From assembly GCA_965223855.1 (NCBI GenBank), contig CBDCXM010000003.1:96028-160027 (forward strand): a DNA stretch of 64,000 bases, given 5' to 3'. Within the stretch, counting starts at the first letter, position 1, and every line of letters begins with the position of its first letter. This DNA comes from Candidatus Multivoradales bacterium (GTDB lineage Bacteria > Acidobacteriota > Thermoanaerobaculia > Multivoradales > JAHEKO01). Shown here in pieces: positions 1 through 64,000 of the stretch. Below the pieces are notes generated by a model. That model worked only from the letters and a program-made list of their open reading frames with translations, searched no databases and was not told the DNA's origin. Both the position numbers and the translations under genes were made by a program.

Positions 1-3000
1 AGGTCGTCATCAAGGCGGCGGTCGACAGGTCTTCGACCGGCCACAGACTGACAGTGACGCTGTTGGCCCCTGCGTAGAGAAAGGCCCGAGTCAGGCCGAC
101 GAATCCCTCGCCGCGAATCGCCCGGCCGAGCGCCGTCTCGCACCCGGAGAGGACCACCATCTGCGCCGACAGTTCCAGCTCGAAGATCTCGTGGGGCTGC
201 AGGAGGCCATCTCCGCCACCGCCGCCAACGCCGAGGAGGAGCGACGACAGAGCCGGCTCCTCGTCATCGACCAGAGCATGAGACGCGAAATGGACGAACC
301 GCGAGTCCTTGACCGACCGCTCATCACGTAGCCGATCTTCGGACGCGGCCGGCCCCGACCAGACCTCCACCTCGGCCGGGTCGAAGAGTGCCGCGATCGA
401 CCGCACCTCCTCGAGGGCACCGGAAAGCCGCCTCCAGCGCCAGTCCTCCGCCTCGCCGAGGCCGCGCAGCACCGGTCCATCGCCCCTCATCGACGCCGAC
501 GACTCCGGCAGTTCGGGATCCGCGAACGCGGCCAGCTGGAAACTCCAGTCCGCCCTGCCGGCTTCACGCTCACTCAGGATCCTCAGGGTCGAAGCCGAGG
601 GAAGGTACGAGACCGCCCAACGGCCGAGAACATAGCCGCCGAACGAACGATCACGGCGATCCACGAGAGCCTCGAAGGGCAGGTAATGCAACGGGCCGTC
701 AGGGGAGACCAGAATGTGTGGGTGGCTCGTCAGAACCGCCTCGACCGGCCTGAGCAAAGCGTCGTAGAGGTCTCTCGCTACGACCTCGTAGCGGCCGAAC
801 GAACGCCGCCCCGGCCGGGTCAGCAACCTTCTCGCCTCTTCGATCTTCGGCTCGAGCCCTCCCTCCGGAGGAAGCTCCTCGAACAGCATCTCGTCCCGCG
901 TCAGCGCGAGTACGTACGAAGCCCTCTCGCCAAGCACGTAGCTCAGCAGGACCTGCTCGCCGGTGAGGAACTCTCGTGCCACTGCCGCCGATAGCGGCTC
1001 GGGGTAGTCGAGCCTCTCCCAGCGCGGATCGGAAAGCCGGATCGTGCGGTCGAGCGCCTCCCTCTCGCGATGGAGCTCACTGACCTCCTGACGCAGCGCC
1101 ACGACATCCCGATCCTCCGCACGGTCGGATGCGAGGAGCCGAGTCAGTCGCCTCTGTGAAGCGGACAGCGCACCTCCGATGTCGGCTCGGGCCCGGCGAA
1201 GGTCCTCCGGCAGGAGTCTCACCAGGTCGGCTTCGGACTCGGTCAACAACTCCACCAGGCTTCGCGCTCGCGCCCGCTCCGCGACCTCGAACGCCTGGCT
1301 CGCGTATCCCTCGTCCGGGTAGCGTTGATGGAGCTCCCACAGGATCGAGACGAGGAGCGAGAACTCCCCCTGGCTCCTGGAGAGCAGTCCGGCGCGCAAG
1401 TCGGGATGCACGACTCGTTCCCGCAGCGACTCGATGGTGGTGAGGGCCACACTGACCTGCTCCCTCGCTTCGTCGAGTCGCGACTCTCCCAGAAGGTGGT
1501 GCGCGAGACGAGCGCGGCTCAGCGCCTCCTGGTAGCGATCTCCGGTACGACCTGCCAGGTCGATCGCCGTCTCGAGGTCTTGCCTTGCTCGAACGGCCTC
1601 ACCGGCCTGACTCCGGACTCTCCCCAGCTCGCGCAGCGTCGAGAGTTCGCCGGGTCGGTCCCCGGAGTCGCGGAACAGGCCGAGCGCTTCCACGAGGAGG
1701 CCGATCGACTCGCTCAACTCCTCCCGGTCGAGCGCCGCTCTGCCGAGCCCGTAGAGACCGTACGCCTGCGCCACCTGGTTTCCGGTCTCCCGTCCGCGAT
1801 CGAGCGACCGGCGGAAGAAGTCGACCGCCTCCGGATCGCCCGCCTCACGCCGGATCTCACCGAGAGTGAGAAGAGCCCAGATCTCGTCCTCGACAGACTG
1901 GGTCGTTACGGCCGCATCGAGAGCCTGGGACAGCAGCTCCTGCGCCCTTCGGCGATGACCCATGATCCGATAGATCGCTCCGAGATTCGCACTGAGCCCC
2001 CCGAGCCACTCCTGGTCACCGAGTTGACGGGCGATCTCGATGCCCGCCTCGTACGCATCGACCGCCCCTCTCAGGTCGCCTACGCTCTTGAGCAGAACAC
2101 CCCGGTTGTTGAGAACCCTCATCTGGGCGGGAATGTCCCCCGTGTCGCGGGCAATCGCGAGCGCCTCTTCGGACAGGCCGAGAGCGTCCGAGTAGCGGCC
2201 CAGCGCCCGGTAGACCGCACCCAGGTTGGTGAGGGTGTTGGCGCGATCGTCATCGCGCCCGACTCGAGTCGACAGCTCCAGCGACCGCTGGAACGCCTCG
2301 ACCACACGGTCGAGATCGCCCTCGTAGTAGTGGTAGACCCCGAGGTTGTTGTGTGCGAGCGCCTGGAGGCGAAGGTCGCCGTGTCGACCGGCCACCTCGA
2401 GCGCCTCGTCGAAGCTCTGCTTCGCGATCGCGCGTTGCTCGCCACCTTGAAAGAGGTCACCGAAGGTCGACAGAGCTTCCGACAGCCAACGCCCTTCGTC
2501 CCCCTGCCTCAGCAGCTCGACGGCGCGTTGGACCAGTTGTCGTGCCATTTCGCTCGCGCCGAGCCTCTGGTGACAACGACCCGCCTCGGTCAGCATCCTG
2601 GCCTGCCACACCGCGACCCCGGCCTCCTCGAACGTTGCGGCAGCTTCTTCGAAGAGTCCCGCCGAAGCTCGGAGGTCATTCTCCGTGTCGAGCAACTTGC
2701 GTCGGACCGCTGCGTCTCGAGTCTTCAGGCCCGAGATCCGCCTGTCGTCTCCGCCGCCACCACCCTTGTGGACGGCGCCCAGCAGCCGAAAGCGTCCTCC
2801 TTCGCTACCGGATACGCGCCAACGATGAACACCGGGAGAGCGAACAGACCAGCCGACCACCTCGCCCACCCACGGGAAACCGGGAAGGTCGCTGCGCGCG
2901 ACGACGTTCCCACCCGGATCGATCAGCTCCAGAGCAAGGTCGCCTCTCGTCTGCTCGACCTCCACTTCGAGGTAATCGCCGGGTGAGGCCTCCCACTCTC

Positions 3001-3154
3001 CCCCGGAGGTCGCCCCGGCCGCGAGATCGACGCCCCGGGTCGCCGCTCGAGGGTCTGCCCCACGGCCGGACTCGATCTCGCCTGGCGAGGTGGAACCCCC
3101 GAGGCATGCGACACACAGAGCCATCCAGACGAGCCTTCGTGAGCTTTCGGTCAT
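1..3154 (-). CDS. TPR-repeat + CHAT (caspase-like) domain protein, C-terminus runs off the window
   Basis: Manual translation (absent from the ORF track because no stop lies in the window): MTESSRRLVWMALCVACLGG..., TPR repeats (ALAHNNLGVYHYYEGD, ANTLTNLGAVYRALGRY), AFEVAERARARSL, SPDGPLHYLPFEAL, VHFASH, VVLSGCETALG, GEGFVGLTRAFLYAGA, SLWPVED. Confidence 0.9.
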   Translation of the reverse strand, partial: MTESSRRLVWMALCVACLGGSTSPGEIESGRGADPRAATRGVDLAAGATSGGEWEASPGDYLEVEVEQTRGDLALELIDPGGNVVARSDLPGFPWVGEVVGWSVRSPGVHRWRVSGSEGGRFRLLGAVHKGGGGGDDRRISGLKTRDAAVRRKLLDTENDLRASAGLFEEAAATFEEAGVAVWQARMLTEAGRCHQRLGASEMARQLVQRAVELLRQGDEGRWLSEALSTFGDLFQGGEQRAIAKQSFDEALEVAGRHGDLRLQALAHNNLGVYHYYEGDLDRVVEAFQRSLELSTRVGRDDDRANTLTNLGAVYRALGRYSDALGLSEEALAIARDTGDIPAQMRVLNNRGVLLKSVGDLRGAVDAYEAGIEIARQLGDQEWLGGLSANLGAIYRIMGHRRRAQELLSQALDAAVTTQSVEDEIWALLTLGEIRREAGDPEAVDFFRRSLDRGRETGNQVAQAYGLYGLGRAALDREELSESIGLLVEALGLFRDSGDRPGELSTLRELGRVRSQAGEAVRARQDLETAIDLAGRTGDRYQEALSRARLAHHLLGESRLDEAREQVSVALTTIESLRERVVHPDLRAGLLSRSQGEFSLLVSILWELHQRYPDEGYASQAFEVAERARARSLVELLTESEADLVRLLPEDLRRARADIGGALSASQRRLTRLLASDRAEDRDVVALRQEVSELHREREALDRTIRLSDPRWERLDYPEPLSAAVAREFLTGEQVLLSYVLGERASYVLALTRDEMLFEELPPEGGLEPKIEEARRLLTRPGRRSFGRYEVVARDLYDALLRPVEAVLTSHPHILVSPDGPLHYLPFEALVDRRDRSFGGYVLGRWAVSYLPSASTLRILSEREAGRADWSFQLAAFADPELPESSASMRGDGPVLRGLGEAEDWRWRRLSGALEEVRSIAALFDPAEVEVWSGPAASEDRLRDERSVKDSRFVHFASHALVDDEEPALSSLLLGVGGGGGDGLLQPHEIFELELSAQMVVLSGCETALGRAIRGEGFVGLTRAFLYAGANSVTVSLWPVEDLSTAALMTT

Positions 3155-3287
3155 CGCTGTACCCGCCGGCTCGCGACGCGAGCCGACAGTCTCACGGGCG
3201 CTCGACGAGCGCTGTTCGTTACGAACCTGAGAGTCCCGCGGACCTGCTCCGGACCGCGAGTAAAGCTCGTTCCGGCCGTTCAGCGGC

Positions 3288-3593
3288 TCAGTCGCCGAAC
3301 TTGATCGGCTCCCCGAGCTCCGCCAGCGAGAAGTTCGCCATGATCTGGTGACCGTTGAAGTCGAGAACCCGGATGTCCTCGACCCCCCGCAGATCTTCGC
3401 TCACGCTCTGGTAGGAATCGGGATAGCGGCCTGCGACCGCATCGAGGTCGACGGCGTAGGCGATGAACTTGTCGATCCCCTTGTAGCGCAGCTTGGCGAC
3501 GAGCCGTTCGTCGGTGACTTCGTCGTAGGTCGACAGGGCGAGGATCGGGCCGGTGCCGGTGAAGATCAGGTACGCGCGGGGATCGGTCGTCAT
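3288..3593 (-). CDS. hypothetical protein (101 aa)
   Basis: Protein-like composition, host-like codon use, -10-like TAAGCT 9 nt upstream of ATG. Confidence 0.75.
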   Translation of the reverse strand: MTTDPRAYLIFTGTGPILALSTYDEVTDERLVAKLRYKGIDKFIAYAVDLDAVAGRYPDSYQSVSEDLRGVEDIRVLDFNGHQIMANFSLAELGEPIKFGD

Positions 3594-3602
3594 CTGCCGA
3601 CG

Positions 3603-3625
3603 AGCTTATCGGCTGGGGATAAGCT
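3603..3625. promoter_or_regulatory. compact divergent promoter (two TAAGCT -10 boxes forming an inverted repeat)
   Basis: AGCTTATC-N7-GATAAGCT in a 39 bp gap between divergent ATGs at 3593 and 3633. Confidence 0.55.
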
Positions 3626-3632
3626 GTCAACA

Positions 3633-4460
3633 ATGGAAGAGTTCGCCTCGGACGCCAAGCCTGCCGTCGTCCTCGTGAGGACGCAGGAGGAGGGCAACAT
3701 CGGCTCCACCGCGCGGGCGATGGCCAACATGGGGCTCGAGCAGCTGGTGCTGGTGGCGCCGCAGGCCACGATCGGCCGCGTGGCGCGCGCCTTCGCGGTC
3801 GGGGCCGGCGAGATCCTCGACCGAGCTCGGATCGAGGACGATCTCGAGACGGCCCTCGCCCCGTATCGGCGGGTCGTCGGCACGACCTCGCTGCGCGGCC
3901 GCAGCCTCGGAGCACAGCCGATCACACCGCAGGAGCTGCCCTCTGTGCTCGACGCCGACCCGGCCGGCACGTCGACGGCGCTCGTCTTCGGTCCCGAGGC
4001 GTCGGGGCTCAAGGTCGAGGAGCTCACCCTGTGCTCTCCGTGTGTGCGCATCCCGTGCTCGCCCGTGCAGCCGACTCTCAATCTGGCGCAGGCGGTGCTG
4101 ATCGTCGCCTGGGAGCTTGCCAAGGCCCGCCGGGCGTCAGCGGGACCGGCGTCTGCAGGACGGGTGTCGGAGGACGCCGACGAGGGGGACGCATTTCCGC
4201 TCGCCTCCCAACGTGAGCTGGCGGGGCTCTTCGAGCAGATGCGGCCGGTGTTGGGAGAGGTCGGCTTCGACCGCGACGGCTCGTTCGAGACGGTGATGCG
4301 GGATCTGCGCCTGCTGGCAGGGAGGGCGAGCCTGACGGAACGCGAGGTCAAGATCCTCCGCGGGATCTGCCGGCGTACCCGGCGGTCGCTCGAGCAGCGA
4401 GGTGCCTCGCAGCTAGGGGAACCCGCCTCCGCAGCGCCCGTCGATGCCGAAGGGGATTGA
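3633..4460 (+). CDS. trmJ: TrmJ/LasT family SPOUT tRNA/rRNA methyltransferase
   Basis: VVLVRTQEEGNIGSTARAMANMG, ALVFGPEASGL, TLNLAQAV, EREVKILRGI. Confidence 0.88.
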   Translation: MEEFASDAKPAVVLVRTQEEGNIGSTARAMANMGLEQLVLVAPQATIGRVARAFAVGAGEILDRARIEDDLETALAPYRRVVGTTSLRGRSLGAQPITPQELPSVLDADPAGTSTALVFGPEASGLKVEELTLCSPCVRIPCSPVQPTLNLAQAVLIVAWELAKARRASAGPASAGRVSEDADEGDAFPLASQRELAGLFEQMRPVLGEVGFDRDGSFETVMRDLRLLAGRASLTEREVKILRGICRRTRRSLEQRGASQLGEPASAAPVDAEGD

Positions 4461-4478
4461 TAAGCTCCCCGGCCTCTC

Positions 4479-5120
4479 ATGGAACCCGCCGTCGCAGCAG
4501 CAGCCTCGCCCTCCGCCGTCGCTTCGACCCTCGCGTCCGACCCCGTCATCGGGGTGGTTCGCACCGACTCGACCGATACCGCACGGGATCAGGCGCGGCG
4601 CCTTCTCGACACTCCGATCGGCCTCGTCGAAATCACCTTCACGGTGCCTTCGGCTGTCGATCTGGTGCGGGAGCTGCGCCAGGGCACCGACCTGCCCTGG
4701 ATCGGCATGGGCAGTGTGACGACCGCGGCACGCGCCCGGGAAGCGGTCGCAGCGGGGGCCGACTTCCTCGTCTCCCCCAACGCCTCGCCCGAGGTCGCCG
4801 CCGTGGCGCACGAGAGCGGCCGCTTCCTGGTGATGGGAGCGCTGACGCCGACCGAGATCGTCAGCGCCAACGAGCTCGGTGCGCATCTGGTCAAGGTCTA
4901 CCCGTTGCCCGCGGTCGGTGGCGCCGCCTATCTGCGCACCGTACGCGGGCCGTTGTGGGACATCGACATGCTGGCCGCAGGAGGTTTCGGTGTCGACGAG
5001 ATTTCCGACTATCGCGCCGCCGGAGCGCGGGCGTTCGGCATGATGGCCCCAATGCTGCTCGAAGACGACGGCGCCGCCGCCGGGCGGGCGCTCGCCCTGG
5101 CGCGAGGAGAGAGCTCGTGA
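4479..5120 (+). CDS. eda: KDPG/KHG aldolase family protein
   Basis: VIGVVR, VEITFTVP, GADFLVSP, GALTPTEI, VKVYP (Schiff-base Lys). Confidence 0.8.
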   Translation: MEPAVAAAASPSAVASTLASDPVIGVVRTDSTDTARDQARRLLDTPIGLVEITFTVPSAVDLVRELRQGTDLPWIGMGSVTTAARAREAVAAGADFLVSPNASPEVAAVAHESGRFLVMGALTPTEIVSANELGAHLVKVYPLPAVGGAAYLRTVRGPLWDIDMLAAGGFGVDEISDYRAAGARAFGMMAPMLLEDDGAAAGRALALARGESS

Positions 5121-5536
5121 CCAACTCGCATCCGCCGCGCCACGTCGTCTTCGATCGGACACCCGAGATCTTCGCTACCGACAACAACGGCTCGTTCTGG
5201 TTGCCGCTCCAGGTAGAGGGGGCGCCGCACGTCGAAACCCACCACTTCGACGAGGTGCGGCTGATGATCTCGGTCTGGCATCCCTCCAACCAGCGATCGA
5301 TCGACCTCGACAGCGCCTACGTCGAGCTGCGCGGGCTGATCGATCCCGAGGACGACCACTGGTGCAAGCTGGCGGAGATCGAGCCGGTCGTCCCCGCCTA
5401 CTCGGCCGGCGCATCGTTCGACGGCTGGATCGTGCTGCCGATCTTCTCGGTCAAGACGGCGCTCGCCCTCTCCGGCAGCGGCTTCGCCGGGCGGGCGCGT
5501 TTGCAGGCGCGCGCCAGCGGCTACTTCGTTTCCTGA
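5117..5536 (+). CDS. hypothetical protein (139 aa)
   Basis: GTGA overlap with upstream stop; MTNSHPPRHVVFDRTPEIF...; host-like codon use. Confidence 0.7.
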   Translation: MTNSHPPRHVVFDRTPEIFATDNNGSFWLPLQVEGAPHVETHHFDEVRLMISVWHPSNQRSIDLDSAYVELRGLIDPEDDHWCKLAEIEPVVPAYSAGASFDGWIVLPIFSVKTALALSGSGFAGRARLQARASGYFVS

Positions 5537-5553
5537 CGGGAGGTCCAACAGCC

Positions 5554-6771
5554 ATGCAGCATCTTCGATTCCTCGCCGAACTCGCCCGAGAGGCGGACTC
5601 GAAGATCGTCCTGCTGATCCTCGACGGTGTCGGCGACCTTCGCACCGAGGCACAGCCACAGACGGCGCTCGACCTCGCCTCCACCCCCAACCTCGATGCT
5701 CTCGCAGCAAGGGGCGCGCTGGGTCGGATGATCCCGGTGCTGCCGGGAGTCACGCCCGGCTCCGGCCCGGGGCATCTCGGCCTCTTCGGCTACGACCCGG
5801 CCCTGCCGCAGTTCGACATCGGGCGGGGCGTGCTCGAAGCGCTCGGCCTCGGCCTCGCCTTCGGTGCGCGTGACCTCCTCGCACGCGGCAACTTCGCCAC
5901 CGCGGACAGCGACGGTCATCTGACCGATCGACGCGCGGGCCGGATCCCCACCTCCGAATGCGAGCGTCTCTGCGCCCGGATCAACGACGCGATCGGCGAG
6001 GTTGCGGGGATGAGGGTTCGCGTGGCGCCCGGCGAGAGCCACCGCTTCGTCCTGGTCCTCGAGGGGAGAGGCCTGCGCTCGGAACTCGCGGACACCGATC
6101 CCCAGCAGCTCGGCGTTCCGCCGCTCGCCCCCGAGGCTCAGACCCCCGAGGCCGAGGAAACCGCCGAACGAGTCGCCGAGGTCGTCGCCGCCCTCGACGC
6201 CGTCATCGCCGACGAGCCACAGGCGAACCGGGTGCTCCTGAGGGGCTTCTCGAAGATGCCCGAGATTCCGCAGATGCCGGAGCTCTACCGGATGCGCTGC
6301 GGCGCCTTCGCCGGCTATCCGCTCTACCGCGGCGTCGCCTCGGCCTGCGGCATGGAGGTGGTCGAGTGCGGCAAGCACCTCGACGAGGTCGTCGCTGCGG
6401 TACGCGAGCGCTGGGAGGACTTCGACTACTTCTTCCTCCACATCAAGCAGACCGACGCCGCGGGCGAGGACGGCGATCTGCGCAAGAAGGCGGACGTTCT
6501 CAAGGAGGTCGACGGCCACCTTCCCGATCTGCTCGCCCTCGAACCGGACGTGCTCGCCGTCACCGGCGACCACTCGACGCCGGCGCTGATGGCGGCGCAT
6601 TCGTGGCATCCGATTCCGCTGCTGCTGGCAGGGCCGCTCGTTTTCGTCGACGAGACTTCGGCTTTCGACGAGGGGCAAGCGATCCGGGGCCATCTCGGGG
6701 TGCTCAAGTCTCGCGAGCTGATGGGCCTGCTGTTGGCCCACGCCGGCAGGCTCGCCAAGTTCGGCGCCTGA
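5554..6771 (+). CDS. apgM: cofactor-independent phosphoglycerate mutase (ApgM type)
   Basis: KIVLLILDGVGD, TPNLDALA, PGSGPGHLGLFGYDP, HIKQTDAAGEDGD, VTGDHSTP, HSWHP; SD GGAGG upstream. Confidence 0.9.
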   Translation: MQHLRFLAELAREADSKIVLLILDGVGDLRTEAQPQTALDLASTPNLDALAARGALGRMIPVLPGVTPGSGPGHLGLFGYDPALPQFDIGRGVLEALGLGLAFGARDLLARGNFATADSDGHLTDRRAGRIPTSECERLCARINDAIGEVAGMRVRVAPGESHRFVLVLEGRGLRSELADTDPQQLGVPPLAPEAQTPEAEETAERVAEVVAALDAVIADEPQANRVLLRGFSKMPEIPQMPELYRMRCGAFAGYPLYRGVASACGMEVVECGKHLDEVVAAVRERWEDFDYFFLHIKQTDAAGEDGDLRKKADVLKEVDGHLPDLLALEPDVLAVTGDHSTPALMAAHSWHPIPLLLAGPLVFVDETSAFDEGQAIRGHLGVLKSRELMGLLLAHAGRLAKFGA

Positions 6772-6786
6772 CCCTACTCGCGGGGA

Positions 6787-6954
6787 GGCGAAGAGAGATC
6801 CTGGCGACTCAGCAGGGGGCTCTTCGCCGGGGCGACAAGTAGGAATCCGCAGTCAGAAGTCGATGGCGCCCCAGGCGAAGCGCAGGGAGCCACAACGCCA
6901 TCCTCCGACCGATGGCTCCCGGCCCCTGGGGAGTCGCCAGGATCTCTCTTCGCC
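6787..6954 (-). repeat. structured intergenic element, copy 1 (three-way junction closed by a 24 bp perfect inverted repeat)
   Basis: 6787-6810 is the exact reverse complement of 6931-6954; internal core homologous to copy 2. Confidence 0.85.
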
Positions 6955-7031
6955 GTTCGGTCTCGGGCTGAAGCGTTGACGAGGCTGAACTCGGCGTTCG
7001 CTGCTCGCGCCAACCTCGGAGACTCGAAGCC

Positions 7032-7196
7032 GGAGGACAGAGACGCCAAGGGTCGCCAGGGGCCGGGAGCCGTCAGTCGGTGGGCGGTGGACCGGCTCCC
7101 TGCGCTTCGCCTCGGGCGCCACCGTTGCAGGACTGCAGGGGTCCGAGTGTCGCCCTGGCGAAGAGCCCCCTGGCACCCTTGGAGCCCCTGTCCTCC
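7032..7196 (+). repeat. structured intergenic element, copy 2 (inverted relative to copy 1)
   Basis: Core CCAGGGGCC-GGGAGCC..GGCTCCC-TGCG-CTTCGCC..GGCGAAG-A-GCCCCCTG shared with copy 1; different outer stem (GGAGGACAG/CTGTCCTCC, CCAAGGGT/ACCCTTGG). Confidence 0.85.
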
Positions 7197-7279
7197 TGCG
7201 ATCGACGCACCGCAGCAGTTCCCTGCCCACGCCGCTTCGCGTGGGAACCTCCTCAGCGAGGGGGTGTAGAAAACGCGGT

Positions 7280-7834
7280 CTACCGGAAGCCGCGCCGCAG
7301 TTCCTGGCGGAACGTGGTGAACGCGTCCTCTCCGTAGAGGACGACGACCACCCGGTCGAGCTTGGTGCCGCCCTGCAGGTAGCGGTGGATCTCCGTGAGG
7401 GTGACGCGGGCACAGCGGTCGAACGGGAAGCCGAAGGCGCCGGTCGAAATCGCCGGCAGGGCGATCGACTTGAGACCGTGGCGGTCGGCGAGAGCGAGCG
7501 ACGCCCGGACCGCGGAGGCGAGCTTGCGATCTTCGTCACCTTCGCCCTTCTTCGGGCCGACGGCATGGATGACGTGGCGCGCGGAGAGCTCCCCGGCGCC
7601 GGTCAGCACGGCCGTGCCTACAGCGGTTCCACCGATGCGGTCGCATTCGTTCTGGATCGCCTCGCCGGCCTTCTTGAGAATGGCGCCGGCGACTCCTCCG
7701 CCGAGCTTCAGCTCTTCATTGGCGGCATTGACGATGGCATCGACCGTCAGCTCGGTAATGTCTCCTTCGAGGAGCTCGAGCTGGGCCGAATCCATCCGGA
7801 TGGTGATATGTCGGGTCTCGGTCGTCTGAGCCAT
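7280..7834 (-). CDS. macro domain protein (O-acetyl-ADP-ribose deacetylase/ADP-ribose binding, YmdB-like)
   Basis: GDIT, DAIVNAAN, GGGVAGAI, VIHAVGP, LPAISTGAFGFP. Confidence 0.92.
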   Translation of the reverse strand: MAQTTETRHITIRMDSAQLELLEGDITELTVDAIVNAANEELKLGGGVAGAILKKAGEAIQNECDRIGGTAVGTAVLTGAGELSARHVIHAVGPKKGEGDEDRKLASAVRASLALADRHGLKSIALPAISTGAFGFPFDRCARVTLTEIHRYLQGGTKLDRVVVVLYGEDAFTTFRQELRRGFR

Positions 7835-7992
7835 ACAGCACTACTCTCCCCACGTCTGGCGCGGTCGATTTCGGGGCCCGGAGGAATCTCAGGGCAGAAC
7901 GCTGAGTGTATCAAGGCTCGGCGAAGTCGAAAAATCCCCCTGGGCAAGCCTGTCTTTGCGCGACGCACGGCCGCAGGTAGACTCCGCTCGCC

Positions 7993-9912
7993 GTGCTGAC
8001 AGAACTCAAGCAGGAATTGCGTCACCACGTGGCCCGGCGCGTTCGGGAGCTCTACGACCTCGAGCATGAGCCGGTGGTCGAGGTGCCGCCGCGCCGTGAT
8101 CTCGGGGACTTCGCCTTCCCCGTGGGTCTCCACCTGGCGCGAGAGCTCAAGCGCAACCCGCGCCAGATCGGCGAGGAGATCGCGAACGGCCTCGAGCTGC
8201 CCGACATCGTCGTCGAGACCCGGGTGGAAGGGGCGGGCTACGTCAACGTCTTCCTCGATCGTTCGCGGATTGCGGCGGGACTGCTCGAAGCGCCTGTCCT
8301 CGAGAAGCCGGGCGAGCCGCTGCCCAAGGTGGTGGTCGAGCACACGAACATCAACCCCAACAAGGCGGCGCACATCGGCCACCTGCGCAACTCGGTGCTC
8401 GGGGACGTGCTGGCGAAGGTCCTCCAGACGCTCGGGCACCCGGTCGAGATCCAGAACTACATCGACGACACCGGCGTTCAGGTCGCTGACGTCGTCGTCG
8501 GATTCTGCGACCTGCGTGGGATGGGTGCCGACGATATTGCCGCGCTGCCGGAGCCTTTCGACTACACCTGCTGGGATCTCTACGCCGAGGTCGGCCGCTG
8601 GTACGAGGAGGATCCGACGCGCCAGGAGCTGCGTCGAAGCACGCTCCACGAGCTCGAGTCGGGCGAGGGGGAACGGGCAGAGATCGGCCGGCTGGTAGCG
8701 AGCCGCATCGTGCTGCGCCATCTCGCGACGATGGCGCGCCTCGGGATCGACTATCACCTTCTGACCCACGAGAGCGCGATCCTCGAGCTCGACTTCTTCG
8801 CCGACGCCTTCGAGCGGCTGAAGGAGAGCGGCGCCGTGCGGCTCGAGACCGACGGCAAGAACGAAGGATGCTGGGTGATGCCGCTCTCCCAGAGCGAGGA
8901 GTTTCAGGGCCTCGAGGACCCCGACAAGGTGATCGTCCGCTCCGACGGCACCGTCACCTACGTCGGCAAGGACATCGCCTACCAGATGTGGAAACTCGGG
9001 GTCCTGGGGCGGGACTTCGGCTACCGCTTCTGGGACGAGGCCAAGCTGTGGCAGACCGTCGCCGACGGCGTGGTCGAGCACCCCGAGTTCGGGGGCGGCC
9101 ACACGGTCATCAACGTCATCGACGCGCGCCAGAGCTACCTGCAGAAGATCGTGCGCGCCGGCGTCGAGGCGGTCGGTCACCCGGAGGAGGCGGAGCGCTC
9201 GATCCACTTCGCCTACGAGTTCGTCTCGCTCTCCGCCGCCACGGCGCGGCAGCTCGGCTTCCTCGGCGACGACGACGAGGGGGAGAGCCTCGAGATGTCG
9301 GGCCGCAAGGGGATCGGAGTCAAGGCGGACGATCTGATCGACCAGCTCGAAGCGAAGAGCCGGGAAGAGATCGCGAGCCGCAACCGCGACCTCGCGGACG
9401 AAGAGCTCGACGCCCTCGCTCACGACATCGCGGTGGCGGCGATCCGTTTCTTCATGACCAAGGCGACCACGACCCGCACCATCGCCTTCGACATCGACGA
9501 GGCGCTCGCCTTCGAGGGGGAATCGGGCCCCTACCTGCAGTACTCGATGGTGCGGGCGCGCAACATCCGGCGCAAGCTCGAGGAGGCCGGGCTCTCCTCA
9601 GACGTCACCGGCGGCGAGATGGCGGCGCTGGCGCCCGAGGTGTGGAGCGACGACCTGTGGAATCTGGTGCTGGCGGTCGGGCACTGCCAGGAGAAGGTCG
9701 CGGCGACCGGTGAGACGCTCGAGCTGTCGATCGTCGCCCGCCATGCGCTCGACCTCGCGCAGCAGTTCAACGGGCTCTACCACAAGCACCCGATCCTCCA
9801 CGAGGAGGACGAGGCGCTGCGAATCGCGAGGCTCGGGGTCACCCGGATCTTCGGTCGCGGCCTCGCCGCAATGACTGAGCTGCTCGGCATCCCGCTGCCG
9901 CAGCGGATGTAG
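7993..9912 (+). CDS. argS: arginine--tRNA ligase
   Basis: GYVNVFL, EHTNINPNKAAHIGHLRN (HIGH), RSDGTVTYVGKDIAY, MSGRKG, GESGPYLQYS. Confidence 0.95.
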   Translation: MLTELKQELRHHVARRVRELYDLEHEPVVEVPPRRDLGDFAFPVGLHLARELKRNPRQIGEEIANGLELPDIVVETRVEGAGYVNVFLDRSRIAAGLLEAPVLEKPGEPLPKVVVEHTNINPNKAAHIGHLRNSVLGDVLAKVLQTLGHPVEIQNYIDDTGVQVADVVVGFCDLRGMGADDIAALPEPFDYTCWDLYAEVGRWYEEDPTRQELRRSTLHELESGEGERAEIGRLVASRIVLRHLATMARLGIDYHLLTHESAILELDFFADAFERLKESGAVRLETDGKNEGCWVMPLSQSEEFQGLEDPDKVIVRSDGTVTYVGKDIAYQMWKLGVLGRDFGYRFWDEAKLWQTVADGVVEHPEFGGGHTVINVIDARQSYLQKIVRAGVEAVGHPEEAERSIHFAYEFVSLSAATARQLGFLGDDDEGESLEMSGRKGIGVKADDLIDQLEAKSREEIASRNRDLADEELDALAHDIAVAAIRFFMTKATTTRTIAFDIDEALAFEGESGPYLQYSMVRARNIRRKLEEAGLSSDVTGGEMAALAPEVWSDDLWNLVLAVGHCQEKVAATGETLELSIVARHALDLAQQFNGLYHKHPILHEEDEALRIARLGVTRIFGRGLAAMTELLGIPLPQRM

Positions 9913-9933
9913 CCGCGCCTTACCGCCTCGGTC

Positions 9934-11994
9934 TCAGTACGCGAGCAGCTCGCGGGCGGCCGCGACGACGTCGTCGGACGACGGCAGCAGCTCCGACTCG
10001 AGCGGACGGGCGTACGGCACCGGCCGGTCGGGGTAGGTCACCCGCCGGACCGGCGCGTCGAGCCAGGCGAAAGCCGAGTCGGCCACCCGCGCCGCCACTT
10101 CGGCGCCGAAGCCCGCCGTCCCCTGCGCCTCGTGCGCCACCACCACCCGCCCGGTCTTGCGCGCCGAGGCGAGCACCGTCTCCTCGTCGAAGGGGACGAG
10201 GGTGCGCAGATCGACGACCTCGGCGGCAACTCCCTCAGCTGCCAGTTTCTCCGCCGCGTCGAGGCACCACCAGGTCGAAGAGCCGTAGCCGACCAGGGTC
10301 ACGTCGCTCCCTTCGCGCCGCACCGTAGCCACACCGAGCGACGCCGGAGGCACCTCCTCCGGCAGCTCCTCCTTGATCCGCCGATAGAGGAACTTGTGCT
10401 CGCAGAAGAGGACCGGGTTCGGATCTCGGATCGCTGCTCGCAGCAGCGCCGCCGCGTCCCGCGCGGTCGCCGGGCAGACGACCTTGAGGCCGGCCACATG
10501 GGCGAACCACGCCTCCGGGTTCTGCGAGTGGAACGGACCCGCCGTGACGCCGCCGCCGGAGGGCAGCCGCACCACGATCGGGCACGGCACCTCCCAGCGG
10601 TAGTAGAGCTTCGCCGCCACGTTGACGAGCTGGTTGAATCCGCAGGAGACGAAATCGGCGAACTGCATCTCGACCACCGACGGGCGACCCGAGAGTGCGG
10701 CGCCGATAGCGATGCCGATCGTGCCGCTCTCGGCGATCGGCGTGTCGAGCACCCGCTCGGGCCACCGCTGGTGGAAGCCGCGGGTGACCCGGAAGGCCCC
10801 TTCGAAGGCGCCGATGTCCTGCCCCATCACGAGCAGGTTCGGATCGGCCTCGAGCTCCGCCTCGAGGGCGCGATGGATCGCCTCGACATAAGTCACCGGC
10901 TCGCCGGCGACCGCAGGTGACTCCTCCACCTCCTCGGTTCGCTGTAGCGACTCCGCAGGCGCGAAAACCGGACGTCTCGCCGACGCCGGTTCCGGAGGAT
11001 CGGCCGCCAGGGCACCGTCGATCGCCTCCTCCACCATCACCGCGATCCGCGCCTCGAGTTGTTCCCGCACCTTCGGCTCGAGCACTCCTTCCGCTTCGAG
11101 GCGTTCCGCGTAGTTGGGCACCGGGTCGGCCGCGAGATAGGCCTCGAGCTCCGCCGGCGGCACCACCTTGAGCGAGTCGTCGCCTTCGCTGTGACCGCGC
11201 ATCCGGCCGAGCATCGCCTCGATCAGGGTGGGGCCTCTGCCGTCACGGCCTCGCGCCACCGCCTTGTCCAGCGCCGCCGCCATCGCATCGGGATCGTTGC
11301 CGTCGACCGTCTCGGCCGCCATGCCGTAGCCCGCGCCGCGATCGGAGAGCTGCTCGCACGCATACTGCAGGGAGGTCGGGGTCGAGAAGGCGTAGCGGTT
11401 GTTCTCGATCACCAGCACCAGTGGCAGCTTCCAGACCGCCGCCATGTTGAGTGCTTCGTGAAAGTCGCCGGTCGAGGTGCCGCCGTCGCCGATGAAGTTG
11501 ATCGCCACACGGTCGGAGCCGGCCTTGCGGTGAGCGAGCGCAGCACCGGCGGCCACCGGGATCATCGAGCCGAGGTGGCTGATCATCCCGATATGGTGAA
11601 TCCCGGCCTCCGGCTCGAAGTAGCCGTAGTGAAACGAACGCTCCACACCCTGCGAGAAGCCCGAGCCCCTGCCCAGGAGCTGGCAGGAGAGACGATGCAT
11701 CAGCACCATCGGGTCGGGCCGCCGACCGTCGCTCGCGCCGAACCCGAAGCCGGGGAAGGCGCGCGCCGGGTCGAGATAGCAGGCGAGGATCGCCCCGAGA
11801 TCGCGATGGAGCGAGCACAGCGTGTCTCCCGGGCCGATCGAGAGGCCCGCGGGCACGGTCGTCGCCTCGTTGCCGACCTCGCTATACCACTTCGCCACCC
11901 GCCCGGTCTTGAGCAGGTACTCGAAACGCGCGTCGAAGTCGCGCGTGAGCTTCATGAGGGCGTACCGCAGCAGGCGGTCGCGGGAGCCGGTCAC
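9934..11994 (-). CDS. fused 2-oxoacid dehydrogenase E1 alpha/beta subunit (TPP-dependent)
   Basis: FIGDGGTSTGDFHEALN...IENN, RMRGHSEGD, RVLDTPIAESG, EMQFADF, GPFHSQNPE; GTG start at 11994 inferred. Confidence 0.9.
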   Translation of the reverse strand: MTGSRDRLLRYALMKLTRDFDARFEYLLKTGRVAKWYSEVGNEATTVPAGLSIGPGDTLCSLHRDLGAILACYLDPARAFPGFGFGASDGRRPDPMVLMHRLSCQLLGRGSGFSQGVERSFHYGYFEPEAGIHHIGMISHLGSMIPVAAGAALAHRKAGSDRVAINFIGDGGTSTGDFHEALNMAAVWKLPLVLVIENNRYAFSTPTSLQYACEQLSDRGAGYGMAAETVDGNDPDAMAAALDKAVARGRDGRGPTLIEAMLGRMRGHSEGDDSLKVVPPAELEAYLAADPVPNYAERLEAEGVLEPKVREQLEARIAVMVEEAIDGALAADPPEPASARRPVFAPAESLQRTEEVEESPAVAGEPVTYVEAIHRALEAELEADPNLLVMGQDIGAFEGAFRVTRGFHQRWPERVLDTPIAESGTIGIAIGAALSGRPSVVEMQFADFVSCGFNQLVNVAAKLYYRWEVPCPIVVRLPSGGGVTAGPFHSQNPEAWFAHVAGLKVVCPATARDAAALLRAAIRDPNPVLFCEHKFLYRRIKEELPEEVPPASLGVATVRREGSDVTLVGYGSSTWWCLDAAEKLAAEGVAAEVVDLRTLVPFDEETVLASARKTGRVVVAHEAQGTAGFGAEVAARVADSAFAWLDAPVRRVTYPDRPVPYARPLESELLPSSDDVVAAARELLAY

Positions 11995-12139
11995 CGGCGG
12001 TGCTCGGTCATGACGCGCGGAGTCTACGGCCGGCTCTCGGGAGCGGGCAAGAGCCGGGAAAGGGGGGACGGTGGACCGTCGCACGAGGTCGCACGGAGCG
12101 CTCTCCGCTTCGAAGCCACTACGGATCGAAAGTTCGGGC

Positions 12140-14404
12140 CTAGAAGATCTGTCCGAGGAACAGATAGACGGAGTTCGTTCCCCGGTCCGACGAACCGTAG
12201 CCCAGATAGAGCGGGCCGACGAGCGTCTCGCGACCGACAAACAGAGCTCCCGAGGTGACGAGGTCGCTCAGGTCAGCCTCTGTCGTGCTCTCCCAGACGT
12301 TTCCTGCCTCGAGCGCCGCGCCCGCATAGAACCCACCGATCCGCCGGTAGTAGCTCAAGCTTGCCAAACCGAGCACCTGGCCCCGGAGCTCACCCGCCTC
12401 GAACCCCGACAGGTTCAGGAACCCGCCCAGCTCGAACTCGGCGTAGATGGGCAGCTCGCTTCCGAGCGGCTCGCCGTAGCGCACCTTCGCGAGAAGCGTG
12501 TCGGGGCCACGGCTCCAGGCCTGAACTCCCCGGACTTCAAGGCGCTCGAACTCCAGGTCGGCACCGAGGTCGGCGCGCGACGCCGCGAGGTCGACGGAGA
12601 CGAAGGCCCCTTCGCGAGGGAAGTGAGTATCGTCGAGCTGGTCGAGCGCGATCCTGACTCTGAGCGCTCCGGTGTCCGAGTCCAGCTCTGCGCCCTGCTG
12701 TGGTGCGAGGTTGACGCGCCCGGTTTCCACGCCCAGGGATAGCTCAGCGTAGTTCTGCAGGTGCACCCCGACATCGATACCCAGGCTGTAGGCCTGGACA
12801 TCGACCTGGCCGGAGTCGTCGGCCCTGTCCAACACCTGGTCTCTCACTCCCGTGACGTAGGGTCTCAGGAAACCGAAGCCGCGGTAATCCAGGGGCTGGA
12901 AGAGCTCCGTCGATATGGAGGTGACGTCACCAGCCTGCACGATCGTTCTCCACTCGGCTCCGAAGGCGTTGAGCTGGCTGCGGCGGATGTTTGCCAGAGC
13001 GAGAAACGAGGACTCGCCCTTGAGATTGGCGCTGAAGGCGAGCCCCGAACGCAGGTAGCCCGGGCCCCAGGTCTTGTCGATGGTGTCGATCGCCAGAACG
13101 GTTCGATTGCGATCCTGCTCGAGCCGGAAGATGACCTGCTCGAACTCACCAATCTGGTAGATGCGATCGAGGTCTGCCCGCAGGACCTCGAGATCGAGGA
13201 CCGATCCGGCTCGGGTTTTCATCCGCCCCCGAATCTGGCGCTCGTCAACCCGCTCCGAACCGCCGACCGCGATTTCCTGCACGACGAGATCACGGGGGCC
13301 TTCCGTCCGCCGCCGTTCCCGGTGCCGAAGGTGCTCGCGGTACTCCTCCTCCGGAACCGAGAGGCGAGCGAGACGTTCCCGCTCACTCCGTGCCGCCTTC
13401 TCGCCAGCTTCGATTGCCTCGACGACCCGATCGAAGCTGGACGAGGTGATGTCCCCCAGCTCCGGAGTCAACAGGAGGTCGCGGCTACCGAGGCTCGCGA
13501 GGGCTCGCTCCCGCTCTCTACGGTTCAGCACACTGAAGGTCTGGCGGACGACCCCCACCGGGGTCTCCTCGTCGCGAAGAGACCGCTTCGGACTTCCGAT
13601 ATCGACGGCCAGCAGGCGCTCGGCCCCCATCGCCCGTCCGACGTCCAAAGGCAGGTTGGAGGCGATGCCGCCGTCCACGAGGGTTCGTCCGTCTCTGTGA
13701 ACCGGCGAGAAGATGCCTGGAACCGCCATGCTCGCTCGGAGCGCTTCGGCCAGACTCCCGTCCTCCAGCACCACGGCGTCTCCGGTCTCGAGGTCTGCCG
13801 CCACCGCCCGAAAGGGAATGGACAGGTCGTCGAAGTGTTCGATCGCCACCGTGTGCAGGGTCAGCTGCCGGAAGATGAAGCTGAGTGTCTGGCCGGAGAT
13901 GAGGCCGGCTGAGGACTTGAGCCCGCCCCGCCCCACTCCGAGTTCCAGCCGCAGCAGCGGAAGCAGGTCGTCCTGCTTTCTTCGAAAGTGGATCTTCCGG
14001 CGCGCAGGGTAGTCGTTGAAAGCCTCGGCCCAGTCGACGGCCCGCAGCGCCGCATCCATCTCCTCCGGCGACAGCCCCGAAGCATAGAGACCCCCAACGA
14101 TGGAGCCCATGCTGGTACCAACGACGCAATCGACCGGGATCCGCAGCTCTTCGAGCACCTTCAACACCCCGACGTGGGCTGCTCCTCTGGCACCTCCGCC
14201 GCTCAGTACGAGACACGTCCTCGGTTGAGGAGCATCCTTCGCCCCGGCCGACCGGGGAGACTCGCACCATCCCCGGCCCGCCGCCAGGAGCAGCAAGGAG
14301 GCCACCAGGCTATGGACTGCATAGGTACGCCCACGGCCGGCACCGCCCCTCCAGGCCGACGGCAGGCTCCAGCAGCCAGAGCTCCTGTGCTTCCGACATC
14401 TCAT
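12140..14404 (-). CDS. patatin-like phospholipase with POTRA and Omp85/BamA-type barrel (PlpD-like, type Vd)
   Basis: LSGGGARGAAHVGV, GTSMG, DGG; POTRA-like segment; C-terminal YLFLGQIF; start uncertain. Confidence 0.87.
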   Translation of the reverse strand: MRCRKHRSSGCWSLPSAWRGGAGRGRTYAVHSLVASLLLLAAGRGWCESPRSAGAKDAPQPRTCLVLSGGGARGAAHVGVLKVLEELRIPVDCVVGTSMGSIVGGLYASGLSPEEMDAALRAVDWAEAFNDYPARRKIHFRRKQDDLLPLLRLELGVGRGGLKSSAGLISGQTLSFIFRQLTLHTVAIEHFDDLSIPFRAVAADLETGDAVVLEDGSLAEALRASMAVPGIFSPVHRDGRTLVDGGIASNLPLDVGRAMGAERLLAVDIGSPKRSLRDEETPVGVVRQTFSVLNRRERERALASLGSRDLLLTPELGDITSSSFDRVVEAIEAGEKAARSERERLARLSVPEEEYREHLRHRERRRTEGPRDLVVQEIAVGGSERVDERQIRGRMKTRAGSVLDLEVLRADLDRIYQIGEFEQVIFRLEQDRNRTVLAIDTIDKTWGPGYLRSGLAFSANLKGESSFLALANIRRSQLNAFGAEWRTIVQAGDVTSISTELFQPLDYRGFGFLRPYVTGVRDQVLDRADDSGQVDVQAYSLGIDVGVHLQNYAELSLGVETGRVNLAPQQGAELDSDTGALRVRIALDQLDDTHFPREGAFVSVDLAASRADLGADLEFERLEVRGVQAWSRGPDTLLAKVRYGEPLGSELPIYAEFELGGFLNLSGFEAGELRGQVLGLASLSYYRRIGGFYAGAALEAGNVWESTTEADLSDLVTSGALFVGRETLVGPLYLGYGSSDRGTNSVYLFLGQIF

Positions 14405-14662
14405 CGCCACGTTTCTTCCAGCAGGACTTTCCGCAAGTCTACTTCGGCCGTCTATGGCGTCACGGTGGCTTCGAGCCGCGAAGCGGCAAACCACGCACTC
14501 GTGGAAGCACGGAAAGACGGGACTCTCGAAGCCGCGGGCGGTAACGAATGAGCGCCGCGCTCCACCAGCGAAGCCAATCCAGCGGCCGTAACGAAGCCGC
14601 CGCCCGGACCCACCATAATGGGCGTATCGGAACCGCCCCTCTTTCCTCCTGCGGAGATCCTC

Positions 14663-15922
14663 ATGCCTCGACTGCGACCCGTACGCCTATCAGCCACCCC
14701 CCGTCTCCTCGCCGCCCTCGCGGCACTCGTGCCGACGCTGGTCGCCACTGGCTGCGACGAGCCCGTCCAGGTCACCCCGCAGTCGGCGACCGCGACCGGG
14801 CGGGTCGTCGGGACCGACGGCACCGGCGCTCCGCATGCTCCGGTGTCGATCACGGTCGCTCACACTCCCGGCACCTCCGCTCCAAGGGTCGCGTCCACCA
14901 GCGCCGGTCTTCAGAACGTGCAGGGGATCGATCTGACGATCACCCGCACCGGAATCCCGATTGCCGAGAGCTTCTATCTGATGAGCCTCTCGCGACCGAC
15001 ACTCCATCCCGACAGCAACGATCCCGACGACGCCGTCGCCGGCGGTGCGGACGCCGACTTCGTCCGCGACAATGTCGGCGACCTCGCCGAAGCCTACGTC
15101 GACACGCACGAGCTCGACGCGACTCTCACCCACAGTTTCAACGACTTTCCTGCGCCGCTTCCGAACGGCGAGACCAATCCGATCCGGCCGGCCGGCGCTA
15201 CCTATCTGGGGAGGATCGAGATCGACGACATCGCCATCCCGTTCAGCGATCCGTCGGCGGTGATCGACGTCCAGCGGCTGGCAACCCTCTTCTTCGACAC
15301 CTTCTCGGCCGCGATCACCGGCGGCGCCGGGGCGAGCTACGTTCTGGGCGGGCCGGACGGCGACGGCGACTTCCGCATGCACTTCGTCCCCCACGTCACG
15401 CACTCGACGGTCACCCTCCCCGACCGCAACGTCAAGGGATTCGGTTTCATCTTCGCGGCGAGTCTCGGGATCCTCGATCCGGTCGTCGGCGCCGTCCCGA
15501 TCGGCTCCGCCGACGTCTACCTGCCGGTCACCGTGCTGCTCGAGCCCGACGGCACAGTCGCCCCCTTCCGGGTGTTCGTCGATCCGTTCAGCATGCTGAA
15601 CTCGGACACCAACCCGCCCGACAACCTCGAGCGGATCATGGTGGTCGCCGAAGGACTGGTCCCGGGCGCGATCGCCTCCGGCGTGCTCGACGCGGTGACC
15701 ACCTCGATCGCCTCGACTTCCCAGGCGACCCTCGACACCCTCGACGACGGGCTCGACCTGATGGCGTCGGTCCTCGATGCTGCCCTGCCCTCGAGCGTCG
15801 ACGATCTGCCCGACGATTGGGACCTGCTTCTCGTTCCGGAGAGCGCCCTCGGCGGCGTGGTGCGCAACCGGATCCTGCCCGCGGCAGGGGGGGTTCCCGT
15901 CAAGCTCTACATCCTGCAGTAG
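14663..15922 (+). CDS. hypothetical acidic lipoprotein
   Basis: Signal peptide with lipobox LVATG-C; host-like codon use. Confidence 0.75.
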   Translation: MPRLRPVRLSATPRLLAALAALVPTLVATGCDEPVQVTPQSATATGRVVGTDGTGAPHAPVSITVAHTPGTSAPRVASTSAGLQNVQGIDLTITRTGIPIAESFYLMSLSRPTLHPDSNDPDDAVAGGADADFVRDNVGDLAEAYVDTHELDATLTHSFNDFPAPLPNGETNPIRPAGATYLGRIEIDDIAIPFSDPSAVIDVQRLATLFFDTFSAAITGGAGASYVLGGPDGDGDFRMHFVPHVTHSTVTLPDRNVKGFGFIFAASLGILDPVVGAVPIGSADVYLPVTVLLEPDGTVAPFRVFVDPFSMLNSDTNPPDNLERIMVVAEGLVPGAIASGVLDAVTTSIASTSQATLDTLDDGLDLMASVLDAALPSSVDDLPDDWDLLLVPESALGGVVRNRILPAAGGVPVKLYILQ

Positions 15923-17563
<1,641 letters not shown>

Positions 17564-17651
17564 CGTCTGCTTTCCTCCTCCGCCCATTCCAGCAGGGGCG
17601 GTGGGAAATCCAACGATCCCGGCCGTCTCACCGACCGAAGGGAGGTTGGCC

Positions 17652-19064
17652 ATGCCATCAGTGATCTACGTACCCGGGCTCCCCGGTTCCACGCTGCGGG
17701 CGCGCGACGGCGCCGGCAGCCGGAAGGTCTTCCCGCCGTCTGTGTTCGACGCCCTGCTCGGGCCCTCGGATGCCTACAAGGCGCTGCTCAAGGGCCCCGA
17801 CGATCTCATGCAGGACGACGGCGTCTTCGCCGGCGAGCCGGTGCGGACGACGAGGTTCCTCGGCTTCGACCTCATGAAGCAGGCCGACACCCTTTACGAC
17901 CTGCTCGAAGGAGCGGGCGTGCCAGCGGCCATGCAGAACCGCTTCGGCTGGGACTGGCGGCGGCCGGTGACCGACGACGCGCTTCCCGGCAGCGCGCTGA
18001 ACCGGCTCGCGCTGGCTCTCGAGCAGACGGCGCAGCCGGTCGCCATCGTCGCTCATTCGACCGGCGGCCTGCTGGTGCGTCATCTCCTCGAGAACCGGCC
18101 CGATCTCCTCGGCGCAGTTTCTCGGGTGATCACGTTCGGCGTTCCATGGGCAGGAACTCTCAAGCCGCTCGCCGTCCTCGCCGGGCAGCACGGTTTCGGG
18201 CCGGTGTCGGCAGCCGACGCGCAGGAGATCTTCGCCTCCGCCTGGTCGGCGCTCGATGTCCTGCCTCGCGACAACGACGTCGGCCTGGTGCGCGACGAGG
18301 CCGGACAGCGGGTCGATCCGTTGTCCGATCTGAGCTGGGTACCGACCGAGTACGAGACCGCGATCGGGAGCCGCGCCGCTCATTCCCTGGCGACGCTCGG
18401 CACACCCGACCAGCGCTGGGAACTGCCGATCCCGCTGACGAACGTCTGCGGATGGGGCACGCCCACCCTGATCGGGGCACTCCTGCGCAACGACGGCTCC
18501 CTGGCCTTCCAGCCCACGGAGTACGAGAACGACACCGGCATCCCGGTCGTCAACCTGCCGGAGGCGTTCCACGAGGGCGACGGCACGGTGCCGTTCGCCT
18601 CGGCCTCGTGGATCGAGGGACCGCTCGTCACCCACCACTTCGTGCCGATCGGATCGACCGAGAACGTGCACGCCTCGAACCGCAGACACAGCGAGCTGTG
18701 GCGCAACTCGTCGGTCGCGGCCCTCGTCGGCAGCCTGCTCGACAGCGGCTTCGCCGAACCGTTCACTACCGCTGCGGTCGATTGGTCGGACAAGGTCGAC
18801 CCCGGCGTTCCGGTCAGGGTTCGCTACGTCCTCAGGTCGGCCGAAGGCGCACCGCTGCTCAACGCTCGAGCGCGGCTCGTCAACCTCGCGGGTGGCGGCG
18901 AGATCGTCTCAGTTCCAGACGCGGACGGCCGCGGACGCTTCGACGACGTCCCGCGCAGCCGCTTTCTGCGGACCCAGGGCGGGCGCTTCCGGCGCGTCGA
19001 GTTTCTGCCGGAGTGGGACGGTGCGCCTACGCAGGAGGTGCAGCGGATGTTCATCGAGCCGTGA
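17652..19064 (+). CDS. LCAT-like alpha/beta hydrolase (lipase/acyltransferase)
   Basis: VIYVPGLPGS, WDWR, AHSTGG nucleophile elbow, GVPWAG, GDGTVP, RHSEL; SD GGAGG. Confidence 0.8.
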   Translation: MPSVIYVPGLPGSTLRARDGAGSRKVFPPSVFDALLGPSDAYKALLKGPDDLMQDDGVFAGEPVRTTRFLGFDLMKQADTLYDLLEGAGVPAAMQNRFGWDWRRPVTDDALPGSALNRLALALEQTAQPVAIVAHSTGGLLVRHLLENRPDLLGAVSRVITFGVPWAGTLKPLAVLAGQHGFGPVSAADAQEIFASAWSALDVLPRDNDVGLVRDEAGQRVDPLSDLSWVPTEYETAIGSRAAHSLATLGTPDQRWELPIPLTNVCGWGTPTLIGALLRNDGSLAFQPTEYENDTGIPVVNLPEAFHEGDGTVPFASASWIEGPLVTHHFVPIGSTENVHASNRRHSELWRNSSVAALVGSLLDSGFAEPFTTAAVDWSDKVDPGVPVRVRYVLRSAEGAPLLNARARLVNLAGGGEIVSVPDADGRGRFDDVPRSRFLRTQGGRFRRVEFLPEWDGAPTQEVQRMFIEP

Positions 19065-19601
19065 TCAGGCGGTCGGCTCCTCCGAGTTCCCGAGCCGATC
19101 GAGCGACCACAACATGGTGACCGCCATCGCACCGGCGAGGGCGTTGATGACGACGTCCATGAGATCGTAGAAACGATTCGGCAGCAGGTACTGGATCCCC
19201 TCGTCCAGCCAGCCGCAGGCGGCGGTCACCAGCACGGCCCAGATCGGCGCCAACCGGCCCCCGCCTGCGCGGAAGGCCTGATAGAGCAGCCCGCCCAGCA
19301 CGCCGTACTGCGCGAAGTGCAGCTTCACCTCGACCGGCGAGACGGAGCGGATGGCGTAGAGATACGCCGCCGCAGCGATCGCCAGCACCGCGAACTGGGG
19401 AGGGCGAAAACGGCGCCTCACCGCCCAGGCCAGCACTGCGACCCCGAGCAGTGCAAGAACGGCCCAGACGGTGAGGCGCAGAAGGTCACGCTCCCGCAGG
19501 AACTCGGCGGCCGGCCGTGCGACGTACAGGGTCGAGTAGATCGCTGCGACCCAGGCGACGGCCAGCCACCCGTACCAGCGTCCCTTGCGGGAAGGCGTCA
19601 C
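19065..19601 (-). CDS. VanZ-like membrane protein
   Basis: KLHFAQYGVLG, DEGIQYLLPNR..DLMDVVINALAG. Confidence 0.8.
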   Translation of the reverse strand: MTPSRKGRWYGWLAVAWVAAIYSTLYVARPAAEFLRERDLLRLTVWAVLALLGVAVLAWAVRRRFRPPQFAVLAIAAAAYLYAIRSVSPVEVKLHFAQYGVLGGLLYQAFRAGGGRLAPIWAVLVTAACGWLDEGIQYLLPNRFYDLMDVVINALAGAMAVTMLWSLDRLGNSEEPTA

Positions 19602-19604
19602 CGG

Positions 19605-20993
19605 TCAGTCCATCTGCTTGCGCAACACCGTCGGAATGTCGAAGTCGTCGACGTTCGACCAGTTCGGGCCGTAGCCTCCCGGATCCTCGGGCTGACTCTT
19701 GGCGAGGAACTTGCGATAGAAGGGGATCTCCTCCTGTTCGCCTTCCGCCTCCGGCTCCTGAGCCGGCAGGTCGAGGTTGGTGACCGTGTCGTCTTCGATC
19801 CGGATGCTCCGGGCCACCCGGCGCTCGCGCTGCGGCGGCTCGACCGGTTCGGGCTCGGCCGCCGGCTCAGGTGTGGGAGGGGCAGCCTCGAACGAGGTCA
19901 GGGGCGCAGCCGCTACGGGCGGCTCCGCCTCGGCCCGCTCGAGAGCCTCCCGTGCTTCGCGAGCTTCGCGGGCGCGCTCGGCCATCGGCACGTTGTCGGC
20001 AGCGCTGTCGAAGCCGGTGGCGATGACCGTCACCTTCATCTCGTCCTCGAGCTCCTCGTCGACCACCATGCCGGCGATGATGTTGGCGCCCGCATCGACC
20101 GCGTCGGCGATCACTCGCGCCGCCTCGTCCACCTCGTGGAGCGACAGGTCGCGGCCGCCCGAGATATTGAGAAGCACGCCGCGCGCCCCCTGGACCGAAG
20201 TTTCCTCCAGCAGCGGCGACGAGATCGCCCGCTGCGCCGCCTCGAGGGCGCGGTTCTCGCCCTTGGCGATACCGGTCCCCATGAGCGCCATCCCCATGCC
20301 CGACATCACCGTCTTGACGTCGGCGAAGTCGACGTTGACCTCGCCCGGCACCGTGATCAGGTCGCTGATCCCCTGCACCGCCTGCTGCAGGACGTTGTCG
20401 GCGATCTGGAACGCCTCCGAAAGCGGCGTGCCCCGATCGACGAAGCTCAGCAGCCGCTCGTTGGGAATCGTGATCAGGGTGTCGACGCTGGCTCGCAGCT
20501 CCTCCACCCCCTTGTCGGCCAGATCCCAACGCCGGCGCCCCTCGAAGCCGAACGGCTTGGTGACGACCGCCACCGTCAGCGCTCCGACCTCGGCGGCGAG
20601 CGAAGCGATGATCGGAGCGGCACCGGTGCCGCTCCCACCGCCGAGACCGGCGGTGAGGAAGATCATGTCGCTCCCCTCGAGGAGCTCGAGGATGCGCTCG
20701 GTGTCCTCGAGCGCAGCCTTGCGGCCGATCTCGGGGTCTCCGCCGGCACCAAGCCCGCGGGTCAGCGTCGGCCCGAGCTGCAGCTTGTGCGGCGCTCTGC
20801 AGTTGCGCAGCGCCTGCACGTCGGTGTTGGCGGCGATGAACTCGATGCCGCGCATGCGCGAATCGATCATCCGGTTTACCGCGTTTCCGCCTCCGCCGCC
20901 CACGCCGATCACCTTGATCCGCGCAGGCACCATCTGCTCTTCGAGCGTGATGGGGAGACTGCTCTCGGTTTCTCTTTCGTCAAACAAAATCAT
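19605..20993 (-). CDS. ftsZ: cell division protein FtsZ
   Basis: [32 protein letters not shown]-terminal DIPTVLRKQ. Confidence 0.97.
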
Positions 20994-21039
20994 CTTGAAA
21001 CCTCCTCATTCGGGGTCGTGTTGCAGCCGCCACCACACC

Positions 21040-22278
21040 TCACACGAGGTCGGCGAACATGCTGCGGAGGTTGCCCACCATTTGCTTCACGCTGAAGGGC
21101 GAGCGGCGCGCGTTGCGCGCCTCCTGCGCCTCAGCGGTTCGTCCATAGAGAAGAAGCCCCGACGCGGTGCACCACGTCGGAGAACTGATCACGTCCACCA
21201 GCCCGCCCAGGCCTTGCGGCAGGCCGAATCTCACGGCGCAGTTGAAGACCTGCTCGGCGAGTTCCGGCAGCCCGTCGAGCTGCGCGCCACCGCCCGTCAG
21301 GACGATGCCGCCTCGCAGGCAGTCGGCCGCGCCGTTGCGATCGAGATCCTGTCGTACCAGCGTCAGGAGCTCCTCGGCGCGCGGTTGCATGATCGCGCAC
21401 AGCTCCCGCTTCGGCACCACCCGGGCCGGCCCTCCGGCCACCGCCGGCACCGACACACCCTCCTGGTCGCTCAGCAGCCCGTCCATGCAGCAGCCGTGCT
21501 GCACCTTGAGGCGCTCCGCTTCGGCGAAGGGGGTTCGCAGCACCATCGCCAGGTCGTTCGTGAAGTGGCTCGACCCGACCGGAACGACGGCCGAGATGAG
21601 AACCTCGCCCTCGATGTAGAGGGCGTACTCGGTCGTGCCGCTTCCGATGTCGATCAGGAGCGTCCCGAGTTCTCTTTCGTCGTGAGTCATGACGGCGTGC
21701 GCCGTGGCGAGCGGCTCGAAGACGATCTCGATCGCCTCGATGCCGGCCCGGTTGATGCAGGTCAGCACGGTGCGCGCACGGGTCTGATTGCCGGTCACGA
21801 GGTGCACAGCAGCTTCGAGGCGGCTTCCCTGCATGCCGAGCGGGTCGGCGATCCCCTCCTGCTCGTCGACGACGAACTCGCGGACGATCGCGTGCAGGAT
21901 CTCGCGGTCGGACGGCAACGCGGCGGCCTGCGCCGCCTCGAGGACCCGGTCGATGTCCTGGCGCGTGATCTCCCGGTCGCCCCGCGCCACCGACACCATT
22001 CCCTTGGAGTTGACGCTGCGAATGTCGCTGCCGGCCACACCGACGTAGGCGCCGGAGATCTCGACCCCGGCCATCACCTCCGCCTCTTCGACCGCCTGCT
22101 TGAGCGCCTCGACGGTCGCCTCGACGTTGACGATGTTTCCCTTGCGACTGCCGCGATTGGGAGCGGAGCCCTTCCCCACCACCTCGAGGCCTCCCTCGTC
22201 GGTGTGTTGGGCGATGAGGATGCCGATCTTCGACGAACCGACGTCGATCGCTGCCAGATAGGGATCTTTCTTGGGCAT
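21040..22278 (-). CDS. ftsA: cell division protein FtsA
   Basis: AIDVGSSKI, LIDIGSGTT, IVLTGGGA. Confidence 0.95.
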   Translation of the reverse strand: MPKKDPYLAAIDVGSSKIGILIAQHTDEGGLEVVGKGSAPNRGSRKGNIVNVEATVEALKQAVEEAEVMAGVEISGAYVGVAGSDIRSVNSKGMVSVARGDREITRQDIDRVLEAAQAAALPSDREILHAIVREFVVDEQEGIADPLGMQGSRLEAAVHLVTGNQTRARTVLTCINRAGIEAIEIVFEPLATAHAVMTHDERELGTLLIDIGSGTTEYALYIEGEVLISAVVPVGSSHFTNDLAMVLRTPFAEAERLKVQHGCCMDGLLSDQEGVSVPAVAGGPARVVPKRELCAIMQPRAEELLTLVRQDLDRNGAADCLRGGIVLTGGGAQLDGLPELAEQVFNCAVRFGLPQGLGGLVDVISSPTWCTASGLLLYGRTAEAQEARNARRSPFSVKQMVGNLRSMFADLV

Positions 22279-22282
22279 GGGG

Positions 22283-23086
22283 TCAGGCCTCCGGGAACTG
22301 CATGACGATTTGGCGGTGGTAGCGCAGATCCACCGCGGAGAATCCTTCGAAGCGTTCCTCGATGCGGGAGCGCAGTTCGAGAAAACGGGAAACGGCCGGC
22401 TCGAGGCGATCCGGTCGCAGCAACAGGTCGTAGGGCAGGCCGGCCACCTCGACCCGCAGGTCGGTGCCATCGACGAGCTGCGCCGTAGCGATGCCGGCGA
22501 ACATCGCCGAATCGCGCGCAGCGAGGGTCTCGATCGCGTGAATCGCGCCGGCGATCGCCGACGACCGCGCGACCGGAGCGTCGATCGTCACAAGGCCGGC
22601 GAGGACGATCTGTCCCACGCGGTCGATTCGTCTTCCCTCGCGATCGACGTAGTGGCGCCCGTCCTCGGCTCGCTGGATGGCGGCAGGGATCCGCTCGAGG
22701 ATCCGCACCACCAGGGCGTCGGGGAGCTTCTTCGACACTTCCACCCCGTCGATCCATCGGTGGTCGCCGAGGAGCCCCTCCACCTCTGCCAGCGACAGCA
22801 GCAGCAGATGGCGGCCGCGGAGCGGCTCGAGGTTCTCGGCCACCCACTCCATCGGCACCCGCTCGCCGGTGGCGATCCTCACCGTCGAGAGCTCGAAGCG
22901 CGGCGACTGGAGCGCCCACGTCGCGGCGCCCACCGGCAGGCCGACGATGATCACCGCGAGCGTCAGCGGCCGGAGGATCGAGCGGATCCAGCCGGGGCGA
23001 CGGTGGGAGGCGTCGAAGCGGCGTCGCCGGAACATCGGCGGACGCTCGGCGCCCGGCGGCGAGAGGCGCGGATCGGTGCGACTCAT
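22283..23086 (-). CDS. ftsQ: cell division protein FtsQ/DivIB
   Basis: Single TM, POTRA-like region, KKLPDALVVRILER, VDLRY; dcw position. Confidence 0.85.
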   Translation of the reverse strand: MSRTDPRLSPPGAERPPMFRRRRFDASHRRPGWIRSILRPLTLAVIIVGLPVGAATWALQSPRFELSTVRIATGERVPMEWVAENLEPLRGRHLLLLSLAEVEGLLGDHRWIDGVEVSKKLPDALVVRILERIPAAIQRAEDGRHYVDREGRRIDRVGQIVLAGLVTIDAPVARSSAIAGAIHAIETLAARDSAMFAGIATAQLVDGTDLRVEVAGLPYDLLLRPDRLEPAVSRFLELRSRIEERFEGFSAVDLRYHRQIVMQFPEA

Positions 23087-24507
23087 CCTCGACCCTCCTC
23101 AGCCGTCCGGCGCGCGTCGGCGAGCCCGCCTTCCACTGCCAGACGGTGCGCCAGTCGGTAGATGTCGCCGGCCCCCATCGTCAGCACGAGGTCACCCTCG
23201 GAAACTCCCGGGCCGAGCGCCTCCGGCAGCTCCCGCCAGTCCGGGCGCAGGTGGCAGTGACGGTGGCCGCTCTGTCGCGCCGCGTCGACCACCAGATCCG
23301 CCGAGACTCCGGGGATCGGCGTCTCACGGGAGCCGTAGATCTCGGTCACCCACGCCTCGTCGGCGGCCAGCAGGGCGCGACCGAACTCCTCCGCCAGATC
23401 GCGCGTTCGCGAGTAGAGGTGCGGCTGGAAGACGGCATGAATCCGTGCCTCGGGGTAAGCGTGGCGCGCCGCTTCGAGGGTCGCCGCCACCTCCGCAGGA
23501 TGATGCGCGTAGTCGTCCACCACCTGAGCCCCGTGCCAGGAGCCGAGTCGCTCGAAGCGACGGTGAACGCCGCCGAAGCCTGCCAGAGCGCTGCTGATGC
23601 GCTCGAAGTCGAGCCCGAGGGCCAACCCGACCGCGACCGCCGCCAGCGCGTTCTGAACGTTGTGACGTCCCGGCAGCGGCAGCGTCAGTTCGCCGAGGGT
23701 GCCGGTCTCGGCGTGCCGCACCTCGAAGCGGGTGCTGGTGCCGTCGGCCTCGATCGACGCCGCCCTCAGCGTCGCCTGCGGCGAGGTCCCGTAGGTCACC
23801 ACCCGACGATCGGAGAGCTCCGGCAAGATCTGCTGGATGTTGGCATCGTCGAGGCAGACGATCACCCGGCCGAAGAACGGCACCTTGTCGGCGAAGGTCA
23901 GGAACGCCTGCCGGATCTCGTCGAGGTCGGCGTAGGTGTCGAGGTGATCGCGGTCGATGTTGGTGACGATGGCGAGAATCGGCTGCAGCCGCAGGAAGCT
24001 GCGGTCGTACTCGTCCGCCTCCGCCACGAGGAACTCGCTGCGACCGAGCCGGGCCCCGGTGCCGGAAACCCGCAGCCGGCCGCCGACGATCACCGTTGGA
24101 TCGAATCCCGTCTCCGTGAGCAGCGCGCCGATCAGCGAGGTCGTCGTCGTCTTGCCGTGGGTGCCGGCGACCGCGATCCCGTACTTGAGCCGCATCAGCT
24201 CGCCGAGCATCTCGGCCCGGCGAACGATCGGAATGCCGAGCCGCTCTCCTTCGAGACGCTCCGGGTTGTCGCGCGGCACTGCCGAAGAGACGACGATCAG
24301 ATCCGCCCCCTCGACGTTGCCGGCATCGTGGCCGAGCGAGATTCGCACCCCCGCCTCTTCGAGACGGGCCGTCGTCTCGCTCGCCGCGAGATCGGAACCG
24401 GTGACCTCGAGATCGTAGTCGGCGAGCACCTCGGCGATGCCGCTCATACCCGCACCGCCGATGCCGACGAAGTGCACCCGCTCGAGGTTCATGTGGCGGC
24501 GGAACAT
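23083..24507 (-). CDS. murC: UDP-N-acetylmuramate--L-alanine ligase
   Basis: HFVGIGGAGMSGIA, GTHGKTTTT, EADEYDRSF, DDYAHHP, FQPHLYSRT. Confidence 0.96.
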   Translation of the reverse strand: MFRRHMNLERVHFVGIGGAGMSGIAEVLADYDLEVTGSDLAASETTARLEEAGVRISLGHDAGNVEGADLIVVSSAVPRDNPERLEGERLGIPIVRRAEMLGELMRLKYGIAVAGTHGKTTTTSLIGALLTETGFDPTVIVGGRLRVSGTGARLGRSEFLVAEADEYDRSFLRLQPILAIVTNIDRDHLDTYADLDEIRQAFLTFADKVPFFGRVIVCLDDANIQQILPELSDRRVVTYGTSPQATLRAASIEADGTSTRFEVRHAETGTLGELTLPLPGRHNVQNALAAVAVGLALGLDFERISSALAGFGGVHRRFERLGSWHGAQVVDDYAHHPAEVAATLEAARHAYPEARIHAVFQPHLYSRTRDLAEEFGRALLAADEAWVTEIYGSRETPIPGVSADLVVDAARQSGHRHCHLRPDWRELPEALGPGVSEGDLVLTMGAGDIYRLAHRLAVEGGLADARRTAEEGRG

Positions 24508-25625
24508 CAGGCGGCCTCCCCGAGACTCGAGACCAGCTCGGCGATCCGCTGTGCCGCGCCTTCGTGCGCCAGGTCGCGAGCAGCCACCGACATCCGCCGG
24601 CGCCGCTCGGAGTCCTCGAGCAAGGTGCCGAGCACCTCGGCGAGCGCCTCGGCTCCGGCGCCGCCGTCGAGTTCGCCGTCGAGGACCACCGAGGCTCCTG
24701 CTTCCTCCAGACGCCTTGCATTGTCGAGCTGGTGGCCACCGGCGATCCGCAGCGGCACCAGCACCGACGGCCTGCCGGAGGCGCACAGTTCCGCCAGGGT
24801 GATCGCGCCCGCGCGAGAGACGACGAGGTCCGCCTCCCCCATCGCCGACGCCAGATCCTCGAAGTAGCCCTGCACCCGCACCGGAATGCCGCCGAGATCG
24901 CGAGCCGCATAGTCGGCCGTCACCCCTTCCGCATGAGCGGCGCCCGCCTGGTGGACGACTTCCAACTCGCGGCCGGCAGCGGCGAGAGCTTCGATCGCAG
25001 GCGGCAGAAGGGTGTTGATCTGCGCCGCCCCCTGCGAGCCGCCGACGACCAGCAGGCGGAGCTGCGAGTCGGAGTGCGTTGGTGGAACGTGGAAGAACTC
25101 CTCCCTCACGGGCACCCCGGTCACCTCTGCGCGGCAGGCGAGCGTCTCCTCGGAACCGGGATAGGCGAGTGTCGCCAGCGACGCCCAGCGCGAGAGGAAT
25201 CGATTGGCGGCACCGGGGGCGGCGTTGGGCTCGATCAGCAGGCTCGGGATCCGTGCGATCCGCGCCCCCAGCACCGCCGGGGCGCAGACGTAGCCGCCCG
25301 TGCCGACCACGACGTCGGCACCGAGCTTGCGCAGCACCCCACGGGCCCGCAGCCCCGAGACGAGGAGTGTCACGAGCGCCCTGAGCTTGCGCACGAGGCC
25401 CTTGCCCACGAGCGGCGCCGCCGGCACCGCGACATAGGGAGTCCCCGACCGCTCGACGAGCTGCCGCTCCATCCCGCCCGGGCGGCCCATCCAGGTCACG
25501 ACCCAGCCCTCGGCAACCAGGGCTTCCGCCACGGCCAGCCCCGGGTAGACATGGCCGCCCGAGCCGCCACCCGCCAACAGCGCGTGACGGGGCGGACGTA
25601 CCTGTGGGTTCGGTTCATGATCCAT
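24507..25625 (-). CDS. murG: lipid II GlcNAc transferase MurG
   Basis: GGGSGGHVYP, GTGGYV, GGSQGA, SRAGA. Confidence 0.95.
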   Translation of the reverse strand: MDHEPNPQVRPPRHALLAGGGSGGHVYPGLAVAEALVAEGWVVTWMGRPGGMERQLVERSGTPYVAVPAAPLVGKGLVRKLRALVTLLVSGLRARGVLRKLGADVVVGTGGYVCAPAVLGARIARIPSLLIEPNAAPGAANRFLSRWASLATLAYPGSEETLACRAEVTGVPVREEFFHVPPTHSDSQLRLLVVGGSQGAAQINTLLPPAIEALAAAGRELEVVHQAGAAHAEGVTADYAARDLGGIPVRVQGYFEDLASAMGEADLVVSRAGAITLAELCASGRPSVLVPLRIAGGHQLDNARRLEEAGASVVLDGELDGGAGAEALAEVLGTLLEDSERRRRMSVAARDLAHEGAAQRIAELVSSLGEAA

Positions 25626-25631
25626 CGCTGT

Positions 25632-26714
25632 TCACGCATGCTGGGAGACGTTGAGCAGGAGTCCGAACGCCATGAGGGTGGCGACCACCGACGAACCACC
25701 CGCCGACAGGAGCGGCAGCGGCACACCGGTCGTCGGCACGACGGAGAGGGAGACACTGATGTGGAGCAGCGCCTGCAGGACAACCACCGCCGTCAGCCCC
25801 CAGGCGAGGTGGCGCCCGAAGACGTCCGGCGCCTCGAGACCGGCTCGAACCCCGCGCCACAGCACCACGGCGAAAAGACCGAGGAGAGTGAGCGCGCCGA
25901 TGAGGCCGAGCTCCTCGGCGACGATCGAGTAGATGAAGTCGGAGTGCGGATACGGCAGGAAATGGAGCTTCTGCACACTGTCGCCGAGGCCGAGCCCGAA
26001 GACCCCTCCCGAACCGACCGCGATCAGCGACTGATCGGCCTGAAAACCGGCTCCAAGGGCGTACTTCTCGGGATCGAGGAACGCGGTCACCCGCTGCCAC
26101 CGGTAGGGAGCGGCGCGGACGGCGAAGTAGCCGAGCGGGACGGCCACCGCGCCGGCAACAGCGAAATAGCGCCACGGTACGCCGGCGAGGAAGAGCATTA
26201 CCGCCCCGGCGAGAGCGACCAGCCCGGCAGTGCCGAAATCGGGCTCGACCATCACGAGACCGGCGAGCACCGCGATCGCCAGCGCAGAGGGAACGAGCAG
26301 CTCGTAGGGGCGCTGCCGCTCTTCCTGGCGCGCAATCTGGTAGGCGAGGTAGATGACCACCGCCAGCTTGGCGAGCTCCGACGGCTGAAGCGAGAACCCT
26401 CCGACGAGAATCCAGCGACGGGTGCCGTTGACCGCCGGCTGGAAGAGGGCGAAGACCAGTAGCGTCAGCACCGCGAAGAAGACCGCGTAGACGACCGGAC
26501 GCGAAGCGAGATGGCGGTAGTCGACGTGCATCGCCAGCCACATCCCGACGAGCCCCACGACCACTGCCAGGATCTGCTTGACGACGAACGGATTGCGCCC
26601 GCTCTCGTCGGCACCGACCACCGAGCTCGCCGAATAGACCATCGTCAGCCCGGTCATCAGGAGGGCGACGATGGCGACGAAGAGCACCTTGTCGAAGGCG
26701 AGCTTCTTAGCCAT
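25632..26714 (-). CDS. ftsW: SEDS peptidoglycan polymerase FtsW
   Basis: RRWI..QPSELAK, EPDFG, HSDFIYSIVAEELG, TGVPLPLLSAGGSS. Confidence 0.95.
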   Translation of the reverse strand: MAKKLAFDKVLFVAIVALLMTGLTMVYSASSVVGADESGRNPFVVKQILAVVVGLVGMWLAMHVDYRHLASRPVVYAVFFAVLTLLVFALFQPAVNGTRRWILVGGFSLQPSELAKLAVVIYLAYQIARQEERQRPYELLVPSALAIAVLAGLVMVEPDFGTAGLVALAGAVMLFLAGVPWRYFAVAGAVAVPLGYFAVRAAPYRWQRVTAFLDPEKYALGAGFQADQSLIAVGSGGVFGLGLGDSVQKLHFLPYPHSDFIYSIVAEELGLIGALTLLGLFAVVLWRGVRAGLEAPDVFGRHLAWGLTAVVVLQALLHISVSLSVVPTTGVPLPLLSAGGSSVVATLMAFGLLLNVSQHA

Positions 26715-28086
26715 CGGCCGCCTCCGACAGGTTCTCGACGAGGCGCTGGAAATGATCCCCTCGGGCGGCGAAATTGGCGTACTGGTCGAAGCTCGCACAG
26801 GCCGGCGACAGCAGCACGACGTCGCCCGCGCGTGCGCGAGCCGCGGCCGAGGCGACGGCGGCCTCCAGATCGCCGGCCATCTCCCACGGTGCCGCCTCGC
26901 CGAGCGCCGACGCCAGCTCGGACGCCGATTCGCCGATCAGGTAGAGCCTCGTCGCCTTCGCCCTTACCAACTCTTCCAGTTCGGTGACGGAAGCACCCTT
27001 GCCCCGGCCACCGAGGATCAAGTGCACGCTGCCGTCGGCGAACCCTTCCAGCGAACGGGCGGTCGCTCCGACATTGGTGCCCTTGGAGTCGTCGAACCAG
27101 CGCACCCCTGCCCGGTCGCGCACCATCTGCAGCCGGTGCGGCAGCGCGCGGAACTGTGCGAGACCGGCGCCGAGCGCTTCGACCTCGGTACCGACAGCGC
27201 GCGCCAGGAGCGCCGACGCCATCGCGTTCTCGAGGTTGTGCGGACCCGGCACCGGCACGTCGCCGACGGCGAACATCGTTCGGGGCCTCACTCCGGGCTC
27301 CACCTCGACCACCCTGTCGCCGTCGACGTAGCAGCCGTCGCCGACCGCACCGCGGCGTGAGAAGTAACGACGACGCGGTGCCAGTTCCTCTCCGGAAAAC
27401 CGCTCGACGAGAGGATCGTCCGCGTTGAGCACCGCGACGTCGGACGGTTCCTGACGAGCGAAGATGCGCGCCTTGGCACGCCCGTAGGCGTCGAGATCGC
27501 CGTGTCGATCGAGGTGGTCGGGCGACAGGTTTAGGAACGCCGCCGCCCGCGGGCGGAACGTATCGACCGACTCGAGTTGAAAGCTGGAGAGCTCGGCGAC
27601 GTAGACCTCACCCCCCTCCTCCACACAGTCGATCAGCGGTCGGCCGAAGTTTCCGCAGACCACCGCCCGGCGACCCGAAGCGTCGATCATCGCGCCGGTC
27701 ATCGCAGTGGTCGTGCTCTTGCCGTTCGAACCGGTAATCGCGAGGATCGGCGCCTCCACGAACGGGAAGGCGAGCTCGATCTCGCCGACGACCGGTAGCG
27801 AACGGCGTTTCGCCTCCAGGAGGAGGTCGCGCTCGCTCGGCACGCCTGGGCTGACGACGATCCCGTCGACATCTCCCGGCAGCTCTTCGAGTTGTGCTGC
27901 GCTCACCGCCTCGAAGCGCGGATCCTCGGCCCACTCGCCGAGCTCGAGCTGGTCGAGTGGTCGGTCGTCGACACCGAGCACGCGGACCTCCCTCCTCAGC
28001 AGGAAACGTGCGACCGCAGTGCCGCTGACGCCGAGTCCGTAGACCAGCACCCGGTTCCACTCCCCCTCTGACCAGGGCGTCTTCAT
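26707..28086 (-). CDS. murD: UDP-MurNAc-L-Ala--D-glutamate ligase
   Basis: [39 protein letters not shown]. Confidence 0.95.
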
Positions 28087-29168
28087 CGCAGCTTCAGGGT
28101 CGACAGAGAGACGAGAGCGAAGACAATCGCGACGATCCAGAAGCGGACGATGATCTTCGGCTCCGACCAGCCGGCCAGTTCGAAGTGGTGGTGGAGCGGA
28201 GCCATGCGGAAGATCCGCTTGCCCCGCAGCTTGAAGGAGGCGACCTGGAGGATCACCGACAACGCTTCGACGACGAACAGGCCGCCGACGAGGACCAGCA
28301 ACACCTCCTGCTTGGCGAGCACCGCGACCATGCCGATCGCCCCTCCGAGCCCGAGCGACCCGACGTCTCCCATGATCATCTGCGCCGGGTGCGAGTTGAA
28401 CCACAGGAAGCCCATGCTCGCGCCGACGAGGGCGCCGCAGAAGATCGCCACTTCGCCGACGCCGCGGATGTAGGGGACCTGGAGGTAGTTGGCGACCACC
28501 GAGTTGCCGGCGATGTAGGTGAAGATCGCGTAGGTCGCCGCCGCGATCAGTGTGGCACCGATCGCCAGCCCATCGAGCCCGTCGGTCAGATTGACGGCGC
28601 TCGAAGAGCCGAAGAGGACGACGACCAGGAACGGGATGTAGAACAGTCCGAGGTCGAAGATCGCGCGCTTGAAGAACGGCAGCGCCACGGTCGGAGCGAA
28701 TGAGAAGGCCTCGGGCAGATTGAGCAATGCCACCCCGGCGACGACCGAGACGAGCGCCGAGAGCGCCATCTTGGTGCGCGCGCTCAGCCCCTTGTTGTGG
28801 CGTCGACGCACCTTCAGGAAGTCGTCGGCGAAGCCGATCGCCCCGAAGCCGGAGGTGACGCCGACCGCGAGCCACACGTAGGGGTTGTCGAGCCGCGCCC
28901 AGAGGAGCGTCGGCACGACCACCGCGAAGAGGATCAGGAGCCCCCCCATCGTCGGCGTCCCCGCCTTCGCCTGATGCCTCTCGGGCGCCACGTCGCGGAT
29001 GCTCTGGCCGACCGACAGCCGCTGCAGCAGGCGGATGAAGTAGGGCCCGAGCAGCAGGCTCAGCAGCAGGGCGCTCAGCACCGCTCCCGCCGTGCGAAAG
29101 GTGATGTAGCGGAAGACGTTGAAGACGGCAAAGCGGTCGGCGAGGCCGAACAGGAGGTGGTAGAGCAT
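28083..29168 (-). CDS. mraY: phospho-MurNAc-pentapeptide transferase
   Basis: [34 protein letters not shown]. Confidence 0.97.
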
Positions 29169-30526
29169 CAGTCGCCCTTTCCCAGGAGCGCCTGCACGAC
29201 CGCTTCGAGACCGATCCCGCGCGAGCCCTTGACGAGCACCACGTCACCGGCTCCGGGTCGTGGCAGCTCGCGGGCGGCGGCAGCGGCATCGGCCCACCAG
29301 CCGGTCTCGGCACCGTGCTGGCCGGCAGCGGTCACCAGCTCGCCTGAGAGCTCGCCGACGCCGTAGACCCGGTCGAAGCCGCTCTCGACCGCCAGATAAC
29401 CGGCCTCGCGATGGAAGCGACTCTGCGCCTCGCCGAGCTCGAGCATGTCGCCGAGGACCGCCCAGTGACGCTCCCCCTCGATCTGAGCAGCGGCTTCGAG
29501 CGCCCGTTCGACGGCCGACGGGTTCGAGTTGTAGCTGTCGTCGATGACGATCGCGCCGCTCGACGTGGTGTGGAACTCACCACGGCCGGCTGCCGGCCGC
29601 AGGCCCCGCACCGCTTCGGCGATCTCTTCGAGGGTCACCCCGGCGACGAGCGCGGCGGCAGCGGCGGCGAGGCAGTTCTCGACGTTATGGCGCCCCAGCA
29701 GCGGCAACTCGATGCGCGCCGTCGCGCCGCGCCACACGAGCTCGAAGGCGCTGCCGGTCGGAGCGAGAGGCTGAAGGTCCCGTGCCGCCAGATCGACGTC
29801 CTGGCGATCGATCCCGTAGGTAGCGAGCGGGCCGTTGTGGCGCTCGCTGATCCACATCACTTCCGGGTCGTCGGCGTTGGCCACCATCAGGCCGTCCGGG
29901 TCGAGCCCCTCGAGCAGCTCCGCCTTGGCGCGGGCGATGGCGCGCAAGCTGCCGAACGCCTCGAGGTGAGCCGCGCGCACGTTCGTGAAGACGGCGATGT
30001 CGGGCCGGCCGAGGCGGCTGATGGCGGCGAGCTCGCCCGGGGTGGACATCCCCATCTCGGCGACCATCCAGTCCGCTTCCTCGTCGATCGCCAGGAGCGA
30101 CAGCGGGAATCCCAGCAGATTGTTGAAGTTGCCGAGCGAGCGGCCTACCGCGAAGCGTTGCTCGAGCATGGCCGCCAGCAGCTCCTTGGTCGTCGTCTTG
30201 CCGGCGGAGCCGGTGATGGCCACCAACTGCCGCGGAGCGCGGCGACGGGCCGTGCGGGTCAGCGCATGGAGCGCTCCATAGGGATCGGCGACCTCGATCT
30301 GGCGCCCTGCCCGCTCGACGGCGCCCGACACCACGGCGGCGGCGGCTCCCGCTTCGAGAGCAGCGCCGACGAACGCGTGCCCGTCGGTGTGCTCGCCGGG
30401 AAGGGCGAAGAAGAGCTCCCCTCCCTCGACCTTCCGCGAGTCGATCACGGCGCCCTCCCAGCGCCCGTCGAGACCGATCAAGCGACCTCCCATGGCCCGC
30501 GCCGCATCAGTCAGCCGTCCCTGCAC
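29168..30526 (-). CDS. murF: UDP-MurNAc-tripeptide--D-Ala-D-Ala ligase
   Basis: [35 protein letters not shown]. Confidence 0.95.
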
Positions 30527-31979
30527 CGAAGCGCTCCTCCACGGCCGCCGTCAGTTCGAGTCGATCGGAGAACGGCAGCACCCGGTCACCGACGAGCTGT
30601 ACCTCCTCGTGCCCCTTCCCGGCCACGAGGACGGCGTAGCGATCGTCTGAGCGAGCCGCCCGCTCGACCGCCATGCCGATCGCCCTGCGGCGATCGACTT
30701 CCGTCTCCCAGGGCGCCGGAGCCCGCTCGAGCCCCTCCGTCACCTGTGCCAGGATCGTCGCGGGATCCTCGCTTCGCGGGTTGTCGCTCGTCGCGATCAC
30801 GAAGTCGCCCTCACGGCCGGCGGCCTCCCCCATCTGAGAGCGCTTCCCCGGATCACGGTCGCCCCCACATCCGAAAACGACCAGCACTTCGCGGCCGGTG
30901 CAGGTGCGCACGGCTTCGATCGCCGACTCGAGCGCCGCCGGCGTGTGGGCGTAGTCGATGAAGAGAGGGAACGGCTGCCCGGCGACGACCGGCTCCAGTC
31001 TCCCCGGCAGGGGTCGCGCTTCGGCGAGCGCGCGATGAATCGCTCCCTTCTCCACCCCGAGGGAGACGGCGGCGGCGACCGCAGCCAGCAGGTTCTCGAC
31101 GTTGAACGGCCCGAGAAGACCGGTGTGAAACTCCAGCCGGCCGGCCGGCGTCGCGAGCACGCCCCGGGTAGAGGTCGGCTCGTACCGGATCACCTCGACC
31201 GCGACGTCTCCTCCGGCGCCGAACGTCGTCGCTTCCGGCAGCGCTTCGGCGAGCCGACGCCCCCAACGGTCGCCGACGCCGACGACGGCGCGGCCGCCGG
31301 TCTCGAGCTGGTCGAACAGTCGCTTCTTGGCGGCGAAATAGCCCTCGAGGTCGCCGTGGAAGTCGAGATGGTCGCGACTGAGGTTCGTGAACACCGCCAC
31401 GTCGAAGGTCACACCCTCGACCCGTGACAGCGACAGCGCGTGGGACGACACCTCCATCGCCGCCGCCTCGGCACCGGCATCGCGCATCGTCCGCAGCATC
31501 CGCAGCAGCTCCGAGGCTTCCGGCGTGGTGCGCTCCGCCCCCGAGATCATCTCGCCGAAGCGGTAGCCGAGCGTCCCGAGGGTGGCGGTCGGTCGCCCGG
31601 CCGCCTCGAGGATCAGCCTCACGAGCTCGACCACGGTCGACTTGCCGTTGGTCCCGGTGACTCCGATCATCGCGAGCTCGCGGTGGGGGTGCTCGTAGAG
31701 GCGCGCTGCCAGCGGCCCCAGGAGCGCCCTGGGATCGTCGGTCGACAGCCACGGCACCTGGAGCCCCTCCGGCGCTTCACCGCGGCCGAGAACGGCGGCC
31801 GCTCCTCTCCCGGCGGCGTCCGCGGCGAAATCGCGGCCGTCGTAGCGCTCCCCCGGCATCGCCACGAACAACGCTCCCGGCTCGGCCTGGCGGGAGTCGT
31901 GTGTGATCGCCGCCACTTCCGGCAGCGTCGTCGCACGGGTAGTGACCGGCAGCCCTCGAATGAGATCGACCATTCGCAT
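30507..31979 (-). CDS. murE: UDP-MurNAc-dipeptide--meso-DAP ligase
   Basis: GVTGTNGKST, TTPE, MEVSSHA, DYAHTP, DNPR (DAP-specificity motif). Confidence 0.95.
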   Translation of the reverse strand: MRMVDLIRGLPVTTRATTLPEVAAITHDSRQAEPGALFVAMPGERYDGRDFAADAAGRGAAAVLGRGEAPEGLQVPWLSTDDPRALLGPLAARLYEHPHRELAMIGVTGTNGKSTVVELVRLILEAAGRPTATLGTLGYRFGEMISGAERTTPEASELLRMLRTMRDAGAEAAAMEVSSHALSLSRVEGVTFDVAVFTNLSRDHLDFHGDLEGYFAAKKRLFDQLETGGRAVVGVGDRWGRRLAEALPEATTFGAGGDVAVEVIRYEPTSTRGVLATPAGRLEFHTGLLGPFNVENLLAAVAAAVSLGVEKGAIHRALAEARPLPGRLEPVVAGQPFPLFIDYAHTPAALESAIEAVRTCTGREVLVVFGCGGDRDPGKRSQMGEAAGREGDFVIATSDNPRSEDPATILAQVTEGLERAPAPWETEVDRRRAIGMAVERAARSDDRYAVLVAGKGHEEVQLVGDRVLPFSDRLELTAAVEERFGAGTAD

Positions 31980-33724
31980 TACGAGGCGATGCGCTCGCCC
32001 CCCTCAGCGGCCGAGCGCCGAGCTACCTCGTAGGAGGGAATCGCCGCCTCGTCCTGGCGCGGCACTCCCATCCGTAGCAGGGCGTGGCGGACGATCTTCG
32101 AGAACGCCGCTGCCGGGGCGTCACCCCCGTGGTAGCGCAGCCCACCCGGCTCGTCGATCACGACGAGTCCGACGATCCGCGGATCACGCGCCGGCGCGAA
32201 GCCGACAAAGCTGGCGACGTACTTGCCCGGCACGTAGCCGCCGGGCCCGGGCTTCTCCGCGGTTCCGGTCTTGCCGGCCACCACGTAGCCCGGAATCCTC
32301 GCGTTCCTGCCGGTACCCCGCTCCTCGTAGACCACCCGCTCGAGCATTCGCACCAGGGTGCGCGCGGTGGTGGCGGAGATCGGCCGCCCGAGCACCTCGG
32401 GCCGGCCTTGGAGGCTGTGCCTCTCGCCGCCCCGACCGACCTGGGCGACGACGAAGGGTCGGTAGAGGGTGCCGCCGTTGGCGATCGCGGCGAACGCATT
32501 GACCAGCTGGAGCGGGGTGACCGAGATCCCCTGACCGAAGGAGATGTAGGCGATGTCGCGTTTCTTCCACTCCTCGACCGGATGGACGAGCCCGACCGCC
32601 TCGCCGTTGAGATCGACCCCGGTCGGGGTACCGAAGCCGAACGCGCGGATGGTCTCGTAGAGGCGCTCCTCCCCGGCGCGTACCCCGAGCCGGATCGCGC
32701 CGACATTGCTCGAATAGGCGATCACCTCCGTGAAGCTGAGCTCGTCGAAGCTCTTGTGATCACGGATCCGCTTGCCCCGGAAGATGATGTCCCCGTTGCC
32801 GCAGTCGAAGCGATCGAGTGGGTCGACCACTCCCGCCTCGAGGGCCGCGGCGGCGGTGATGAGCTTGAACGTCGAGCCTGGCTCGTACAGATTCTGGACC
32901 GGGATGTTCTTGCGGTCCTCGGGACGGGCGGCGCGGTAGGCGTTGGGATCGAAACCCGGGTAGGAGGCCATCGCCAGCACCGCGCCGTTGCGCGGATCGA
33001 GCAGCACGACCGAGCCGCCGACGGCTCCATGCTCGTGGATCGCCGCCGCCAGCTCGCGCTCGGCGACATGCTGAATCGAGCTGTCGATGGTCAGATAGAG
33101 ATCGTCTCCCGGCCTCGCCTGCTCGAGCTCGAAGTCGCGGTAGAGAACCCGGCCCGGCCGCGCGTCGCGCAGGACCGGCCGCTTGACCGGATCGCCGGCG
33201 ATCCGGGAGTCGTACTCGCGCTCCAGGCCGGCGAGACCGGTCGGGTCGACCCCCATGAAGCCGAGCACCGCCGCTCCCAGCGGACCGAGCGGGTAGGAGC
33301 GCTTGCTCTCCCGCGGGTAGGTCAGACCGTCGATCTCGAGACTCCTCACCGCCTCGAACTGCTCGGAAGAGAGCTGCCGAGCGACCCAGACGAAGTTGCG
33401 GTCCTGCCGGGAGAACGACTCCGCGAGCGCCTTGCGATCGCCGCCCACGGCAGCCGTCAGACTCCTCGCAGCGCCTTCGGGGTCGGCGATCCGGCGCGGG
33501 TCGGCCGCCACCGATCGCGCCTCGATCGACAGCGCCAGCTCCCGCCCCCGGGCGTCGAAGATCGTCCCGCGAGGAGGTGTGAGGACGAGCTCGCTCGTCT
33601 GCTGACGCCGGGCGCGCTCGCTGAAGTGCTCATGCTCGACGACCTGCAGCCGGTAGAGACGCACCGACAGCAGGCCGATCCAGACGCAGCACACCGCGAG
33701 GAGGATCCACAGACGGCTCTTCAT
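31979..33724 (-). CDS. ftsI: penicillin-binding protein 3 (FtsI)
   Basis: RGTIFD, EPGSTFK (SxxK), SSN, KTGT. Confidence 0.93.
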   Translation of the reverse strand: MKSRLWILLAVCCVWIGLLSVRLYRLQVVEHEHFSERARRQQTSELVLTPPRGTIFDARGRELALSIEARSVAADPRRIADPEGAARSLTAAVGGDRKALAESFSRQDRNFVWVARQLSSEQFEAVRSLEIDGLTYPRESKRSYPLGPLGAAVLGFMGVDPTGLAGLEREYDSRIAGDPVKRPVLRDARPGRVLYRDFELEQARPGDDLYLTIDSSIQHVAERELAAAIHEHGAVGGSVVLLDPRNGAVLAMASYPGFDPNAYRAARPEDRKNIPVQNLYEPGSTFKLITAAAALEAGVVDPLDRFDCGNGDIIFRGKRIRDHKSFDELSFTEVIAYSSNVGAIRLGVRAGEERLYETIRAFGFGTPTGVDLNGEAVGLVHPVEEWKKRDIAYISFGQGISVTPLQLVNAFAAIANGGTLYRPFVVAQVGRGGERHSLQGRPEVLGRPISATTARTLVRMLERVVYEERGTGRNARIPGYVVAGKTGTAEKPGPGGYVPGKYVASFVGFAPARDPRIVGLVVIDEPGGLRYHGGDAPAAAFSKIVRHALLRMGVPRQDEAAIPSYEVARRSAAEGGERIAS

Positions 33725-34065
33725 TCGAGCTCCTCGACGAACACGACCCGATCGAGCGACAGCTCCACGAGGCCGAGTTCCCGCCGCGCCTTCTCCTCCA
33801 CCGTGAGATGCCGCGAGAGCTCCGCGACCCCGACCCTCAGGACCCGCTCCTGCTCGAGCTGAGCGGCGAGTTGGTTCTCCAGGCGCCGCACCTCGTAACC
33901 GACGGCCCACAGCTGACTCGACACCCACAGATACGCGAGCACTGCGAGGCTCAGCGGCACCGCCAGCGCGAGGAGCGCGAGCAGATCACGACGCAGCCGC
34001 CGATCGCGCTCGCGAACGAGGAACGCGTTGGCGACCGGCCGGCGGATCGAGTAGGCACTCTTCAA
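33721..34065 (-). CDS. ftsL: cell division protein FtsL
   Basis: Small TM plus coiled coil between rsmH and ftsI, ARRELGL. Confidence 0.75.
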   Translation of the reverse strand: MKSAYSIRRPVANAFLVRERDRRLRRDLLALLALAVPLSLAVLAYLWVSSQLWAVGYEVRRLENQLAAQLEQERVLRVGVAELSRHLTVEEKARRELGLVELSLDRVVFVEELE

Positions 34066-34069
34066 CGGC

Positions 34070-34981
34070 TCACAGCCTCCTCGCCGCGCGCAGGCGGGCG
34101 GAGCGGGCGCGCGGGTTCACCGCCACCTCGTCCTCGCTCGGCCGGACCGGCTTCTTCGTCAGGACCTCGAGCACCCGGGTCTCGGAACGGGTACGCCCGG
34201 TGACCTCGTCGATCTCGCCACGGGCGAGATTGCGAAGGCTGTTCTTCACGATCCGGTCCTCGAGGCTGTGGTACGAGATCACCACCAGGCGGCCATCGCT
34301 CTCGAGCGAGTCCGCCACACGGCTCATCAGGCGCTCGAGACCGGCGAGCTCGCGATTGACCTCGATCCGCAGCGCCTGGAAGACCTGCGTCGCCGGATCG
34401 CGGCGCGCGAGTCCGTGGCGCCGTCGCTCCGGCCGCTTCGCTCGTTCGACGGCCTGCTGCAGGTCGCGGGTCGTCTCGAGCTCGCGCTCGGCACGCTCCC
34501 TCACCAGGGCTCGCGCCACCCGACGCGCCTGACGCTCCTCGCCGTACTCCCTGAAGATTCGCTCCAACTCGGCCTCCGGGTAGCGGTTGACGATCTCTCG
34601 CGCGGTCACGGTGCTGTCCCCCATGCGCATGTCGAGTGGTCCGTCGAAGCGGAAGCTGAAGCCGCGATCGGGGGTGTCGAGCTGCATGGAAGAGACACCC
34701 AGGTCGGCGAGAACGCCGACCGCCCGCTCGAGACCCGCCCCTTCGAGGTGGTCACCGATGTCATCGAACTCTCCCTGGGCGAACCGCACGCGGTCGCCGA
34801 ACGGCGCGAGGCGCGTGCGTGCCTTCGCGAGCGCCTGCCGGTCGCGATCGACTCCGAGCACGCACAGCCCCGGATTCGCCGCCAGCAGCGCTTCCGTGTG
34901 CCCCCCGAGACCGAGGGTGCAGTCGACCATCCAGCCGTCGGCGAGCGGCTCGAAGAAGCCGAGCGTCTCGCGCAGCAGCAC
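34070..34981 (-). CDS. rsmH: 16S rRNA m4C1402 methyltransferase (start anomalous, see findings)
   Basis: DCTLGLGGH, DLGVSSMQLD, PLDMRM, FQALRIEVN, ISYHSLEDRIVK, NPRARSARLR. Confidence 0.93.
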   Translation of the reverse strand: MLLRETLGFFEPLADGWMVDCTLGLGGHTEALLAANPGLCVLGVDRDRQALAKARTRLAPFGDRVRFAQGEFDDIGDHLEGAGLERAVGVLADLGVSSMQLDTPDRGFSFRFDGPLDMRMGDSTVTAREIVNRYPEAELERIFREYGEERQARRVARALVRERAERELETTRDLQQAVERAKRPERRRHGLARRDPATQVFQALRIEVNRELAGLERLMSRVADSLESDGRLVVISYHSLEDRIVKNSLRNLARGEIDEVTGRTRSETRVLEVLTKKPVRPSEDEVAVNPRARSARLRAARRL

Positions 34982-35055
34982 CGGGACGTGAACGGAGGGC
35001 TCCGACGCTCAGCTCCCCTCTCCCCCGATGCACGGGCCGACGGCCGCACACCGCA

Positions 35056-35496
35056 TCAGATCCCACGCTCGCTGAGGTAGGAGAAGTCGTCGTCGTCGAA
35101 CGGCTGATCTTCGAAGCGTTCGCGCAGCCGGTCGTGGTTCCACACTTCGAGGTGGTCGAGCCGGGCGCTGACGACGACCTCGCCGCTCATCCGGGCGCTC
35201 TCACGCAGAATGGCCGGCAGCACGACACGGCCCTGCTTGTCGAGCGTTCCCTCCTGGCCGAAGTAGCTCGTCCGCTCGAGGAAGCGCTGCTTGACCTGGT
35301 CGGTCTTCGGCAGGGCGGCCAGCGCGTTCTCGATCTCTTCCCACACCTGAATCGGGTAGACCTGAACCGAGGTACCCCGCACCGAGGTGATGAAGACCTC
35401 TGAGCCGTAGGCAGCTTCCATCTGCCGACGGAAGCTCGTGGGGAGCTTCAATCGACCCTTGTCGTCGATCTTGGTAGCAGCGCTGCCTCGGAACAC
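35056..35496 (-). CDS. mraZ: dcw cluster transcriptional regulator MraZ
   Basis: MFRG, IDDKGRL, LDKQGRV, HLEVWN. Confidence 0.95.
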   Translation of the reverse strand: MFRGSAATKIDDKGRLKLPTSFRRQMEAAYGSEVFITSVRGTSVQVYPIQVWEEIENALAALPKTDQVKQRFLERTSYFGQEGTLDKQGRVVLPAILRESARMSGEVVVSARLDHLEVWNHDRLRERFEDQPFDDDDFSYLSERGI

Positions 35497-35532
35497 CGTT
35501 CACCGCCCACAGGAACAAGCGTTTTCGCGCGC

Positions 35533-35571
35533 AGCTTAGCAATTTGGTCCACTTCTGTCCATTTTTGTCCA
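35533..35571 (-). promoter_or_regulatory. mraZ promoter with three MraZ-box-like direct repeats
   Basis: TGGAC x3 at 10 bp period (35547-51, 35557-61, 35567-71) upstream of -10-like TAAGCT (35533-38). Confidence 0.75.
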
Positions 35572-35588
35572 CCATCCGGCACAAACAC

Positions 35589-35616
35589 TTCGAGCGCGCC
35601 GGAAGGCGCGCTCGAA
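35589..35616 (-). terminator. hairpin, likely terminator after the mfd-PPIase operon
   Basis: Perfect 12 bp stem TTCGAGCGCGCC/GGCGCGCTCGAA; weak U-tail on minus strand. Confidence 0.5.
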
Positions 35617-35701
35617 AGGGGCTCAGCCGGTCGCTTTCAGCGCTCTCACACCCTCGGTCGCGGCGCTCCTAGTCCACTCGGAGCCCGCCCCCGATCGGGC
35701 G

Positions 35702-36844
35702 TCAACGCCCTTCCGAAGAGGCCTCCTCGGTCGACTCGGTGGCCGGTGCTTCGTCAGGTCCGCTTCCGTCCGCCGGCCCGAGCCCGGACAGTGGATCTTC
35801 GGTCGTCGAGCGCGTGGCGCGAAAACCGGCCGCCTCGGGGGGCGGATCGATGCGGATGAACGAAGAGTTCTCGAGGTCCGAGAGCATCGTGGTCACCGCC
35901 TCCTGCTGCAGTCGCAGCAGCTCGAGGTTCTCTACCTCGTCTCTGACCTCGCTGAAGGGGCGCGTGTGCTCCTCCTCGATCGCCAGCACCTGGGAGACGT
36001 GAAGCCCGCCACGGGCGGGGATCGGCGCGCCGACTTCTCCTGCCGCGAGGGCGAGTACCTGAGGCTCGATCTGAGGGTCGAGATCCCCCTCCTCGACCCA
36101 GCCGAGGTCGATGATCGAGGTCGTGCGCCCTGTATCGCTCCACTCCGCGACCCTCGACTCGAACAGGTCCTGATCGCCGGCCATCAGCGTCGCGACCTCC
36201 GATGCCAGCGCCGCCTGCTCGTCCGCCGAAACGGACGCATCGTCCAGCACGATGACCGAGCGCACCTGGTGACGGCGCGGCACCGCAAACTCCTCGCGAC
36301 GGCTCTGGTAGTAGCGCCGCAGGTCCTCTTCGTCGAGCTCGATCCGCGACTGAAGCTCCCTCGCCGTCGTCCGCTGCAGCAGGATGTTGCGACGCGCCTG
36401 GTCGCGGATCATCGACCGCGTCGTACCTGTCGACTCGAGGGCCTGGTCGAAGTCCCGGTCGTCGGTCAGCCCGTTCGACTCGCGCATTCGCGTCACCGCG
36501 TCGTCGACCATCTCCTCGGTGACCTCGACGTCGTCGCGGCTCGCCTTCGACAGCAAAAGCAGCTCGTCGAACATCTCGCGGAACACCATCTCGCCGAGCC
36601 CGGCGAGCTCTGCTGACTTCTCCGCCTCACTCAACGGCGAGCGTTGGAGCGCCCGGAGGCGCTCGCCGTAGCGGCGCTGGTAGTCGTGGAGGGTCGCGAT
36701 GTGGTCGTTGACCTGCAGCACGATCCGATTGACGTCGGCGGCGGCAGGCGGCGGCAGCAGAACTCCTGCGACCAGCGGCAGGGTGGCGGCCAACGCGAGA
36801 GTCCGGAGGCGTGCGCCCCGGAGGAGCCATGAAAGGAGATTCAT
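35702..36844 (-). CDS. SurA-like periplasmic chaperone/PPIase
   Basis: Signal peptide, VNRIVLQVNDHI, DLGWV, parvulin-like C-terminal region. Confidence 0.8.
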   Translation of the reverse strand: MNLLSWLLRGARLRTLALAATLPLVAGVLLPPPAAADVNRIVLQVNDHIATLHDYQRRYGERLRALQRSPLSEAEKSAELAGLGEMVFREMFDELLLLSKASRDDVEVTEEMVDDAVTRMRESNGLTDDRDFDQALESTGTTRSMIRDQARRNILLQRTTARELQSRIELDEEDLRRYYQSRREEFAVPRRHQVRSVIVLDDASVSADEQAALASEVATLMAGDQDLFESRVAEWSDTGRTTSIIDLGWVEEGDLDPQIEPQVLALAAGEVGAPIPARGGLHVSQVLAIEEEHTRPFSEVRDEVENLELLRLQQEAVTTMLSDLENSSFIRIDPPPEAAGFRATRSTTEDPLSGLGPADGSGPDEAPATESTEEASSEGR

Positions 36845-37680
36845 CGGGAGGTGCGCTCCGAGCGGTAGGTTCCTAGATAGTCGAAAGGGAGATTCTGCTC
36901 GAAGACCTCGACATTGTAGCGCCCGGCCGCTTCCTCGACCAAGACGGCGAGCGCCCGATCGGCGGCCTCGCGCTCGAGCTGTTCACGGATCCGCGGCGAC
37001 GCTTCCTGAAGCGTCAGATCGTGGGCCTCGTGTCGAGCGAGAACCTCGAACAAGAGGAACCCGTAGTCGGTCTCGACAATTTCGCTCACCTCCCCTGGGG
37101 CGATGGCAAAGATCGCCGACGCGAAGTCCGGAGGCAGCGAGTCTCGGGTCATCCCGCGCTGCACCCACCCCCCCCGAGCCTCCTCGCCTTCCACGTCGAT
37201 CGCCACGGCCTCGAACGCTTCTCCCGCTCGCAGGCGGGCCAGCGCAGCCTCGGCGGCAGGGCGCTGTTCCACGAGCAACTGTCGCAGATCGACCTGCTCG
37301 GGCTGGCGGAACTCCTCCGGGTGCTCGCTGTAGTAGAGCTCGATCGCTGCACTGTCGACCTCGGAGGCGACCCGGCGCGAGACGAGCCGCTCGATCACGA
37401 CGCGGCGATCTCCGTCCCCCAGCCCCTCGTCGCGAGCCAGCTCCACCAGCAGCTCCTCGAGAATGAACTGATCGAAGAGCCCGGTCAGCACGGCGCTCGG
37501 GAGACCGACCTCCCCGTCGAGCGAGTTGACCTCGAGGTAGTGCTCGAAGTCGCCGTAGGCGTACTCGCGGGCGGCCAGGACCATCACGGTGTCGGAGGCC
37601 GGCACATCGACCGGCGAGCAGCCGGCCCCCCAGACGAGCGCGGTGATGCCGGCCGCGACTGCCGACCACGAGCGGTTCAT
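36841..37680 (-). CDS. parvulin-type peptidyl-prolyl isomerase (lipoprotein)
   Basis: Lipobox GAG-C, YYSEHPEEF, LRAGEAFEAVA, GEVSEIVETDYGF. Confidence 0.82.
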   Translation of the reverse strand: MNRSWSAVAAGITALVWGAGCSPVDVPASDTVMVLAAREYAYGDFEHYLEVNSLDGEVGLPSAVLTGLFDQFILEELLVELARDEGLGDGDRRVVIERLVSRRVASEVDSAAIELYYSEHPEEFRQPEQVDLRQLLVEQRPAAEAALARLRAGEAFEAVAIDVEGEEARGGWVQRGMTRDSLPPDFASAIFAIAPGEVSEIVETDYGFLLFEVLARHEAHDLTLQEASPRIREQLEREAADRALAVLVEEAAGRYNVEVFEQNLPFDYLGTYRSERTSR

Positions 37681-40600
37681 GGCCTGGTGATCTCCTCCAC
37701 GACCCTCGAAGCGAAGGCGACCACCGATTCGTCCCGCGAGAGCGGCACGCTCAGCACGCCGGAAGGGGAGAAGGTCGCCCCGTCGCGCTCGCCGATCCAC
37801 TGCACGAGATGGCCGAGATCGAGGTCACTGTCCTTGCGCAAGCGAATCTCCAGTCGGCTCCGGCCGGCGGACACCGATTGTACGCCGTGATCCTCCGCGA
37901 GCGCCTTGAGCCGCGCCACGTCGACCAGCGACTCTACGCTCTCGGGCACGGGGCCGAAGCGGTCCTCGAGCTCGGCGAGAATCTCGCTGCGATCGGGAGC
38001 GTCGGCGACCCGACGATAGACCTCCATGCGCAGATTCGCGTCGGCGATGTAGGAGACGGGGATCGACATCGCCACCGGAAGGTCGACCACGGCGGAAGCT
38101 CGAGTGCGCACCTGCTCGCCCTTGAGCTCGCGCACGGCGTCCTCGAGCAGCCGCATGTAGGTGTCGATCCCGACGGCGGCGATGTGGCCGCTCTGCTCCG
38201 CCCCCAGCAGATTGCCCGCGCCGCGAATTTCGAGGTCTCGTGCAGCGACGCGGAAGCCGGCCCCCAGCTCGGTGAACTCACGGATCGCACTCAGGCGTTG
38301 ACGGGCCTCCTCGCTCACCACCCGGTCGGACGACACCAGCAGGTAGCAATAGGCCAACCGGTCGCCGCGGCCGACGCGGCCGCGGAGCTGGTACAGCTGG
38401 GAGAGGCCGAAGCGGTCGGCGCGATGGATCAGCATCGTGTTGACGTTCGAGAGGTCGATCCCGTTCTCGATGATCGTCGTCGCCAGGAGGAGGTCGTAGT
38501 CGCCGTCCTTGAAGGCATGCATGCGCTCGGCCAGCTCCCGTTCGGGAAGCTGGCCGTGGCCGATCGTCAGCCGCAGATCCGGCACGAGGCCCCGCAGCCA
38601 GCGGGCCATCTCCTCGATCCCCTCGACCCGGTTGTAGACGAAATAGATCTGGCCACCGCGCTCGAGCTCGTAGTCGATCGCCTCGCGGACGACCTCGTCG
38701 TCGAGCGGCAGCACTGCCGTCTCCACGGCCATTCGATCGCGTGGCGGCGACTCGATCACCGACAGGTCGCGGATCCCGGCCATCGACAGCTGGAGGGTCC
38801 GCGGCACCGGGGTCGCCGACATCGCCAGGACGTGGACGTCGCGCTTGAGGTCGCGGAGCCGTTCCTTCTGGGCGACGCCGAAACGTTGCTCCTCGTCGAC
38901 GATCAGAAGCCCGAGCCTGGGCAGGCGGATGTCGCGACTCAAGAGCCGATGGGTGCCGATGAGGATGTCGATCTCCCCCTTCTCCAGCCGCTCGCGGATG
39001 GCCTCCACCTGGGCAGGGGAACGGAAGCGCGACACCATCTCGACCTCGACGGGAAACCCCGCCATGCGATCGCGGAACGTCTCCAGATGCTGATCGGCGA
39101 GGATCGTCGTCGGCGCCAGCACCGCGACCTGCCAGCCGGCTTCGACGGCACGGAAGGCGGCTCGCATGGCGACCTCGGTCTTGCCGAAACCGACATCGCC
39201 GCACAGCAACCGATCCATCGGCCTCGTGCGACCGAGATCCTCCATGATCGCCGCGATGGCGGTGTCCTGGTCGGGGGTCTCCTCGTGCTCGAACGCGGCC
39301 TCGAACTGGGTCATGAGGTCGCTCGCCGGTGCCATCATCAGCGCCTCGGCGAGCTGGCGCTCGGCGTAGAGTTCGAGCAGATCGATCGCGAGCTTGCGCA
39401 CGCTCGACCGGACACGGTCCTGGCGCTTGGTCCACGAACTGCCACCGAGGCGGTCGAGCCTGGGAGCCACCGACTCGATTCCGCTGTAGCGCTCCACGAG
39501 ATCGACGCGAGAGAGAGGCAGCAGCAGGCTGCGCCCTCCCGAGTAGGAGATCTCCATCACCTCCACCGCGCTCGCCGCGTCGGGCGCGGCGACTCCGGCA
39601 AGCTCCGGCGGCAGGCCGGAGGCCGTGTCGGGCCCTTCGGGTGCCATCGACGTCAGGGCGACGAAGCGGCCGATGCCGTGATCGCGGTGAACGACGTAGT
39701 CGCCGACCCGCAGGTCGCGCATCCCTCCCAGGAACGGCGCGAGAGTCGACGAGCGGCGCGGCTCGCGACGCGGGAACAGCTGCCGGTCGGAGTAGATCGC
39801 CAGACCCGCCTCGGGAATCTCGACTCCGCGCTCGAGTTCGCCTCCGACGACCTGCACGCCGCCGTCGCCGAGCGCGATCTCACGCTCCGCACACCAGCGG
39901 CGGAGTCGCTCCTCCTGCCCGTGAGCCGCTACCAGCAGCACCCGGCGACCGCGCTCGCGCGCCACTGCGACCTCGTGGGGGAAGCGCTGCAGGTGATCGT
40001 GAAACACCTCCGTGCTTCGGGCGCCGAAGTCGACCGCGTCGGCCGCGAGGTCCTCGATCGCCGTCGGAGTCGTGGCGAGGACTTCTTCCACCTCTTCGAC
40101 AGGCACCTCGAGCAGGCGGGGCGGCAGGACGATCGCCTCGACCGCCTCGCTACGCTCGTAGTCGGCCTCGGACTGGGCGTGATAGTTGCGTGCCTCGTCC
40201 ACCAGGAGTGCCCGGTCGACGACGAATCGAAGCGCTTGCGGATCCCACTCGACGAGACCGCGACCGGAGGCCGCGACCCCGAGCGCTCGCTCCCAGCCCG
40301 GCACCTGCGCGCCCTCACGGAGCTGCTCGATCTCACCGCGCCAGCTCGAGGGCAGCTCGAGTCCCTCGAGGTAACTCGCCACCCGTCGTCTCCCGCCTTC
40401 ATCGACCGGGAAGAGCGACATCGGCAGCAGCCGCACGCGATCGATCCGCTGTCCGGAGCGCTGATCCGCCGGGTCGAAGAGCCTCAGCGACTCGATCTCG
40501 TCGTCGAAATAGTCGATCCTGAGTGGCCGCTCCATGCCCGGCCCCCACACGTCCGCAAGCCCGCCACGGACCGCGAACTCACCGACCTCGCCGACGAGAT

Positions 40601-41084
40601 CGACGCGCTCATAGCCGAAACGCGCCAGATGAGCGGCCAGCGCCTCGAGCGAGCGCTCCCCGCCAACCTCGAGGGCGAGACATGCAGCGTCGAACGACGC
40701 CGCTGTCGGCAGGCGGCGAAACAGCGCTCGCGGCGTGCAGACGAGCAGACCCGAACGCCGATGCCAGCGATCGAGCGCGGCGCTCTCGCGCGCTCGCACG
40801 GAGGCGGGGGCGACCGCGGCGGCGTAGGGGGAGAGAGCCGGCGGTGGGAAGTAGGCTGCCGGCACCCCGAGCCACTCTGCCGCCTCGACCCAGCGCAACG
40901 CCTCCCCTTCCCGCGGGACGACGACCAGCGCTCTCTCTCCCTCCTCGAGACAGCGCAGCCCACACACCCAGGCGGCGGCCGGTGCCGGCAACCCGGTCGC
41001 CTCGCCGCCGGCATGCCGCCACTCGCGGTAGGCGTCGCCCGCGCGAAGAGCCTCAGCGACAGCCTCGGCCGGTCGGGAACTCAA
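37677..41084 (-). CDS. mfd: transcription-repair coupling factor
   Basis: GDYVVHRDHGIGRF, MDRLLCGDVGFGKTEVA, DEEQRFGV, QLRGRVGR, DLEIRGAGNLLG. Confidence 0.97.
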   Translation of the reverse strand: MSSRPAEAVAEALRAGDAYREWRHAGGEATGLPAPAAAWVCGLRCLEEGERALVVVPREGEALRWVEAAEWLGVPAAYFPPPALSPYAAAVAPASVRARESAALDRWHRRSGLLVCTPRALFRRLPTAASFDAACLALEVGGERSLEALAAHLARFGYERVDLVGEVGEFAVRGGLADVWGPGMERPLRIDYFDDEIESLRLFDPADQRSGQRIDRVRLLPMSLFPVDEGGRRRVASYLEGLELPSSWRGEIEQLREGAQVPGWERALGVAASGRGLVEWDPQALRFVVDRALLVDEARNYHAQSEADYERSEAVEAIVLPPRLLEVPVEEVEEVLATTPTAIEDLAADAVDFGARSTEVFHDHLQRFPHEVAVARERGRRVLLVAAHGQEERLRRWCAEREIALGDGGVQVVGGELERGVEIPEAGLAIYSDRQLFPRREPRRSSTLAPFLGGMRDLRVGDYVVHRDHGIGRFVALTSMAPEGPDTASGLPPELAGVAAPDAASAVEVMEISYSGGRSLLLPLSRVDLVERYSGIESVAPRLDRLGGSSWTKRQDRVRSSVRKLAIDLLELYAERQLAEALMMAPASDLMTQFEAAFEHEETPDQDTAIAAIMEDLGRTRPMDRLLCGDVGFGKTEVAMRAAFRAVEAGWQVAVLAPTTILADQHLETFRDRMAGFPVEVEMVSRFRSPAQVEAIRERLEKGEIDILIGTHRLLSRDIRLPRLGLLIVDEEQRFGVAQKERLRDLKRDVHVLAMSATPVPRTLQLSMAGIRDLSVIESPPRDRMAVETAVLPLDDEVVREAIDYELERGGQIYFVYNRVEGIEEMARWLRGLVPDLRLTIGHGQLPERELAERMHAFKDGDYDLLLATTIIENGIDLSNVNTMLIHRADRFGLSQLYQLRGRVGRGDRLAYCYLLVSSDRVVSEEARQRLSAIREFTELGAGFRVAARDLEIRGAGNLLGAEQSGHIAAVGIDTYMRLLEDAVRELKGEQVRTRASAVVDLPVAMSIPVSYIADANLRMEVYRRVADAPDRSEILAELEDRFGPVPESVESLVDVARLKALAEDHGVQSVSAGRSRLEIRLRKDSDLDLGHLVQWIGERDGATFSPSGVLSVPLSRDESVVAFASRVVEEITRP

Positions 41085-41090
41085 GGCGGG

Positions 41091-42298
41091 TCAGTGATGG
41101 GCGGAGCCGGACTCTGGCGCTTCGACCTTCTCTACGCCGACCATCTTCGCCACCACCCACGTCGCGACTGCGGCGAGGAAGGAGCCGAGCGCTCCCATCT
41201 TGGCCGCGTCCTGTGCCGCTCCCGCCGGGAACGCCACCGCCGCTACGAAGAGGGCGACGGTGAAGCCGATCGCCGCCGCGAAACCGATGATGATGAGGTC
41301 GACGCTGCGGATGCCCTTCGGCAGACCGAAGCCGAGCTTGGCGCCAAGGACGCCGAAACCCCACACCCCCAGTGGCTTGCCAATCAGCAGCCCCGCCAGG
41401 ACGAGGAAGGTCGCCGGGCCGACGGCGTTGAGCACCACGCCGGCGTTGAGCAGGCCGAAGGCGCCCAGGATGAGCTCGACCGGGCTCTTCCACCAGTGTT
41501 CGAAGCGGGTCAGCGTGTCGGTGTCCTCCATCCGGCTCCAGTCGAAGAGACCGGTATCGACGTGGGCGTGCGGCATCGCCGGGATGATCGGCAGCAGTCC
41601 GAGCGCAGGGTGGAGTCCGGAGAGGGCGAATCCCAGCCAGGACAACCCGCCGCCAACGAGAAGGTAGGGCCAGAAGCTCTTGTAGCGCATCCGCCGCAGG
41701 ACCAGACAGACGGTGACGCCCACCACCGCCAGCAGCAGGAAGAGCGGCTGGATCTCACCCTGGGGGTAGGCGACGGCGATGATCATCAGGCCGATCGCGT
41801 CGTCGGCGATCGCCAGCAGGAGCAGAAAGGGGATCGCCGGGTGGCCGGCGCCGAAGATGAACCGCGCCACCATGTAGCTGAAGGCGATGTCGGTCGCACA
41901 CGGGATCGCCCAGCCACGCGCCAGGGTGTCGAACTGCCCGATGAGCGCCGTGCCGATCAGGTAGACACCGGCGGGGACGATGACGCCGCCCGCCGTGGCG
42001 ATGAGCGGCGTCGCCGCCTTGCGCGGGTTCGACAACGGCCCTCCCGGCAGCAGCGCCTCCCAGACCTCCTTGCCGGCGATGGCGAAGAACAGCGCCATCA
42101 GCATGTCGTTGACGAGGTAGTGCAGGTTGATGACCTTGTGACCGTCGTGCGCGGCCCCGATCCAGTCGTTCTCGAGGATCGGGAAGTGCAGCAGCGCTTC
42201 GTAGCTGTGGTGGTCGAGATTGGCCCACAGCAGGCCGGCAACGGCACCGAAGATCAGGAAGAGGGAATTCTCGAGCAGAAATCGAATCGTGCGGCGCA

Positions 42299-42299
<1 letters not shown>
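41091..42299 (-). CDS. nhaA: Na+/H+ antiporter NhaA
   Basis: VNDMLMALFF, GWAIPCATDIAF, LAIADD, GKPLG, IGFTVALF. Confidence 0.9.
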
Positions 42300-44259
<1,960 letters not shown>

Positions 44260-44269
44260 TCAGCCCTGA

Positions 44270-44346
<77 letters not shown>

Positions 44347-44354
44347 GCCGTTTC

Positions 44355-44386
44355 ACGACCGCGCTCCGGCGCGGTCGTTTGCGTTT
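44355..44386 (+). terminator. intrinsic terminator after tRNA
   Basis: ACGACCGCGC-TCCG-GCGCGGTCGT followed by TTGCGTTT. Confidence 0.7.
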
Positions 44387-44438
44387 CGGGCTCGTCAGGC
44401 GGCTCGCCGAGCGGGCCCGCCTGTTCTAACCTGACGCC

Positions 44439-45617
44439 ATGGCCGCACCCGCACGCTCCACGCCCTCGCGACTCCTCCCCTCCCTGCTGGCCCTCGCAGC
44501 ATCTGGGACGGGAGGCCATCGCCGGCCACATCGTCTTCTTCAATCGACTCCGGCAGTATCGACCACTTCGGCGCCTATGTCGGCGCTGATCGGCACTGCC
44601 GGATGCGGGCCGGAAGAAAATCGCAGCGTGGATTGGCATCTCGAGATGGTCGAGGCGATCGGCGAGCCCGATTTCGATCCGGCGCGCAAGGAGGAGCCGG
44701 GCTACATGGACTCCTATCGCGAGGCTCAGCATCAGCTCTACCGGCAGAAGGCGGCGGTGCTTCTCGAGCTGGCGCGAAGCTGGCCCGACGACGAGCGGGT
44801 TCCCGAGTGGCTGAAGCGCCGCTGGAAGCTCCTCGGGTGGAATCAGGCTCCGGCCGACGTCGCCAGCGAGGTGCTCGCCGACATCGAGGCGATCCTCGAG
44901 GATGGCCGGGGAGTGACGCCCGAGGTCGCCGAGGAGGCGCAGTTCCTGCGTGCGCGCTACGGCATCCACCTTCACGAGGATGACTACGAGCAGATGGTCT
45001 CCGCCGCACTCGACTACGCGGACGCCTACCCCGACCAGGAACGCTCAGCCGAGCTCCTCGCGCTGGCCACGGAGCAGCCCGCAGTGCCGGAGGGTCGCCG
45101 CCGCGATCTTCTCGCTCGCCTCGCCGCCGACTATCCGGACACTCACTGGGGGGTCTACGCGCCCGGCCAGATCCGGCAGATCGACAGCATGGGGGAGCCC
45201 TTCGAACTGGAGTTCGTCGACTTCGTCACCGGTGACCGAGTGTCCGTCGAGGGACTCGCAGGCTCGGTCGTCGTCCTCGACTTCTGGGCCACCACCTGCG
45301 CCCCATGCGTCGCCGACCTCCCCGAGCTCCAGGCGATGTACGAGCGCTACCGCGACCGGGGTCTCGAGATCCTCGGCATCAGTCTCGACGAGCCCGACTT
45401 CGAGGCCGAGTTCCGGGAACGCGTCACCGATTGGGAGATCGAATGGCCGCAGTACTACCAGGGGGGCGGCTACCTGAGCGACTTCTCGGTCGGCTGGGGC
45501 ATCGGCTCGGCCCCGAGCGCCTTCGTGCTCGATCGCGAGGGGCGGCTGCGCCACGCCGGCCAGACGGAGTCGATCGAGGAGCTGGAGCGGGTGGTGGTGG
45601 AGCTGCTGGAGGGCTGA
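44439..45617 (+). CDS. TlpA/redoxin-domain protein with helical N-terminal region
   Basis: VVVLDFWATTCAPC, GLEILGISLD, FVLDREG; start uncertain (44439 or about 44578). Confidence 0.82.
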   Translation: MAAPARSTPSRLLPSLLALAASGTGGHRRPHRLLQSTPAVSTTSAPMSALIGTAGCGPEENRSVDWHLEMVEAIGEPDFDPARKEEPGYMDSYREAQHQLYRQKAAVLLELARSWPDDERVPEWLKRRWKLLGWNQAPADVASEVLADIEAILEDGRGVTPEVAEEAQFLRARYGIHLHEDDYEQMVSAALDYADAYPDQERSAELLALATEQPAVPEGRRRDLLARLAADYPDTHWGVYAPGQIRQIDSMGEPFELEFVDFVTGDRVSVEGLAGSVVVLDFWATTCAPCVADLPELQAMYERYRDRGLEILGISLDEPDFEAEFRERVTDWEIEWPQYYQGGGYLSDFSVGWGIGSAPSAFVLDREGRLRHAGQTESIEELERVVVELLEG

Positions 45618-45624
45618 GGAGAGG

Positions 45625-46761
45625 CTACGAGGCCGGGTCGTCCTTCCCGCTGCCGCGGCGGAAGGGCTCTACCAGCTGACGCAGGTAGCCGCGAGGGAAG
45701 GCCACGCCCCCGAGCCCCATCGACTCCGGCCACTCGTCTCCCGGCAGGTGGTAGGTGCCGAAGACCCGGTCGATGAACGGGAAGTGGATGGCGAAGTTCC
45801 GGTCGTAGTAGTCGGGATCGTCGGAATGGTGCCAGTGATGAAACTGCGGCGTGACGAAGACGTACTTGAGTGGCCCGAACGCAATCCTCGTGTTGGCGTG
45901 CGCCAGCACCGCCTGTACGGCGACGATCGCGACGTAGGCGTAGAACGCCGGCGCCGAGAAGCCGAGGAAATAGAGCGGCAGGTAGGAGAACGCCCGGGTG
46001 AGCACGACGTCCACGAGGTGGAGGCGCGAGCCCGCCAGCCAGTCGACGGTCTGGATCGAGTGGTGGACGGCGTGGAATCGCCACAGGAAGCGGCTGGCGT
46101 GGAAGGCGCGATGGGCGGCGTACTGGAAGAGATCGGCCACCAGCATCGCCAGCAGCACCTGGACGACGAACGGCAGGCCGGAGACCGCGGCGTGGAGCCT
46201 CTCCAGGCCCCAGCCTCCGAAGAGCGTTTCCGCGGGCGCCTGGATGAGGACCGCCGTCACCTGCACCAGCAGGTGGCTGATGGCGAAGTAGACGAGGTCA
46301 GTCTTCCATTCGAGGTGGAACTTCGTCTGCTCGGGCCGCTTCGGCAGGAAGAGCTCGAGAGGGATGAAGATCACCGACAGCACGAGGATGTCGATCAGGA
46401 GCCAGTCGAGGCTGATCGAGGTGACGCTTTGCTCGAACTCTCTGATCTCGACCGAAGCGCCACCGAGGACGATCGCCAGCGCACTCACCAGGATGCCGGT
46501 GAGGCCGAGACGGGTGCGGCCACTCAGGAAGAAGCTGGTGAAGGCGAAGCCGAAGCTCAGCAGGAGGCAGGCAAGCAACATCCAGCGCAGCACCGGCACC
46601 GGGTACGCCTCGCGGAACTCGGGCGTCGTGAAGTACTCAGGGAAGTGGAAGCACACCACCGCGCCGAGCGACAGAACGGCGAGGAAGATCGACAGGTAGC
46701 CGCTGATGCGGCCTTCGCCGATCTGGAGGCGCTCGGGCTGGGAGGGTGGTCGGGATCTCAT
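45625..46761 (-). CDS. sterol desaturase/fatty acid hydroxylase family membrane protein
   Basis: His boxes HRAFH, HAVHH, HANT, HHWHH. Confidence 0.88.
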   Translation of the reverse strand: MRSRPPSQPERLQIGEGRISGYLSIFLAVLSLGAVVCFHFPEYFTTPEFREAYPVPVLRWMLLACLLLSFGFAFTSFFLSGRTRLGLTGILVSALAIVLGGASVEIREFEQSVTSISLDWLLIDILVLSVIFIPLELFLPKRPEQTKFHLEWKTDLVYFAISHLLVQVTAVLIQAPAETLFGGWGLERLHAAVSGLPFVVQVLLAMLVADLFQYAAHRAFHASRFLWRFHAVHHSIQTVDWLAGSRLHLVDVVLTRAFSYLPLYFLGFSAPAFYAYVAIVAVQAVLAHANTRIAFGPLKYVFVTPQFHHWHHSDDPDYYDRNFAIHFPFIDRVFGTYHLPGDEWPESMGLGGVAFPRGYLRQLVEPFRRGSGKDDPAS

Positions 46762-46780
46762 AGCGGGAGCCGGCGAGGCG

Positions 46781-47953
46781 TCAGGAGCCGCTCCGTGGAT
46801 CGGTCGCCAGGTCGAGGATCGCCTTCAGCAGCGCCGCGGCGAACTCCTCCTCCGCCTCCGACCAGGCGTTGACGGCGACGACCATCGCCACCCGGCGTTC
46901 CTTCATCACGTAGATCGCGGCGAAGCCGGTGCCGGCACTGCCGAGATGGCTGCTGCGGGTGGGGTACGAGTACCAGCCGAGGCTGTAGTCGTCGCCGTCG
47001 AGCGGCGTGTGCAGGTAGGAGACCGCCCGGGCCGGCAGCAGGCCGTCGGTGCCCTCGAGGCCCAGCAGATGGAGCCTCGCGAACTTCGCCAACCCGCCGA
47101 TGTCCATCGACAGATCGCCTGCGGGATCGATGTAGAGGTCCTCGAGACGGTAGGCGTCCTCATCGGGCTCGTGGACGGCGAAGCGCCCTCCGACGAAGCG
47201 GTGCCCGTGCGCCCCGGGCGCCTCGCTCTCCGAGGGCCAGCCGAAGTCGAGGTTGTCGATGCCGAGCGGTCCGGCGAGCTCGGTGGCCAACAGCTCCTCC
47301 CAGCTGCGACCGGCGGCGACCTCGAGCAGGAGCGCCGCCACGCTGTAGCCGGCGTTCGAGTAGTGGTGCCCCCGCCCTTCGACCTGTGGCGGTCGCGCGA
47401 GCAACCACTCGACGAACTGCCGGCGCTTCTCCGGGGCAGTGCCGAAGAAGGCCGGGACCGCTTCGAACTCCTCGTCTTCCTCGAAACCCTGGAGACCCGC
47501 TCGATGACGCAGCAGCTGATCGAGCGTCGTCTCGCGGTGTGCCGGATGGAGCGTCTCGAGGCGATCACCGAGGAGCTCGCCCACGGTCGACTTCCATCGG
47601 ATCGTCCCTTTCTCGACGAGCACGGCTGCCAGGGTGGCTGTGATCGGCTTGGTGACCGAGCCGAGGTGCAGGAGGTCCGTCGGCATCAGCGGCTCTGAGG
47701 AGTCGACGCTGCGCACCCCCGTCGCCGCGACCACGATCTCGCCCGAGGCGGTGACGAACCCGCCCGCCACGCCCGGGAGATCGAATGCCCGTCGGATCGC
47801 CTCGAGCTCGCTCTTCAAGCGCGCATCCTTCGCGGGCGCAGACTCGCTCCCCGTCTCGCCCATGGCGCCCGGCGCAACGAATGCCGTCGCCGCGAACAGC
47901 AGGCCGGCTCGAAGCGCGGCGCGCAGGTAGCGGCGGAGAGGCGACCGGATCAC
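46781..47953 (-). CDS. secreted serine hydrolase, beta-lactamase/class C family
   Basis: Signal peptide, GSVTK (SxxK), LLRHRAG, YSN, HLGS. Confidence 0.85.
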   Translation of the reverse strand: MIRSPLRRYLRAALRAGLLFAATAFVAPGAMGETGSESAPAKDARLKSELEAIRRAFDLPGVAGGFVTASGEIVVAATGVRSVDSSEPLMPTDLLHLGSVTKPITATLAAVLVEKGTIRWKSTVGELLGDRLETLHPAHRETTLDQLLRHRAGLQGFEEDEEFEAVPAFFGTAPEKRRQFVEWLLARPPQVEGRGHHYSNAGYSVAALLLEVAAGRSWEELLATELAGPLGIDNLDFGWPSESEAPGAHGHRFVGGRFAVHEPDEDAYRLEDLYIDPAGDLSMDIGGLAKFARLHLLGLEGTDGLLPARAVSYLHTPLDGDDYSLGWYSYPTRSSHLGSAGTGFAAIYVMKERRVAMVVAVNAWSEAEEEFAAALLKAILDLATDPRSGS

Positions 47954-48123
47954 CCCTCGAGTCTAGCGGGCACTAGAATCGACACATGCAACCGAGAAGG
48001 GCCGGTCGATGCCCGAGGTGGACTCGGGCAGGAGCTGCGCCAGGGCCATCAGGACAACCGTGGCCGTGAGTCGCGGAATGCCGCGCCCGTGATCGCCGTA
48101 GAACCCGGAAAGGTCGCCTGAAG

Positions 48124-48732
48124 ATGTGGGACAAACTCTGGAACTGGTCGGAAATGCTCGAGGTCGGCGCCGATGCGAGCGTCTACCTGGTGATGGCGCT
48201 GGTCGGCACGGCGCTCTTCCTGCTCCGGCTGGGCATCTCGCTCTTTGCCGGCGACATCGGCGACTTCGAGACCGGCGACGCTTCGCCGGACGCCTCGACG
48301 GACGCCGCCTTCACCCTCTTCTCGCTGCTGTCAGTGACGGCGTTCGTCATGGGCACCGGCTGGATGGGACTCGCCTGCCGGATCGACTGGGGGCTCTCGC
48401 GATCGGTCTCACTGCTGCTGGCCGTCGGCTTCGGCACCGCGATGATGGTGCTCGCCTCCGGCCTGATGGCGTGGACACGGCGCCTCAACCGCGAGGTGAC
48501 CTACGACCCACAGACGGCGGTCGGCAGGATCGGCAGCGTCTACCTGCCGGTCCCCGCCGCGGGCAAGGGGCAGGGTCAGGTGCGGGTCAGCGTCTCCGGG
48601 CGCATGATGGTGATGCCCGCCGTCTCTCGAGCGGACCGCGAGCTCGCGGCGTTCGAGGACATCCGCGTGATGGCGGTTCGATCGGACAAAACGCTCGTCG
48701 TGGAACCGATGACGGGCTCTTCGGAGGAGTAA
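48124..48732 (+). CDS. NfeD-like membrane protein (flotillin partner)
   Basis: Three TM segments, GRIGSVYLPVP..GQGQVRV OB-fold-like C-terminus; adjacent to flotillin. Confidence 0.8.
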   Translation: MWDKLWNWSEMLEVGADASVYLVMALVGTALFLLRLGISLFAGDIGDFETGDASPDASTDAAFTLFSLLSVTAFVMGTGWMGLACRIDWGLSRSVSLLLAVGFGTAMMVLASGLMAWTRRLNREVTYDPQTAVGRIGSVYLPVPAAGKGQGQVRVSVSGRMMVMPAVSRADRELAAFEDIRVMAVRSDKTLVVEPMTGSSEE

Positions 48733-48736
48733 CGGT

Positions 48737-50332
48737 ATGAGCAACCTGTTGAGTTTCGGAACGCTGGGCATCGTCGCATCGGTCGTCCTGCTCGCTCTTT
48801 TCGTCCTCACCATGCTGGTGCGGCAGTACCGGCGTTGCCCGTCGAACCGCGTGCTCGTGGTCTACGGAAAGGTGGCGGGCCAGAGGGCGGCGAAGTGCAT
48901 GCACGGCGGCGGGACGTTCGTGGTGCCGCTGCTCCAGAGCTACGCCTACCTCAACCTCGAGCCGATGACGATCGAGATCGATCTGTCGGCGGCACTGTCG
49001 AAGAAGAACATCCGCGTCAACGTGCCGTCGACCTTCACGGTCGGCATCTCGACCGAGCCCGACATCATGAACAACGCCGCCGAGCGCCTGCTCGGCCTCG
49101 GTGAGAACGAGGTCGCCGCTCAGGCGCGCGACATCATCCTCGGCCAGATGCGCCTCGTCATCGCGACGCTGTCGATCGAGGAGATCAACCAGGATCGCGA
49201 GAAGTTCCTCGATCTGGTCAACAAGAACGTCAGCACGGAGATCAACAAGATCGGGCTCGATCTCATCAACGTCAACGTGCGCGACATCACCGACGAGTCG
49301 GGCTACATCACCGCGCTCGGGCAGAAGGCCGCGGCCGAGGCGGTCAACCAGGCGAAGGTCGAGGTCGCCGAGGCCGACCGCGCCGGTGCCATCGGCGAGG
49401 CGGACGCCGACCGCGAGATGCAGGTCGAGGTCGCACGGCTCAACGCCGAGTCGGCCGCGGGTCAGAAGATGGCCGAGCGCGATCAGCGGGTTCAGGTCGC
49501 CAAGTACGAGGCCGAAGGTCTGGCGGGCGAGGCGAGCTCCGCGCGCGAGCAGGACATCGCGGTCGCGACCCAGGCGGAACAGGCGGCGCAGGGCAAGAAG
49601 GAGGCGGAGGTCACGCGGCGCGTCCACGTCGCCAGCCTCGAGTCCGACGCCATCAAGGGCGAGAACGAGTCGAAGGCGCACATCGCCGCCTCACAGGCCG
49701 ATCTCGCGGAGCGCGAGGCCGAAGCGACGCGGCGCGGCGAAGTCGCCCTCGCCCAGGCCGCGACCGACGTCCTCCAGGCCGAGAAGGCGCAGGAGCTCGC
49801 GCGGCTCGAGAAGACCCAGCTGGCGCAGCAGATGATCGAGCAGCGCAAGATCGAGATCGACGCCGAAGCCGAGGCGGAACGGATTCGCCGGATCGCCAAG
49901 GGTGAAGCCGACGGGCTGCTGGCTCAGTTGACCGCCGAGGCCGAGGGGCGGCAGAAACTGCTCGAGGCGAAGGCGGCCGGTTACGAGGGATTGCTGCGGG
50001 TCTGTGGCGACCGGGCGGATCTCGCGCCGGCGCTGCTGATGATCGAGATCCTGCCGCAACTGGTGGCCGAGCAGGTCAAGGCGATCCAGGACCTCAAAAT
50101 CGACAAGGTGACGGTGTGGGATTCGGGCAGCGGCGGCGGAGACGGCGCTCCGGGGAGTACGGCGGGCTTTCTGCGCGGGCTGATCGCGGCGCTGCCGCCG
50201 ATCCACGAGCTCGCGGAGCAGGCGGGGATCGATCTGCCGGAGGTGTTGGGGAAGGTGGCGGGGGCGGAGGGGCAAGTGGAAACCACTCCGCCCGAGGCGG
50301 CGGAGTCCGAAACTGACGAGAGCTCGCCCTAG
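48737..50332 (+). CDS. flotillin/SPFH domain protein
   Basis: YRRCPSNRVLVVYGK, NVRDITDESGYI, AEAEA coiled coils. Confidence 0.92.
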   Translation: MSNLLSFGTLGIVASVVLLALFVLTMLVRQYRRCPSNRVLVVYGKVAGQRAAKCMHGGGTFVVPLLQSYAYLNLEPMTIEIDLSAALSKKNIRVNVPSTFTVGISTEPDIMNNAAERLLGLGENEVAAQARDIILGQMRLVIATLSIEEINQDREKFLDLVNKNVSTEINKIGLDLINVNVRDITDESGYITALGQKAAAEAVNQAKVEVAEADRAGAIGEADADREMQVEVARLNAESAAGQKMAERDQRVQVAKYEAEGLAGEASSAREQDIAVATQAEQAAQGKKEAEVTRRVHVASLESDAIKGENESKAHIAASQADLAEREAEATRRGEVALAQAATDVLQAEKAQELARLEKTQLAQQMIEQRKIEIDAEAEAERIRRIAKGEADGLLAQLTAEAEGRQKLLEAKAAGYEGLLRVCGDRADLAPALLMIEILPQLVAEQVKAIQDLKIDKVTVWDSGSGGGDGAPGSTAGFLRGLIAALPPIHELAEQAGIDLPEVLGKVAGAEGQVETTPPEAAESETDESSP

Positions 50333-50506
50333 GGCACTCTCCTGGGACGCTCCTCCTCTGCCTTCGTGGCCGGAGAGTCGGCGCCAGGGCCAGACCCCTG
50401 GCGATAGATTGTGATCCACCCCTGGCCGTGACAACATTGCTGCAAGTCACTCGGTAAACTGACAGCAGCGCATCGGGGCGGCGCCGCTGGGAAAGGACAT
50501 CTCCCG

Positions 50507-53500
50507 GTGCTCACCCTTCCCCGTACGGCTCTTCGCGCTTCTTTCCTGAGCGTCGCTTTGGCGGCTCTCGCCTCGCCTTCCCTGGCCCAGCCCGAAAGCG
50601 AGATCGGCGCCCGCGGCTTCCACGCCGACAAGGTCTACAACCTGTCGGGCGTCGATAGCATCAACCTCTTCAACGGCAACCTGACCCTGGCGATTCCGCT
50701 GGGAATCGAGTATCCGGTCAGCGAGAAGCTCTCCTACCAGCTTCACCTCAGCTACAACTCCGCCGCCTGGGAGTACGAGGACGTCGATATCAACGGGGAG
50801 CTCTATCCCCTCGGGATTCCGCTGGAAAGGTCGAACGCAGGGCTCGGCTGGATGGTGACCCTCGGAAAACTGGAAGCCCCTGACGGGGGCAATGGGGCGC
50901 TCTACGGCTGGAACTACATCAGTCCGGACGGTGGCAGTCACGCCTTCCATCCGCTCCTGCACGATGACGACTTCGGAGGTGTGGACGATCCAGGCGTCTG
51001 GTACACGCGAGACAGCACCTACCTGAGGTTGCAGCAGGTCGGCAACGAGATGATCGTCGAGCACGGCAACGGGATCGTCAGGGTCTTCAACGACTTCGGC
51101 CCCTCCGGCGAACCGGATTGGCGACTGGTGAAGATCCACGATCTCTTCGTCGATGGTGCCGGAGAGCCGGTCAACTGGGTGACGATCGACTATCCGCCAG
51201 GTCTCGCGGAGTGGGTCATCGATGACAGCCATGGACGTCAACACAAGGTCGTCCTCGAGGCCGGCACGGTCGACCTGCCGACCCAGAAAGTCCAGAGAAT
51301 CGAGCTGACCCGGTTCGGCGGAGGCAATCCCGCTCTCTACGTCTTCAACTACGACGACAACGACCAGCGCTACATCGATCGAGGGTGTCGGGACAGGGCG
51401 AGCGACATCGACCCCCAGCAGTACGCCCCTCTCGTCAACGTCCCTCTACTGCAGAGGATCGACATGCCGGAGGGCGAGACTTACGAGATCCCGATCGACG
51501 CCGGCACTACCGTCGCAGCCATCACCGACGACTGTCAGACCGACAACGCCACCGGCACGCCCGAGCGACTTGTCCTACCCACCGGCGGCGAGATTGCCTG
51601 GGACTACCAGCTCTACTACTTCGCCGAGGCGTGTGAGGGCTTTGGCCCGCCGCTCTCGGTTGCTCCATCCGGTGTCGCGACCCGCACCTTCCACAATCTC
51701 GATGGCAGCTCGGAAAGCTGGATCTACGATCAGGCGCTCACGCCCGAGGAAACATGGATCTGCGACGGCCCGAACGGCGACGAGGTTCCCGAGGTCTCGG
51801 AAACGGTGGTCATACAGCCGGACGGGAGTTGTACGACCTCCTATTTCTACGCCCGGGGCGGTTCTCAGTTCTACGGCCTCCCGGTGGTCTCACCGGAGTT
51901 CGACGCCGACGGCAACTTCGGACGGTACGAACTCTCGAGCGAGACCTACCAGACTTGGGCCGACCAAGGCACGCCGGCTCAGCCCTGGTACCACCGCTAC
52001 AGATGCTCCGGAGAGCCGTTGCGATCCGAGTGGCTGATCTACTCGGACGACTACAACACGGGCGGCGATCGCGGCCGCACTGGAGCCAACCGGCGGCTCG
52101 AAGGAAGAGCGACGCTTTTCCACGACGATCAGAACGGCGAAGGTCCCTACGATTCCGAGTGGACAGTCTGGTTGGAGGGCGCCGGAGACGACACGAACTA
52201 TGACGGTCTCGGCAACTATCGATGGTCCAGGAAGCGCAGTCGAGACGAGCTGGCCAGCGAGACCGTACACCTGGAAATCAATCCTTCGGTCGGCCAGTAC
52301 AACCCCGCCGGTTCCAACAACAACTACGCGATGATCCCGGCCACCGAGCCCTGGCTGATCAACAACGTCCTCGAGCGGCATGTCCAGGCCGGAGAGTTCA
52401 CGGCCGGCGGCACCCAGCAGGCCAAGGTGCGCTACTGCTACTCGCCGGAAGGAGTGGTCGAACGGGAGCGCAGGTACCGAAGAACCAACAACCAGGGCGA
52501 CGACAACGACTTGCTCTCGATCTTCGAATACGAGGACGGCTTGCGCGTTCGGCATTCCTACTACGGTGGCGATCAGGAGCTCCTCACCATCGGGAGCTCC
52601 GCTTCTGAAACCTGCGAAGACGACCCGACAAACACTCCTCAGTACGAGATGGTCCACGAGAATGAGCACGGGGTCCGAAGGCGCTCGTACTGGCTCGATG
52701 ATCTGGGACAGCCCCTGACCTGGAACGCCTACGAGGTCGACATCGACTCGTCGACCGGATTGCCGTCGGCGAGCTACGACGTCTCAGGGTTTCGCACCGA
52801 CTACAACTATGACGCGCTGGGTCGCCTCCTGACCGCCACGCCTGAGGAAGGGGCAAAAACCCGGTACAAGTACGACTCCTTCAGCAGCGGTCCCCTAGCC
52901 ACCGTCCCCGCAAAGGTCAGCGTGTCCCTCCTGCCCGCTGCTTTCGGCGGCCAGTACGACTACCGGGAGTACCACTACGACGGCTTCGGTCGCTTGGCCG
53001 TCGAGAAACGCAAGCAGCCGGATCAGAGTCTCGCGGTCCGAGAAACGGACTACAACGCCAGGGGTTGGAGGGTCCGGCAGAGCGAGTGGGGAATCGGCGG
53101 CCCGTCGCCGCACGATACCGAGTTCGAGAACTTCGACCCCTTCGGGCGAGCCTCAAGAATCGTTGCGCCGGACGGTAGCGTGACCACGGTCGATTGGACG
53201 GGAATCCGACTGATGGAGCGGACCGAGCAGGTCGCCATGGCGGGCGGCGAGGGGGACGCCATCACCATCGAGGAGTACTACGTCTCTGGGCGGCTGAGAA
53301 AGGTAACCCAGAACTCGGGTGATCTGGGCCAGGCGTGGACGACCCGATACTCCTACGACGAAGCCGGCCGTCTGGCACAGGTTCTGTGGGAGGGAGGGAA
53401 CCAGACACGGGAGTGGGACTACGACGGTCGGGGCTTTCTCAAGGAGCGCATTGCTCCCGAGTATCACGTAACCAGTGTATTTCCATGGGACAACGAGAGG

Positions 53501-55579
53501 GCTGTCTACTTTCAAGACTATGACGCGCTCGGTCTCCCGCGAGTCGTCGAGGGAGCTCGAAACCCCACGAACTGGGTCGAAGGCCGCTGGCAGGAGTACG
53601 ACTCTGCAGGTCGGCTCGTTTCGGTAAGCGCTCTCGCCGGCACCGAGACCAACCCCCAGCAAGGGGGCCTCCTCAAGGAGTTCAGGTACGCCACCTCGAA
53701 CGGGCTCAACAACCTCAAGCTCGGCAAGCTTGAGGAGTCGGTCCGCTACAACTCCGACTCCAGTTCGACTAGGGTGGAGCAGAGCTACATCTACTCCGGC
53801 CTGGGCGGCAGAGTCAGTCGGAGAGTCACCACTATCGCCGGTCAGCCTCGTTTCCGACTCCAGCAGACTTGGACGGAGTTCGGAGCACTCGACACTCTGA
53901 CCTACCCGTCCTGCATCGGCTGCGGTGGCACCGGAGCTCCGACGCGGACGCTCACCTTCGACTACTCCGTGGGCCGGCTCACCGGCATCGACGGTGGCTG
54001 GCTGGACAATGTCGTCTACCAGCCCAACGGTCTCGTCTCCGAGGTGCACCACGGCGGCAGCCTGCTCGTCGATCGATGGACAGCCGATCCTCACGACATG
54101 GCGCGGCCGGCACGCATCGTCACTCAGTGGGGTGGTGGCCCCACATACTTCGACACAGGCACCTACTCCTACGACGGGGCAGGCAACATCAAACAGATGG
54201 GGAGCGACGTCTTCGTCTACGACGAGGTCCAGCGGCTCGTCTCGGCCACTCTCCAGCAGGGCACCACCCAGCAGAGCTTCTCCTACGATGCCTACGGCCG
54301 TTTGTGGACGATCACGACGGACGGCAACAGCGTGAACGTCGATTGGATGCTCTCCGCCGACCACGATCGAGCCGGCAACCTTGAGAAGGTCGGGCCATGC
54401 AACCCTCCCAGCCAGCCCATCTGCACTCGGTTCGAGTTCGACCGCATGGAGAAGTTGTCTCGAAGCTGGGACGACTGGCCCGGAGCCGATCGTTCCTTCA
54501 CCTACATCTACGACGCCAACGACGAGCGGGTCATGCGAGTGGACAACTCGATCGGCGTTCCAGGTGCGGAGCCGCTCGACCGGTGGGAGGCGAGGGACCT
54601 GGGCGGCCGCCTGCTACGCACGTTCACCTACGATCAGGACACCCAAGTCGTCGACTGGGATCGCGACTTCATCTATCGCGGAAGCGCCCTCCTCGCCAAG
54701 GACCAGGCGGTCGGAGGGAGGATCCACGTTCATCTCGATCATCTGGGGACGACCCGACTCGAGACCGTCGATGGTGAGGTTCTTGCCTCCTACGCCTACT
54801 ACCCCTACGGCGACCCGATCCTGACCCGGCCCGACGACGGCGACCCGGCCTACACCGGGCACCAGAAGGACGACCGGGCAGCGGGCGGCCTGGCGAATCT
54901 GGGGGATCTGGACTACATGCACGCCCGGCACTACATGCCGGCCTGGGGGAGATTCCTGCAGTTGGATCCGGTGGAGACGGGGATTCCGGAGTTGCCTCAG
55001 AGTTGGGCGAGGTGGGCTTATGTCCGGGGGAATCCGTTGCGGTTTGTGGATCCGGATGGGATGGTTGTTCACGTTGCAGACGACGCTCAACGCCTCGTTC
55101 ACGAGGGGAAGTTGAGTGCTCGTTTTGAGGCCATCTTCGACGAACTCGATCGATACCCGTCAAGCCAAGTCGATCTGGAACTGAAGGTCTCGTCTGAAGA
55201 CGCGATACCAGGCACTCGAGCACATACGACGTTCACCCCAACCTACAACTCGCAGGGCAAACTCGTGGCTATCAAGGGGACGATCTACATCCCCGTCGCA
55301 ACGTCAGACAAATCGGTTCAGGCGGGACACGAGATGTCTCACAACTTGGAGATCATCAAGCACGGTAAGCATCCGAAGGATCTCCCAGGTGCGAGGGAAG
55401 TTTTCCCCGGGCACTATGAAACGGACCAGGCGATTCAAGATACGGCCACAATAAGAAGCGAGTTGGAGAATGCGACCGCAAGCGATATGAAGGCGGCCCG
55501 CCAGGCAGCCAAGCAGGCGAGAAAGGCCGCGAAGAAGGCTAGGAAGGCGGCAAAGAAGAAGCCTCCCTACCCAGAATGA
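50507..55579 (+). CDS. RHS/YD-repeat protein with signal peptide and C-terminal HExxH domain
   Basis: Signal peptide, INLFNGNL, YD repeats (YNYDALGRL, YSYDEAGRL), core DYMHARHY..GRFLQLDP, GNPLRFVDPDG, tip GHEMSH. Confidence 0.92.
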   Translation: MLTLPRTALRASFLSVALAALASPSLAQPESEIGARGFHADKVYNLSGVDSINLFNGNLTLAIPLGIEYPVSEKLSYQLHLSYNSAAWEYEDVDINGELYPLGIPLERSNAGLGWMVTLGKLEAPDGGNGALYGWNYISPDGGSHAFHPLLHDDDFGGVDDPGVWYTRDSTYLRLQQVGNEMIVEHGNGIVRVFNDFGPSGEPDWRLVKIHDLFVDGAGEPVNWVTIDYPPGLAEWVIDDSHGRQHKVVLEAGTVDLPTQKVQRIELTRFGGGNPALYVFNYDDNDQRYIDRGCRDRASDIDPQQYAPLVNVPLLQRIDMPEGETYEIPIDAGTTVAAITDDCQTDNATGTPERLVLPTGGEIAWDYQLYYFAEACEGFGPPLSVAPSGVATRTFHNLDGSSESWIYDQALTPEETWICDGPNGDEVPEVSETVVIQPDGSCTTSYFYARGGSQFYGLPVVSPEFDADGNFGRYELSSETYQTWADQGTPAQPWYHRYRCSGEPLRSEWLIYSDDYNTGGDRGRTGANRRLEGRATLFHDDQNGEGPYDSEWTVWLEGAGDDTNYDGLGNYRWSRKRSRDELASETVHLEINPSVGQYNPAGSNNNYAMIPATEPWLINNVLERHVQAGEFTAGGTQQAKVRYCYSPEGVVERERRYRRTNNQGDDNDLLSIFEYEDGLRVRHSYYGGDQELLTIGSSASETCEDDPTNTPQYEMVHENEHGVRRRSYWLDDLGQPLTWNAYEVDIDSSTGLPSASYDVSGFRTDYNYDALGRLLTATPEEGAKTRYKYDSFSSGPLATVPAKVSVSLLPAAFGGQYDYREYHYDGFGRLAVEKRKQPDQSLAVRETDYNARGWRVRQSEWGIGGPSPHDTEFENFDPFGRASRIVAPDGSVTTVDWTGIRLMERTEQVAMAGGEGDAITIEEYYVSGRLRKVTQNSGDLGQAWTTRYSYDEAGRLAQVLWEGGNQTREWDYDGRGFLKERIAPEYHVTSVFPWDNERAVYFQDYDALGLPRVVEGARNPTNWVEGRWQEYDSAGRLVSVSALAGTETNPQQGGLLKEFRYATSNGLNNLKLGKLEESVRYNSDSSSTRVEQSYIYSGLGGRVSRRVTTIAGQPRFRLQQTWTEFGALDTLTYPSCIGCGGTGAPTRTLTFDYSVGRLTGIDGGWLDNVVYQPNGLVSEVHHGGSLLVDRWTADPHDMARPARIVTQWGGGPTYFDTGTYSYDGAGNIKQMGSDVFVYDEVQRLVSATLQQGTTQQSFSYDAYGRLWTITTDGNSVNVDWMLSADHDRAGNLEKVGPCNPPSQPICTRFEFDRMEKLSRSWDDWPGADRSFTYIYDANDERVMRVDNSIGVPGAEPLDRWEARDLGGRLLRTFTYDQDTQVVDWDRDFIYRGSALLAKDQAVGGRIHVHLDHLGTTRLETVDGEVLASYAYYPYGDPILTRPDDGDPAYTGHQKDDRAAGGLANLGDLDYMHARHYMPAWGRFLQLDPVETGIPELPQSWARWAYVRGNPLRFVDPDGMVVHVADDAQRLVHEGKLSARFEAIFDELDRYPSSQVDLELKVSSEDAIPGTRAHTTFTPTYNSQGKLVAIKGTIYIPVATSDKSVQAGHEMSHNLEIIKHGKHPKDLPGAREVFPGHYETDQAIQDTATIRSELENATASDMKAARQAAKQARKAAKKARKAAKKKPPYPE

Positions 55580-56247
55580 GACCGAGGATCCGAATGCTCG
55601 AATCGAAGAGGCAGCTAAGCGCGGCTCTGCTGATAACGTGGGCTAGCGCGATGGTCTGCCCGGAGGACCTAAGGACTCAGGCGCCGCCTCCGTGCACCTC
55701 CCTGGCCGCTGCAAGCGAACGCGAGCTGCTCGCTTTTGGGATCCTGCGGAAGGCGATGGACTCCTGGCTCCAGGACTTGGGAGACCCTACTCTTGAGGTG
55801 TTCCTTCAGCCGGCCAACGGAGAAGGCGAATCGGTAACTGTCGTAGTGGAAGGCGACGGAGGCTTCGACTTCCACTACATGAAGCTCGGCGCACCGCTAT
55901 TCCAAGCTCGAGATCAGGCCATTAGCTCGGCCAGGCACGTTTCGCTTGCTCTTCCAGCGTCTACGGCAAAGGCCCTTGTGGACTTCACCCGCCAAGAAAT
56001 AGGGCGAGCTGGGTTCGCCACCAATCAGGTCTACTTCTCTCACAAGCCTACCTTCGATGTGGTCGACAGAGGGTCGGTTGACACACGTTGCATCCGCCTC
56101 GTCTCGGCAGACGACACTTTAGCCTACGTAGCCTGGACCGCAGTCGTCGGAGCGGCTGAGACCCTCCTCAATCCGGGGGTTGCCGGTGGCTGGTCGTTGC
56201 GTCGAGCAACGGCTCGAATCAACGAGATCGTCGCTCCCCCTCCCTAG
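55576..56247 (+). CDS. hypothetical protein, putative RHS immunity protein
   Basis: ATGA overlap with the RHS stop; atypical codon use like the toxin tip; hydrophobic N-terminal segment. Confidence 0.65.
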   Translation: MRPRIRMLESKRQLSAALLITWASAMVCPEDLRTQAPPPCTSLAAASERELLAFGILRKAMDSWLQDLGDPTLEVFLQPANGEGESVTVVVEGDGGFDFHYMKLGAPLFQARDQAISSARHVSLALPASTAKALVDFTRQEIGRAGFATNQVYFSHKPTFDVVDRGSVDTRCIRLVSADDTLAYVAWTAVVGAAETLLNPGVAGGWSLRRATARINEIVAPPP

Positions 56248-56515
56248 AGATGCCCCCCTCCCCCTCCTAGAGGTTCCAGGTGAGTAGGCACGCCCACTCC
56301 CGCCGCTGCTTTCTCCGCCCCTCTTCTGAGCGGCTCTCCTGCCCATTCGGCCTCCGCAGAGGCCCTCGGGCGGGTGAACGTCGCCCGTCAGCAACGGCTC
56401 GAAGCGCACGACGAGGCCCTTGGCGTGTCGCTCCTTCTGTCCAGGCAGGCCCAGGCGCACGAACTCGGCCTGAAGCGAAGTCACGGTAGACGATGGGCCG
56501 TTTGAAGTGCCTTGC

Positions 56516-57430
56516 CTAGCTCGGTGGGACAGGCGCCGGCTGATAACTCGGTGGTCGGAAGCAACCAAGCGGAAAGACGACATCGAGGCCCTTGCGGAAG
56601 TCGGCAGAGGCTGCGCGGTACTCGAGCACGAACCAGCGGTAACCCTCTTCGAGCGCCTGGCGCACGGCGGGCTCGATGGCGTGGAACCTCGGCGCAGGTG
56701 ACCGCTCGAACGATTCGGGACGATCGTGAGGGTGCTGCGCGAGGATCGCCCTTCGGCCGAGAACTGGTTTGCCGGTGGCTTCGTGCTCGAGTTCGATCTG
56801 CTTCACCATGCCTCGCACTCGCTCGCGGATCTCATCCTTCTCCAGGTGGTCCCAGCAAGGCAGTGGCGTGAGCTCGAGTGTGTGCTGCGACGAGAAGAGT
56901 CCGGCCGCCCTCGGCTCGCCTCGCCGGAACGCACGATATTGCTCGGAGCGATCGATCCACTCTCCCGACATCGTCTCTCCTGCAAGCAGCGCATGCGTGC
57001 TCGTGGCGCCGGGCCAGTGCCGCGGCGAGGCGACTAGACGCTCCTTGACTCCCTGCTCAAGCAGGTACCTTAGTCGCCCTTCCTCGGCTGCGGGCTCCTC
57101 GCTGACGTCGATGGCGGCATGGCGCCGGCCCCAGAACTTCTCCTTCCAGTCGTGGAGCCGCCCGACCTCCCTGGCGACGTTCGAGTTGGCGTAGGCCATG
57201 AAGTCGGCGAGCTGCTGCACGTTCTCAGGCCTCAGCAGCAGGTGCGCGTGGTTCGACATGTAGACGAACGCGCACACCCTCATCCCGGTTCGCGCCTGGG
57301 CCCTCGCAAGAATGCCGACGACGCGATCGCGGACTTTGTCGGAAGGTCTGAGCAGATATCCGCCGTGAACCGTCCGCACAGTGACCTCGACAAGCCTCTC
57401 CTCGGGCAGGTAGCGCAGCTTTCTAGACAT
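56516..57430 (-). mobile_element. RAYT/IS200-like HUH (Y1) transposase
   Basis: VEVTVRT, AFVYMSNHAHLLL (HUH), FWGRRH, RLRYLLEQGVKERLV..WPG (candidate catalytic Tyr). Confidence 0.85.
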
Positions 57431-57503
57431 CCACCCCAGCAGACGGAACCTGGCAGCCGCTTCTTGCACCATTCGCCTGGCACCCGGATAACATCCCGCC
57501 CGC

Positions 57504-58268
57504 ATGTTCCCCCTCCGCGACGACAACCCCACTCGCTCCACCCCTTACGTCACGTTCGCGATCGTCGCGGTGAACGTCTTCGCCTGGCTATTCGTCCAGC
57601 GGGCCGGCCTCGACGCGGCGTTCCTGCGCTCGCTGTGTGACCTGGCGGCGATTCCGGCGGACCTGAGCGGGCGGATCGGGCCGGGGACGACGATCGAACT
57701 CGGCGAGGGGATGGCGTGCGAGGTCGGCGGGCGTGGATGGCTGACGGTGCTGACGTCGATGTTTCTGCACGGAGGCTGGATGCACCTGATCGGCAACCTC
57801 TGGTTCCTGTGGATCTTCGGCAACAACATCGAAGACGCGATGGGACCGGTGCGGTTCATCGCCTTCTACCTCCTGACCGGCGTGCTGGCGACCGGCGCGC
57901 ACGTGCTCTCCGACCCGGCGAGCGCGGTGCCAACCGTAGGCGCATCAGGGGCGATCAGCGGTGTCATGGGCGCCTACCTGATCCTCTACCCGAAGGTCAG
58001 AGTGCAGACACTGTTCATCCTCTTCCTTTTCGTCCGGGTGTTCGCCCTGCCGGCATGGGTCGTTCTCGCGGAGTGGATCGTCATCCAGACATTCTCCGGC
58101 TTCGCCAGCCTCGGCTCGACGGGAGGCGGGGTCGCCTTCTGGGCGCACATCGGCGGCTTCGTCGCCGGGGCAGCTCTCATCAAACTGTTCGCGAAGCGGG
58201 AGCGGGTGACCCGCTTCCGCGACACCCGCCACGGCGTGCCGGCGCGCTGGCAGCGCTTCTCCCGCTGA
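57504..58268 (+). CDS. rhomboid intramembrane serine protease
   Basis: TSMFLHGGWMHLIGNLWFLWIFG, GASGAI, AHIGGF. Confidence 0.93.
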   Translation: MFPLRDDNPTRSTPYVTFAIVAVNVFAWLFVQRAGLDAAFLRSLCDLAAIPADLSGRIGPGTTIELGEGMACEVGGRGWLTVLTSMFLHGGWMHLIGNLWFLWIFGNNIEDAMGPVRFIAFYLLTGVLATGAHVLSDPASAVPTVGASGAISGVMGAYLILYPKVRVQTLFILFLFVRVFALPAWVVLAEWIVIQTFSGFASLGSTGGGVAFWAHIGGFVAGAALIKLFAKRERVTRFRDTRHGVPARWQRFSR

Positions 58269-58320
58269 GGCCCGCCTCATCGGCCGGAGTTCGGCGCCCT
58301 CTCGTCCTATCGCCAGCTGC

Positions 58321-58404
58321 TGCGGACACAGGTGCGGACACAGGTACCAGGTGAGTAGAGCAGCCGACCGGCTGCTGGCTGCCTGAGCAGGTGCCAGGTG
58401 AATG
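58321..58404 (+). repeat. cluster of short repeats (TGCGGACACAGG x2; AGGT[A/G]CCAGGTGA[G/A]T x2)
   Basis: Read directly from the sequence. Confidence 0.7.
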
Positions 58405-58429
58405 TTGGTGAGATAGGGTCGCGCTCGCT

Positions 58430-59884
58430 GTGCGTCGGTTGCCCGCGAAACGACCTCTCACGACTCGTCTCCTCGTCCTTCTCTGGGCGATGTGCGCGAC
58501 GTTGGGTTGCGGGACTTCCGACGAGAGAACGGCGGCCTCCCGCGACACCGGTCTCCCCCGCCCCGAACGCATCATCTTCGTCACCTTCGACACGGTGCGT
58601 GCCGACCATCTGTCGCATTTCGGCTACCCGCAGCCGACGAGCCCGTGGTTCGACTCGGTCGCCGACAAGGGGGTGTCGTTCCAGCGCGCCTACTCGCACT
58701 CGGCGACCACCAAACCGTCGCACGCCTCGATGTTCACCTCGCTCTACCCGCTCGAGCACGGCGTGGTGCGCAACGGCGACGTGCTCGGCGACTCGGTCGT
58801 CACCCTGCCGGAGCTGCTGCGGGACGCCGGTTTCCAGACTGCCGGCTTCGTCAGCACCGACGTGCCGCTCGCCGGCAATCTGAGCCAGGGGATCGAGCAC
58901 TGGGACCTCCCCGAGTGGACCGACCCGAACGCCAAGCGGTCGCTGTACCGTTTCGCCGAGGACACCGTCGATCTGGCCATCGGCTGGCTGGAAACCGCCG
59001 ATCCGGACCGCCCGCTCTTCCTCTGGGTACACGTCTACGATCCCCACAATCCGCTCCAGCCGCCGGCAGCGCACCAGCAGGAGCTGGCCGCGGCCGCAGA
59101 CGCGCTGGGCAAGAAGGAGTTCGTCCGCTTCCACCGCAGCCGCGACGTGCCGGCGCAGGCGCAGACGAACTACGACCGGATCGTCCGCTACAACGGCGAG
59201 ATCCGCTACGCCGACACAGAGGTTTCGCGCCTCGAGGGGGCTCTCGAGAGGCTCGGGATGGCGGACGACGCCCTGTGGATCCTCACCTCCGACCACGGCC
59301 AGGGCCTGGGTGCGCACGGCTGGTTCGGCCACTCGGTGCACATCTACAACGCCCAGCTCCACGTGCCGCTCGTCTTCTGGTTCAGCGACGGGTCGGTGCC
59401 GCCGCGCCGCATCGACGATCGGCTCGTCGAGCACGTCGATCTGCTGCCGACGATCGCCGAGCTGCTCGACCTCGACACGAGTGCGATCGGCGCGCCGATG
59501 CGCGGTCGCTCGCTGGTGCCGCTCCTGCGGGGCGACGAGGTCGCGCGGTCCCGCCGCTTCGCCTTCGCGCAGCGCAGCGAGTACGCCGACGCCACCCGCA
59601 GCCGCCAGGCCAAGGGTAACTACGAACCGGGCTCCCGTTACGCCCTGCAGACACTCGACTACAAGTACCTCTACTTCACCGAGGGGCCCGACGAGCTCTA
59701 TGACCTGCGCGAGGACCCGTACGAGCTCGCAGACCTGATCGACGATCCCGGGCACGCCGAGATCGCCGAGCAGTTCCGCTCCCAGGTCGAGAAGGTACTC
59801 TCCGAAGCCGCCACCGCGCCTTCGGCAGGCACCGTCTCCGAAGCCGAGATGGAGCGACTGCGCGATCTCGGCTACCTGCCCTAG
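58430..59884 (+). CDS. sulfatase-like hydrolase (lipoprotein)
   Basis: Lipobox TLG-C, DTVRADH, TKPSHASMFTSLYP, YDPH, TSDHG, ELYDL, LRDLGY. Confidence 0.87.
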   Translation: MRRLPAKRPLTTRLLVLLWAMCATLGCGTSDERTAASRDTGLPRPERIIFVTFDTVRADHLSHFGYPQPTSPWFDSVADKGVSFQRAYSHSATTKPSHASMFTSLYPLEHGVVRNGDVLGDSVVTLPELLRDAGFQTAGFVSTDVPLAGNLSQGIEHWDLPEWTDPNAKRSLYRFAEDTVDLAIGWLETADPDRPLFLWVHVYDPHNPLQPPAAHQQELAAAADALGKKEFVRFHRSRDVPAQAQTNYDRIVRYNGEIRYADTEVSRLEGALERLGMADDALWILTSDHGQGLGAHGWFGHSVHIYNAQLHVPLVFWFSDGSVPPRRIDDRLVEHVDLLPTIAELLDLDTSAIGAPMRGRSLVPLLRGDEVARSRRFAFAQRSEYADATRSRQAKGNYEPGSRYALQTLDYKYLYFTEGPDELYDLREDPYELADLIDDPGHAEIAEQFRSQVEKVLSEAATAPSAGTVSEAEMERLRDLGYLP

Positions 59885-60073
59885 AGATGGAGCGCGCCAC
59901 GGTAGGCGTCCCAACCGCGTGCTAGCATCTCGCCCTCGCAGTTGCTGAACCCACGAAGGAACTCACGGTCTAGCTGTTCGGATTTGGACGCCGCCCCCGA
60001 GGGCACTCTTCCGTCTCCCACCCGACTGCGTCCAGACCTGATTCCTCAGAGCCACCCCTGACAGGAGGTCCCC

Positions 60074-62215
60074 ATGAAGCTCAGAGTCTGCGCCCTGTTC
60101 GCGACCCTCGTGTGCGCGTCGATCCTGCCGGCGCTCGCCGTCAAGGAGATGCCGGAGCGCCCGCCGCGCCACGTGGTCGGCGGCTATGAAGCGGTCACTG
60201 TGATCCCCGATCTCGCCGGCGCCGAGAGCGACGGCGACGTGCGCGTCTGGCGCCATCAGATCTTCATCCCCGACGCGGTGTTCGTCCGCGCGCACCTCAT
60301 CAACGTCAACCTCCGCAAGGGAGACGAGCTGGTTCTGCGCTCGCGCACCGGCAAAGAGGTCGAGCGGATCGTCGGCCGGGGACCCAAGGACATGGGTACC
60401 TTCTGGGCGCTGTCGGCCTTCGGCGACACGCTCGATCTCGAGTTCCGCTTCAGCGGCGACTACCGGTGGACGCCGTTCCGGATCGACCAGGTGGCGGTCG
60501 GCGACGCCTCGATGCTCGAGTCCGCGTCAGGAGTCTTCTCGGATCGTTTCCCGCGCTTCAGCTCGCCCGGCCCGGATCTCACAGAGCGTCTGGAAGGCGG
60601 GCCCGAGAGCATCTGCCAACCACCCGACTTCGAGGACATCATCTGCTACCAGAGTGACGCCGGCAAGTGGGACAGCATGTTCGCGTCGGTCGGTCTCTCC
60701 AACGTGGGCGGCTCGCCGGGGTCGCTGTGGTGCTCCGGCACGAACCTGGATAGTCAGGGGAGGGTGTTGACGAACGAGCACTGCGTCAGTAATCAGAACG
60801 AGTGCAACAGTACCGAGTTCATCTTCAAGTACTACCACACGACCTGCGGCGGATCGGTCATCACCAGCGACTGGGAGGCCATTCGGTGCGACACGTTGCT
60901 AGCGCTGTCGCCGCTCAACGGCAACTGCGAGGCCAATCTGTCCCGGCTGGACTTCTCGCTTCACTCCGTCATGAGCGACACGAGTGCCTACGGCCATGTC
61001 GAGCCCGACCCGGTGCCTCTGACGAGCGGCGAGGGAATCTACATCGTTCAGCACCCGTCTGGCCGACCGCACGAAGTCACTCACGGGTCCGGGGCCGACG
61101 TTGAAGTGGATGGATTCAATCTGCGCTACTACGACACACTCGACACCGAGCCGGGCAGCTCGGGCTCACCGATCTTCAGAGAGGCAGACGACAAACTCGT
61201 CGGCCTCCACCATTGCGGCGGTTGCTCCAGCCCCGGCGTAGGGAACCGCGGCATGCTGATGTCGGACATCTACCCCGAGATTCAGCCCTTCCTCTGCCAG
61301 ACGGCGGCGACCATCACCGAGAACGGCTTCCAGGACGTGGTCGAGGTCAGCGGCAACGGCGACCCGGTGATCGACGGCGGCGAAACATGGGAGTTCCGTC
61401 CCGTGGTGCAGAACATCGCATGCTCGGAAGCCGCCACCGGCGTCACGGGCACCATGGCCGTCAGCGCCGGCTCGATTCCGGTCACCCTCACCGGCGCCAG
61501 TGTCAGCTTCGGCGACGTAGCGGCCGGCGACAGCGCGCCCTCGGCGGCAGGGGTCGAGTTCGAGGTTCCGGCCGGCCAGTGCGACGGCTCGATCATCCTC
61601 GACCTCAACAGCGTCGACGCCACCAACGGCGGCCCGTTCGGCGACTTCCCGGCAGTCTTCGAAGCGGTCGTCGGCGACTGGGCTCCCGAGGTTCTCGTCT
61701 ACGAGGACTTCTCCGAGGAGACCGAGCGGTGGGCGTTCGCCGGCTGGGAGCGCAAGAGCCCGATCGACAACATCGGCATGACCGTGCCGTTCGCGATGTT
61801 CGACTCGAACGTCACCGAGAGCGGCGCGAGCGGCCCGCTCGAGAGCCCCGCCGTCGACGCGAGCGGCTACCGCGACCTCGAGCTTCAGTTCACGCACGAC
61901 TTCCGCTGGTACGAAGGCGGCGGCGACGAGCGTGGCGACGTCGAGGTGCGCTCGAGCGCCACCAACGGTCTGTGGCAGACCGCCGCCAGCTTCTCGGGCG
62001 GTGACTTCAACGGCATCGAGCGGGTCGATCTCTCGAAGTTCCGCGGTTCCGACTTCCAGGTTCGCTTCGTCTACTCCGGTGGCGAGAGCGAATGGTGGTG
62101 GGCAATCGACGAGATCTTCGTGCTCGGCGACTCTCCCGAGGGCGATCCGTGCCCGCTCTTCGACGACGGCTTCGAGAGTGGTGACACCTCCGCCTGGAGC
62201 GATGTCATCCCCTGA
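60074..62215 (+). CDS. secreted trypsin-like serine protease with C-terminal beta-rich domains
   Basis: Signal peptide, TNEHC, DFSL, QHP, DTEPGSSGSP, VGLHH; C-terminal LFDDGFESGDTSAWS. Confidence 0.87.
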   Translation: MKLRVCALFATLVCASILPALAVKEMPERPPRHVVGGYEAVTVIPDLAGAESDGDVRVWRHQIFIPDAVFVRAHLINVNLRKGDELVLRSRTGKEVERIVGRGPKDMGTFWALSAFGDTLDLEFRFSGDYRWTPFRIDQVAVGDASMLESASGVFSDRFPRFSSPGPDLTERLEGGPESICQPPDFEDIICYQSDAGKWDSMFASVGLSNVGGSPGSLWCSGTNLDSQGRVLTNEHCVSNQNECNSTEFIFKYYHTTCGGSVITSDWEAIRCDTLLALSPLNGNCEANLSRLDFSLHSVMSDTSAYGHVEPDPVPLTSGEGIYIVQHPSGRPHEVTHGSGADVEVDGFNLRYYDTLDTEPGSSGSPIFREADDKLVGLHHCGGCSSPGVGNRGMLMSDIYPEIQPFLCQTAATITENGFQDVVEVSGNGDPVIDGGETWEFRPVVQNIACSEAATGVTGTMAVSAGSIPVTLTGASVSFGDVAAGDSAPSAAGVEFEVPAGQCDGSIILDLNSVDATNGGPFGDFPAVFEAVVGDWAPEVLVYEDFSEETERWAFAGWERKSPIDNIGMTVPFAMFDSNVTESGASGPLESPAVDASGYRDLELQFTHDFRWYEGGGDERGDVEVRSSATNGLWQTAASFSGGDFNGIERVDLSKFRGSDFQVRFVYSGGESEWWWAIDEIFVLGDSPEGDPCPLFDDGFESGDTSAWSDVIP

Positions 62216-62236
62216 GCCTCTCATCCAGCTCAGTTC

Positions 62237-62278
62237 CGGCCCGGGCCAGGCGGCAACGCCTCCCGGGCCGTTTTCTTT
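62237..62278 (+). terminator. intrinsic terminator
   Basis: CGGCCCGGG..AGGCG-GCAA-CGCCT-CCCGGGCCG followed by TTTTCTTT. Confidence 0.8.
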
Positions 62279-62295
62279 CCGGGTGCCTCGCTTCG

Positions 62296-63969
62296 TCAGA
62301 CTTCCCTGCGCAGTCGCAGGAAATCGACGACCAGCTGCTCGCCGGCGCCACCCGAGTTCTGGAGCGCCACCTCCATCAGGAGCGCGGTCTGCACCCGGTC
62401 GGGATTGAGACCGCCGAGTGCCGGATGGTCGAGATCGATGCGGATCTTCGAGCCGCGAGAAAAGATCTTGACGGGCCGCTCGCTCGCGCCGCCGGTCACC
62501 AGCTCGACCGCGTAGCGCTCCTTGCCGACGACAACCTCGAGATCGTAGAGCTCCGGGTGCAGCCGTACGGTCCGGCCCGGGCCGATCTGGTACGCCTCGC
62601 GCTCTCCCTTCCCGTCGACGAGCTCGGGGTCGCGCACCACCTGGGCGCGCTCCTTCTCGAGTCGCGCGACGACATCGGGGAACGCCCGGCCGCGCATGGC
62701 GAACGGGCTGACCACGCCGCTCGGCGGAACGAGTCGCTCACGATCCGGAAACACCTTCTCGAAGGCCGCACCGACCCTCCGGACCCTCCACGCGAGGGTC
62801 TTGTAGCGGTCGAGAATCCTCTTGACGTCGACCGACCAGCGCTGGCGGCGCTGGATCCGCTTGACGAAACGGCCGATCCGCGGCCGCACGAACGCCTCGA
62901 TCTCGCGATAGTCGGCCGAGTCGCGCTGGAAGCGGCTGCGATCGATCGCCACCAGCCGCTGGCGATCGAACTCGCCGCCGATGAAGACCTCGCCGGTCAG
63001 ATAGGCGCGAGCGCCGGCATCCTGGTGGTAGCCGAAGAACGTGTTCTCCTCCACCGCCGCGCTCTGAAGCCGCGCACACAACCCCCGCCATTCACCTGGC
63101 ACCTTTTCTTCACTGTCGACGAAATAGCCGAAAACGCGCAGTACGCGGTCACCGGTGGCGGTCGAGACGGCGAGCGGAGCTTCGAACCCCCGCACGTCGG
63201 CCCAGCGCTCGTCGGCACGCTCCTCGCTTCCGAACTGGCGCCGGGTGAGACGCAGCGGATCCGCCGAGTAGGGGCTTCGCAGCTCGACCTCGACGGCATA
63301 GCGACGGGCGGTCTTCTCGATCGCCCTCGCCACCGGGGGTGCGCTCCTGGCAAGTGCCGCGACCAGTGAATCTCCGTCGGGCAGAGGGAGGGGGAGCACC
63401 CTTCGCAGCCGCTCCGTGAGGCGCTCGAAGGAGCGCTCGCTCGAGACCTCCTGGAAGATCGGATCGAGCACCTCTTCGAGCACGATCTCGGTGAAGTGGT
63501 CCTTCTTCGGCCCACGATACGGCTCCACCCGGGCGGTGCCGGCCGGCTGGTCGGCGAGATCCCGCCGCCGGTCGTCGAACTGCGCGGTACTGAGCTCCAC
63601 CACCAGGCACTGGGCGGACCCGGCGACCTTGCTGCGGATCGTCGCCCGCGAGGCATAGGAGAGGACCGCCTTGCCGCCGATCCCCTTGCGGCCGAAGTAG
63701 TCGTAGCCGTCGGCCTTGTCGCTGCCACCCAGCGCCATGTACTGCGCCTCGAACTCCTCCGCCGTCATCCCCGCGCCGTCGTCACGGATCGTCGCGCGCC
63801 GGTCGGTGACCACCTCGGTGAGGTCGAGCGTCACCCTGGTCGCGCCGGCGTCCTTGGCGTTCATCACCAGCTCGCGTAGCGCCTTGTCGACCGAGTCGTA
63901 GGCCTGCTCGCCGAGCTCGCGGACGATGTCCGCTTTGGCGTTGAAGTAGATGTTGCGCGCTTTCGGCAT
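62296..63969 (-). CDS. GHKL (HATPase_c_3, MORC/MutL-like) ATPase with unrecognised C-terminal region
   Basis: ALRELVMNAKDA (N box), IRDDGAGM (G1), GRKGIG (G2), HFTEIVL. Confidence 0.85.
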   Translation of the reverse strand: MPKARNIYFNAKADIVRELGEQAYDSVDKALRELVMNAKDAGATRVTLDLTEVVTDRRATIRDDGAGMTAEEFEAQYMALGGSDKADGYDYFGRKGIGGKAVLSYASRATIRSKVAGSAQCLVVELSTAQFDDRRRDLADQPAGTARVEPYRGPKKDHFTEIVLEEVLDPIFQEVSSERSFERLTERLRRVLPLPLPDGDSLVAALARSAPPVARAIEKTARRYAVEVELRSPYSADPLRLTRRQFGSEERADERWADVRGFEAPLAVSTATGDRVLRVFGYFVDSEEKVPGEWRGLCARLQSAAVEENTFFGYHQDAGARAYLTGEVFIGGEFDRQRLVAIDRSRFQRDSADYREIEAFVRPRIGRFVKRIQRRQRWSVDVKRILDRYKTLAWRVRRVGAAFEKVFPDRERLVPPSGVVSPFAMRGRAFPDVVARLEKERAQVVRDPELVDGKGEREAYQIGPGRTVRLHPELYDLEVVVGKERYAVELVTGGASERPVKIFSRGSKIRIDLDHPALGGLNPDRVQTALLMEVALQNSGGAGEQLVVDFLRLRREV

Positions 63970-64000
63970 CGTCGCTTCCCCGGGCTGCTCGTGTGCTCGG

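Follow-up and report, generated by a model that had tools for sequence, protein, structure and literature searches.

We analysed a stretch of 64,000 nucleotides from a Candidatus Multivoradales bacterium (hereafter the window). In the window, a spacer of 508 nt separates an apgM-like gene (PF10143, 5362-6771) from the Macro-domain gene that converges on it (minus strand, 7280-7834). As shown in Table 1, two mutually inverted elements occupy this spacer, and each of the convergent genes has one element downstream. The cores of the two copies are inverted repeats of each other, matching at 82% over 72 nt and at 96% over 25 nt, and the alignment of copy 1 with copy 2 spans 184 columns with a mean column identity of 82%. 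A first-pass annotation, made from the letters of the window alone, had described two inverted homologous elements between these genes; the inverted arms, the core matches and the Pfam assignments confirm this description.

Table 1. Features of the two elements in the apgM-macro spacer. The strand is the orientation of the covariance model and not a functional strand; R2 is the second covariance model (see text).
Feature	Positions	Strand	Basis or remark
Copy 1, whole element (outer stem and three-way-junction core)	6787..6954	-	inverted arms, fold, R2 108.1 bits
Copy 1 core, 120 nt	6811..6930	-	alignment, structure given to model, model hits
Copy 1 P1	6923-6928/6813-6818	-	
Copy 1 hairpin P2	6913-6920/6885-6892	-	loop 1, 6893-6912
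Copy 1 hairpin P3	6864-6883/6819-6837	-	loop 2, 6838-6863
Spacer between copies, 74 nt	6955..7028	.	copies head-to-head in model orientation; read from sequence
Copy 2, whole element	7029..7199	+	inverted arms, fold z -5.7, R2 97.2 bits
Copy 2 core, 120 nt	7055..7174	+	alignment, model hits, sequence
Copy 2 P1	7057-7062/7167-7172	+	
Copy 2 hairpin P2	7065-7072/7093-7100	+	loop 1, 7073-7092
Copy 2 hairpin P3	7102-7121/7148-7166	+	loop 2, 7122-7147

Both copies share one architecture: an outer stem, a 6-bp P1, and the hairpins P2 and P3, which join P1 at a three-way junction. The arms of copy 1 (6787-6818/6923-6954) are 32 nt long and 94% complementary, and they fold with 24 consecutive outer pairs. 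Those of copy 2 (7029-7063/7165-7199) are 35 nt long and 77% complementary. When the elements were folded as RNA on the strand used in the first-pass annotation, the minimum free energies were -116.3 kcal/mol for copy 1 (z -8.0) and -112.7 kcal/mol for copy 2 (z -5.7), and 0 of 200 shuffles was as stable in either case. Thus, the three-way-junction fold that had been proposed is upheld for both copies. The A-T to G-C compensatory change ascribed to the first hairpin is present, and the equal loop lengths (20 and 26 nt) are true of both copies and are largely kept in the family described below. The outer stems had been said to pair in both copies while being largely different in sequence. The pairing stands, including the 24 consecutive pairs of copy 1. 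"Largely different" is too simple, since the outer stems of the window copies still align at about 60%, and in most other genomes the outer stems are common between copies.

We found no promoter-like site at the window copies or in the 74-nt spacer between them, and no T-run terminator at the window copies; a single terminator-like match lies inside the outer stem of copy 1 (1 versus 0.5 in shuffles). A small hairpin with a 7-bp stem and a 6-nt loop (7226-7245) is located 34 nt past the stop of the macro gene. Thirteen nucleotides of it (7233-7245) are 92% complementary to 6870-6882 of copy 1, and this hairpin may represent a terminator or else a piece of the element. Four runs consist of contigs from one sample; of these contigs, one spans the element region identically and is perhaps its source, the rest break inside, and no joint skips the element; this has no bearing on expression or excision.

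Copies in related genomes

The first-pass annotation had suggested that further copies be sought by BLAST. Together with covariance models, such searches yielded one more copy in the window's genome and tens in relatives. The third copy of the window's genome is located at G000:C8:189183-189358. BLAST, nhmmer and the first covariance model (R1) agree on it, and by all three methods this genome contains three copies and no more. The outer stem of the third copy is 31 bp long and its sequence is unrelated to those of the window copies. Compared with the window copies, three compensatory changes are present in P1 and two in P3.

Full-length matches to R1 were obtained in 11 of 101 related genomes, the window's own counted; this model matched two genomes of the same order, G075 and G070, further to the one in the phylum sample below. 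A second covariance model (R2) was then trained on 33 copies from the R1 matches. Of the 45 genomes in the window's taxonomic family, 34 contained the element according to R2, and the matches across these 34 genomes number more than 500. When G005, an unpublished genome that is counted in this tally only, is set aside, the figure is 33 of 44. In the 45-genome search, the highest copy numbers were 68 (G028), 52 (G038), 40 (G018), 39 (G030), 33 (G015) and 30 (G009); a separate search of three genomes gave 70 copies for G028, 28 for G022 and 16 for G017. Many R2 matches are found at contig ends, as expected because repeats break assemblies. Four other genomes of the window's genus contained 0 copies by R2. 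Where two copies form a pair, about 10 pairs (at least 10) are arranged tail-to-tail, 3 are direct and 1, the window pair, is head-to-head.

An even sample of the phylum contained the element in 4 of 151 genomes: the window's own, two others from its family and one from its order. A strict two-block pattern occurred at 58 places in a named genome collection. All of these places are in metagenome-assembled genomes (MAGs), labelled Thermoanaerobaculia, Acidobacteriota/Acidobacteria or "uncultured bacterium". By and large, the element is limited to a single bacterial family of Thermoanaerobaculia (Acidobacteriota). The window region had no BLAST match in phage and plasmid collections. Six matches of the two-block pattern on viral contigs were all rejected by the model; this negative result is weak because the pattern recovers only 34 of 115 known copies.

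When positions 6500-7500 of the window were compared with Rfam 15 (E up to 10), the best match was VA RNA with 17.6 bits against a gathering score of 62. The same comparison for 18 loci of other genomes (E up to 0.1) gave nothing on the element and only a TPP riboswitch and two tRNAs outside it. Thus, a match to a known Rfam family, which had been named as grounds for denying novelty, is not seen at or near the gathering score. In the parts of the literature on Acidobacteria/Thermoanaerobaculia repeats, MITEs and noncoding RNA that we drew on, no description was found, although the repeat lists in the supplements of PMC3733652 might hold relatives. Both searches agree with the initial statement that the element belongs to no named family.

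Conserved structure and covariation

The unit is about 170-260 nt long and is composed of an outer stem of 20-45 bp and the 120-nt core. In some lineages, a short conserved tail is added on one side. In 103 of 111 copies the core is 119-126 nt long; the length of loop 2 is 24-27 nt in 110 of 111 and that of loop 1 is 19-27 nt in 105 of 111. As exceptions in length, four G022 copies (L154, L163, L167) possess an insertion of ~30 nt in loop 1, which gives cores of 151-153 nt, and two unusually long cores from G028 measure 142 nt and 169 nt. Single nucleotides at the junction are nearly invariant and are kept across genera while the stems change. The loops had been described as variable in sequence and fixed in length. 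The fixed lengths hold; free variation does not, because loop 1 possesses a GACT-type motif that is conserved across genera, and a related motif caps the hairpin formed within loop 2.

A covariation check, as proposed in the first-pass annotation, was made on copies aligned to the model. Among 113 distinct copies, 82.2% of the pair cells are standard, compared with 62.9% after shuffling of partners and 32-53% with slid partners. Double changes occur at 28 of the 31 core pairs in these 113 copies, and 0 of 500 shuffles reach the observed values; in the first 33 copies, 26 of 31 pairs already showed double changes. Within single genomes, 60 compensatory events were counted. The alignment used was fitted to the model and hence favours the structure, and we consider the signal to be real because of the slide control and the many pair types. 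Covariation supports the earlier suggestion that selection acts on the structure. However, it is not proof of an RNA, because arm-to-arm repair in a DNA palindrome also yields compensatory changes; RNA, single-stranded DNA and such repair are not separated by it.

Two further structural proposals did not survive comparison with the other copies. A kissing interaction between loops 1 and 2 had been suggested from five complementary positions. All five pairs are present in 2 of 113 distinct copies, namely the window copies, and the complementarity of the two loops is no better than chance (mean longest run 6.25, versus 6.24 in shuffled loops). The GCGAAGC mini-hairpin noted on the opposite strand is found in 9 of 111 copies.

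The paired arms have a median of about 49 aligned nt (110 copies). Within G028, G009, G033 and G075, the outer stems are common to the copies and thus belong to the repeated unit, and in G075 and G033 the copies moreover have in common a short tail on the far side of the 3' arm. In G017 and in the window's genome, the outer stems are copy-specific in sequence, yet they are paired. Insertion into host palindromes was considered as the source of copy-specific outer stems and is not supported in G028, G009, G033 and G075.

Strand, placement and mobility

Strand preference was assessed by the mismatches that a given strand tolerates. On the modelled strand, G-U is less frequent than A-C in core cells (66 versus 155), in outer-stem cells (196 versus 262) and among single changes within genomes (12 versus 25). 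The outer stem of G028 contains fixed C-A oppositions, which become G-U when the other strand is read. By RNAfold, the opposite strand is the more stable one in 49 of 110 copies, with 0 of 7 in G033 and 14 of 22 in G022. Because the strand tests and the searches for promoters and terminators disagree or are negative, no strand or type of molecule is singled out.

Genes adjoining the copies were called with a purpose-made codon-usage caller. Of 115 placed copies, 38 are flanked by convergent genes and 15 by divergent ones; among those in co-directional spacers, 14 are in the sense and 15 in the antisense orientation. A further 32 have no called gene on one side and 1 lies inside a doubtful gene call. 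Pfam families were assigned to 112 of the 129 nearest called genes. Their functions are varied and of the housekeeping type, and include ribosomal proteins, tRNA synthetases, enolase, LexA and topoisomerase. There is a single DDE transposase fragment, and genes for Y1, TnpB, IS110, reverse transcriptase or integrase number 0 among the 129. A cruder neighbour set agrees with this result (20 of 71 ORFs with families, none mobile). The element shows no linkage to any neighbour gene.

Individual copies lie near known RNA features: one in G017 (L170 1641-1734) is 19 nt from a tRNA gene, and about 150 nt separate one in G015 (L071 1245-1346) from the TPP riboswitch that lies upstream of thiC. The spacers of genus g16 contain a second abundant repeat module, a short hairpin that starts with GGTTGAGG and is followed by runs of short GGGC-N-TAGGGG-like repeats. 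This module is present at L144 1230-1500 and 8830-8980, in L132, L141 and L145-L147 (G028), and in the syntenic spacers of G019, G042 and G035. It often adjoins the three-way-junction element, and the resulting mosaic recalls BIMEs. Matches of G019 to L144 1306-1590 define a recurrent variant, which comprises only one half of the element together with the neighbouring module and stops mid-core; this variant may be a related chimeric repeat.

Presence of the element differs between related species. The apgM-macro spacer is 36, 53 and 115 nt long in three genomes of the same genus, as compared with about 508 nt in the window; a fourth matched the locus only in part. Therefore, either the window pair is an insertion or the short spacers are deletions. 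In the same spacer, one genome of this genus, G004 (L063; about 8996-9110 of G004:C57), has its own tandem duplication of ~50 nt. In genus g16, G019, G042 and G035 all lack one copy of G028 in the syntenic spacer. Another G028 copy occurs in G019, where it has a deletion in P2, and is missing in G042 and G035.

The ends of the unit are sharp in G033, where 22 BLAST matches comprise the query, its palindromic self-match, 18 full-length matches and 2 partial ones, with no arm-only pair enclosing a gene. In within-genome alignments, no target-site duplication is visible at the ends. The ends are not fixed to the base by empty sites in other species, because identity to the available relatives is 70-85% and other repeats are present in their spacers. 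The alignments, the G033 BLAST matches and the 129 neighbours yielded neither a mobilising enzyme nor a parent insertion sequence that shares the ends of the unit.

One copy is orthologous between G022 and G030, where it lies between peptidase M49 and zincin genes. Its core is 71% identical, compared with 41% for the adjoining spacer and 77-81% for the genes; the stems and the junction are almost unchanged and the loops have diverged. Together with the paired stems of old copies in G017 and the window's genome, this copy suggests maintenance in place, which a purely selfish relic would not need. However, the apparent maintenance could also arise by ascertainment, as decayed copies escape the model, or by arm-to-arm repair. 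The conservation is of limited weight because it concerns a single pair and because the model detects intact copies only.

The window also encodes a protein with a Y1_Tnp domain (ORF 56516-57541, minus strand; PF01797, E 2.7e-7), and the first-pass annotation had proposed a non-autonomous mobile element of the REP/REPIN type and had called this protein a RAYT. The window's genome has 16 Y1_Tnp matches, and 37 of the 45 family genomes have at least one. Several Y1_Tnp frames of this genome agree in length (317 aa) and in the section of the profile that they match, which suggests a multi-copy gene of the IS200-like or TIRYT-like type. No copy of the element lies near ORF 56516-57541 and no related inverted repeats flank it; the only other R2 match in the window is at 26847-26900, with 13.6 bits and E 0.93. 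In four high-copy genomes, 0 of 16 Y1_Tnp loci have a copy within 1.5 kb (best 14 bits, E 0.55). When PF01797 matches alone were compared with copy counts across the 45 genomes, G015, G025 and G031 had 0 Y1_Tnp matches but 33, 20 and 13 copies, and G002, G006 and G012 had 10, 6 and 6 Y1_Tnp matches but 0 copies. The complement of GTAG is present in loop 1 of some lineages (G028, G022) and not in others, including the window. Di Nocera and colleagues describe acidobacterial Y1 transposases with their own flanking repeats in the part of PMC3733652 used here; these are a separate matter, because our element is unlinked to Y1_Tnp by locus or count. Thus, of the earlier proposal, the broad sense is retained, since the element is multi-copy, dispersed, lineage-restricted and variable in presence, and the REP/REPIN-RAYT mechanism is not.

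Known repeat systems and alternative readings

The REP/REPIN sequences of Enterobacteria and Pseudomonas, which are associated with RAYT transposases, are likewise multi-copy intergenic palindromes, which frequently form inverted dimers, are restricted to lineages and are thought to act as single-stranded DNA hairpins, as described in the part of PMC3733652 drawn on here. Our element resembles them in its inverted dimers, in its copy number of up to 70 per genome and in its intergenic position. In contrast, the REP unit is 20-40 nt long and the present unit 170-260 nt, the present core is branched with two inner hairpins, no GTAG/CGTC tag is conserved, and there is neither adjacency to Y1 genes nor co-variation of their counts. 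Bacterial MITEs, for example Correia elements, are short, non-coding and intergenic, have inverted ends, differ in presence between relatives and carry no gene of their own, according to the portion of PMC11602168 cited here. Our family likewise consists of short, non-coding elements that occur in many copies and end in inverted repeats. Unlike in MITEs, however, the arms run up to the core, so that the whole unit is a hairpin, and the core covaries; moreover, neither a target-site duplication nor a parent insertion sequence was found for it. The element fails the defining tests of REPINs, and no parent element or target duplication of the classical MITE type was seen in the within-genome alignments and BLAST matches.

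ERIC/IRU, BOX and RUP are imperfect palindromes of 100-200 nt that occur between genes in either orientation and can fold when co-transcribed. The present family is like them in these traits; it is not known to be related to them in sequence, its host phylum is another one, and it differs in its conserved three-way junction with near-invariant junction nucleotides. The HEARO/omega RNA of IscB and TnpB and the IS110 bridge RNA adjoin the gene of the protein that uses them. They share with our element a conserved, covarying structure in a multi-copy mobile setting; however, no such gene is present among the Pfam-matched neighbours (112 of 129; 20 of 71 ORFs in the cruder set), and no Rfam model matches. 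As compared by arrangement, integron attC sites form same-orientation arrays between cassettes, whereas the present copies are scattered over the chromosome, in both orientations, among housekeeping genes.

The two elements belong to a family of branched palindromic repeats that is non-coding, dispersed in genomes and, to judge from our searches, undescribed. We consider these repeats to be probably non-autonomous, structure-dependent and selfish, of the MITE/REPIN/ERIC kind. According to this proposal, the element would multiply within genomes and land in intergenic DNA, mostly between convergent genes, and only copies with pairing stems and retained junction and loop nucleotides would remain recognisable. 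The fold would form in single-stranded nucleic acid, that is, in DNA at replication or transposition, or in RNA on read-through from neighbour genes. The conserved unpaired nucleotides may be recognised by a trans-acting enzyme encoded elsewhere, and the window pair would have been inserted into a short apgM-macro spacer. A further reading, which we regard as unlikely, is that the element is more than selfish DNA, namely a structure-selected module whose three-way junction and conserved loop nucleotides are under purifying selection at orthologous loci; a protein with its gene elsewhere in these genomes would bind the module in the form of RNA or of single-stranded DNA.

It is possible, although we judge it rather improbable, that the host uses the element in cis, the long hairpin of the transcript serving at mRNA 3' ends as an exonuclease barrier, a terminator or an RNase III site, or insulating convergent genes from each other. 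This use is compatible with a mobile origin. It would fit the position of 38 of the 82 copies with genes called on both sides, which lie between convergent genes, as well as the location of one window copy downstream of each gene, the excess of core over spacer identity in G022/G030 and the outer stems that are still paired in old, diverged copies. However, sense and antisense copies are equally frequent in co-directional spacers (14 and 15), T-run terminators are absent at the window copies and the single terminator-like match there is at chance level, neither strand is consistently more stable (the opposite one wins in 49 of 110 copies), and genomes of the same genus do without the element at the same locus. 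Moreover, the conservation comes from one orthologous pair and is biased to intact copies.

The first-pass annotation had also suggested a structured RNA, ribozyme- or guide-like. Each copy would then be a small RNA gene acting in trans, in which variable loops are displayed on a fixed three-way-junction scaffold and which works as a guide, as a ribozyme or by binding a protein. Strong covariation, conserved loop lengths, the junction nucleotides and the GACT-type loop motif are as such a gene would have them, and without an Rfam match the RNA would be new. We nevertheless hold this to be very unlikely: up to 70 copies occur per genome, the window copies have no promoter-like or terminator signal, no orientation or consistent strand preference is seen, G-U is no more frequent than A-C when the modelled strand is read, the loop-loop pairing fails, and no Rfam ribozyme model matches and no protein is linked. 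The junction strands, we presume, do not fit hammerhead-type cores. Still less credible is a strict REPIN, in which paired REP-like hairpins would be mobilised by RAYT/TIRYT-type Y1 transposases such as ORF 56516-57541. The Y1_Tnp ORF of the window, the 16 matches in its genome, the occurrence of such genes in 37 of 45 family genomes and the commonness of inverted dimers speak for it, as do the acidobacterial Y1 transposases with flanking repeats in the part of PMC3733652 referred to above. The absence of copies by Y1_Tnp loci, the unrelated counts and the lack of a conserved GTAG tag speak against it. Finally, a decayed local inverted duplication without wider meaning, the outcome that the annotation had set against its own proposal, would agree with the mere three copies of the window's genome. 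With more than 500 model matches in 34 genomes, and with the covariation, we give it practically no chance.

If the reading as a structure-selected module is true, the element would be a new multi-copy scaffold, which might act in RNA processing, in insulating convergent transcription or as the branched substrate that a recombinase needs. As a repeat family, it explains contig breaks in Thermoanaerobaculia assemblies, and it is a warning that an RNA gene is not proved by covariation when the repeats are palindromic. The enzyme that recognises the branched hairpin would be one other than the usual suspect, Y1/RAYT. With the covariance model, the element can be annotated or masked, and strains could be told apart by its presence or absence. 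A class of Acidobacteriota that has been little studied and is mostly uncultured thereby gains a well-defined repeat family with strong covariation.
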